From: Zygnema circumcarinatum SAG 698-1b
Taxonomy: Eukaryota > Plantae > Zygnematophyceae
Length of the DNA: 64,000 nucleotides
NCBI GenBank assembly: GCA_037447605.1
Contig: CM074809.1
Location: 186,001-250,000, forward strand
Direction: 5' to 3'
Part shown: piece after piece, positions 1-64,000 of the stretch
How the letters are laid out: the number at the start of each line of letters is the position of its first letter
Numbering within the stretch: the stretch's first letter is position 1
Translations under genes and position numbers: made by a program
Notes under the pieces: generated by a model
Seen by the model: only the letters and a program-made list of their open reading frames with translations
Databases searched by the model: none
Told to the model about the DNA's origin: nothing

Positions 1-221
1 CGCTGTATCGTATCGTACCACGTTCTCCATATTGTACCGAATCATATTGTCGAAATCAAGTACTGTATCAATTATCGTACCGCCACATTATATCGTATCG
101 CGATACTTATTACAGAATATCGCAATCGTATTATATCGCCCTCGACTCCCCTCTCGTCTCCTCCGACTCTCTTCCTTTCTCTCCCCCTCTCTCTCTCTCT
201 CCAACCCTCGCCTTTCCGTCA

Positions 222-2913
222 ATGGCGTTCCTGACGTCTCAGCTGTTGATAGCCCTTGGATTGACCCTCGTGGGAGGAGCCAGCACAGCTCTAGGTCCGT
301 GCAGCCCAATCATGCCATGCCCTGAAAGCCTGAAGACTTAAAAACATTACAGCTCTGGAATCTGTTTCTGAAACCTTTTGACAGTCTGCGAGCCCTACTT
401 TTATAAAAACCGTAGGATGTTGGAAACCGGGATTGCAAAAACCATGCAGACAGACTTCCTCTTAGACCACTGAATGCTGACATCACCTGGAGGGTCTACA
501 GGGGGCTTGGTGGTGGTGCTGCAGCCGGCACCGAATATGCGCTCCCTCGGGCTGCTGCAGGTGGATCTCTCGCTCTCTGTCTCTCTCCCTCCCTCTCCTC
601 CTTCCTCCACTCGCTTTTTTCTGCCTCTTTGTCTGATCAGCCCTCCCGGCTTCTCTCTTCTCTATGCATTATGTCTCACTCTCTCCGTCTCTCTTTTCTC
701 CACTCTCTCCTTCGCTCTAATCAACTTTCGGGCTACCACTCTCTCCTTCGCTCTACAAATTCCTCATACTGCTTCTGAATCTTCTGAGACATGTATTTGC
801 ACTCCCAGAAGCTCAGCAGTCATCCTTGTTCAAATATGTTCGCACGCGTGTGCTTGTACTTTGTTCAATGCAATATTTTCAGGGTTAAGGGCTTCAATTT
901 TTGCATCTCTCACTCCTAAATTGCCTAGTGAAGGCTTCAGGGGGTTCACTATCAGACGTGGGGTCATGATTGAGAATTCAGCTTCAGGGTTCAGGATTAG
1001 GGTTCCTGAAGTTGAGCAATATCCGCGCTCACCGTCCTTTTTCAAAGTCCGCTGCCTTTAACTTTACAAAAAATAGTCATCTTCGCTCCTGCTACTTGTT
1101 GAAAATATTTCTATACCTCTTTTTCCAATAATTTTGCTTAGCGCACTGAGCTGAAGCAGGGCTTTGCTGCAGGACTCATGCTCTCCATCTCCTTCTTCGA
1201 TCTCGTGCACAACGCCATCAATGCTGTCGGATTCGCTGCTGCAAACATTTGGGTATGCGCGTTCACCCAAATATTGACTTCCAACTGCCTGCATTGCTTT
1301 CGCCTTTACTTTTACTTTTGCTTCGCCTTGTCGTTGGTTTCTAAAATTTCTTGCATATAACTTCACATATGGCAAGTGCAAGTACAAGAGTTCATGCCGT
1401 TCCACGGCTCGTCAAGTCTGCAGACTTAGGTCTTCAGTTTCTATCTATCTGATGTGTGCGAAATTGGGTGCCAATCCTTAATTTTAATGTCAGAAAATTG
1501 TCGGATGCAGTTCTTTGCAGGGGCGGGTATGTTCGCCGCTGTGGTGCAGCTAATTCCGGAGCCCAATTTAGGGCCTGCTCCGGATCAGCGCAGAAAAGAT
1601 CGCGGGGCGATCTTTCAGAGTGAAGCGGTACGGACGGAGTCGGTGCATAAGAGGCGGAGAAAGGAAGTGCTCTTCAGCGGCATCGTTACTGCAGTGGGAA
1701 TCAGTCTGCATAACTTTCCTGAAGGAGTTGCTGTTTTTTTGGGATCGCTCAAGGTAAGTGCGGCGGAACTGGGAAGAACTTTGAGGAGAAGTTCACTTTC
1801 TTCCTCTCTCGCGCTCTATCTCTCTCTCTTTCTCTTTCTCTCTCCCTCTCCCTCTCTCTCTCGTTTTCTCTCTCTCTCTCCCTCTCTCTCTCTCTCGCTC
1901 TCTCTCTCTCTCTCCACGAAGGATGAGAGTCTGGGAACTTCCAACGAAACCACCTTTGTTCTCGTTTGCCCCCCTCTCTCTCCAAAGAGAGGTAGGGAAA
2001 GGACAGGGAGGGAACTACTTGATGTTACTGATTCGTTTTTTTCCTTTTTCTGGGAATTTTTTTTTTCCAGGGGCTTCGAGTCGGGGCCAGTCTCGCATGT
2101 GCAATTGCTCTTCACAACATTCCTGAAGGAATAGCGGTCGCTCTTCCGATTTATTTCGCCACTGAAAGCAAATGGAAAGCTTTCAGGATTGCTGCTCTCT
2201 CAGGATTGGCGGAGCCTCTAGGAGTGGTCATCGTGGCGCTTTTTTTTCCACAAAATTTGTCTTCGGAACTCATTGAGGGAATGCTCGGAGGAGGTGGGTC
2301 CCTAAAGCCTGCAATTCAGTAGAAACTTCCACGTTTTTAGGGTTTTTTTTTTTCCAAGGGTTTTTAGGGTTTTGTATTCAAATTCCTTATGTTTTTGGTA
2401 GATTTGAGCATCTTCTTGGGAGTGGCTTCGGAATAAATATAACAGCTTTAGTCCAAGTAAGGGAACCAATTGTAGAAAAACCCAAACAGCTGAATTGCTT
2501 GTGCTTAAGAAAAAGCTACTGATTTTTCCTTCTGCCCGAACATTATAGGCGCACCCTAGGCCCTAGTGCTCGGTTCTATCCTTCCCTTGGAAAGCGAGCC
2601 CTCTATTGGCTTCTGCATTCTTTCATGCTTTCGCCGATACGATGGTCTAAAAGGGGGTTTAAGGCTGGGTAATGGGAAAATATTTCCCTGGTAAAATGTG
2701 CTGAAGCTGATTTTTGCTGTTGTTTTTTGTTGGAATTTTCCTGCAGTGGGCGGAATCATGGCCTTCCTGACCCTCCACGAGATGCTCCCATTGGCTTTTG
2801 AGTACGCGGGGGGGCACAAGCCGGCGATCGCGGCCGTGTTCGTGGGCATGGCGGCCATGTCCGCGAGCTTGCAGCTGCTGGCCATGGCGCTGCCGGCGGA
2901 CGTGGTGCTCTAG
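222..2913 (+). CDS. ZTP29: ZIP-family zinc transporter, ZTP29-like; 6 exons (222-294, 502-560, 1160-1252, 1511-1753, 2071-2293, 2747-2913)
   Basis: The phase-consistent GT-AG exon chain gives MAFLTSQLLIALGLTLVGGASTALGGLVVVLQPAPNMRSLGLLQGFAAGLMLSISFFDLVHNA...[50 protein letters not shown]...SGLAEPLG...GIMAFLTLHEMLPLAFEY. The twin HNxPEG motifs are the ZIP/ZupT signature. Confidence 0.95.
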
Positions 2914-2927
2914 GGCCGCCCTCCACA

Positions 2928-3071
2928 CCCTGAACCCTAAACCCTAAACCCTGAACCCTAAACCTTGAACCCTAAACCCTGAACCCTAAACCTTGAACCC
3001 TAAATCTTGAACCCTAAACCTTGAACCCTAAACCTTGAACCCTAAACCTTGAACCTCAACCTAAACCTAAG
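2928..3071. repeat. Interstitial telomere-like array (CCCTAAA mixed with CCCTGAA/CCTTGAA)
   Basis: About 20 heptamer units starting 15 nt after the ZTP29 stop, with an alternating 14-nt higher-order period. Confidence 0.9.
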
Positions 3072-3693
3072 CATAGGAGGGCGTGAATTGGAGATTGAAC
3101 AGGGTCGTGCTCTGGACATGGAAGGAGATAAGCTGGCGGGTTGCAAGTTTCGAGTTTCGATTGGTTTTAAAAGAAGAAATTTGATTGTATGGTGGCGCCA
3201 TGCGTAGTATTAGGAAAAAGATGACTACTACAAGGTGCCAATGTGAAATTTTTTGGTAACAAATGATAAAAAAAAAGTAAAAAACAAAAAGTTTACGAAG
3301 AAAAAAACTGCTGTATTGTTGGTGCTTATCCTAACAGCGAAGGCGGTACCTTGCCGATTTGATCCTACCATCGTCCATATCGACTTATGCTCGATACATA
3401 TTTCAGTATTTCCTAGATATTGCAATATACAATACGATATGATAATTTAATCAAACGTGACACGATTTTTTATGCAATGCGATACGATACGATACTCCAG
3501 CAAAGATGATACGATACTTAATACGATACGATGCCTACTCCATTGCGGTCGATACGCTGAACTGGCTCAGTTTGACGGCAACGGAACTTGGCACATGTGA
3601 AGGGGCCAGGACTCAACGGGAACTTTCCGCCCCTCCGGACCATTTATAAAGCCGTCGTTGCAGGGCTCCTTGTTCCCGTGAAAGCAACACTTT

Positions 3694-3805
3694 AACCCTA
3701 ATTCTAACCCTAATTTCAGCCCTAATCCCAACCTAATTCTAACCCTAGCCAGAGTCTAACCCCATTTACTCGCACCGATGCTGAAACCCTAACTGCAACC
3801 CTAAT
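3694..3805. repeat. Degenerate telo-box (AACCCTA) cluster upstream of BRIZ
   Basis: Several taaccctaa / aaaccctaa motifs about 100-200 nt before the ATG at 3902. Confidence 0.6.
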
Positions 3806-3901
3806 CATAAAGTTCGTACCATTGAAAAGGCGGAATCTGGAACACTTTGCAACTTTTGATACCTGCAAGGATTGAATATCTTCACTTTTCTGCAAAAGAA
3901 C

Positions 3902-6900
3902 ATGTTCTCTCTGCGCATTCATTCCGCGCCCTCTGGCAGCGATGACGCCTCCGAAGCCGTCCATCCTGCAGAAGCAAATGGCGCTCCTGAAGCGGACGAA
4001 GGCGGTGAAGGCAGCAGTATTATTAGGTTTTCGTCGGGAAATCCGCGCGTGCAGGTTTCTCGCGGAGTCGTGCATCTCTTTCGCGACACGAGCGAGAAGC
4101 CGGGCTCGCTTGTTAATCTCCCGGTGAGAATAAAATGGAGAATAAAAGAGTAGAGGATAAGAGGAAGAAACTGTAAGAAAGGAGGAAAAAAGACAGCGAA
4201 ATTGAAGGGGAATAAAAGGAAACTAATGGAAAGGAGAAGAATCACAATTGAAAACCAAAGGAAAAGTTTCGTACTGAAAACTCTCGTTAAACGATGAGGA
4301 CCAAGGATTTATAACTTTGATGCTTAGCTTCCGCATGTTTTCTTAAGAAGATTTACTGAAGTCTTCACAAAAGGATGTTTGATTTTTTCTTGAAGAATCA
4401 TCGCTAAGAAAGGCAGTCTGAAGCTGAAAATTTTTGAAACTTACGGAAAACCTTGAACTGCTGTACCTTTTTTTCTGTTGTTTTGCGGCCCAGAAAGGTC
4501 GCACTGAGAAGCTGTGCGTTCTCGCGGTGCCAAATTACATGACGGGCGCCGACTTCTGCAAATTCACCGGATCGTTCTTGACAAATATTTGCGAAATCCG
4601 GATTGTAAGGTGAATTGATTTCATCGCTGCGCGGGAAAACATGAGTCCTTTCACCGATCAGCAATGAAGCATTTGTTACTCAGTCAACATGTTTTCTATT
4701 ATTCCATCTCTCTCTCACTCTACTTCTCACTCTCACGCTTTCTCTCTCTCTCTCCCTCTCTCCCTCACACACACTCATTTTTTCTCTCCCTCTCTCGCTT
4801 TGTCACTCTGTCTCACTGTCTCTCCCTCTCTCTCTCCCTCTCCCTACATATATATGCATATATATATGTATATATACCTTTTCTTTAGATGGTTTGGGGA
4901 TCCTATTTTGGAGGATGTGAACCTATAGCAAATTTGAGGCCTTATGCTTATTCGTGGTTTTGAAAATTTTAGGGTTGGTCGAAAGTCGGATTTTCTTGCA
5001 GGGTTATGAAGATTCGCTGTTTGCTTGGTTCTGATTTTTTTATTTTTTTTGACTCTTCGCTGTGGCTTTGAACGGTTTGTATTCACTCTCTTTGTGCTTA
5101 GAAACGATGCCATCGAAAACCGATACATGGTATTGATGAGATTGGATACCCAAGAAAGTGCCGACGACTTCTATCGATACTTCAATGGAAAGCAATATTC
5201 ATCTCTTGAGGTTAAAAACTTGTTTTCCAAACTTTCAGATTTCAGTTCCTTATCTTCTTTCTTTTTTTCTTACTAAACTTCTCTGCAACCTTCTGGAAAG
5301 AATGGTTCTCCGAGTGATGTTGGCTCCTTCAAGATTTTAGGGTCTTTGGGTTAGCCTCACACCAGAATTAGGGTTAGCACACAATTTCATATTTTAGAGG
5401 TTCTCCGAAGGCTGCATTACCCTCCCCCTTTTTTTTTTTCCTTTTTTTTTTCAAAGAGCAAAACAGATTCAAGCTTTTGCTCTCCCTTCATTTTCTTCTT
5501 CTTTTTCTATTGGCATGTGCAGGGGGGAGTTTGTCGCGTAGTTTTTATTTCTGATGTGAAATTTACCGACAGTCAGGAAGAGGCATCTTCTCCTCCAGTC
5601 GGCTTAACTGAGCTTCCAACTTGTACATTTTGTCTTGGTGAGAACATAAACTCAATTTCAATCTCCCTCTCTCTCTCTCATAAACGTTTTTCTTTTGGGC
5701 AGACACAAGCTTGTTCGACTTGGAGTGTTTACTTTTTTTAAAATTGTGTCCTTTTTTTTAATTTGATATTCGGGGGTTGCAGAGCGGCTGGATGCCCACA
5801 TTAGCGGAATTTGGACGACAGTTTGCAACCACACTTTTCACAGTTCTTGCATCTCGCAATGGGAAGATTCTTCTTGCCCGGTGAGCCCTCTGTCTGTTCA
5901 ACAATTTCCATGTGATTAAAAAGAAGTGCATAAAGAAAGCAAGAAAATAAACTCAAACAAGGTCGAAAGGAACGCCGTAGCGAATATCTTCAAAGAGAAG
6001 ATGAATTAACACTGGCAAACTCAACTTTTCTTTTTCTTCATTACTTCTGTTTTTGCAGAAAGAGGCAGTTTTATGTACGGTAAATGTGTATACATATATC
6101 TAAAAAACATTCATACATGCAAAAACACGTCTTAATGTTTGGCAAACTTTCTTTAAGAGGTTTGTTCTTGTTACCTTTTTTTATGAATTGGCTTTCTTTT
6201 CAGTGTTCATGTGTAGTTCTTATATCCATCATTTTTTTTATTGCTCTTGGACAGGTTTGCAGGTATTGTCAGGAGCAGCTTGACGAGTCGACCTGTTCCA
6301 TGTGCGGCGCAACGGAAAATTTGTGGATGTGTCTTATCTGCGGTTTCATCGGTTGCGGACGGTACACTTTGAACCTATAACTTAATTTCATATTCTCTTT
6401 GTATATAGTATTGTACCAATTGCGTACCAATTGCAATTGTATTATTCCAATTGCTTTTTAGAATTCTTCTCTCTCACTCCCTCACTCTGCCACTCTCTCT
6501 CGCTCTCGCTCTCACTTCCTCTCGCTCTCACTGTCCCTCGCTCACTCCCACTCTCACCCCCCCACTCTCACTCCTCCCCCTCTCTCTCCCTCTCTCCCTC
6601 TCTCTCTCCCTCTCTCCCTCTCTCCCGCTCTCCCTCTCTCCCTCTCTCCCTCTCTCCCTCTCTCTCTCCCTCTCTCCCTCTCTCCCTCTCTCCCTCTCTC
6701 CCTCTCTCCCTCTCTCCCTCTCTCCCTCTCTCTCTCTCTCCCTCTCTCCCTCTATCTCTCTCTCTCTCCGCCTGCAGGTACCGAGAGGGCCACGCCATAA
6801 GCCACTGGGGGCAGAGTCAGCACTGTTACTCCCTCGAGCTAGGGACACAACGCGTGTGGGACTACGCGGGGGACGGCTACGTGCACCGCCTTATTCAGTC

Positions 6901-7047
6901 CAAAACGGACGGAAAACTGGTGGAACTGCCGGCTCCATGTAACGGAGGGAGAGGGGAGGAGTGCGGAGGAGGGAGTGCATGCGAACACGATTCAGAGATG
7001 CAGGAAGCCATTATAAACAGCAAAGTGGGGCAGGTGTGTTTTTACAG

Positions 7048-7117
<70 letters not shown>

Positions 7118-7235
7118 GATCTCTTTCTTGCCTTCTGTTTCGCCCTGTCCCTTTCCTGGCTCTCTTCTCTCGCATGTTTGGTGATTCTCTCTCTCTGCCT
7201 CTTTCCCTCTCCCGCTCTCTGTCCCCCCTTTCTCC

Positions 7236-7291
<56 letters not shown>

Positions 7292-8932
7292 CATTTGTTT
7301 CAGTCCTTGGTGCGTATTGCCTGGCTGTTTGGGGCAGGTTGCAGAAGAGTTTAACCATTTGCTATATACACAACTCGAAAATCAACGGCAGGTGAGATCT
7401 TTTACAACTAATAATGAAAACCTTTTCCAAGAGAAAATTATAGTCATCTTCTAAACAATTGAGAAACGAAATCCGAAAACGTGCGTGGAGCTCATATTTT
7501 TCAAAATCTTAAAAAAAACCGGCAATATAAAGGGGTCTAAATCAACAGGAAGAACAAGAAAAATGTAAAGCTCGCAGAATTGAACACCCATTACTTGGTA
7601 CATTGACTATGATTTGAAGCCTGAAACTCTATTTTTTTTTCCTGTTTCTTGTTAATTATTTCTCTCTCCCAGTACTTTGAAGGACTTCTTGCGGAAGCAA
7701 AGGCAGAAAGAGAGCAAATAATTTCCTCCACGGTGGAACGATCAGTCAGTTTGAAGCTGCAGAAGATGAATTCTCGGTTGGAAAAGGCGGAGAGGGAGAG
7801 AGAGAAAGCAGTGAGAGAGATGGAGAGGATGCAGAAAGTGGAGAAGGAGCGCGATGATTTACTACAGGTACGTTAAAAAAATAAAAGCCCAATAGGACAA
7901 TTTCTATGTTCAGTTCATTCCTCAATACCTTTTTGAGTTTTCACGCTCAGTCTTTACTAAAATTTAGGGGGAAGCTTTGGGTTGGTTGAATTTCAGCTAA
8001 ATTCAGGACTGAGTGCGAATTTGAAGGACCGAAATCAGAGGCTGAGAGAGCAGGAGGCGAGGTGAGAGGGGGCATCACTCGCCAATTTATTTTCCTTCTG
8101 TTCTTTTCTGCGCTCTCTCCGTGTTACGGAAAATTAGAAATGTGTTTGTCGTTGTTTCTTATCAGAAAAAGCGTTTCTTGCGTTTACTGGGAGTGAGTGA
8201 AAAAAATTTAAGCATGGAAGTGTCGATCTGAAAGCTTAGAGGATGCTGCCAAAGTGGGAGGGATGGAGAGGGGGAGAGAGAGTGGTAGAGGAGAGAGAGA
8301 GGGAGGGAGAGAGAAAGAGAGGGGCAAGAGGGAAAGGAAGTGGGAGAGGGCGAGGGGGATGGAGGTGGAAGTGAGAGAGGGGGATGGGGAGGGGCAATGG
8401 GGAGGGAGGGGGCTGGAATGGTTAAAGGAGGCTTGTTAATTTTACTTAGACAGAAATTCTGATTTGAATGATTCTGATTTTGTTCCGATTTGGGTGTCGT
8501 GATATCGCATTTTTGCAGAGAGGCAGAAACTGTTAAAGAGCGCGACTTGAGAATTGCCGACTTGGAAGAGCAGGTGAGAAAAACGACCAAATTTTACATA
8601 GAATAATGTCTTACCGACAGTATGAGCTACATCTTAAAAATATTTTCTTATTCACCACGTAGCCTTGACTTATCATTCTTTTATTTTATGTGCGGAGAGC
8701 ACTACTATAATCCCCTTTTGCTCGTATGTTATCATTACACTGATTATTTTTAATGCATTTTTGTTGGCTGCAGGTGCGCGATCTGATGATGTTCATCGAG
8801 GCGCAGAAGATGGTCGAGCAGGTCGGCGCTGCGGGCGGGACCGTGCTCGCCGCGGGGGGGGGAGGGGGAGGGGGAGGAGGGGGCAGCAGGGAGACAACAG
8901 GGAGGACGCCCAAGAATGGCAGGCGGAGGTGA
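3902..8932 (+). CDS. BRIZ: BRAP2 / RING-H2 / ZnF-UBP E3 ubiquitin ligase (BRIZ-like); 12 exons
   Basis: Starts [12 protein letters not shown]2 region LAVPNYMT...[12 protein letters not shown]...FNGKQY; RING CTFCLERLD...CNHTFHSSC...CPVC; Zn[37 protein letters not shown]...[32 protein letters not shown]; coiled coil; ends [17 protein letters not shown]...GRRR* (TGA 8930-8932). Splice phases are consistent throughout. Confidence 0.95.
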
Positions 8933-10017
8933 TGGGGAGAGGGAGAGGGAGAGGGAGGGGAAGGGGGGGGGGAGGGGAGGGGGAGGGAGGGGGAAGGAGG
9001 AGAGGTTGGATGTGGAGGGGGAAAGAGCGGCAGAGGGAGATCCTTACAGCCTCAATAATGAGAGTGAGAGAGAGAGGAAAGAGAGAGTGAGAGAGCAGAG
9101 AGGGAGAGACAGGAAAGAGAGTGAGAGGGCAGAGAGGGAAAGACAGGAAAGAGAGTAAGAGAGCAGAGAGGGAGAGACAGGAAAGAGAGAGTGGGAGTGC
9201 AAAGAGAGAGAGAGATGAACAAAAGGGAATGTTCATGTGAGTACACAGATCTGTAAATTTGTACAGGCATTGCGGAATATTTTTAAGGGGGAAGCTTTTG
9301 AGGGGGAAACGTCGAGCACAAGAGGCGCATCCGTTTTATTGTAATTCATAGAGAAAGAATGGGACTTGACCTACGAGGTGACCCTTCATTCCGAACCCTT
9401 CAATCCCATGCACCCTGTCAATCCTAAAACTGTCAGAAAAATCGTAATTTTCCTCAATGGTTCACACAAAATTAGTCGTGAAAACCATAAATCCAGTGAC
9501 ACTTGTTTACAATAAAAAAACATGTTATTATTATTATTATTATTATATTATTTATTTATTTTTATCTGTGTGGGCACCAATTAGTGTGACCCACACCATG
9601 CTAAGTGTGGTCCACACTATTAGAAAGAGACCGGGTAAAAACAAAAGAAGTTCGCAACAAATAGGGTGTGGGCGGCCCACACAAAATACGAGGATCAGAG
9701 TACCATGTTAGAATACAAATTCATACAGAAAAAAACACCAAAAGCGACCAATGATCATTAGTAAGAAGGTCAACTTCAAATGATGAGCAAAGGCCTACAG
9801 GTTGTGCCGTCAGCATCATCATATCAGGGAATACTGGCCTCCACCACTCACAAAGTGACAACTGTCAGGCTCCGTACAATGCGTTGGTTTCTCCTATACA
9901 ATCTAAGCACAAGGTTCAGGGTTAGAGAGACACTCAGACTGCCAGACTGGGGGAATGGAATGAAGGAAAAAAAAAGGACTCCGACACAAGCCGAAATTTT
10001 GGGGTACATATCTCTAC

Positions 10018-11092
10018 TCAAATGGGTTTAATCTTGAAATGGAGACCGATGAGAGAGAACACAAAACACTTCAAATCCTGCAAACAACAACAAAATAATT
10101 TGCAGAAAACAACAATATCGGATCAGATTCTGTCTGGATATATGGTAAATTCTAAAATTTATACACTATCCCTCACCCTGTTTTTGCCCATTAGTTGTGT
10201 GTTTTTTTCTTTTATCTTTGAAGTGAAAATTAGAAGAGGTTTCGTCACATCCAACATTTGGGAATCTCTACAGATAAGAAGCAGGCTTACTCGGTTTAAA
10301 AATACTTGTAAGGGTTTGAGTGCAGAAAGGTTCATCGAACCTGGACGAGATAGTAAAAGATTCGAAGGCCTTCCGGATCTTTGCTGCTTTGAACATCAAC
10401 AAGTGATCCGATTTTCGCCGTCGTAAAAGAAATGTGTTCATTGCCCATCACAATTTCCAGTTCTTGCCGACCGACTCGGTCAGGTTCTGGCCAGTTGTTG
10501 TCATCTTCTTTCATGACCTAAAATGCAAAACACAAAAGAAAAAAATCATGGGCTTCATAACTACTGGCTTTCATTTGGGGGTAAAAAAATAAGCCACTGA
10601 GACACCTATCTTGGCTTTTCTCTACTCTTGAAGTAAGACGGCTAAAAAATCTTTTTTTTTCCGATCTTGAAAGAGGGAGAGGAGAGACAGGAGAGCAGGG
10701 AGAAAAGAGGGAGAGAGTGAGAGAAAGAGATTAGTGCCGAGAGATGGAGACAAAAGAAAGAGGGCCTGTGAGAAAGAGAGAGGGAGAGAGAGAGGCAGAG
10801 AGAGAGGGAGAGAGCGAGAGGGAGAGAAGAGTAAAACCCCAAAGATTAAGATCTGAACCTAATCACCGTATGATTCTCTACATCCTGAGCAGCCCCAAAA
10901 ATGAAATTGCAACGACCCTTTGCAACCCTAAAACTGCTTGAAGACCTAAAACTGTCCGAAACCTCTCATTCCAATCTGTGCAGCAGAAACCCATCAGCAC
11001 AGAAACCCTAAACACTCTGATAGCATCGACCCAACTGAAATCCAACTGAAATAAAAACCCTACCCTAACCCCCTACCCCCCGNNNNNNNNNN

Positions 11093-11142
<50 letters not shown>

Positions 11143-11434
11143 AAGATAAACGGCATGTTCCTCTAACATTGCCATCCAAAAAATAATTAATCGATTAAAA
11201 ATCAGAATTTCGCACCTCCGAGTCCTGAATGATGCGCCGACACTCCTTCATGATGGCATCGGTCACGAAGACCTCCTTCCGAATCATCGTGTCATTTTTA
11301 TAATTCGAATTATTGGCGTACCGCAACTTCCCATCCGGCCGGAACTCGAATTCCAGAAATTCGTGCCCAAATTTCCCTTTGTGCCCCACGTAGTACCGCA
11401 CGTAGAACTCGCCCACGTCCCCCCCGGCAGCCAT
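10018..11434 (-). CDS. MAGO: Mago nashi, exon junction complex core protein, 151 aa; exons 11434-11216, 10517-10341, 10077-10018
   Basis: [46 protein letters not shown] | [22 protein letters not shown]...[13 protein letters not shown] | [19 protein letters not shown] matches the mago consensus almost exactly. Confidence 0.98.
11083..11092. other. Assembly gap (10 N) next to poly-C in mago intron 1
   Basis: Run of n. Confidence 1.
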
Positions 11435-12162
11435 GGCCGAACCCTAAAAACTGGGGGCCCAGTTTCTAGTTTTTGGTTTCTGGTTTCTGGTTTTTGGTTT
11501 TGGAGTTTTTCGGCCGTGAACCCTACTAAAGGCCAGCCGTACGGTCTCAAATCTGTACGAACCACTTTGTCGAGGGTAGCTAAGTGTACGGTATGGCAAA
11601 AGTTGTACAGTATGAGTAACTTTATTGAGCGAGATTGAATGTACGAAAAGGTACAGTATGGACGCCTAAGAAGTACGAAAACTGGCAAGTGAACAGGAGG
11701 TCATGGAGACGTGCGAGATTCGTACGGTCAGCCGATGGTATGGTACGAAAAGCCTGTGATTGGACGAAATGTAATTTTCTGGGCAGACCGTGTGAAAAAA
11801 CCATTTGGGCGGGGACTGGAATTTAGGGTTTCGCGCCCCTTTCGAAATTTAGATTTTAAGGTTCCAAAGTGGAAGACAGGTTTCCCGCGCAGAGGGGGAA
11901 GGAGGGAGAGGAGGGAGAGGGGGAGAAAAGGAGAGGGAGAGAGGGTGAGAGAGGGAATGAGAGCCGGAGGGTGAGGGAGAAAGAGAGAGTGTGAGAGAGG
12001 GGATAGCGGGAGGGAAGCAGAAAGGAGGTTGGGAGACTAAGGGAGAGAGAGAGAGAGAGCGAGATAGCGTGAGAGAAGGGAGGGAGAGCGAGGGGTTGTG
12101 AGGGGGAGGGAGAGAGGGAGAGAGGGAGAGAGAGGGAAGGAGAGAGAGAGTCGCTCAGTGAG
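11435..12162. promoter_or_regulatory. Bidirectional promoter region between mago nashi and MSH6 with a GTAC cluster
   Basis: Divergent ATGs lie 728 bp apart. There are 9 GTAC cores in about 11539-11750, telo-boxes and a GA tract. Confidence 0.65.
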
Positions 12163-14641
12163 ATGGCCCCTTTAAAGCCAACCCTAAAACTGGGGAAGCA
12201 GAGCAGCATTTCCTCTTTTTTCACTCCTAAGGCCTCTCGTTCTGCGCCGAAAAAAATTTCAAGTTCTCCCCAAAAGGAAAAAAAATTGCTCCCTGGAGAT
12301 GGCTCTCCGCCAGAATCGACAGAAGAAAAAAAACTTTTTTCGGCGCCGGAATTCGACGACGAGAAGGAGACGAAGCGGGTCAGGACGGATTCCGGGCAGC
12401 GGAAAAAAAAAGTATTTGCAAATTCACCCCAGAAATGCCCTCCCGCTTCTCCTTTAAATTCGTCGGAGAAAGTTTCCTCGAAGGTGGAAAGCCTTCCCGA
12501 GGACTCGGGCAGCGATGAAGAAATTTACGGGCAGAGGAGGAGGACGAGGCGGCTGCGCAATGCTGGGGCCAGAATTGCAAATAAATCTGAAACTAAGGAG
12601 GGGGAAATTTCGAATGATGTGAGGGAGGAGGAAATTACGAGGAAAAGTAGTGTTCAGCGGAAGAGGGTTTATAGGGAGGTGGAGAGCAGCGAAGATGAAG
12701 ATGAAGATGAAGATGAAGAATTTCAAGTGGAGAGCATGATGGAAGTGGAGGAAGAATCCGAAACGGAGGAAAAATTATTGGAGGAGCTTCAGTCCGATGA
12801 AGGAGAATTCGGAAATGAAAATGAGAAAAGGAAGGGGAAAAAGCCGGATAAGAAGAAGAGGAAAATCTTGGGTTCCGGGGAGAAAGGGAGCGAGAGAGAT
12901 AGGGAGGGAGGGAAAGGGGGAGATGGGAGCCGAGGGAGTGAAGGAGGAGGTGGGGCCAAGGATGATGTAAAATTAAAGGTTTTAAAAACAGCTGAAAGGG
13001 AGAAAGAGACAGAAACGAAGCCTAGTTCGGAAATTTTGCCCGTCGGGCAGCCGGAAGGCGCTTCAAAAAAAACGAAAGAATCGGTTCCTGGTGAGAATTT
13101 TTTTTTGTCCAAGACTTGTGTATTTCTTGTTTATCTTTTCTCGCAATCAAAATTTATAATTCTATATACTCTAGCTACTCAATACCTCATATCGGTTACG
13201 TTTTTTTAGGGCCATAAAGTGAGGAGGAAACTATGAGTTTATTTACTTTTTCTATAGAACTTTTGATATCATTATTTTTTTTCTTTCTTAAAATCTTCCA
13301 TTTTTTTAAAGAGAAACGGGGATGCTTTGCAGGTTGTGGTTTGGGCCCTGAAATCTTTGGAGCCGCGACTGAGCGGTTCGGCGGTCGGGTCGACCAAAAA
13401 TTTCCATTTCTTGCAAAGTATGTTTTTCTCTTTTTTTTTTGGTTTTCTTTTTTGGGAATTCATTCGGATATGAAAGCTGTTTTTTGATGCGAACATGGTT
13501 TTTTTTTGTCATTCATGAGAAACATGAAAAAAATCCATTCATCGTCATATCATTAAAAAGATAATTCAGCTTATTCATATGTGTTTTTTCTTCTTCCTTT
13601 TTGAGATGACAGAGATCGGAGAGACGCCAAAAAGAGGCGGCCGAGCGATCCGGGATATGATGAGCGGACGCTTTATATTCCGGAAAATTTTCTCAACCAA
13701 CTTACCGGGGGGCAGGTAATTTAATTTCATAAATTGCTTGATTCCTAAAACAAGCATCTTTTTATCTTTTTTTTGAAGTCCGGCTCTGAAAGGTCACACA
13801 ACCCATTGAAGAACTGTCCTCTCGTTCAAATAAATTTGAAGGGGATAATTTATTTTTGATCGGTTTTTTTTTGCAGAGGCAATGGTGGCAATTCAAGGCA
13901 CAACATATGGACAAGGTTCTTTTATTCAAGGTATGACTTATATCCCCTCTGTACCCTATCTGTACCCTCTCTCTACTGCTTGTTATACCACCTTTATACT
14001 CGCATGCATTCTTATTTCTCCCCTTCGTCTCTCTCTGCGTCACGCTTCTCTCTCTCTCTCTCTACCTCACTTTCTACCTCTCTCTCTCCCCCTCCCCCTC
14101 TCTCGCTCGTCTCTCTCTCATTCTCCACCACTATCTCGACCTTTCTCGCTTCCTCCCTCACTGTCACTCTCTCCTAGCTCTCTCTCGACCTCCCCTTCTC
14201 CTTCTCCTTTCTTATTCTCTCCTCCCATGTCGGGCCAGATGGGGAAATTTTATGAAATGTTTGAAATGGACGCTCATGTCGGAGCTCAAGAACTCGACCT
14301 CCAATACATGAAGGTGAGATTCCTTCTTCCCTTTTTTTTTTGGGTGCCTACTTTCCTTTTTTTTTTTTGGGTGTAACTTTTTTTTATACTGCTTATGAAA
14401 AGCAAATCGATTCACATTCCTTTGTTTACAATTTGATCGTCTTTGCGGAGTACAGGGCGACCAGCCTCACTGCGGATTTCCCGAAAAGAATTATGCCGAC
14501 AATGCAGAACGACTCGTTCGTAAGGTATTAATACATATGTTATGATGAACTCGCTTCTTTGCTTCATCGTGATTGGCCTCTCCCTCTCTCTCTACCTCTC
14601 TCCCTCTCTCCCCACCTCTTTTTGCTGCACATTCTCTCCCT

Positions 14642-14680
<39 letters not shown>

Positions 14681-15295
14681 TCTCTCTCTCTCGCTGTGAA
14701 TGACAGGGGTACCGCGTGTTAGTAGTGGAGCAAACAGAAACGCCGGATCAGTTGGAGCAACGGAAACGGGAAACTGGGAGCAAAGATAAGGTGAATCTCT
14801 GAAAGACCAAATTTCTGAATGCATTGTTTCCTCTCCCAGTTCCTACATCACATTTTTTTCAGCATCCTGCTCTTAAGAGCTACCTTGGTATCCGCTCTAA
14901 CTCCAAAAATTCTTCTTCCACCAAGATATGGAGTTAGAGGGGGTTCGAATGTTCATAAATTATTTGTTTGTTTTAATTATTTATTTATCTTTCAGGTTGT
15001 CCGGCGTGACGTCTGCGCTGTGTTGAGCAAAGGAACACTTGTGGATGGAGAAATGTTGGGAGCAAATCCCGAGGCCAGTTTTCTGTTGTCTATTACAGAA
15101 ACAGTAACGAATGACGAGTCGCCAGCTGTCACCATCGGAGTGGCTGCGGCAGATACGGCCGCCGGACGGTTCCTTGTGGGACAGGTATCAGTTACAGTTG
15201 CGAAATTATTCAATTTCAGGGTGTCTGGGTTATTTTAATTCTGTCCATAGGGTGATGCATACATCGCATGCTTTTGCATTAATCTCTCTTCCCCC

Positions 15296-15349
<54 letters not shown>

Positions 15350-17426
15350 ACCTCTCTCTATTGTCTCTCTCCCTCCCTCCCTTGCAGTTCCTGGATGATT
15401 CTGCTCGAACACGACTTCGTGCGGTTCTATGCGAGTTACGGCCCGTAGAACTGATAAAGCCAGCTGGCCAGCTGTCAGACGCAACGGAACGGGCTCTCAA
15501 GGATCACACCAGGCAGCCTCTTGTCAATAATATGATTCCAAAAAAGGAGTTTTGGGACAGTGAAACGACAATTATCACACTCGACCAGTATTTTTCAGTG
15601 GAAACGGAAACGGAAACGGAACTGGAACTGGAACTGGAAGCGGAAGGAGAAGATTTCCATGTCAGACGACAGAACTGGCCAATAGTGTTGCGCCACCTGG
15701 CAGAAGCAGGTGCATCTGGGGAGGTTGCTATCTCCGCATTTGGAGGATGTGTGTCGTACCTTTCGAAGGCATTACTTGACACTTCTTTACTCGCTTTAAA
15801 AAGAGTCGAAATTTTGCCAAATTCTGATACGATGAACGAGTTTAACTGCAACAGCCACATGGAAATGGAGACAGACATTATAAAGGGGAAGAACTTCAAA
15901 GGAGTGTGGATGCAGGCGGAGGACAAAGAGCCGAAGATGGTTTTGGACAGCGCTGCACTCGAAAATTTGGAGATTTTGGAAAACAGTAGAGACGGGGGAA
16001 GGACAGGGTACGTTCGCAGTTTCTTTATGAAAGTTTATAAGATTTAAAGGAATATTCTGTCAGACGAAATTCCTGATAACTTCCTTAAATGACAATTTCC
16101 AAGTCCTCTAATTGTCTTCATGTGTTTTCTCCACATGTAAAAAACGCACTGATCTGAAACGCTCTAGTGGGTTAATAATACCCTAACACAGGCCATTTCT
16201 TTGTCAACTTCATCCCATGTTGCCTCTCAAACTTGACTCGTTCTAAAAAGTTGTTATTACTCTACTACTGCCGCACTTGTTATCTGACCCCCCCCCCCTT
16301 TTTTCTCTTCTGAAATATTTGGGGTATATATGCAATGGATGTGCAGAACGCTGGTTTGGCTTTTGGACCAGTGCGCGAGTCCGTTCGGAAAGCGGCTCCT
16401 CCGCGAGTGGCTCGCTCGCCCTCTGCTCCGAGTGGCCGCCATCAAGGAGAGGCAGGACGCGGTGGCGGACCTCAAGGTGGGAGAGAGACAGAGAGAGAGG
16501 GGGAGAGGGGGGGGAGAGAGAGTGGGGGGGAGAGAGAGAGGGGGGGGAGAGCGAGAGGNNNNNNNNNNGGAGAGAGAGAGGGGGTGAGAGAGAGAGGGGG
16601 GGAGAGAGAGAGTGGGTGGGAGAGAGAGGGGGGGGCAGAGAGCGAGGGGGAGAGAGAGAGAGAGGGGGGGGAGAGAGAGGGGGGGGAGAGAGAGAGAGGG
16701 GCAGGGAAAAAAAGGGGGAGACAGAAAGGGAGAAAGGGAGAAAGTGGGGCCGGGAGAGAGAATCTATTTGAGTTTCCTCACTTTGGCTGACTCTATGGAG
16801 GTCTGCCTGTTCTTGTATTGCAGGGGGAGGCAGCTGAAGCTCTGGGCAGCGCTCGGAAAGTTTTGGCCGGGTTGCCCGACATGGAACGAATTCTAGCACG
16901 CCTCCATGCAAGCAGGTGCATATTGCAGTTTTTTTTTTTTTTAAAACTGGAAACAAAAAACTGTTACAGTTTTGGTCTCTCCGCACTTTCAAATACGCGA
17001 TTTCAAATATTGCATTTGAAAGTATGGTTTTTTCCTAGTTCTGCATTTGTACGGCTATCGATCTTCATTTGGTACAATTGTCATTTCTTTCTTTAAGGCG
17101 GAGTTCAGCAGCAACCCCTGCAATTCAAGTGAGTCTGGAAACCATGCCAACTTTTAACCCCTTCATTTTATCCATTATTTCTGTTCTTGGTGCAGTGCTT
17201 TGGGTGGCGGATCTGGCCGTAATGCGGCAAATGTTGTCCTTTACGAAGATGCGGCGATAAAGCATTTGAAGGAATTCACTTCTGCTCTCAAGGGATGCAA
17301 AGCCATGGCTAAAGCTGCATGCTTCTTTCATCCATATTTGGAGGGTTTGACATCCCGACGATTAAAATGGCTGCTCACACCAGGTATGGTGAAATGAAGT
17401 GCCCAGTTTTAAGTTTTTATCTCTTG

Positions 17427-17457
<31 letters not shown>

Positions 17458-17461
17458 TTCG

Positions 17462-17493
<32 letters not shown>

Positions 17494-20400
17494 CCCTCTC
17501 GGTCTCCCTCTCACTATTTGTTTCACTCTCTCACTCACACACGATTCCCTTGCTACCCCATCGTTTTCCCCCCTCTCACGCTCTCATCTCCTTCCCTTCT
17601 TTTCCCTTATTTCCCTCTCCCTCTCCTCTTTTTTTTGTCTCTAGCCCCTCCTCTCTCTATCTCTCGTCCTTTCTCTTCTTCCTCTCCCTCGGGAGCTGTA
17701 GCCGATTTTATGTGCTCTAAATTGTTTAGTCACTTGGGATTTCACTTTTTTACAGGCGAAGGATTTCCAGATTTGGACCTTGAAATTGAACAATTTGAAA
17801 ACGCATTTGATTGGGACAAAGCCGAAGAGACAGGCCGAATTGTTCCAAGTGCGGGAATTGATGCCGAGTTCGATTCAGCATGTGCCAAAATTAAAACCAT
17901 TGAAGCGGAATTTGAAGCGTATTTAAAGGAGCAACGGAAGCGGCTCGGAAATCCGTCGGAGGTTTGCAACTATCTCCCTTTAAGAAAACTGAAAAAAGAA
18001 GAAGATTGTCGACATAACAAGAATGCAGCAAACTGGAGATGGGTTCACATTATAGATAGTTAGCCTTTGCATGATGGCAGGGAGAGCATGTGAAGGATAT
18101 GTGCAACAATTAGACATTATCGGACTGATATTGTATGAGTTATTTGAATGTGTGTGTGTGTCTAGAATTCATGTATTTTATATATTAAATTTATATTGTT
18201 TATTATATTTTTGGCAGATGGTTTACGCTACGGTGGGGAAAGATCCGTATCAGATGGAAGTTCCGGAGCGTCTGCATGCTCGCGTTCCAAAAGAATATGA
18301 AGTCAAGTCATCGAAGAAGGTGAGTTATTTTGAATTCTGTATTTGCATATGCACTTTACGCAATTCGGGAGAGCGTTAATGCACGAAGATAAGCTTCATA
18401 GCCTTCAGAATGTTTGCAATTGGAGAGAGAGTAGGTGAGGGAGAGGTGGGAGGAGAGACAGGGGAAGGGGTATGGGACGGAGGTAGGAGAGAGGGAGGGA
18501 GGGAGGGAGGGAGGGAGGGAGGGAGAGGGAGAGTGAGGGAATGAGAAATGGAACGAGTGAAAGAGGGGAAGAAAAGATGGAGAACGGGAGAGAAGGTGAC
18601 GAAGTGATTGGATGGGGGAGGGAAAGGGAGGAAGCGGAGGGAGATAGAGGCGGGGTTAGAGCTGAATACGATAGCGGGATCAGCAAGTTAGAGGGAGAAA
18701 GACGGAGAAAGAGAGTGCGGGAGGGAGGAAAAGGGAGAAAGTTATATTTCGCTTCAGCGAATGAATCACATGAGAATCGTCCTTCGTGCACCAGTTTAAG
18801 TCCAATTGCCTTTTTTTTCTGTATTTTTTTGCATTTTAGGGTTTCCGCCGCTACTGGACGCCCACAATTCGGGAGCTTCTCTCTCGTCTGACCACCGTCA
18901 GGGAGGCCAAGGAAGCCTCGCTTCGTAATATTTTGCAAAATTTGAAGTCAAAATTTTGCGGTCACATGGAGAAGTGGTCTGCCGCTATGCGAGCAATTGC
19001 CGGTAAGTTTCCCAAAAACCGAAATCAAGAGAGAGAATCTCAAAATCTTAGTTTTTATTTGCGTCTTTCGGACTTCCCCACAATGCATCACAACATAAAA
19101 CTCAAAGGTTTTGTGTGTTTTTCTATTTCAGTGTGTCCTCCAAACTCATTTTTTTCTCACATATCGCCTTTTTTGGAACAGAGCTGGACGTTCTCGGAAG
19201 CTTCGCCTGTGCCAGCTCATACATGGAGGGAGAGCTCTGTCGGCCCATCTTTGTTGAACCGAACGCGAAAACGAGTGCGGAAGATGGAAGTGCTGAAACT
19301 GAAGCTGAAATTTGCCCCTTTTTGGAGGCAAAGGCCCTTCGCCACCCCGCGCTGAGCGGGTTTGTGCCCAACGACACGCGCGTGGGAGGGAAGGGGGCGA
19401 GCCTTGTGCTGCTCACGGGACCGAACATGGGGGGGAAGTCTACGCTGCTGAGGCAGACCTGCCTGGCAGTCGTCATGGCGCAGGTGAGAGAGGGGGAGAG
19501 AGAGAGAGGGGGGAGGGAGGGAGAGAGAGAGAGGGGGGGGGAGGGAGGGAGACAGGGAGGGAGGGAGGGGGAGAGAGAGAGAGGGGAGGGGGGGGAGAGA
19601 GAGGGGAGAGAGGGAGAGAGAGAAAGAGGGAGAGGGAGGGAGAGAGCGAGAGAGGGGGGGAGGGAGGGAGCGAGTGAGAGGGAAGGGGGGGGAGAAAGAG
19701 GTGAGAGGGAGGAAGAGAGAGAGAGAGAGGTCGGAGGGAGGCAGAGAGAGAGGAGGGAGAGAGGGAGGGAGAGAGAGAGGAGGGAGAGAGGGAGGGAGAG
19801 AGATGAGAGGAAGAGAGAGAGAGAGGGGGGAGGGAGGGAGGGAGAGGTAGGGGGGAGGGGGGAAGAGAGGAAGTGGGGGGGGGAGGGAGAGGGGGGAACG
19901 AGGAAGATAGAGTGAGAGGAGGAAGGGAGAGGGGGGAGGAGGTGAGGAGAGAGACCGGGGGAGGGAAGAGGGAGAGGGGAGAGGGAGGCAGAAGGGGAGA
20001 AAGAGGGGGATGGGGGGGGATGGAGAGAGGGAAAGTGGGGGATGAGGTGAAGGGAGGGGAAGGAAGGGGAATAGGGAGGGTTTTGGAGAGGGGGAGGGAG
20101 CGGAAGAAGATATGACGCGTGTGAAAGAGTGGGATAGGGGAGTTAGGGGGAGCTGGAGAAGATGCGGGGAAAAGGAGGGAGGGGCTTACTGGAGAGGGAG
20201 AGGCAAGCAGAGAGCAAGGAGAGGAGTAGAAGGGAGAGACCCTGAGTCAAAGGGAAAGCAGTAGAGGTAGAAGAGTGTTGAAACGGTTAAGTTTTTGCAA
20301 AGTGATTGAGGGAGAGAGCGAGGGAAAGAGAGAGATAGAGACGAGGGTGATGAAGGAAGGTAGGAAAGGAAAATAACGTTTCCTTCTTGTGTATTTTTCT

Positions 20401-22004
20401 GAGCAGGTCGGTGCAGATGTGCCAGCAGAGATGTTTCGCCTCACTCCGGTGGACCGAATTTTTGTTCGAATGGGAGCCAAAGACCACATCATGGCGAAGC
20501 AGAGCACCTTTTTGGTGGAGCTCTCGGAGACAGCAGACATGCTGGTGGGGTTCAGGGCCTAAGACCTAAGATTTGGGGTATTAGGGTTTTGGGGAATTCA
20601 AGGTTCCTTTATCGCGTTCAGCAGTCCCAGTCTTTCTTGTTCAAGCTATGTTTTAGTTACGGCGATGTTCCGGGTTTCAGCAGGGTGAAAGACTCACCAT
20701 GGTGACCATAGTCATGCTTACTCAGGTTTAAGCATGGTTTCTCTTCTTTTGCTTTAGTTGACTGAACGAACGATGAGCTTTATTTTTGGATGCAGAGATC
20801 TGCGACTCGGCACTCTTTGGTGGCCCTCGATGAACTCGGTCGAGGAACAGCCACGTCGGATGGACAAGCCATTGCGTAAGCTTTTTCATTCTCCTCGGAT
20901 GCCCTAAAATTCGCAGACTTTCCAGAACGAAAGAATCTTAGGGAAAGAATCCTAATACTGTAAGGGGATGGCCGTTGGTTTTCTAAAAATCGCTGCTGAT
21001 GTGACTTCCCCTCAATTGGCTGTTGGACTCAGGCATGCCGTTCTTCAACACTTAGTGCATGAAACGAAATGTCGAGGGTTGTTTTCAACTCATTATCACC
21101 GCCTGGCTGATGAGCACATCAACGATCCGAAGGTGGGTTTCTAACCGAAGATGTTTTACATCACGAAGCAATGGAGGGTTGAAAACTTCAGTGGAAAGTC
21201 AAGAAGTAGTTGCAATGTGGAGCTTTGAAGCGGCTGCTTGGAGCTTTGAATGGGGCTCATGATGATGTTTTTGCTGCATCTGGTGATGTTTTTTTCATGT
21301 GGGGTGAGGTGGGGTAAATGGTTAAGGTGGTTAGGGTTAAGGTTAGGGTTAGGGTCAGGGTTAGGGTTAGGGTTAGGGTAAGGGTTTAGGGTTAGGGTTA
21401 GGGTTAGGGTTAGGGTTACTGTGTAATCTAAACCCCCGATCCAATCTGAATGCTGGTTTGCAGGTGGCCCTTTACCATATGGCGTGCAAAGTGGGGTTGT
21501 CGGCAGAGGGCGCGGAGGAGGTCACATTTCTTTACAAGCTGGCAGAGGGAGCGTGCCCAAAAAGCTATGGAGTCAATGTGGCACGCCTCGCAGGTATGAC
21601 TTTTCAAAGATTTAAGGGTTTTCTGAGAAAAACCGACGGCCTGTCTTGTGTTCTTGAGCACTGTATTTGTGGCTTTGTGGGAGATTTAGGGTTCATGTTT
21701 GATGATGTGAAGCGTTTATCTCCGGGTTGCAGGCATGCCTGATTCTGTGTTGACACGGGCAGCCGAGAGGGCTCATGATCTGGAGCTTCTAAAGGGGAGA
21801 TCAGCTTCAGAAGGGTGGAACTCAGGTCAAATGGATCTCAGTGTTATGAGAGAAGTAGCTGGAATTGGCAGCAGGTTAACTGACCTGTGCAAAGTTAACC
21901 ATGAAGGTCAACTGGAAGGAAGAGCAGAAATCGACGAAAGTGAAATCTTGGATGAGCTGCGGACCCTTCAAAAGAAGGCGGCTGAATTGCTAAACGCAGT
22001 TTGA
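12163..22004 (+). CDS. MSH6: DNA mismatch repair protein MSH6 (MutS-alpha subunit); about 21 exons
   Basis: N-terminal PIP box KQSSISSFF; RTLYIP...[54 protein letters not shown] (mismatch-binding GxFYE, typical of MSH6); [16 protein letters not shown]; [13 protein letters not shown]; Walker [15 protein letters not shown]; [12 protein letters not shown]; [12 protein letters not shown]; [25 protein letters not shown]; stop at 22004. Confidence 0.97.
16559..16568. other. Assembly gap (10 N) in a GA tract of an MSH6 intron
   Basis: Run of n. Confidence 1.
21320..21418. repeat. Intronic (TTAGGG)n array in MSH6
   Basis: About 15 hexamer units, mostly perfect TTAGGG, with one TTTAGGG. Confidence 0.92.
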
Positions 22005-22715
22005 AGTTTTCCTGTGCAAACCTGAAGGACGTCGGATATTGCCAATTTAGAGAACTCAGAAATTAAGGTGCTTTTCGACAATTTGGATTGTTGTCCGATA
22101 AAATGGTTAGTCGTAGAATTGTTAGGTCGGAAGAGTCGATTGTAAAGTATGTTTTCCAGTAGCAAAAGCTTGTTGGCAATTGAATCTGCACTGTAAAGAC
22201 GTTACATCCCTCAAAAAGAAGGATTTGCGTCAGAATGGCCCTAATCTCTTGCCTTGCTACTTCAAGTATTTACCGAGCTAAGCATTATTAAGCAAAGCGA
22301 AAAAAAGCTTGATAAATCCAAGGTGCAATGATGCAAAACATTGGAATTTTCTGCATGACAAAAACGAGCGGGCAGCCTCAGCAGGAAAGCAGGAAAAGGA
22401 AAAGGTGCCGTTCACTATGAACCACTATGAAGCCGTCTGCCGACGGCCCTTGAATATGTACAATTCGAGAAAAAGAAGCAACCTTTAGGATGAGCATCAC
22501 TGCCTGCAGCTATTTCAGCCTTGTGAAGCCTAAGGCGATGGAGGTTACTATTGTTTTCCTGATGGCTTACTGTTGTTCATGATGAGCATTGAGACTACCT
22601 TTCCGTCCTTTATTATTATTGCTTTCTATACAAGGCAGTCCAAAAGACGCTTGAAATCTCAGAGCAGGTGACGATGGAGTATTGAGATCAACACAGTATT
22701 GAGATCCAGAGCCTG

Positions 22716-23336
22716 TCAGAAATTACTGTGTGAGGGGGACTGAGACTGATACTGAGACTGAGACTGAGACTGGATCCGTGACATTATGACATAGATGGCA
22801 AGAAGAAACGCAAAGAGGACGAAGGCAGCCACTGTGCGACTGATAACAATGGCTGGACGCTCATGAGGCGAATGTTTCCAGGGGGAGTCGGAAGTCTTCC
22901 TACTCTTCAGGAAGCGATGTTTCTCCTTTCGCCCAATGGATTTCCGATGGTCTTCTGGCAAGGATGCCAGCCCTCTCACTTCTGCATGGATGGAGGAAAC
23001 AATCTGTGATGATGATGACATTGCATTGGAACATGCATGCTACGTAATAGAGAAAATTGAGAATGTATCCATCACGCGAGAGGAAGAGCAACAGCATATT
23101 GCGTGCTGTGTCAAGAGAGGGAATCGAAAAACTCTTGCTCTAGTTGAGCTGAGCAATCGAAGAGTTCTGCTTTACGAGCGCTTTCCATAAACAAGCGAAA
23201 AGAAGCGCCTTCATTGGGAGAAGCGCCTCGCATTTTTTTTTCCCATTCCGGCACAATCCCGCTCAGTACAAATCATAACTGGTCATTGTACCTGGATATT
23301 CCAGGATGCAGGACTGAGGCGAGCACGCAAAGCCAT
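22716..23336 (-). CDS. Possible small orphan protein with a C-terminal transmembrane helix; 5' end unresolved (candidate exons 23336-23292 and 22981-22716)
   Basis: An acceptor catgcag at 22982 opens a frame ending ...ISRTVAAFVLFAFLLAIYVIMSRIQSQSQSQYQSQSPSHSNF*. A 45-nt phase-1/1 exon with ag and gtac ends fits upstream. No recognised homology and no start codon found. Confidence 0.3.
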
Positions 23337-23773
23337 CTATCAACACAAGCGGAAAGATGGAAATAGCAAAGTCGCTAAAGCGACCTTCGCTCACTTGGAA
23401 AAAAAATTAAAAAAATGAGCGCTAGCAGTTGAAAGCGCCACAAGAGCAACATAATGCAGCAAGGGCTAGATAGAGAGCAAAGGCAAACTGGCAGCAGAGT
23501 ATTCTTGCCTGCATTGATCCAAAAATGACCTATTGCAAGCAAGAAATGATTCAGGATTTGCAAGCTTCACTATAAATATAAAACCTTACTGCTCGATGCC
23601 GCACATACAAACAACACATTTTATTATTTTCACAAAAACATAGAAAGGAATTCCACGACTCATTCCTCACCCTCTTTCGCAAAGATTTATTTACCTGTCC
23701 TCGCCATTGGCCGACCTTTCCAAGGGGAATATGCCCTGCAGGATTTCCAGGCAGGTGATGTTTAACAAAAGAG

Positions 23774-24060
23774 AAAGTGATGTCAAACGAAAGTGATGTT
23801 AACAAAGGAAAGTGATGCGCAGGGCGGCCATGGGATCGGCAACCTTTGGACAACCATTGGATGGCAATGGTTTTACGATTGATTTCCAATGGTTGGTAAC
23901 CATTGCAATGGTTGGCACGCATTGAATCCAATGGTTCGGACCATTGCCAATGGTTGGCTGGGTCATAAACCAATGATTGATCAATGGTCCGACCTGTAAA
24001 ATGATGTTTCAAAAAGAAAAGTGATGTTAAATAAAGTGATGTTAGCAAAAGTGATGTCAG
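23774..24060. promoter_or_regulatory. CAATG/CATTG (CCAAT-like) cluster bracketed by AAAGTGATG triplets
   Basis: 11 CAATG/CATTG motifs in 23853-23988 and three AAAGTGATG on each side. Confidence 0.55.
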
Positions 24061-24850
24061 TCATCCGCTACATACTCCGTCTTGATGTCCGCTCCTGGTG
24101 GCTGTCGTCTAAAAAAGCCGGACAAAACTGGTCCAATCGCAGTGTACCACATCAACAAAAGCATACACGTGGTAATTTGTAACTGGTTGAATTATTTTGT
24201 TAGGCCGAGGTTCTATGCCGTTGAATTTATTGTAGCTGGACTGACATGGAACGTAAAGTCCTTTGGCGGTATCTTCGTAAGGACCGACGGGCCGTTGGTT
24301 TGGAGATTCCCTCTTCCTGGCTCACAGAGCGCCGTACACATATGTACCAATCCCACCACCTAGTGATCGTTCGTACATATTTCGTACCTTCAGCCTAATA
24401 AAAACAGTACTTTTGTGTACGAAGATCCTGAGTGACTATTAACTAACAGGAACGTCACATGTGGAAGGCACACTCGTGACCGTTAGAAAAAACGGGATCC
24501 GAATCCAGTAAAACTGGAGAGCATAGAACGACATGCAGGACTCGTGCTTGCTTGAGCAGCAATCCCACTCCATCTCCTGCTGCTCCTACTGCTCCTACTG
24601 CTCCTACTGCTCCTGCATGCTTCAGATCGGCGACATTCTCCACCAAAGAAGCCAACAGTATTAACATCTGCATTTACAGCTTGACAGTCTTTCTCTTCGT
24701 TTGGATTCCTTATCCAGTTTGCAGTTTGCCGAAGCCCTGGCAGGGGTTTCCGCCCCGGGCGAGGCCAAGATAACGTCCACGCAAGTTCGCCGCAGGACAA
24801 GTCCGATCCTGGAAGAGGACAAGCTCCTCGGAGGCGAAGAGGACGACAGG

Positions 24851-27800
24851 ATGAGGAGAATACGGCAGGAGACGCTCACTGAGAAGATCTATCGCTTCCG
24901 AGGCGTGGCCTTGGTGGTATCCGTGCCGCTTGTTCTGATCGCCATTGTGGTGACAATGATGCCCAGAAGTTCTCCGCTTGAGTCGGGGCGAATGACGGAC
25001 GATCCTCTTGACAGACTTTCAGTGGATGCAAGTGCAATGCAGTCGAAGGAGACGGAGACGACGACGGATGCATCTGATAAATATGCTGTGATTATTGATG
25101 CTGGAAGTACAGGAAGCCGCATTCATGTGTACAAGTTCAATGGAGCGCTGGAGCTTCAGGAAGTTGGAAATGATTTGGAATTGTTTATCAAGGTGCTTGT
25201 TCTCTGCCTGCGCTGCAGCAGCAGCATACCCCCGCCATTTTTTCTTGTTATGCAATCTGCTGTGTGCAGATTGTATCAGATCTGTTTCGTTCCCTTTTCA
25301 GCCCTTCCACAAGAGCGATTGCTGCTGGTTTTGTGGTTTGGAAATGTGAATTCCAATAGAAAGTCATGCATTTGTATGAAAAACTGTCTATTTTAATAGT
25401 CCTGAAAGTCATAATTTGAAAAACCACGTCATGGTTTTCCTGCTAAAATATGCATTCGATGTCGATATACTTTAACAACGTTATGTACGAGCATTGCTCT
25501 CTCAACCCAGCTTGTTTGTGGCTGGAGTTTCTATTAGAAACTTAATCAAGTGTCTGGATCTTTAGCATTGCTAAAAGTTTATCTAATGTACTACTGTTCA
25601 GGTTTTGTTTAGGTGAAGTAATAGCTTGCGGTTTTGCCATACAGATCACACTCTTTTTATTGCAAAATGCATGCATTTTTTTTTTTGTTTAATGATCTGA
25701 ACTGAAACCTTAAAGGATCCATTCAAGGAATGACAGAAGGCTACAATTCTGGATTTATTTATTCTGTCTCAGCATGAATGGTAAAGTTCTTAAAAACTAT
25801 GAGCACTATTGTTAATGGTCGACTAGAGCCTTTTCCTCTGCGGGAAGTCAGTGCATTGTTGTGTATTGTTTGCGGTCGTCCCCATATACGAGCACTAACT
25901 TTTTAACTGATACTCAGTTAAATATTCTGTGATTATGCGCTTGTGACTCAGTTTGCCTTCGTTTAATTGAGTTGGTGGGAGCAGATTAAGCCTGGCCTCA
26001 GTTCATATAAAGATGAACCAACGAAAGGAGGTGAATCCTTCAAGAGCCTTCTCGATAAAGCTCTTGAAGTGGTCCCTGAGTCGCTGCGCAGAGAGACTCC
26101 CGTGCGGGTTGGGGTAAGTCATCATTATCTGTTGGGATGTCTCTTCCTAACATCTTGAGATTTTCGGTATTGGTTTATTTATCGTAATAGGTATTAGCCC
26201 ACTTCTTCACAGAAACACCTTTCGTTTGGTTCCTTGCCTCTCAAAATTTATCGCTTTGCCGGGTAAGAAGCTGTTGAGCTCTTAGATTCCACAATAGTAC
26301 TAAAAAATGTACCTGCCATTTGTTAAGCGTCTCCTCACCATTTTTTTATCCCCTTTCGCCTCTCTCTCTCTTGTTTTTCTTTCCTCTCTCTCTCTTTTTT
26401 TTTTTTCTTTCTTTGGTTGTATTTTTCTTTCGTCTCCCTTTCCCTTTCTATTGTTTCTTTCGGGGGCGGCACAGGCCACGGCTGGTCTTAGGCTTTTACA
26501 AGGAGACCTGGCAGACCAGCTTCTTGGAGAGGTGAGGTTTGTCCAAGGCAGTAGCTCCGCCTCCAAAATGCTTATCCTTCTAAGAAGCCAAAGCCTCGGT
26601 CTCGCAGTTGCATAATGTGAATTATCTTCAATGAAGACGCTGACCTTGAGACGGTATCGTGAGGATTGTGAATGCGCCTAGGAATCGAACCCATCTTGTC
26701 ATGCCAAGTGAGGGAGAGGTGGGGAAAAGAGCGTGAGAGGGGGAAAGAACTTTCCACTTTGTGCTTTTTTTTTTTTCGCGTTCGTTACACAAACGCAACC
26801 TTCAACCTTTCTTTGAAGAGGAGAAATAGTGGTTTGTGTCATGCTTGTCCCTCTATCAGGTGTTGGAGGCTTTTCAGGCTTAACATACGTGCTCTATATG
26901 CCCCTGTCCTTCTTACCTTCTTTTCCTCTCACTCTCTACTACAATTTTCACTTGACTCATTCCTCCCTCCCTTTTGCCTATGTCTCCTTTTCTTTTTTCT
27001 TGCTTCTCTTTCCCCTCTCTCTCTCTTCCTCTTCCCACCTCTCGCCCTCGCCCCCTTCTCTCCCTCTCGTGCTTTCTCCCTCTACTATCTAACCTAACTC
27101 GAACTACCTTGAAGTGGTTCTTACTGTTAGCTCCTTCTATTTCTGTGATGTTGCAGGTTCGAAAGGTGCTTGCTGACTACCCGTTTCAGTTTACAGATGA
27201 AGACGTAAAAATTTTGGATGGTGCAGATGAAGGCTCTTTTGCCTGGGTAAGTGCCAACTTCTGATATTGTCATTGTATACAATACAGGAAATTGAGACAC
27301 AGAGACACAATGAATAAAGGGGTGGTGTGTTGTGACTATCAAACAAAGTTGAGCTGCTACTGTTGATATTCTGACAGAGAGATGGCAGTTTCTCTCTTGA
27401 AGAGAAAAAGGAAGCAAAAAAACATTTAGACAGACCCTACTTCACGGTGTCAGAAACGTATTTTATAATGGCATGTCATTGGGTTTGCTGGTGCATTATG
27501 CGTCGGAATCGTCCTTGCTCTCTTTTCTCCTGTCTGTCCATACTTCAATTAAGAGGAAGGGAGGTTTCGCTGGCTTGACTGATTATTGTTGCTTTAATGA
27601 ACTGAGATGGTCACACCTTTGCTTCATAATGCTTCGTCCTTACCTTTTGAACATTTATGCCTGCAGTTTGCTTCGTCTTGCGCACGCCTCATCTCCCTCT
27701 CCATCTCATCTCGCTCATCTCCTCTCTTTCCTCTCCCTCTTACCTCTCCTCTCTCTAAGTCTCATGTCTCTCTTTCAATGTCCCTCGTTGTTTGATTTTG

Positions 27801-30151
27801 TGCCTGTGCTGCAGATGACAGTGAACTACCTTCTGGGAAAATTAGGGCAAGAGATTGTAGATACTGTGGGCGTCATCGATTTGGGAGGAGGCTCTGTGCA
27901 GCTTACGTACGCAGTCTCGGATGATGTTGCAGAAAAGGCGCCATCGGACTATGTGCGCAAGGTTAAGGGAATGGGCAAGGCTTACAATCTCTACGTGCAC
28001 AGGTTCATTTTCCCCGTCCTCTTCATGCCATGCACATCATTCTTGGTAGATTTGTAACTTTGTTGCCATGTGCTGTTGGGAAAGGACTTGAAAATGCAGT
28101 CAAGCGAGTAATTTGCAATGCCTCGTAATTTGGCAACGGAACGACCTTCAATCTGCTTGTTGCTTGAAACCCCTTGTTTCAATTTTAGCCTGGAAGTGAA
28201 TGAATGTTATCTATCGCCTTCAAGTTATTCCAGAACAGTGTTGTCGTTTGAAAGTGTCAAAACGAATCTCTTGCCATTGATTCAATATTTAGTGGACACT
28301 AAATTTATGTCTTTATTGAATAATTGAATAACTGAATTGTCCGATCGCATCTATGTTTTCGTTTCCCGAGAGGGGACTTCAGGGTGGGTCTGAATCCGAG
28401 TCCTATTGCGGACAGGATTCAACAGAAAAATCAGACTCTCTGATGAGATCTTGTTCAAGCTGATACATGAATTTTTATGCTTGCTGTTTCAAGTTTGTTC
28501 ACATCAAAACACCTGTTTCAGGTGATGGTGCGTATCTGTTTTTGTCATGTTCTGTTGCCACCTAACCTGGCTTCCCGATGGATTGCAGTTATCTTGGATA
28601 CGGTCTGATGGCAGCACGAGCTGAAATGTTGAAACGTTGGGAACACAACGACGGGCACCCCTGCATTGTTAGGGGCTTCAGTGGTACATGGTCCATACTT
28701 TCCTCTCTGTTTATACATAAAATTTATTTCCTAGAGCATGCTGCAGCTTCTGCAGATTCCCCTACATGTTTCAGATGTCGCTCTATATGCAGTTTTGTTG
28801 TCTTTAAATGGCGGGTATTTAAGTACTGTTTATTCTTCCGGTCCTGGGATACTTCTGGAAAATGCAGATGAGTACCACTATGGTCAGAAGAGCTATCCTG
28901 CAGTGGCCAGTACGGATGGAGCCTCTCATGAACAGTGTGTGGCAGTGGCGAAGGCAGCGCTCAACCTTGATACAAGCTGTACCTTTGAGAAATGCTCCTT
29001 CAATGGAATTTGGAGTGGAGGTGGGGGTGCGGGAGTGCAGAATGTCTATGTGGCCTCGTACTTCTTCGACCGAGCTGGAGAGGTAAGAACTGAGGCAGAT
29101 ATGCTCTCACCCTTGGTGCTGCCAGAAGCCTTTTTCCATTTCTTTTCGCGTATCAATGGAGGCTGGATAGGAGAAAAAGAGAACTTGGATAGACAGAAGA
29201 GGGAAAGTGGACGGGGGGATGGGGCGCAAGATAAGGAGATAAGCATAGAAAGTGAATGTGAGAGGGAACAGGAAAAGAGAGTCTGCGTAAAAGAGTACAT
29301 TTTTTTTCTATTCGCAGTAGTTACTGTCTTTGGGAGCCTGGCTGTGGACCTTCAAAACTTCAATACTGCACTGTTCTTATGCTGAGGCTTGTCTTCATTA
29401 GCATTTGAGAATCCAAGCCGCTCAGGAAACTCCTGTTCTTGGGGGCTTTGGAAGCAGCTCGGAGTGATTCCGGACGCCAAAGTCCCTTCAGTGGAGGTGA
29501 CTCCCAAGCAATTCAAGGAAGCTGCTGAGAAAGTGTGCCCCACTCCATTGGAGGATATAGAGAAGTCCTTCCCAGACGTTGAGAAGAAGGACGCGGGATA
29601 TGTCTGCCTGGACATCACCTATCAGTATACGCTACTGACTGCTGGATTTGGTATGAGGCTGCTCTCCATGTTGATCCCTCACTTCTGTAGCGCAACGAGC
29701 ATTAGTGTTAGAGTTACGGTTGGGACTGTAGGGTGTTGAGATTTAGGGTTTGGACTTTATAGTTGCGATTCTAGGGCTGGGATTCCGGAATTGGGACTTT
29801 GAGGTTGGGATTTTAGAGAGTGGGATTTCAGGGCTGGGACTTTAGGGGAAAGATTTTAGGGTTAGGACGTCTGTGTTGGTAATTTTACGGTTGAGACTTA
29901 AGGCAGTCGTCAAAGTTTGAGCGTTTCTGAAGCATAGTGCCTCTCCTACAACGGTTGGCATTGTGACATATCTGGAAGCTGGTTCATTTTTTGTTTTGAA
30001 ACGGTACTGACTGACATGCGAACCCTGCGGCCCTGTCGGTGCAGGCATTGGGGACGACTCGAAAGTCACTCTGGTGAAGCAGGTCATCTACAAAGAGAAG
30101 GAGGTGGAGGCAGCCTGGCCTCTCGGAGCAGCCATAGCTGCACTCTCATAG
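24851..30151 (+). CDS. APY: Apyrase / NTPDase (GDA1_CD39 family), APY1/APY2 type, type II membrane protein; 9 exons
   Basis: [38 protein letters not shown] (N-terminal anchor). ACR1 [17 protein letters not shown]; IKPGLSSY; ACR2 ATAGLRLL; ACR3 [10 protein letters not shown]; ACR4 [11 protein letters not shown]; HSYLGYGL; SYFFDRA; CLDITY; ACR5 AAWPLGAAI; stop TAG ends at 30151. Confidence 0.96.
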
Positions 30152-31559
30152 CGGCCTCTGTGCGAGGGAGAAGAAGAGAGGGGACAGAGAGAGAGAGAGG
30201 GAGAGAGTGATTGAGAGAGACAGAGAAAGGAGAGCCCACCTCAGAGAGCGGCAGTTGAAATGCCGTCTCTCAGCATCCCGATGTTTATTTTTGGCAAAAG
30301 GTCCACCTGGAAGGAGGCGGTATTTATGAGTTGCTAGCTTTGCAAGCAATGTGGTTTCAGGGTACCGAGGGGACTTACGGAGCTGCCTTCTATTGAGAGG
30401 CCTTCTTTGCAGTCAGTGCTCCGCGATGCATCCTGTGAGTTGTGATGGTTGATTTCAGGGGGGAGGGAGGGAGAGAGGAAGGGAGGGAATGAGGGAAGGA
30501 GGTAGTGAGGGAGAGAGAAAATGAGATTGACCTAAGTCTTTTGCACTTGTCTGGTTGTTTGACCAATTATGCGCTAAATTTTGTAATGGCAAAAATAGCT
30601 TGGCACGCTTTCATGATATGAAATCGTGCCTTGACATGGCATGGCGTCCTCTGCAGGTTCGCATTGACGAGTGGGATTACCAATAAACCCTGAGAGAACC
30701 TGAAAACCCTGAATACTTTGTTGTGCTGATGTGTTCTACCTGTCCTTTGGTGAATTTTGGTCGAGAGATGTTTATTACCTAACTAAAGAAGAAAAACATC
30801 TGCACAACGCAGATAATTTTTATTTTCCTATTACGGTGTAAGAAATGCAGTCTTTCAAAACACCAAGTGGAAATTTCTAAGCCCCTAATCTCCTTAGGTT
30901 CCCAGCGGCCCATGCAGGTCTCGTCCGTAATCTTAGTGCACGCCAGCCGGTTCGAACACGCAATCTCCCACCGCCTCCTCCTTCCAAAGCAGTGGGCCTT
31001 CGCGGTTACAGCTATGGAAAATTTTCAATTTCAGAGTCCCTACTTTGTATTTCATAACTTTGCAATAGTACGCAGGTTCTCCTCCGCGCAAATACTTGAG
31101 TTTTTATGACGTCATCATTTCGTGAACATGCGGCGCTTTTTGTCGCTTTCTAATGCCCGAAAAATGATGACGTAAGCGGCAGATTACATAAAGTACAAAT
31201 TGGAATTCGTACAGTGTACGAACGGCTAGGTCTGTACTTTCTCGTACTATACCGTGCAGTTTCGTACATTGACGTAGCTGAACTGTACGGCCTGTCCTTT
31301 GCCCCTTGCAACGGTCGATACCGTCTCTCTCTCTCTCGCTGTTCCTCTCTCTCTCTCCTCTTCCTCTCTCTCTGCTTCTGCCTCGCTCTCTCTCTCCCTC
31401 TTCCAGCACTGCCTCCCTCTTCCTCTTTAAGCAGATTCAGTGAGTATCGCAGGACTCGTATTTCATGCCCTACTCTGTAAGAAAAAGAAGCAGAAGTAGA
31501 ATAAGAAGGTGAAGGGCGAGGTGGTGGGAGCTGCCGTGAAAGTTGGCGCTCTCGCTGCA

Positions 31560-34227
31560 ATGTCTGCCGCAGTCCTGGGCAAGCGCTCCCTTCTAGAGGA
31601 CCTCTACAGCTCTCCGCCTCTCAGCAAACGCGGCCGCTGCTGCGGAGGGACCTCCTCGCCGCCCGCGCGGTTCTGCGCCCCCGCTCCAGACGACTTGGGA
31701 ACTCTGCGCCAGATATTCCCCGCCATGGATGGAACTGTGCGTTGCAGGGGATTTGTGTATTTGTAGAAATATGATGTTAGAATATGCTGTTTTTTTAAGA
31801 AGAAAGGTTTGTTTCAGGTTTTTTTTTTCTCTTTTTCCCATTTGTTTGTTCTTTGCATGCAAGAAAGGAAGGCTGTGTTTGGTACAAGGTTGATGGTCAC
31901 GATGATGCATGATGTTGAGCATGTGACGACATCATGCTGATCATAGTCGTGTGTGATGCTGATGACGATGAAAACTATGGTTACATGTTTAGTCTGGTTG
32001 AAATGGTGTAGGTCTTTCTCCAATGAGAAACAACGCTGCATGAGAGACATCAGCAGAGGGTGATCGTTTTTTTTCCTCTGAAACTGAGTTGAGTCTCACT
32101 AGGTTTATACGGGTGAGTTTGCAGACAGCCTTGCGTATCGACTGAAATCAATATGTACTGTTCTTGGCAATATTTTTCTGATTGATGATCCCTTTCTTGA
32201 TTGAGTGCAGATCCTCCAAAAAGTATTGGAGTCCTGCGGAAATGACATCAACGCTGCAATTCGCAGTTTGAATGAGTTGAGGCTCGGGTCTAATGACGGT
32301 GAAGCAGATAGTGAATGTGCTGCACGTGCTGAGCCAGACACTGCAGCATGTGCTCAAGGTATGTGCCTGAAAGAGAGGCTCAAGTTGTCTTCAGATTGGT
32401 GACTTGGTGTGGGTTTCCAGTAAATTGACAGTGCGGATGTCAGAGGAAAAACTGCCTGAAATATGTTTTGTCAGCTGATTAAATGGGACAAGTGAGAATT
32501 GCGTCATGGGAAGAGGACGTTTTTTTTGCGTATGTTTGTATGATGTACATGTGTTGTGTATGCCACGTAAGTCAGAAAGCTTATGGAGCCTTACATAGTG
32601 TATCTGCTTCCAACCCAATGACCGGTTTCTCAGGGATTGATGATGTTGATGTGCCTGATTGATGGATGTGCTTGGTGTTTCACAGCGATGGTTTTTTGTG
32701 AAGATAAACCTGTATCGGTGTCTGCCTGTCCGTCCGTCTTTAGTGCATGATTCAGTGTTCACGGTTTTTCGATATAGTTTCAACGCCCTCCTTTTTTGTT
32801 ATGCGTTAAAAGCTTGGGCATCTTTGCCGGCTAAAATAGACATTTGGTTCATGAATGGATTCATCTCAGGTACTGTCGGAAAGTTGAACTCATTGCCTGA
32901 TTCTTGACGTTTCATGAGGTGGCATGCGTCGTTCTTCTTTCGCAGCTCCCGTTTAGGAAGTTCCTGACAGTCAACTCTGCCAATTTTACCATAGTCGTGA
33001 CATGACTCTTCACTGAGTGCTGCTTTCCTAAGGACTATAGAATGTCTATCATGTATAACCTATTATTTTTATCTCAGCTAATTTGTGGAATGTCACTCGA
33101 ATGTGGCATTAAATGCTTCCAATAATGTAAAGGACCCTAGTAACCCTAATGTTTCTTTGATCTGCTTCTGCAGATGCTGGGAATCCTGCCGAGACGACCG
33201 CTTCCAGCAGTGCCTGCAGAGAGAACAGTGCCCAACGGCAGCAGCAGGAGCAGCCGCCAGCTCAGCAGCAACCTTCTCAACAGCAGCAGCAGCAACAGCA
33301 GCAGCAACAGGCAGCACCTTTTGATCCGGCGAATATGGGAGCAGAAGATTGGGTTGAGCTTGTTGTGCGGGAGATGATGACGTCAGCGGATCTGGATGAT
33401 GCAAGGGGAAGGGCAGCGCGAGTCCTGGAAACTTTTGAAAAAGCAGTACAGCTTAGGAGGGCAGAAGGGTCCCCGGAAGCGAAGGTATGTTTCACATCGG
33501 CAGAGTTTTTTGATTGTTATAAGTTTGGATTGAATGCTGCAATGTGAGTTGTAGAAGGGCAGTTGCACCGGATGGCAGTTTCTAACACTTCTGTTTCCCT
33601 TAGCAGGAAATTGCCACTCTGCGGGAGCAAGTCATGAAGCTTAGTCAGGACAACCATATTCTGAAGAAGGCAGTAACTGCATACCATTCTCGGCAGCAGG
33701 AGCATGAAGGGAGAGGCCGAGAACTGCAACAGCTGAAGCAGCTGCTCTCACAATACCAAGAGCAGCTTCGTTCCCTCGAGGTCAACCCACTCATCCTCTC
33801 CTTCGCTTTTTGCAGCTTCAGTTATTGGAAGCCCCGCACCGTCTGCAAACTAAAATTCTCTCACTGTCACTTCCAGGTCCAGCATGGGTAATTAGTGCAG
33901 TGATTCAGTAGCAGTAGTTTCTTCAATTGTGTTGGAATCTAAAGCGGATCTTAGATAAGCAGAACCCTTCAAACCGATATTCTAGTTCGTATATTGTAGG
34001 TGTCGGTCCTTTGTTATGGAAGGCCAGAGAGCGAGAGAGAGTCATAGAGAGGGAAAAGAGAGAGGGAGGGAGGGAGGGAGAGAGAGGGAGATAGAGATAG
34101 GATCCATGTGACGTGACTGACCCTGTTGCTTGTGCTGCAGGTCACGAACTATGCGTTGAATCTCCACCTGAAGACTGCACAGCAGGCGAGCTCCATTCCG
34201 GGCCGCTTCCATCCCGATGTATTTTAA
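31560..34227 (+). CDS. Plant ubiquitin-binding CUE-domain protein with C-terminal coiled coil; 5 exons
   Basis: MSAAVLGKRSLLEDL...LRQIFPAMDGT|ILQKVLESCGNDINAAIRSLNELRL (CUE); poly-Q linker; AEDWVELVVREMMTSADLDDARGRAARVLETFEK; QYQEQLRSLE|VTNYALNLHLKTAQQASSIPGRFHPDVF*. The C-terminal motif is recalled from this conserved plant family. Confidence 0.92.
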
Positions 34228-35063
34228 CCAAGTAAGGCAGAGGTGCTGCTTCCTGCTTATTACCTGTACAATGGCCCGTTTCTTTTCCCCCAGTCGGGAT
34301 CCATTCACTCCTTTTGTTAATGGAAACGCGGTTCCGTCTGTCCCAACGGCTGGCAGTTCCGTTCAGTTTACAACGCTTTCGTGGAAACAGGAGGTGCTCC
34401 CCATGGAAAGCGCCTGTGGTCATTCCCAAATTGGTGGTGAAAGATGCCTTCGGAAGGTCACATGGGACTTTAGGGTGCAGCTGCATGGCACAAGATATGC
34501 TTTTTTTATGCAGGTAGCTGCTGACACAGTCATTTGTTGTTGGATTCTTTTGGTTTTAGGGTTAGGGTTTGCAAGGTTTTTTTTAATGTACCTGAGAGTC
34601 GCCCTCTTCGTGCCTGCATTCACTCACTCGTGCAATGGGGGCTTGGGGAGGAGAGAGGGCGGGCGCCGAGAGGGAGGAGAGGGTCTGGGTCCCTATGAAA
34701 GATTTTCTCTGTTTACTGATTTAACTGACGACGCGAAGTCATCGTTGGAAGTTTAATGCATATGTGACAAGATTTTGCACTTTTAAATGACATTGAGCGC
34801 TGGGGGCTTTGCACATTCATCCATCCATGTGCAACGCATGTAGCGATTTGGCCCCTCAGCACGCAGTGCTTGCTGTCTTCTTCGTCCACACGAATGATTT
34901 CCATGTGTAAATTGTTCAAATAACGGCTCATGATTGAATGAGATACGTAAAGTAATCACTGTACTGTAATGAAGGAAGAACTTTCATTCTCTCAACCTGA
35001 AGTCCTTGCGCCCTAAACCCTTATCCTGATCCCTGATCACTTCCAGCCCTACACACTCTCTCC

Positions 35064-38000
35064 TCATCCAGCCACCCCTCTGTTCCCTTCCCTCTCCCTC
35101 TCCCCCTCCCTCTCCATCTCCCCCTCCCTCCCATACACGGCTTCCAGCGCGTTCCTGAGCCTCAACACGGGCACGTGCCGCGGTAAGTTATTGCTCCGCC
35201 ATCCCACGTGGCCGTCGGGCCGCACCAGAATGCTTCCATGCGGCTCAGTATCACAGAGAGACCACCATTCCATGTGGGGGTCTTCCAGTACAACGGTCTC
35301 AAACCCCTTCCACTTATTTTTCACATATGAAAGGGCCTCCCTCCCCAGGCCCGGACTGGCCACTATGGCGACTCGCCCTGGGAGGGCCATTCTCTGGCAG
35401 GCAGTCCACATGGCGGCCCCCCATTGGACGCCGCTCGGCGACCAGGACACCATCAGAGTGCATGCGAGAGAGCCGCTGGGACTCAGGTCCAACGTAGACA
35501 GAATTTCCTGCCAAAAGAACCCAAAAATAGAAAAAAAAAAAAAGAAGAAAGAAAGAAAGAAAGAAAGAAAGAGAAGAAAAGAGAAGTAAAGGAAAAAAAA
35601 AAAAAAATCTTCCACAGTGAGAAAGGGAGAAGCACAAACCCTAAAAGGCTCAAAGGAAGGCCTGCAACTTGGGAACCCTAAATTGTAGAAACCCTAAAAG
35701 TTTGCGCTCACCCGATCCTCCTCCTCCGCCCCCTCCCATGCTACAAGGCGCATATTAAGATGTGGAAGGCGGGATCCGGGCACAGCGGAGGGAACATAGC
35801 TGTGCCCTTGCCCTGCTGGAGACTCCCTTGACATTTCATCCCACTCCCACATGAGCGCTCCCTCTCGATACCTGAAAGACACAACAACGTTTTTAGGGTT
35901 CTTAGAAAAAAAAACGAAACATTTTTTTTATTATTTTATTTTGTTTTTCAGCGTTGAATCTTTCCAAGCAAAGTTAGAGATTATAGCAATTCAAAGGTAA
36001 GCCTTGTTTTCCATATTTCCTGCAGCACCCTCACGAATCGCAGGCGAAGCAGCAGCAGCTACAAAGGGTGTGAACAGAAAATGAATGATTTCAAACATGA
36101 ACGATCTCTTCTTCCTCGTTTTTTGGGTTGCAAGGTAAGAGGGAGTGGAAGAGGGGCAGAGAGGGAGAGAGCGAGAGCAAAAGGAGCGGGGGAAGGGAGA
36201 GGGGGGAGGAGGGAGGAGGGAGAGAGGAAAGGGGAGGGAGATGATTATCATCACGCTGGATTAGGGTTAAGCTCCATACCTGAACCCTAAATCTTCTGCA
36301 GGAAATTGCAGCTGCAGACTCTTTCCGTTGCTTATTATGCGGTGAACTGAGATAAGCCGTGCTCGACCAACAGGATTCTCCGGATTCAGCACCCACTCTG
36401 AAAGTTGCCGTCTCCCAAAAGCCATGGCTTGCTCCATCATTGCTTTTTGCGACTCTAAAGGAAGGAGACTCGCGGGAGGGGTCTTCACCAGCTGCTGAAT
36501 GAACCTGTCCGAATCAACGAACTGACCAATAAGGGGATATGAAAATTATGGTTTCAAATTATGGTTCTTTGGTTTTATGGGGTGAAGGATTTCTAGGTTT
36601 ACATAGTGAGCTTTTTTTGCGATACCGGCGTTTTGGGGGAGTTCGTGGGATGAAGTTTGAGATTCAGAAGGTCAAAAGTTCTTTTGGGTTTCTGCACATT
36701 CTTCGGATTTTTGGTGAAGGGAATCACCGAGCGGCATTGGGAGGGATTCCGAGAACCCGCGGAATGGACATTGCTGCTTCGTAATTGGCCACACTCAGAG
36801 CGGTGTTGCTCAACGCCACCTGCTCCCTCCCTCCCTCCCGCTCACCGTAAACGACGTTGGCTACGGGGGGGGGCGAGAGCGAGAGAGAGGGAGAGGAAGA
36901 GGGAGGGNNNNNNNNNNGAGGAGGGAAGGGGGAGGGAGGGAGGGGGGGAGGAGGGAAGGGGGGAAGGGGGGAGGGAGAGGGGGAGGGAGAGGGGGAAGGG
37001 GGGGAGAAATGGGGAGGGGCAGGGGCAGGGGGAGGGGACGGAGGGGAGGGGTGGAGAAATCAACATAAAAGCGAGACCAATTTACTTCACCTACATCCAC
37101 TGATGTTTTCCCTCTAAAATATCCACAAGTACTCACTATTTCTATGGTTCACGCAGTTCTATGCGGGAATTCAAGGGAGAAGGAAGGAGAAAAGTTTCTG
37201 CAGTTTCTGAAAATTTTGTTACTTGTCCTTATTCGACAGTCCTCAAATAGTTTTAAGAGTTTCTCGAGCTTTCTTTTTCACACCTGTTTCCGTTCTGTCT
37301 CATACGTTTGCAAAAGCTTTGGGCCCCCATTTCCGTACAGAACTGCAGCCAACTTCCAGGCTAAGTTGTGAGCATCCTGAACCCCTGAGTTCAAACCTGC
37401 AAACCAAAAACCCAAAAATACAAAACCATAAATAACATTTCTCGTTCCTTGTTCCTTGTTGTTGCTGTTGTTGTTATTAGGAACCTGAAAAAACCATATC
37501 TCTTCCTTGCTTAAGCTTCCTTTTAAGCCATACCTTATTTTTTTAAGATAAGACAAGCAAAGAAAAGGTGAGATAAGGTAAGACAAGATAAAGAAGAAGA
37601 TATGAAGAAGATATGAAGATATATAGAGCATTTGCGAGTAAAGTCAAATCGCTCACCGAAGCCCCCTGCAGGAGGAAAGCGATGAGCTGCATCTCCCGTT
37701 AGCAGAACTCTCCCACTCCCTCCCTCGCTCCCTCTCCCGCACACAAACTGAGAGGCGACTTGAGCCGTCATCACCCACTGCCTCACCTCTCTCACTCTCA
37801 TCTTTAAGGGGCCCATTCCCGCCGCCTTCTCCAACAGCGCTTTGCACACCTGCGCGGGTTTAGGGTTTGCTGCGGAGATGCTCAGAAGGTTGGGGGGCGC
37901 GAGTGGACCATATGACGAGAGAGGGGAGGGAGGGGGGGGGGGAGAGAGAGAGAGAGAGAACGAGGGAGAGGGAGAGAGAGGAGGGGGAGGGAGAGAGAGC

Positions 38001-41000
38001 ATTAACAGCACACGGCAAGAGTGCAAGACAGAGAAAGAGATGGGGGGAAGCACGAGAGAGTGCCACAGTGAGAAAGAGAGGAGAGAGAGCAGCAGCAGAG
38101 GGCGAGAGGGATCGAGGAGAGAGCAGCAGTGAGAGGGGGCAACACAGAGAGGGAAAGCAGCAGAGAACAAGAGGTGGAGAGGGAGAGAGGGAGCAACAGA
38201 GAGGGAGTGCAACAGAGAGAAAGAGCAGCAGAAAGCGAGAGTGAAAAAGAGTTTGACATACAGATGGGAACTAGTACTTAAAAATTGGGTTAAAAATAAC
38301 ACGTAGGGTGTGAGCTTAAGGATGGAGGACAGCAAAGAGGGAGGGAGGAAGGGAGAGAGGGAGAGAGGGAGAGATGGAGAGTGGAACAGAGGAAAGGTGA
38401 GAGGAGAGAGAGAGAGAGAGGGGAGCGTACCGAGGGAGTGAAGTCAGCGAGAGTTTGCTGTGGGGGAAAGAATGGCATCTGCCGCCCAAGCCCCACCCTT
38501 TGCCTCCATTCAATTTCCCATAGCTAATGAACAAACCTTAAACCTTAAACCTTAAACCTTAAACCTTAAACCTTAGACCCTAAACCCTAAACCCCAGGGA
38601 TCCGAAAACCTTAAAAACAAGGGGTTCAAGCTGGTTGCAGGTTTCAAGATTTTTTGAGCTTTCGAGGGTTTGGAGATTTTTTCAGGCATATTGAGGCTTT
38701 CAGGTCTCAGAATCTTACGATAACTAAAGTTTTACTAAGGTCCATGATTGAAAGTTTTTTGGGCTATGAGATTTGATGGTTTTGAAGTTTTCGGTGATAC
38801 TCGGGCTAAGGAAGAGTTTGAAGTTTTTTTAATGTCAAGGTTTCCAAGATTTTCAGGGCTCCAAATGAACAAATATTATGCAATAAACTAAGCAGCTGCT
38901 GCAGTTAATTTAAAAAAAAAAACAAGGATGCAAAGCTTTGGTTTCCGCTATTACACCCAAATACAACCTGTCAGCTCTGAAAAAAAAACCTTCTCCTAGA
39001 GAACCCTGCTATCACCTCCAACCCTAAGACTGCAAAACCCAAAAATAAGAAGAAAAAAAAACCCACCTGCGCCACAAATTCCCCTTCCTCCAAATTGTGC
39101 GCGACTATTACTGCAATGACATCTTCATTAAACACAAAATATAACATTCCAGGCCTTTCTTGGGCCAATGTTTGCCCTAATTCTGGACATATAAAGTGAA
39201 CATTGATCAGCCTCTGCAGGTCTGACTTTCCCACCATAGAAACGCCCATTTGCTTCCGAATGCGGCTTCCAGCTCCGTCGGCGGCAACTAAATAGTCACA
39301 TAGAACCTCAAATTCTTCCACTTCTCCTATCTCTTCTGCCTTTCTCTCACTATCAGACGAGAGGGGTCTTATGACGCCTACAACCTGCTTATCGGTTTCC
39401 TTTTTTTCGGAAAATTTGGACAAGAATGCTCGAACTCCTTCAGAATCTTCTTCAATTCGAACGCAGCTATGGCCCCACAATATGGGTCCAAACCCTAAAT
39501 TATCCGTACTAGGTGATGTAGTTTTCTGCTTCATTTCATCGAAAATGTTGTTCAGTAGAGGAGAACGAGTGGCTGAACGCTGTGTTGAGGAAACAGTAGC
39601 AACATTCGAGGGGGGATTGTAATTTTTTTGAGATTTTAGGGCGGCAGCAGCAGCCTCCGCTCGGTTGAGAAGAAGCGGAAGAAGACGATTTTGTGAAAAG
39701 TGCGCCACTTGAGTTGGACTCATGGAACGCGTATCTGTTCAGTTGTAACAAACGGATTTAGCAGATTTAACAACATAAAAAGAGGTAGCCTAGACTACAA
39801 GCTTCAAAGCCTTTAAGGAGCAACGTAGAGCAGAAAAAAGATTTGAATGCAACGGTTTACTGTCTTTTAAGTCAAGAAGGAGAGGACGAGAGGGTAGAGA
39901 GAGGGAAGGAGGAAAGGGAGAAGAGAGAAGAGGGGTAGAGCGAGGAGGAAGGGATGAGATAGTGGCGAAGAAGGCAAGCAGGGAGAACTAGATTGCGATG
40001 GGGGAGGGGGGAGAGAGAGATATTAGGGAGAGTGAGGGAGAAACGAGATAGAGAGTAGAGGGAGACAGAAAGGGAGAGAGAGAGAGATGAGAGAGGAGGG
40101 GGGAAGAGCGAAAGAGGAGAGGGAGAGAGAAGAGAAAGGGAAAAAAGAGGGATGAGAGTGTAAGCATGAGTGGGGACAAGAGATCTGAGAGCGAGAGGGA
40201 AAGAGAGAGAGATGAGACGGGTAAGAGAGAGAGAGAGAGAGAGATGAAAGAGATGAGGGAGAGGGGGAAAGAGAGTGAGAGAGGGAGAAAAAGAGAGATG
40301 AGAGGGGAGAGAGAGAGAGAGAGGAAGAAAGAGACAGAAGAAGAGAGAGAAAGAAAGAGTCACCAGAGTCATCTTGAAAGTGATCGACGCTGCCCAGCAG
40401 CCTCCCTCCCAAGGAGAGACAATAGTGGAACCATCGCCAGTGATCCAACGGCGGCTGCTTCTTCTCAATTTCCTCCGTCAAATTATCCATATAGCGAAAA
40501 ATCTACACATCATTTCGTTCGTCCAAAAGACATCAAATTTCAAGTTTCAAGTTTGATCATATAAACCATCTACAAAGTCAACAGGTCACACTCACTACTA
40601 AATCAATGAAAGCTAGCCCCCCTCAATAAAGTAATGGCAGTTCGCGGCTATTCCAACTAAAAAAAAAATGAATTGAACTGCTTTAGAGAGACTGAACTGG
40701 ACTGAGATTGAACTGCCTTTTTTTAAGAGATTCTACTCTTGCGTGAATTAAACAGAAAAAAAGGGTTCCAATGTTTCTCATGCCTGCTGATTTTCTAAAA
40801 CAAGCTGAAATTTAGGGTTACTGTAATTAGAGTTTTTTGTTCAAATCATAGAAAAAATTTCAGTTACTTAAATACTGTTTAGTGTTTCAAGAACACGCAC
40901 TTCCATGGTTCGATTGTTGAGAAAGTGAGCTTGCGGATGCTCGCTGAGCTGGCGACGTCTCTCGACGAGTAGCGAGCTGACACCTGTCATCGAAAAATCA

Positions 41001-41411
41001 CATGGTTCCAAACCCATCGATCTCAGAATTATCAAATTTAAAAAAATGAATTTACAACAACTTTGGTTCGTAGGACCCTAAATTCAGCACAAAATTCCCT
41101 CTCTCTCCCCCCTCACGCTCCCCCCTCTTTCCCTCTCTCTCTCCCTCCCTACCTCGCTTCTCTCTTTCAAGCCTCTCCCTCTCCCTCTCACTCCTCTCTC
41201 TCTCTCTCTCCCCTCTCTCTCTCGCTCTTTCTCTCTCTCTCTCTCCCCCACCCCCCTCCATACGAAAAATTCAGACGGAAAATGCGAGCCCTTCTCCCAG
41301 CCCTACCCTGGACGGCGCACCGAGCTTAGAGAGCAGCGCAGAGAGGGTGAGCCCTACGGGGCCCGCTCCCACTATCACCACCGGCACCTTCATGCGCTTC
41401 AAGCCCGCCAT
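35064..41411 (-). CDS. FAD-dependent aromatic-ring monooxygenase (FAD_binding_3; PheA/TfdB-like plant family); about 11 exons
   Basis: Rossmann [17 protein letters not shown]; [13 protein letters not shown]; [14 protein letters not shown]; [16 protein letters not shown]|[15 protein letters not shown]; C-terminal thioredoxin-like PGSRLPH and [12 protein letters not shown]. Exon phases are consistent. An N-gap lies in the intron at 36908-36917. Confidence 0.93.
36908..36917. other. Assembly gap (10 N) in a monooxygenase intron
   Basis: Run of n. Confidence 1.
38533..38595. repeat. Intronic telomere-variant array, (AAACCTT)6 grading into AAACCCT
   Basis: Nine consecutive heptamers read directly from the sequence. 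Confidence 0.9.
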
Positions 41412-41799
41412 TGTGCGCTCCCTCTCGCTCCCTCTCCCTTCCTCTCTCCCACGCTCTCTCCCTCTCCCCTCTCGCTCTCTCCCTCTCAGCCTTCCTCTGT
41501 ACCGCAATATCCCCCTCTCTCCCACCCTCTCTTTTTCCTCCCTCCCGCTTAGGCAGCGCAGCAGCAGCATCATCTAGGGCCGTTGGATTTTCTACATGTG
41601 CGATGGATGCATCTCCACGGTAAACGTTTCTCAGCCGTCTATTTTCATCTTGTCGTTTAACCGAAATAATGTACGCCGTCGATCACATGTGCGATGCGGG
41701 AATGCGATTCGCCCGTGGACAGTACGGAAAGTACGGACGGCCTCTGCACGCCCCGGCCTATTTCGTGGTTTCAGAGTCTTCCGGAAAAACCAGGAAGAG

Positions 41800-41954
41800 A
41801 TAGTTCAAACCGCGAGAAAAGAGTTCAAACTACGAGATAGTTCAAACCACGAGGAGAGGGTTCAAAGCACGAAGAGATAGTTCAAACCAGGAGGAAAGAG
41901 TTCAAACCACGAGGAGAGGGTTCAAACCACGAGGAAAGAGTTCAAACCACGAGG
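41800..41954. repeat. 20-bp minisatellite, 8 copies, core GTTCAAACCACGAG
   Basis: TTCAAA recurs at 41804, 41824, 41841, 41861, 41881, 41901, 41921 and 41941. Confidence 0.9.
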
Positions 41955-42337
41955 GTTGCATGGTGTTTGGTTGGCATGTGTTGCACAATGATGTGGAAAG
42001 TTCATGGATTGCATTTGGGACAGTTGAGCGAGTCCCGGGAAAAACGACACACCATCCAACTGATGTCTGGATATGGTGTGAAATGTTAAAATTAATTGTG
42101 TTGTTTTGTTCGCTTCACATTTGTTTTTCTTTCCACCGTAGTTGTTTTGTGGCTTGCGGGCGCTTTACATTTCCCTCTCGGGCAACACGAGCTTGAAAAA
42201 AGAAAAAACGTTTTTGGGATGTCGAACCCTAAACTCGAAAGTGTCGACGCCAAAGCGATGGCTCCAATTGGCTCACCGCCCGAACTTTTACTGGTGATGA
42301 TGATGATGATGATGATGATGTCGCCGTTGACGGTGCA

Positions 42338-46581
<4,244 letters not shown>

Positions 46582-47145
46582 TTTTAAAAATTAGGAAGAA
46601 TTTTAGGATGTTGAATAGCGCCTTCAGATGTTTACAGGAGTAATGTCGAGAGATTATGAGAACATGGGGTTTGATGTGCAGGAGAAGTCTTGAGGTGAAA
46701 GGACTTAAGGGTTTAGGGTTTGTTTGGAATTTGCAGGAAGGCTACTTTCTTGAAGTTCAGACCGTGATTTTTTATTAAGGAGTTCCTGAAACACGTGCTT
46801 TCACTTGTTATTGGAGGGAATGATTTCAAAATGCTTTGATAAATACAATCCTTTACAATAATACTCTTTGTTTTTTTTTTTTTCTATTATAAAAAAGAGT
46901 CTACAGCGCATGATTCCTCCTCCCAACCATAGGTAGATGCTGTCAACCCTTGGCAGTCCTTTCTGAGCTCCCTCTGCTCTGCTTGATGTGCAGCAGCCCT
47001 TGATAAAGTTACGAGCTATGGGGATACATGCCCATGGGCCCATAGCCTATAGGGACATGGCCGCATGGGGCCATAGGGGCATGCATCGCGCCCCAGTCAT
47101 GCATCATCATGTGAAATCTACGGTGGAAAGATGGGTGCCTGGAAA

Positions 47146-47230
47146 GGGCCACGTCGTCGCCACGTCATCGCCACGTCGGCGCCATGTTTTTGCCATGTCA
47201 GCGAGACGTCGCCGCCACGTTGGCGCCACA
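47146..47230. promoter_or_regulatory. ABRE/G-box-like GCCACGT cluster in the divergent intergenic region
   Basis: 4 exact GCCACGT and 2 GCCATGT, mostly at about 11-nt spacing. The reverse complement is ACGTGGC, the ABRE core. Confidence 0.5.
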
Positions 47231-48132
47231 GCCTGGCCCTGCACTCGCCGACGGTTCGATCCCGCGACTGGTCCCATCCCCGCCGTTCATTTCCACCCTT
47301 CCGCGTCCGTACGCCCACGCCATCCGTCGTTTCCTTCCAGTTCCATGTTCACAGTCGTCCAACTGTCCGTAGGGACAGCTTTTGCAAGTGCGATTTTGGT
47401 TGACTCCAGAACCTTCTGAAACGACAAACATCGTGACCGTCCCGTTGTCGCCTTTCGCTATTATCTCCACGTGACACCATCCTAGCCGTCTATATTGCAA
47501 TCCGACGAGGACGTGGCATCATCCCAGCCGGCCATATTCTGATCCGGTCCTTTCTCGACAACAAAAACGTTTTTTCTGTTGCCCAGACAATCCAATCGTT
47601 CAGCTTGCCCAAAGCTCTGCGGGCAACCCCCAAAAACATTTTCCTCCCTGCCCGCCGCCCAGAAAAAAAAAATTCCCTCGTTTACCGTACTTTCTACTTT
47701 CCAAGAAGTGCAAGAACTCCGTACATTCAAATTTTGTACCGTCTTAAAACGACAAATGTTGCCGCCCGACGGCAGTGAGGTCGGCCAACCAGCCAGCTGG
47801 CTACTATTTTGTCGCATTAGACCGGCCGGAAGCGCAGGGCGGCTCGGGGGACCTTCGGCACTCGGAGCAGAGGGCAGGTCAACAACCAATGTGGGCTCGC
47901 CACGTGTACACACCTGCCTACGTGGATAGTTCCGGTTGGGGGAAGTCCTAGAGAGAGGCAGGCGGAGGAGGCGGGCGGGGCCGAGGGCGGGGCCGAGGGC
48001 GGGGCCGAGGGCCCTCGGGGCCGAGGCCGGGGGAGGGATAAAGAGGGAGGCAGCGGATAGGACAAGCGGTGCCGCCGAGGGAGGGGGGGGAGGGGAGAGG
48101 GAGAGAGAGGGAGGGAGAGGAGAGAGCGAGCA

Positions 48133-48303
48133 CGGGAGAGGGAGAGGGAGAGGAAGAGGAAGAGGAAGAGGAAGAGGGAGAGGGAGAGGGAGAGGGAGAG
48201 GGAGAGGGAGAGGGAGAGGGAGAGGGAGAGGGAGAGGGAGAGGGAGAGGGAGAGGGAGAGGGAGAGGGAGAGGGAGAGGGAGAGGGAGAGGGAGAGGGAG
48301 GGA
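48133..48303. repeat. (GGGAGA)n hexamer array just upstream of the protease-LysM start codon
   Basis: Near-perfect hexamer run with a few GGAAGA variants, ending about 30 nt before the ATG at 48336. Confidence 0.9.
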
Positions 48304-48335
48304 GACAAGGGGAGAGAGAGAGAGGGGGAGGAGAG

Positions 48336-51300
48336 ATGGAGCAGCGCATGAGCAGGGTGTTTTTCCTGAGCCTGGTGGGCGTGCTGACGTGGACGCAGCT
48401 GGCGGAGGGGCGGACGCCGGGTGGGCTGACCTCCCTTTCTTCTTTTTGCATTTTCTTTTTTTCATTTCTTGGCAGCGCAGTGCGGTTTCTTCCTCTTTGT
48501 CTCTTTTTTCATAGTTTTTTTTGTTTCCGTTTTGCAGGAGCGTTGCTGTCGTCATCAGTGACGGAGGTAGCAGAGAGGCCACCCCGCGCCCTGTCCTCCG
48601 TACTCTCTCTCCCCCCGTCCTCCCCTCTCTCTCTTCTTGTATGTTTTGCTCCACTCCCTCCCCCCGTCTCCCCTCCCTCTCTCTCTCCCTCCCTTTCCCT
48701 CTCTTTTTCTATCGTCCCCCCTTCCTCCCCTTCCTTTTCGTTTATTCTCTCCACCCCTCTCTCTCTCTCTCTCCCTCTCTCTCACTCTCCCTCCCTCTCT
48801 CACCCCCCCCCGGCTAATATAAGTTTTTTTTTCCTTTTCTGCGCAGACTCTGCCGGCAGACGAAGCCTTGGGTTGGCCGCGCACTTGAACTTTTCTTCCA
48901 TATTTATAAAAAAAAAAACAAAATCGCATGAACCAGATGATTGCTGCCCCGAGCTAATCCAGCTATGCGTGTTGCCCAACCCTCGGGCTCTAATTTTTTT
49001 TTTTTTTTTTCGTTCGTGACAGACTCGGATTCCGAATGGGAGCGGAGGGCTCTCATTGAAACCTCCGTCGCTTCTTTCTCAAATTCGTGGGCCATCTGTA
49101 CGCTCTTACCCCATTGGTCCTCCTCCTTGGAAAAGAAAGAAAGAAAGGAAGAAAGGAAGCCGCGCATGGCATGGCAAGATCACTTCCTTCTTGCGCAACT
49201 TGTGTACTTCTTCTTTGTTCGATCGGACATGAACCAACGGTTGGTTGCGTGGTCAATGGCAATGGCAGCCTCGAGCTGGCTGGACCCCGCGGAGGGCTCC
49301 TTCATAGTCATGCCCTCCCTCTCGTACAACGTGTGGGCCCCCTCCACCGGCGAGACCGACCCCCCCGTCGAACTAAGCAACGGTACGCCCACTCCTCCGC
49401 TCCCAATGCATTTTTCATGTTCAAGTTTGGGCCCTACTTCCTCCTTGCTAGCGGGGGAGTTGAGTTCGTTGAACCCCAAGTTGTTCATGTTGAACCCCAT
49501 GTTGAACACCAAGTGGCGCATGTTGTTGCAAGTGAGCAGATCCCAGCGGCGGCGTGGCGCTCAACGGGACGGGCGTGTGGACGCTGCAGAAGGTGCGCGC
49601 GTTCTACGCCTTCGTCGAGATGCAAGCGGGGAAGTGCCTCGACGCGGTGACCCGCGCGGTCGGCGGCCAAGTCGTGCTCTCCGGTTCGACCGACCACTCC
49701 CACTCCGCATGCATGGGCGCGTTTTTTAAGCTGCATATGACCAACTTTGTTCCTGTTTGTTGGTTTTAATTCGGGTGGATTTGGTGTGTTTGAGTGGTGT
49801 GTCAGAGTGTACGGAAGGAGTGACCCAGCTCTGGTCGGCCATAAGCACGCAGGCCTCGGACCTGAGCGTGCAGTGGATGAACGTGGGGACGGGCCTCTGC
49901 CTCGACGCCATCGACGGCGCCGCCAGCTCGCCCCTCCTCCTCTGGACCTGCCGGCGAGGGGCAAAAAGCTTGATGAGCAGCCAGCTATGGCTGCCGCTTC
50001 CTCCGTCGGCAACAACAAGGGAATCATGTGAGCCCCAAAACATCAGATTTGCAAAGCCTAGCTTCTTGTTGTTCTTGTTATTCTTGTTGTTGTTGTTAAA
50101 CATGGAAGGATATGAAATGTGTCTGTTTGTTGACTTGCGTTGACTTGGGGTTCCTGTGCTGCAGCGTTGTCGGGGCTCTCCCTGAACGCGTCCTCTAGCG
50201 CGCCCGACACGTACTTGAACGCGTTCTCGCGGCACGCGAGCTGGGCCGCCGCGGACCTGCCCGAGAGCGTGGACTGGCGGCCCCTGCTGGCGGGCGCCAA
50301 GGACCAGTCCTCGTGCGGTGAGCGCGCGATGCATGTTAGCTCTCATGCTTCCCCTAGGAACAATGTCATGCCAATGCCGTGTTGGCGCGTCCCATGGTTC
50401 ATGGCTCATGTTGGTCCACGCGCGTCCCGGCCCCTGCAGGGTCCTGCCACGTGTTCGCGGCGGTGGCGACCATCGAGGGCGCGTACAACATCCTGGCGGG
50501 CCCGCCCTCGCCCGCGTCCCTCTCGGAGCAGGCGGTGCTCGACTGCGGCCCGCGCGGCGCCTGCGCGGGCGGATGGCCGGCGGACGTCCTCTCCTGGCTG
50601 GCGGCCCGCCCCGCGGACGCCGGCCTGCCCGCCACGTCGGCGTACGGATCTTACGTCGGGCAGCCTCGGGCCTGCAAGGTAAACATTTCAACCTGCCCAT
50701 TTTGTGCCCCTCCCTGTTGCCTATACCAACCACGTGCTGCCACGTGTTGGTGACTAGTGGGACGGTTGATGTTTCATAAAAAATCTGCAATAAGGACAAA
50801 AAAGTTGGACCTTTGTCGTTTTCTCAAAGTTTGACTGTGCCGCCGCCGGCCGCTTCGAACTGGTCCGTATCGCCCGCGCGGCCGGTGTCGGCATAAAACG
50901 ACAAACAAGGAGCTTCTGAGTCTTTGCCGACTGTCCGGCAGAAGAATCCAAATCTAGTATTTATGGAATGTCGGTCACCGACATTGACTTTGTTTTTGTC
51001 GTAATTACATACGACAAAAGAAAGATTTGGGGTAATTCTTTCGTAATTCTCAAAATTTTCGGCCGTGACCTGTTAGAGCTCACGCTGGCTCATTGTTCAA
51101 CAAACGTGGTGCGGCACTTGCAGTAATTATCGTTATGTTCAAAATCCTCGGTGGCACGGTCGCGCGAAATCTGCCGAGTCACAATTTGGGCACAAACTTT
51201 TTTTTTTGTCGAGGGCAGAGGACGGGCACTCGCCGAACCGTTCGGAAACGTTTTTCATTTTGTCAACGAAATGTTTTGCCTCCTGCCCGGGACGTTTGCG

Positions 51301-53609
51301 GCCCGTCGCGCGGCTTGCACATGCGGCTGGATACTAACTGTACCTGTAACTGGGACGGTGACTAAATTTGTGAACTGTAACTGTAACTGTACATGTGTAG
51401 GAAGCCGTCCCGGGGGCCGTCCGCGTGGTACGGTTCGAGGAGGTTCCGGCGCTGAGCCCGCGCGCGCTGAGGGCGGCCGTGAGCCGGCAGCCGGTGCTGG
51501 CCTACGTCACGCTCACGGAGGAGCTGCAGCTCTGGAACTCGGTCAGCCTCAGCTTCACATGGCCATGCATGGCATGGCATGGCGTGGCATGGCATGGTTT
51601 GACATCGCGTGGATTCATGGCATGGCATGCGGCCCTGACCTCTGACCCATGGATGCATGGATGCATGGGTGCGTGCGCGCAGTGGGACATCTTCAAGGAC
51701 TCGCAGAAGGCGTGCGGCGTGGGCGCCATGCTGACGCACGTGGTCGCCGTGGTGGGGTACGGAACGGAGGGCGGCACGGAGTACTGGATCGTGCGCAACT
51801 CCTTCGGGCGCTACTGGGGGGACTACGGCGCCGCGCGGGTCATGGCGGGCGTCTGCGGCCTCCAGGCGCTGCCCGCGCTCTATCCCGTCCTCGCCCGTCA
51901 GTGCCGCACCCGTCTCTTTCTCCCTCTCTCTCTCTCTCTCTCTCTCCCTCTCTCTCTATCTCTCTTCCCCTCTCTCTCTCTGTGTCTGTTGAATAGGTCC
52001 TTTTCGGCTTTCCTCCCTTTTTTTCTCATTTTCGTTTTGATTTATGTTGTGTCCAGCTCCGGACCGCAACCCCTGCGGAGCCATCAACCCGTGCGGCGCG
52101 GGCACGTGCATTCGCGGAGAATCGCTTTCATATAACTGCAGCTGCCCGCCCGGCTATCTGCCGGTCGTCAATACGGACGGCACGCAGACATGCGCGCCCG
52201 GTACTGCCTCTTCCTTGACAAGCAAGAGGGAGGGAGAGAAAGTGAGAGAGGGAGAAAGAGAGTGGGGGGGAGAGAGGGAGCGCTTAATTCTTCCTTAAAA
52301 ACCACGAAAATTCCAATTTAAGAAAACCATAAGACGTGCGTTGAAGGGAGAGAGAGAGAGAGGGGTAAAGCGCGAGAGGAGAGAGAGAGGGGGAAGGAAG
52401 AGGAGAAAGGAAATGGTAATCCAAAAAGGAAACCAGAGGGCTTAATCCATGCACGAAAATGCAGATTGTAGCGCCTCCTCTTCCTGAATCTCTCTCCTCC
52501 TCCTCTTTTGGTTGGCTGGTTCCATGCTGTCGCAGAGGACGCGTGCGGAACGGCAACGGGAGCATGGAACCCCTGCGGCGCCGGCACGTGCGTGAACAGC
52601 GGCGACGCGCTGTACCACTGCGTGTGCTTTGCGGGCTACGCCGCCGCCCTCAACGCGCGGAGGCAGCAGATCTGCGTGCCGCGTGAGGACCCGCCCGCCT
52701 GCCTGCCTGCATGAATGCATGCCTTCCTGCATGTATGCATGTATGCATGCATTGTATGTATGTCGGCAAGCCTGCCTGCAAGTATGCATGTATGCCTGCA
52801 TCCCTGCCTGCATGCATGCCTGCCTGCATGCCTGCCTGCAGGCTCCCGGGGCAGAAATGTTTTGGTCGAGTTTGTACCTGTTTCGATTGTTGCGCTTGCA
52901 TGCCGCCGGTCGTGTGAAGGCGGAAATGAAAAGGGGAAGAGAGGAGAGGTCGACGTGAGGCAAAGGGAGGGAGGGAAAGGGGGAGAGAAAGAGAGAGAGA
53001 GCGAGAGATGGGATGGGGGAGGGGATTACTGAGGAATTAACTTTTCTTTATCTATCTCCTCCTTTCCGTTTTATTTTGTTTTTGCAGCTGCCCAGACGGT
53101 TCAAGCTCTTGAAAGCTACACAGCGGAGGCAGGAGATGACTGTTATCTGATTGCAGCCGCATATGGACTGACTGTTCAACAGCTCACAGATATGAATCCA
53201 AGAAGCGAGAGGGTGAGCAGACTCAGTCAAAGTATGCTGAAGTGTATATGGAACTGCTTTTAAAATGAAAGAATTTATAAAATGACATAACTTTCAATTG
53301 AAATACCTGTCCAAAAGAGATTTGGATTGGACGATTTCTCGCTCTGAAAGTGACGATTGCGCATATTTTTGCAGGACGTGTGTTCTCCGTTACTTGTTGG
53401 GGATGTGCTGAATGTCACAAATGCGGAGCCTTATGACTGCAAAGTTCTGTACAGCATTCAGAAGGTGAGTCCCTCCCTCCCTCCCTCCCTCCCTCCCTCC
53501 CTCCCTCCCTCCCTCCCTCCCGCTCTCTCCCTCGTAAACTAAGTCAATCTCTTGGTCTCCGTTTCTCTCTCTCTCCCTCTCTCTCTCTCTCCCTCTCTCT
53601 CTCTTTCTT

Positions 53610-53647
<38 letters not shown>

Positions 53648-54940
53648 CTTTCAGAACGATTCGTGTTCCGGCATTGAGAGCAAGTTCAGCCTCCCCCCTT
53701 CTTCCCTCAGCGCAGTTCTGAACCCTGCTGTCAACTGCTCCGGCGATTCGACCCTCACTCCGGGCCAACAGGTGAACATAAAACAAAGCTTATTTAAAGA
53801 AAACTCATTGTGTTCTTTACCTTCGTTTGTAAACCTATCTCGTATTCAAGCATAGTATTGGTTTGAACTTGCTGAAACTGAGCCCCCTAACGAGTGGACC
53901 TTTCCTTGCATCCTTTTTGCAGGTTTGCATTGTGAGTGGGCAGCCGGATGCGACAAAAGTATGTACGGCGAGTGACCGCGTTACATCATCTGATGTTGCG
54001 AGCGGAGGATGTGACCAAATGCTGCTCCGAAACACGCAGATCAACATCACCACCTTCTATGAAATGAACCGCGGAATCAACTGCCAAAATCTCTTCGTTG
54101 GGCAGGAGGTGAGAGAGAGAGAGGGAGGGTCGGCATTTTTAACACACGAAAAAAACTGATGATGGGGTTCGGAGATTGAAGTTTGTCAATCTTGAGAGTT
54201 TTTAGGGACTTTGAAACGCAAATCAATGTCTTTGCAAAGAACTAACATCTGCCTTCCTTCGCTGTCTCTCTCTCTCTCTCGCTCCCTCTCTCATCTTTCT
54301 TCTTCGCAGCTGTGTGTGGGATATCAGCAGCAGCCACCAGACACTTGCGCAAAATATTATGTCTGGCAAAGAGGCGATACATGCTACTCCGTAATCGCTC
54401 TGTTCTGTGGAACGAGGTCAAACAAACGCTGGTGAGACTGCTTGAACACAAAACTTTGTATAAGAACGGAAAATATCTATTTGCAAAATTTATCTTGATG
54501 GTTGTCGTATCAAATTGTTTTGGTTATATTGTATATTGGCCAACTTTCCATCAATCAAGGACATACTTTAATATGCCGATATTTGCTTTACTGATTAACA
54601 AACTATGAATGGCCCCTCCATTCTATTCCAGAACATTGATGTGTTCGCATGCATCCATGCATGATTCAACTAACTAACTAACTAACCAACTAACCAACTA
54701 ACCAACTAACTAACTATCTATCTATCTATCTATCTATGTTTATCTATGTTGATGTTGATGTTGTGGTTGTCTATCTATGTTGGTTGCATGGAGGAGTGCA
54801 GGCCCGAGTGTTTTCCCGGTAGCGAGGTTTGCGTCGGCACGGGCAGTGCATGGCCCGCCGGTAAAGGGTTCTGCGTGCCGACCTGCTTCAACTACCTCGG
54901 GGTCAGGGTCACCAGAGGGGTAGCGAACTGCTTTGGCTAA
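48336..54940 (+). CDS. Secreted multidomain protein: signal peptide, ricin-B-like lectin, papain (C1A) cysteine protease, 2x EGF, about 4x LysM, Cys-rich tail; about 18 exons
   Basis: Signal MEQRMSRVFFLSLVGVLTWTQLAEG. Ricin-like GKCLDA...QLW and GTGLCLDAIDG...QLW. Protease LPESVDWR...KDQSSCGSCHVF...LSEQAVLDC...CAGGWP...[55 protein letters not shown] and [20 protein letters not shown]. LysM YTAEAGDDCYLIAAAYGLTVQQLTDMNP, YSIQKNDSC...LTPGQQVC, FYEMNRGINCQNLFVGQELC, YYVWQRGDTCYSV. Splicing of exons 2-4 and of the last exon is less certain. Confidence 0.85.
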
Positions 54941-55010
54941 CTTGGAGAATTGGGTTGTGAGAGACAGAGAGACAGAGAGAGAGAGAGGGAGGGAGGGAGG
55001 GAGGGAGGGA

Positions 55011-55020
55011 NNNNNNNNNN
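55011..55020. other. Assembly gap (10 N) between the protease-LysM gene and the orphan kinase exon
   Basis: Run of n inside a GA tract; true length unknown. Confidence 1.
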
Positions 55021-55807
55021 AGGGAGGGAGGGAGGGAGGGAGGAGTGAGGGAGGAGTGAGGGAGAGAGTGAGGGAGAGGGAGAGTGGGAGAGAGAGAGAA
55101 CGAGAGGGAGAGAGGAGGGAGAGAGGGAAATATAGGGAGAGAGAGAGAAAGAGGGAGAGAGAGAGTGAGAGAGGGAGAGAGAGGGAGAGGGGAAGAGGCG
55201 AGGTAAGGGAGGTGAGGGAGGGAGGGAGGCATCGGGTCGGAGCGGGGCGTCACGCCATGTCACGATGACGCCATCCTGACGCCACTGTAACGTCACGGAT
55301 TCGGGTTCGACTTCGACTGTGGCTCAACTGTGCACGTACGAACCGTTCCTTCATTCATACACTTTTATTTATTTTTATATTTTGCTGTAAATTGGGGGGG
55401 AAGTGGCATTGATCTCACGTTGTAAATCGTTATAGTTTGTTTTTGGGCTCAAATTTTTATAGGTTTTAAGAATACCGAGAATAAAATGCGGAATTTAGAA
55501 ATCGGACAAGAATAATTTCCCATTTGGTCCTCCCTTTCTCCCCTCGTTTCCTTTCCCTCTCGCACTCCCGCCCTCCTCTCTCCCTCTTTCTCCACTCTCC
55601 TCCCCCCTTCCCTCTCCCTCCCCTCTCCTCTCTCTCCTCTCTCTCCCCCCCTCCCCTCCCCTCTCTCTCCTCTCTCTCTCCCCCTCTCTCTCCTCTCTCT
55701 CCCCCCCTCCCCTCCCCTCTCGCTCCTCTCTCTCCCCCTCTCTCCTCTCTCTCTCCCCCTCCCCTCTCCTCTCACTCTCCCCCCTCCTATCCCCTCTCTC
55801 TCCTCAG

Positions 55808-56073
55808 GCCACCTCACCAAAAAGAGCGACGTCTACTCCTTCGGCGTGCTCCTATTGGAGCTCCTCTCCGCCTTGGCGGAGTCGTACATGGCCCCGCGGG
55901 AAATAAATTTAAGGGAGCTTATGGACGCGGCCCTGGAAGGAAATTATTTTCAATTAGAGGCCTCCAAGATGGCGCTTCTTGCCAGGCACTGCCCGCAATT
56001 GGACTCCGAATTTCGACCGGAAATGTGCGACCTTTTGAGGTCCATGGAGGCCATAGTTTCGAGGGGGGGCTGA
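55808..56073 (+). pseudogene. Orphan terminal exon of a receptor-like (cytoplasmic) kinase, subdomains IX-XI; a fragment, or a gene broken by the assembly gap
   Basis: After a CT tract and ctcag acceptor: GHLTKKSDVYSFGVLLLELLS...LMDAALEGNY...A..LARHCPQLDSEFRPEMCDLLRSME*, typical of Pelle/RLK kinases. No subdomain I-VIII exons are visible upstream. The usual GRR..D...NLVEW segment is missing. Confidence 0.75.
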
Positions 56074-57279
56074 ATGAAGGGCGGAAGGTTTTTTAACTAG
56101 CTCTTCTTGTTCGTTTTACTTTGTTGTTTAATTCTGTTAATTTAAAAAAAAAATGGGTTATTTATTGGAGGAGATGAGTGAAGAGAGGGAGAAGGGAAGA
56201 GAGGGTAGAGGGAGAGAGAGAAGAGGAGGGCAGGTCACGGTATGGACATCCCTTCGACTCGATCTTGTTAATGCGAACAGAGGCAAGCAAAATGTACCCA
56301 TTTTTAGTTTCTAGGTTAATTCTTTAGAGGAGGTAGAAGGCAGATTTTTGGTCCACTTTCGCAATTATTTAAAAATAACAGTGAGGAAAATAGAAAGGGC
56401 AGTCGAGAAATAGTGCAGAGGCTCGGTTCTCGCAGTCCTTGTCGAGAGAGAGAAGAGAGTAGAGAGAGTAGAGAGAGAAGGGATACGTGAGAGAGAGAGA
56501 GAGTGGAGGAGGACTAGAGGGTCTGGAGGGCCTCCTCCTCCTTTAGAAAGGCAGAGCCCACAACCCCACAGGGGCCTCCCTGTTCACCTTTAGAGAACCA
56601 TGTGCTTTGGTCGATATGGCATTCACACTGCGCTTGACTTGCGAGTGGTTTGGTCTTTCATGTGACCATATTTCGCTAACAATGTGTTCGAGCTTGTGGC
56701 ATGGCATGGTGCGGATGGCATGGCATGGTACGGATGGCATGGCATGTCTCTAATGGTGTAACATCCATTCAGCTTTCATTTCACCTGTTAGGAACTAGAC
56801 ATCATAGCCATGCCATGCCATGCCATGCAATGTGCGAACAACCATGTTGTGGAAATGGTCCACACGCCAAAGGCCGAGCCTAGAGACAGCATGGGCGCCA
56901 ACCTCCCCAACACGATGGCATGAATGGCATGGATGGTCCTTGCCGAGCCTCCCCCACCTCCCCTCCCTAGCGCCCCTCGTGGGGAACCCCAAGAGTTTCG
57001 AAAACTTGAAAAAATTGTCCTACCACGACGTGCATAACAAAACGACGTGACGTGACGTGACGTGACCCGTGATGTCGTACCCTAAAACCCTGAGCAGGTG
57101 GGTTCGTTCTGAACCCTGCGCCCTCTCCTTCCTGCCCGCTCACGCAAAGGGCGGAATCCGGAGGGGTTTTAAAGGGCCGCCGCCGACCCCTGCTGGTGCC
57201 TCCCTCGGCGGGGACGGATTAGGGTTTAGGGGAGGATTAGGGTTCAAGAGTGGATTAGGGTTCAGCAACCGCCTTGGCC

Positions 57280-60200
57280 ATGGCGGCGCTCCACGCCCCC
57301 CTCGCCGCTCTGCGCTCCGACGCCCTGCTGTGGCGGGAGAGCACGTCCGCCCTGCCACGTGGCATGCAGGTAGCCTGCCAGCTGGCCGGCTCCCAGACCT
57401 CCGCCTTCCTCGTCAGAGAGGAGCCCTCGGCCGCAGCCGCCGCACTCGTGCCGCGCCGGAGAGCGCCACGTGTCCACCTGACTCCTTGCCACGTGTCCAA
57501 CTCCGCCTCCTCCCCCCCCTCCCCCTCTCCATCCCCCTCTCCATCCCCCTCTCCCTCTCCTTCTCCCTCTCCCTCTCCCTCCCTCTCCGCGGTGAAGCGG
57601 CCCCTCTACCACCCCAGCCGCATCTCCGACCCGAACTATGTCCGCATCTTCGACACGACCCTCCGCGACGGCGAGCAGTCCCCCGGGGCGACGCTCACCA
57701 GCAAAGAGAAACTCGACATAGCGCGGCAGCTGGCGAAGCTGGGAGTCGACATTATCGAGGCCGGCTACCCGCTCGCTTCTCCCGGCGATCTGGAGGCCGT
57801 GAAGGGCATCGCACGGGAGGTGGGGTGCCAGGTGTCAGCCGATGGCTATGTCCCCGTAATCTGCGCCCTATCCCGCTGCAACAAGGCGGACATAGACGCG
57901 GCGTGGGAGGGCGTGAGGGGCGCTCTGAGGCCGCGCATTCACACGTTCATCGCGACGAGCGCGGTGCACATGGAGCACAAGCTCAGGAAGACGCCGGACG
58001 AGGTGGTGAGCATAGCCGCCTCCATGGTGGCGTACGCGCGGAGCTTGGGGTGTGAGGATATCGAGTTTAGTCCCGAGGACGCGGGCAGGTAAGGGAGGGA
58101 GGGAGGGAGGAAGGAAGGGAGGGAGGGAGGGAGGGGAGGGAGGGAGAAAGGGAGAGAGGAGTGATAGTGGGGGGAGGGAGGAGTGATAGTGGGGGGAGGG
58201 GAAGCGGGAAGGGGGAAGGGGAGGAGAGGGGAGTTGGGGAGGGGAGGGGAGGAGGGAGGTAGGGAGGTGGAAGGAGGTAGATGGGGGAGGGGAAGGGGAA
58301 AGGGGAAGGGGAGGAGAGGGAAATGGGGAAGGGGGGGGGGGGGAAGAGGGACGTAGGGAAGGGGGAGAAAGAGCGGGAGAGGTGGCGATGGCGATGGCGG
58401 GCGAGGAGGGAGTGGGTGGGCATGGGAGAGGGGAAAACGGGGGGGGATGGAAGCGGATTGAGTAGGGGAAGGGGAAAGGGAGGGGGACGAATAGGAGGTG
58501 GGATGGGGGGAGGTGGAAGGAGGAGGTTCAGGAAAAGATGTTAGTGTTGAAGTTGAAGGGTGCGAGAGGGGGAAGGGTGGAAGGTGGGGAAGGGGGAAGC
58601 AAAGGGAAGGAGTAGGAGAAGGAGAAGCTGAAAGGGCGAGGGAGGAGGGGGAGAGGGAGTCGGAGGCTAAAGGGGAAATCGCATCTTCTATCAATTTCCT
58701 CTTCTGTATGTACCTTTCCTTTTTTTTCCCATCCGACGTATCTCTGATTGGAATGTGGTGCTCCTCCGCAGGTCTGATCCGGAATTTCTGTGTCGGATTT
58801 TGGGAGAAGTTATAAAGGCAGGCGCCACGACTTTGAATATTCCCGACACTGTGGGGTACTGCATGCCCGCGGAATTTGGAGAACTGATCGCATATATTAA
58901 AGCGAATACGCCGGGGGCCGAGAATGTAATTATTTCTACGCATTGTCAAAATGACCTCGGCCTCGCCACAGCAAATACCTTGGCGGTGAGTTTTGTCGCT
59001 AAAAACTCGAAGCTCGGCATAGACATTTTTTTTCTTCTGATTTTTTTTGAAGATGTGTGTGTAGCGTAAATTCGATTATCTTCACTTTTTTATTCGTTTG
59101 CTGATTTTGGCACGTGGCAAGCTTGCAGGGGGCCAAGGCCGGGGCTCGCCAGCTGGAGGTTACGATCAACGGAATTGGAGAGCGCGCAGGGAACGCCTCG
59201 TTGGAGGAGGTATACTTGTTCTTGTTCTATAAGAAGATTAAGGGAGAGAGATGAGTATAGTGGAGGGAGACGGAGTGAGGGAGAGGGAGGGAGTCAAGGA
59301 AAGAGAGCTTTTTAGGCGTTTAGGGCTTTTTAGATTTCTTAATAATTAAGTCGTTTTGAATTTGCAGGTGGTAATGGCGATCCGATGTCGCGGAACGGAG
59401 CAGTTTGAGGGTCTTTACACTGGAATAGATACTCGGCATATCACCAAAGCTTCACGCATGGTGAGGTTAAATCCTAAAAAGCTTTTTAACCTTAAATCTT
59501 CGTTAAAGATTTTCAAAGGGTCCTGCGACCAACAAACCAACCAACCAACCAACCTTGGAAAACCTTCAGTTTTTTCAACCTTGAAAGCACGAACTTTTTG
59601 AAGCTATAAATTAAGACAAAAGGGGAGTTTTAGGGAAGACTGAAAAGGGCCTAAGGAGGAGGGTACAATGTAATGACAAACTTATAATTTTCCATTTTTT
59701 AAGTGGGAGCCAATGGGAGGTGGACAGGTGGCAGAAAGCACGGGCATGATGGTGCAGCCCCACAAGGCCATTGTGGGAGCGAACGCGTTTGCACATGAGA
59801 GCGGGATTCATCAGGTCAGAACTGAGCCTCACACTTGGAACCTTTCTCTGTTTGAAATATCATTGTGTGAACTGGAATCTATACATATATATTCATATAT
59901 TAGCGAACGTGTCGAGAATGTACGTTCAAAATTTGAGCGAAGAATTGAAGTAGATATACCTTAAACAAAGTCTCTCAGAAGCCTTTATCTTCTCCTCTCA
60001 CCACTCTCTCTTGCATCACTTAGACCTCCCCAATTCCAGGATCTAAGATTCTTAAGACATCTAGCCTTCTGCAATGTTAGGGTTCAGAAAACTGTAGAGC
60101 TTTAGGGCTCAGAATTTCAAGGTTTTGGTGGTGTACGTGTGCAGGACGGCATGCTGAAATTTAAGGGCACATATGAAATTATTTCTCCGGAGGACATTGG

Positions 60201-62545
60201 TCTTGTGAGATCGGACGAGGCCGGACTCGTGATGGGCAAGCACAGGTGCTGCCTTCGAGCCTTGTAGCGGAACCGATATCCAAATCGATATAATTTTTTT
60301 TTTTAACAGTTTCAAAGGAACTCATGCTCAAAATGATGACGAATGTTTTCTAAATTTTAGTCATTTTCTATATATTCATCTCTGCCCCTTTTCCGCCTTT
60401 CTGACTTTCTTGCAGTGGGCGCCATGCACTGAGGACACGACTTCAGCAGGTAACTGCACTGCATGCTGCTGCTACATACATGCAATCCTCGCTCTCTGAC
60501 TCCCTCCTTGTTCCTTCCTTTCTTCCACTCTCTCCTTTCTTTCTCTCTCTCTTCCCCCTCGGCCCCCCTCTGCCTCCCTTCCCCTCTCTCTCCTGTCCCT
60601 CCGCTCTCTCCTACTTTCTCCCTTCCTCTCTCCCTTTGCCCCTCCCTCTCTGTCCCTTCCCCCCTCTCGCTCTCTCCCCCTCTCTTTCCCTCTGCCCCGC
60701 TCCTCTTCGCTCCCCCTCTCCCTCCCCTCCCCTCTCTCCCTGTGGCTGTCCAACCTTACCTGACCTAATCTAAGTCTCTTGATGGGCCACAGCTGGGCTA
60801 TGAATTGGAAGCAAAGGAGCTCGACGATGTATTCAAACGCTTCAAAGCCGTAGCAGACAAGAAGAAGGTTTGAAATTTTGACCTAATCTTAAATGAAGTG
60901 CTGCATGAGAGATATTCCTCATTTTCTCATCCAAAAAAAGCAATGTAGACTAACGATTTTTGTACTTCTCTGCTGTGTCGTCAGAATCTGCAAGACGAGG
61001 ATCTGGAAGCGCTGCTTTCTGATGAAGTCTTTCAGCCGGAGGTTGTGTGGCGCCTTGCGGACTTGCAGGTGATGCGAAAACAAAAAAATGTTAGGGTTAG
61101 AGAGAGAGAGGGAGAGAGAGTGAGAGAGAGCGGGAGAGAGAGAGAGAGAGAGGGGAAGACAATGGTGGGTCCTATATTGCTTCGAGTTTGTCAGGCTTAG
61201 GATCCCAAGAATGGAACGATACTTAATATGTTTTGTTTATTTTTTTGTAAAAAATGGTCTTTTTGCAGGTGGTTTGTGGAACTATGGGGCTGCCGACCGC
61301 CACAGTTAAACTGATTGGCCCCGACGGAATGGAGCATGTGAATGTGGGGGTGGGGGCGGGCCCGGTGGATGCAGCCTACAAGGCCATTAATAACATTGTG
61401 AAGGTGAGGAAGAGAAAGGGAAGGAAAGAGAGAGTGAGAGAGAGAGGGATCGGGAGAGAGAGGGGGAGAGAGAGATAGAGGGAGTGGGGGAGAGGGAGGG
61501 GGGAAGGGGGAGGGAGGGGGAGGGGAGGAGGGGAGGGGAGGGAGGGAGAGTGGCCTGGCCAGGGGGGCGAGGCGGGGCGAATGGGGGGAGAGGTGATGAA
61601 TGGGGGGTTGGTAGGCGGGCAAGGAGAGCAGGGCAAGCGTTGCAGGAATAGGAGCCTGACGGAATCACAGAAGAAAAAGAGCGGAATTGACCCTACAGTT
61701 GCAGTTTAGAAAAAACAGAAAACCCCAAAACTCAAACCCTAAGGACCCAAGCCCTAACATCCACAACACACACCCTCCGAGTGTACAACCACCCTGAGCC
61801 CCCCTAAACCCTAAACCCTGAGACTTGAGCCCTGACCCCTCTCTCCTCACCCCTCACCCCTCACCCCTCACCCCTCACCCCTCACCCCTCACCCCTCACC
61901 CCTCACCCCTCACCCCTCACCCCTCACCCCTCACCCCTCACCCCTCACCCCTCACCCCTCACCCCTCACCCCTCACCCCTCACCCCTCACCCCTCACCCC
62001 TGAACCCTGAACCCTGGGTGGGCGTGCAGGCGGAGGTGGCCCTTCAGGAGTACTCGATGACGGCGGTGACGGAGGGCATCGACGCCCTCGCGTGCACGCG
62101 CGTGCAGATCCGCCTCCTTGAGGAGGCGCCCGCCGCGGTGCACGCGCAGAGGGGCGCCGTGGAGAGGAGCTTCAGGTACTGGCCATGGGGGGGGTAAAGG
62201 CTTTAGGGTTGTTAGGGTTTTTAGGGTTTCTAGGGTTTTTAGGGTTTCAAGGGTTTCTAGGGTTTTTAGTGTTTTAGAAAATGAACTGGGGGGGGGGGGG
62301 GAACTAATATGACTCTCGAGCGCTTAGGAGCTGTTTGCAATTTTTTCTGATTTGCCAATATTTGGACGAGTTGTTGATGACGTGGCGCCATCCCATTGGC
62401 TGGCAGCGGGAGCGGTGCTGACGAGGACATCGTGGTGTCGAGCGCGCGTGCTTACATCAGCGCCATCAACAAGATGTTGGGCTTCCTTAGATCGCGCAAG
62501 ACTGAGAGTGTGGAGGCGAAGGAGCCCCAAGCTGTGGCTCAGTGA
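57280..62545 (+). CDS. IPMS: 2-isopropylmalate synthase (LeuA), plastid-targeted, with C-terminal regulatory domain; 12 exons
   Basis: Ala/Ser/Pro-rich transit peptide; [16 protein letters not shown]; IHTFIATS; SPEDAGRSD; IPDTVGY; [14 protein letters not shown]; [14 protein letters not shown]; [23 protein letters not shown]; [12 protein letters not shown]; [13 protein letters not shown]; [22 protein letters not shown]; stop at 62545. Confidence 0.97.
61802..62015. repeat. (CCCCTCA) about 22 copies, flanked by CCCTAAA and CCCTGAA units, in an IPMS intron
   Basis: Perfect 7-nt period from about 61845 to 62000, with telomere-type heptamers on both sides. Confidence 0.93.
62191..62270. repeat. 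Telomere-like TAGGGTTT(T/C) array with a 9-10 nt period in an IPMS intron
   Basis: About 7 TAGGGTT cores. Confidence 0.8.
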
Positions 62546-63765
62546 GAGAGGGAGAGAGGGAGAGTGGGAGAGAGGGCAGGTGGGTGGGCAAGGAGAGAAA
62601 GATATGAGGGAGGGAGGAGATATATTAGTGAGGGGGGGAGGGAGGGAGGGAGGGAGGGAGGGAGGGAGGGAGGGAGGGAGGGAGGGAGGGAGGGAGGGAG
62701 GGAGGGGTAGTGGAGGAGGGAGATCGTAGGTTGTTAGGCCCGTATCTTAAAGGTTGAAAGATTGTTTGCTTTGGCTAGGATGCCGCAGCTATGCTTAGAG
62801 GGAGGTTAATTATAAACTTATATCCACGCGTAGTTAAGAAAGTTGTTTAGTGGCAAAATAATTCAAAAATGAGACTGCTGCCCCGGAGGTTGTAGGGTGT
62901 GAAGGGTTGGGAGGGCTTGAGCATGTTGCACTTTATGAAGGATAATTTCCCCATGCTTTTGTAGAGACGTAGCATGACCCCAAGTGTACGATACTCTCCT
63001 TTTCGCTTGCAGCAGAACAAATGGTTTGTATTTTTTCGACAATTCTCCACTGAATGTGTATGTAAAACTCGTCGCTTTTCGGTGTCACGGATTGAACGTA
63101 AGTCTCCCTCTTGTCTCCTCTCCTCTCCTCTCCTCTTCTCTCCCTCTCTTCCTCTTATCGTCCTCTCCCTCTCCGCCCCGCAACAAAGACTAGTCTACAA
63201 CGTGAGAGCTGCCACGGCCCTACAATTTCGTCGGTTGGTCGGTTGGTCGGTTGGTCGCCCTGCGTAGGCCGTCAAAGAGAGAACCAAGTCAACGATTCAA
63301 ATCCAATCGATGCCTAAATTTTGCCAACCATTGGGTGACGAATATAAGATCGTATCCTATTCTACCTTTATTATTATTATTTTCTTTTTTCAAGGAGAAA
63401 TGTGAGGATTGCACGCTTTTTTCAATTTTCGCTGCTCAGCCCTTTCTCCAAGGCCACAAGCAGCGCTAGCCGCTCATGCACCTGTCACCCCCCCCCCCCC
63501 CCTTCCCAATATAATAAATACAAAATGTTTTACATCAATCAGCCTAATCTATTGAGGGAGCTAACGGCAGTCTGTGGAGCTCGGCTTTGAAAAGAGGGGC
63601 TTTGACATCGGCTTTCACAGCGCACTAAGTGTTGGGAAAGGCGCCTAGCCTGCAGGCAGACGAGAGTGAGGGGCAGAGAGAGAGACAGACAGAGAGAGAG
63701 TGGGAGAGAGTGGGGAAGGAGAGAGAGATATGTTCTACTCATTTTCCATCATGAGTGCTTCTGAC

Positions 63766-63971
63766 CTAGCAATTGTTGAAATCAAAACGTTGAAACTTTG
63801 GATCAGCATGAAGGTAAACTGAGACCTGCAATCTCTCACCATCTCATCTCTCTGCCTGAGGGATGGCAGCAAAAGCACTGACCTTCCTTTCCAAGTCATG
63901 CTGTTCAGCAAGAACTGCCTTTACACTCCCTCCTGCTCGACTCTCTTCAACCGGCTCTCTCTCCTCTACCG
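63766..63971 (-). CDS. Probable last two exons of a gene entering from the right edge; product unknown
   Basis: gcag|63971-63883 (AVEEREPVEESRAGGSVKAVLAEQHDLERK)|gtcag, then gcag|63825-63766 (VSVYLHADPKFQRFDFNNC*). The phases fit, but I do not recognise the family. Confidence 0.4.
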
Positions 63972-64000
63972 CTGCATTACATGATGTGAAATCATACCTG

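Follow-up and report, generated by a model that had tools for sequence, protein, structure and literature searches.

Positions 48,336 to 54,940 (plus strand) of the window, a 64,000-nucleotide stretch of contig CM074809.1 from Zygnema circumcarinatum SAG 698-1b, appear to hold a single intact nuclear gene whose product would be a mosaic protease, secreted, rich in disulfides and tethered to GlcNAc polymers and to a second glycan; we put the probability of this reading at about 0.6. The exon chain, rebuilt by hand and by script, comprises 16 exons and 15 introns, all of the latter with GT-AG borders, and it sustains a single in-phase reading frame of 793 codons in which the frame is kept at every junction, as the initial annotation had proposed for this interval. 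The locus therefore looks like an intact 16-exon gene, and we infer a single transcript from 48336 to 54940. The predicted protein starts with a signal peptide, continues with a ricin-B/CBM13 trefoil, a C1A protease, a pair of EGF modules and four LysM-like repeats, and closes with a Cys-rich end. These parts are distributed over the exons as follows:

48336..48420, plus strand: exon 1, the ATG and a probable signal peptide of 25 residues, assigned by eye (positions -3 and -1 are small, and RTP follows), ending in phase 1; read directly, GC3 0.96, donor G/GTGGGC.
49269..49382, plus strand: exon 2, putative ricin-type trefoil subdomain 1 (WLD...NVW); phase-1 acceptor fitting exon 1, GC3 0.92.
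49540..49683, plus strand: exon 3, putative ricin trefoil subdomain 2 (GKCLDAV...VVLS); GT-AG, in phase, GC3 0.96.
49806..50027, plus strand: exon 4, the end of ricin subdomain 2 (C...QLW), subdomain 3 (GLCLDA...LLLWTC...SQLW) and the first part of a linker rich in Pro and Ser; Pfam Ricin_B 17.8 bits, under the cut-off; CBM13 of PDB 1knl, E 1.6e-5; lectin domain of GalNAc-T10, E 9.5e-4.
50165..50317, plus strand: exon 5, linker without I29, leading into the mature protease (LPESVDWR...KDQSSCG), with the oxyanion-hole Gln (CAG) at 50305-50307; no Pfam family at E up to 10, colinear with other C1 peptidases.
50440..50678, plus strand: exon 6, the part of the protease that carries the catalytic Cys (TGC) at 50445-50447 in CGSCHVF; Pfam Peptidase_C1 E 3e-11; ananain E 2e-7, Cys aligned to Cys25.
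51401..51541, plus strand: exon 7, middle of the protease; colinear alignment, GC3 0.94.
51683..51896, plus strand: exon 8, C-terminal lobe of the protease with His (CAC) at 51737-51739 and Asn at 51797-51799 (YWIVRNSF); Pfam E 1.6e-12; actinidin E 4.9e-13, His and Asn aligned.
52057..52200, plus strand: exon 9, EGF module 1 (six Cys); Pfam EGF 22.2 bits, cut-off 21.5, and Cys count.
52536..52682, plus strand: exon 10, candidate EGF module 2, also with six Cys; 20.9 bits with Pfam EGF (cut-off 21.5), self-similar to EGF1.
53088..53212, plus strand: exon 11, LysM1 except for its last third; 27.8 bits with Pfam LysM (cut-off 20.9); PDB 4uz2 E 1.1e-5, LytE E 2.9e-5.
53375..53464, plus strand: exon 12, which completes LysM1 and opens the putative LysM2; in phase, GT-AG, no HMM match alone.
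53655..53771, plus strand: exon 13, remainder of the putative LysM2 (NDSC...LNPAVNC...PGQQ); similar to LysM3 (z 4.2), no HMM match alone.
53923..54108, plus strand: exon 14, candidate LysM3; Pfam LysM 19.6 bits against 20.9; weak match to the LysM of a fern chitinase-A, E 0.16.
54310..54431, plus strand: exon 15, first half of a short putative LysM4 (YYVWQRGDTCYSV); similar to LysM1 (z 5.8).
54802..54940, plus strand: exon 16, end of LysM4 (PGSEVCVG), Cys-rich tail and the TAA stop codon at 54938-54940; in phase.

The weakest junction of the gene model is 48420/49269, which links the signal-peptide exon to the first ricin exon. Exon 1 joins the latter in phase only via the acceptor at 49269, which is the one that we prefer; its pyrimidine tract is poor, and this counts against the model. 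An extension of exon 1 to 49023, which would give a protein of 876 aa, was dropped, as the sequence upstream of exon 2 (49025-49267) has a GC3 of only 0.59, versus 0.92 in exon 2 itself. A 29-nt candidate exon at 48538-48566 was likewise dropped, since no acceptor after it is both in phase and backed by coding signal. Alternatively, the gene may start at the ATG at 49230. At the other end, no further coding signal was found between exon 16 and the next gene at ~57250.

On sequence grounds, the assignment of the predicted protease domain to C1A is firm. Peptidase_C1 (PF00112) matches two pieces with scores of 44.3 and 48.5 bits (Pfam cut-off 20.7), and the domain is spliced from four exons that are colinear with intronless C1 peptidases. 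The best solved relatives of the catalytic exons are plant papain-like proteases, and their catalytic residues are aligned: the equivalents of Gln19 (in KDQSSCG), Cys25, His159 and Asn175 are all present in the alignments to ananain and actinidin, and reading of the codons shows that the initial annotation had placed the Cys, His and Asn codons exactly and had rightly named the Gln. Additionally, an ESM Atlas look-up with the Cys exon returned C1 clusters only. Two substitutions lie close to the active site: His, rather than the usual Trp, directly follows the catalytic Cys, and NSW is replaced by NSF; because of these, protease activity is not certain. Moreover, neither an I29 nor a cathepsin-B-type propeptide was found, as neither 50167-50316 nor the linker between ricin domain and protease matched any Pfam family at E values up to 10, and the intron at 50028-50164 is too short for a hidden exon. 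Papain-like enzymes normally need their prodomain for folding; with no I29 prodomain, both folding and latency must be managed in another way. It is conceivable, as a matter of speculation, that the lectin head or the 43-residue linker serves in its place. A C1A domain with intact catalytic residues but no I29 raises a concrete biochemical question, namely that of folding and latency.

The modules on either side of the protease are less uniformly recognized, and the ricin, EGF2 and LysM3 calls must be regarded as borderline. The Pfam runs were done on stop-free pieces, and the ricin domain, which spans three exons, scores 17.8-18 bits with Ricin_B (PF00652) on single exons against a cut-off of 29. 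Solved CBM13/ricin lectins nevertheless match the ricin exon, namely 1knl (with its three subdomains) and GalNAc-T10 (2d7i), and a xylanase CBM13 is among the PDB matches; the repeat motifs also recur three-fold, as WLD..NVW, CLD..QLW and CLD..QLW. The two EGF modules claimed at the outset hold up: each has six Cys, and with PF00008, EGF1 passes and EGF2 lies just under the cut-off. With LysM (PF01476), LysM1 passes and LysM3 falls just short; in the PDB search, the relatives of LysM1 are LysM modules from chitinases and from endopeptidases of bacterial walls. LysM2 and LysM4, both of which span introns, resemble LysM1 and LysM3 (z 3.8-5.8, internal similarity only); LysM4 is a truncated module, and the AF2 fold of the LysM3 exon is poor (pLDDT 46). 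The proposal of about four LysM modules and a ricin-B head therefore stands in part: by domain HMM, LysM1 is secure and LysM3 borderline, LysM2 and LysM4 are recognized only by their likeness to the other repeats, and Ricin_B is below its cut-off, yet is matched by solved lectins.

The protein is probably secreted via its N-terminal signal peptide. As had been suggested, it appears to lack a membrane anchor: nowhere in the protein does hydrophobicity reach transmembrane strength (the maximum KD19, 1.61, lies inside the protease), and the C-terminus is polar. The Cys counts per module (four in the ricin domain; seven in C1, corresponding to three disulfides plus the catalytic Cys; six in each EGF; and 18 in the LysM region) fit an extracellular protein, and there are seven N-x-S/T sequons.

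From this domain content we infer secretion, sugar specificity, proteolytic activity and a target surface. The signal peptide would direct the protein to secretion; the LysM array at the C-terminus, which is of the eukaryotic type with Cys inside each module, would grip GlcNAc-containing polymers, for example the chitin of parasitic fungi or chytrids or bacterial peptidoglycan; the N-terminal ricin-B/CBM13 trefoil would provide a second glycan grip; the EGF pair may act as rigid spacers; and the papain-type domain, with its Gln, Cys, His and Asn, would cleave proteins at the tethering surface. By analogy with characterized modules, docking on GlcNAc polymers by LysM and on another glycan by the ricin module would be a reasonable expectation.

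The same molecule could instead be aimed not at microbes but at wall or mucilage glycoproteins of the alga itself, acting while its cells grow, divide or mate, which we consider possible, if clearly not the favoured account. To our knowledge, GlcNAc polymers, the ligands of LysM, are not known from the walls of these algae, and this counts against such a target. Supporting it, plant glycans of the Gal or xylan type are frequent ligands of ricin/CBM13 modules, in line with the xylanase match here; N-glycosylated cysteine proteases occur in zygnematophyte secretomes (PMC6027541); and the only physiological report found for an algal C1A concerns sex-pheromone induction in Volvox (PMC2474614). The systems with which to compare an own-wall role would be the chlorophyte wall-lysing proteases.

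Two further alternatives bear on the gene itself. That two or more adjacent genes have been joined by eye, for example a lectin-protease and a separate EGF-LysM gene, might be suspected from GC3, which falls from ~0.9 to 0.4-0.7 at the LysM exons; however, an identical dip occurs within the neighbouring isopropylmalate synthase gene, so that it is no mark of a gene border. Moreover, only 160-405 nt of intron separate the exons for protease, EGF and LysM from one another, every junction is in phase and GT-AG, and those for EGF and LysM begin in phase 1 or 0 and have no ATG or signal peptide of their own, all of which makes a composite highly improbable. Only a little more credible, and still very unlikely, is that one copy of a large gene family has fallen silent or begun to decay here, unexpressed and intact by chance: the truncation of LysM4, the unusual substitutions beside the catalytic residues and the failure to find the protein in the protein collection (within the length ranges searched) would be compatible with decay, but 793 codons run without a stop or frameshift, the splice sites are all intact, the GC3 of the coding frame stays strong and Cys parity is exact in every module. 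A single intact gene for a secreted, glycan-tethered protease remains the preferred reading.

The homology searches retrieved no orthologue with the same join of domains, either from the protein collection within its length limits or from a metagenome scan. In the former, 51401-52132 matched a single cathepsin L at 41 bits (proteins of up to 427 residues), and 50358-50750 gave no match (proteins of up to 229 residues); these blanks say little, because the limits exclude a protein of ~800 residues. In the latter, the His/Asn exon found 19 loci, all of them ordinary C1 peptidases that have neither ricin nor EGF nor LysM modules in their vicinity.

Fusions of Peptidase_C1 and LysM have been catalogued for Chlamydomonas in 2009 and 2019 (PMC2728734; PMC6362431, Table S3), where they are uncharacterized; the catalogue lists none for Klebsormidium, Chara or land plants. 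Those of the chlorophyte Chlamydomonas reinhardtii likewise place a papain-family domain before two or three LysM in one polypeptide, and some also have EGF or other lectin modules; their partners, in contrast, are galactose-binding-like, SRCR, WSC and C-type lectin domains, and none has a ricin-B head, an EGF pair and four LysM. By domain content, the locus is a further member of this catalogued but unstudied algal C1A-LysM kind. As lists of green-algal proteins have included the protease-LysM join since 2009, it adds a layout rather than a new principle, and the novelty is moderate, the new part being the ricin-headed arrangement, which has no LRR block. The suggestion that the architecture had not been characterized was accordingly too strong, given these fusions and the Volvox C1A, whereas the exact set of ricin-B, C1A, two EGF and four LysM was in no paper that we found.

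Further likenesses lie in bacteria and in land plants. In bacterial wall endopeptidases of the LytE/LytF type and the Thermus proteins 4uz2 and 4xcm, LysM similarly tethers a papain-fold cysteine peptidase to a GlcNAc polymer; these differ in that the catalytic domain is of the NlpC/P60 (C40) rather than the C1A kind, the LysM are N-terminal, the substrate is the peptidoglycan stem peptide, and ricin and EGF modules are absent. With land-plant enzymes of the ananain, actinidin, ficin and RD21 type, the protein has in common its four catalytic residues (Gln, Cys, His, Asn) and the Cys pairs that form three conserved disulfides; these enzymes, however, have an I29 prodomain and at most a granulin, whereas the protein here has no I29, lectin modules on both sides, His after the catalytic Cys and NSF for NSW. 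If it is active and secreted, an alga near the root of the land plants would couple glycan recognition directly to proteolysis; land plants split these functions between LysM receptors and free papain-like proteases. It is tempting, but rather doubtful, to extrapolate that streptophyte algae keep a repertoire of prodomain-less papains with exchangeable heads (here ricin-B) on a constant EGF2-LysM4 foot, a soluble 'recognise-and-cut' arm of immunity against chitin-walled parasites that land plants would have lost or exchanged for LysM receptor kinases and free PLCPs.

A pheromone-induced C1A protease is also on record from Volvox carteri (PMC2474614). The chlorophyte VcPap-11, induced by both pheromone and wounding, is an algal C1A outside the cathepsin B, F, H and L groups. 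VcPap-11 (Amon et al. 1998) reportedly carries chitin-binding modules.

The DNA around positions 48336-54940 (+) of the window is eukaryotic and rich in introns, and the protein modules are recognizable in stop-free pieces of the plus strand. Exon borders were set from GT/AG dinucleotides, and the in-frame joining of the pieces was then checked. The eight exons of 52057-54940, which run from the first EGF exon through the stop codon, form a single open frame, and the first three protease exons likewise join in one frame; donors 50027 and 51896 are, at their respective sites, the sole in-phase GT with a good consensus. The final model comprises 793 codons in 16 exons, with 15 GT-AG introns spanning 122-848 nt, and by its sequence the locus appears to be a real-looking, intact gene. 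The initial annotation had described a lectin–protease–EGF–LysM fusion, and this architecture is borne out by the module order of the rebuilt gene. A 10-N assembly gap lies at 55011-55020, ~70 nt past the stop codon and within a GGGA/GAGA tract, so that the 3' UTR is discontinuous in the assembly.

The protease matches the Pfam Peptidase_C1 model in two pieces (44.3 and 48.5 bits). The exon carrying the catalytic Cys aligns to ananain (E = 2e-7) and that carrying the His and Asn to actinidin (E = 4.9e-13), in both cases with the catalytic residues in register; the coordinates initially assigned to these residues match the rebuilt chain exactly. Moreover, once spliced, the domain aligns colinearly with metagenomic C1 peptidases that lack introns, which supports the four protease exon borders. 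The catalytic Cys is followed by His (CGSCHVF), and NSF is found in place of NSW. No I29 or other propeptide was found by Pfam in the stretch leading from the lectin to the start of the mature protease, and there is no room for a hidden exon ahead of the protease because the intron there is 137 nt.

When single exons were searched, the ricin module scored under the Pfam cut-off; the exon of its third subdomain matches all three subdomains of a Streptomyces xylanase CBM13 (E = 1.6e-5), and also the lectin domain of GalNAc-T10. Each of the two EGF modules has six Cys, and one passes the Pfam cut-off, the other narrowly missing it. Scored from part of its length, LysM module 1 exceeds the cut-off, and it matches LysM modules found in bacterial wall endopeptidases and in fern chitinase A; module 3 is narrowly below the cut-off. 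Modules 2 and 4 are interrupted by introns, and their support comes only from comparison with modules 1 and 3 (z = 3.8-5.8 against shuffles); module 4 is missing the middle helix region.

Exon 1 (48336-48420; GC3 0.96) encodes what looks like a textbook signal peptide and ends in phase 1. The phase-1 acceptors into the ricin frame include 49023, 49179 and 49269, of which the last was chosen because 49025-49267 has a GC3 of 0.59 and contains an AG-rich tract. The model is least secure at this junction. Translation may instead start at ATG 49230, which likewise yields a hydrophobic leader.

The GC3 is 0.79-0.98 in exon 1 and the ricin, protease and EGF exons, and 0.41-0.76 in the LysM exons and tail; for the introns, G+C over all positions is 0.34-0.61. 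A scan for GC3-rich open windows recovers the exons from the signal peptide to EGF2, with the exception of EGF1; its only other signals up to the next gene are the (GA)n tract that precedes the ATG and a stretch in intron 2 (49383-49539). The latter (49427-49561, +, frame 2) has a roughly 12-nt repeat, and no in-phase join links it to the ricin exon that follows.

The lower GC3 of the LysM exons relative to those preceding them could mark a second gene. However, the next gene downstream, a multi-exon 2-isopropylmalate synthase gene (57250-62700, +), behaves likewise, with a GC3 of 0.86 over its first exons, 0.5-0.7 in its middle part and 0.96 at its end, and we therefore read the fall as a property of this genome's genes. 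That 48336-54940 is one gene is suggested indirectly by the short gaps separating the protease, EGF and LysM exons, by a phase that is continuous across all exons, by the EGF/LysM part having no start codon and leader of its own, and by exact cysteine parity. With respect to the latter, every module has an even number of cysteines except the protease, whose seven are predicted to form three disulfides plus the catalytic Cys. Sequencing runs matched to the region contain 27-49% of the sampled words, and none is recorded as RNA.

After the putative signal peptide, the protein has 41 Cys in total; it contains seven sequons and, across its encoded length, no hydrophobic window of transmembrane strength. 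The most likely working model is that of a secreted protease that would be tethered to glycans through its LysM and ricin modules; its target may be microbial, or it may be the matrix of the alga itself. Chlamydomonas has proteins that combine Peptidase_C1 and LysM, and land plants have lost them (Zhang et al. 2009; PMC2728734). Six C1A and LysM architectures have been listed in Chlamydomonas and none in Klebsormidium or Chara, and vascular plants did not retain such fusions (Van Holle and Van Damme 2019; PMC6362431). Among algal C1A proteases, a functional report was noted for VcPap-11 of Volvox only, which is induced by pheromone (Martinez and Diaz 2008; PMC2474614). A 2025 chimerolectin review makes no mention of a natural lectin–papain fusion, and a literature search joining LysM, Zygnematophyceae and cysteine protease found no report. 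The gene is a new layout of an algal fusion already catalogued but unstudied.

Microsatellites occur in the flanks and introns at:
48100-48330
48600-48800
51560-51660
52690-52850
53470-53650
54660-54730
56550-56900
The repeat directly before the ATG is (GA)n; (CATGG)n-type repeats are found both within an intron and in intergenic DNA, and the others include (CT)n, (TGCCTGCA)n, (CCCT)n and (CTAA)n.
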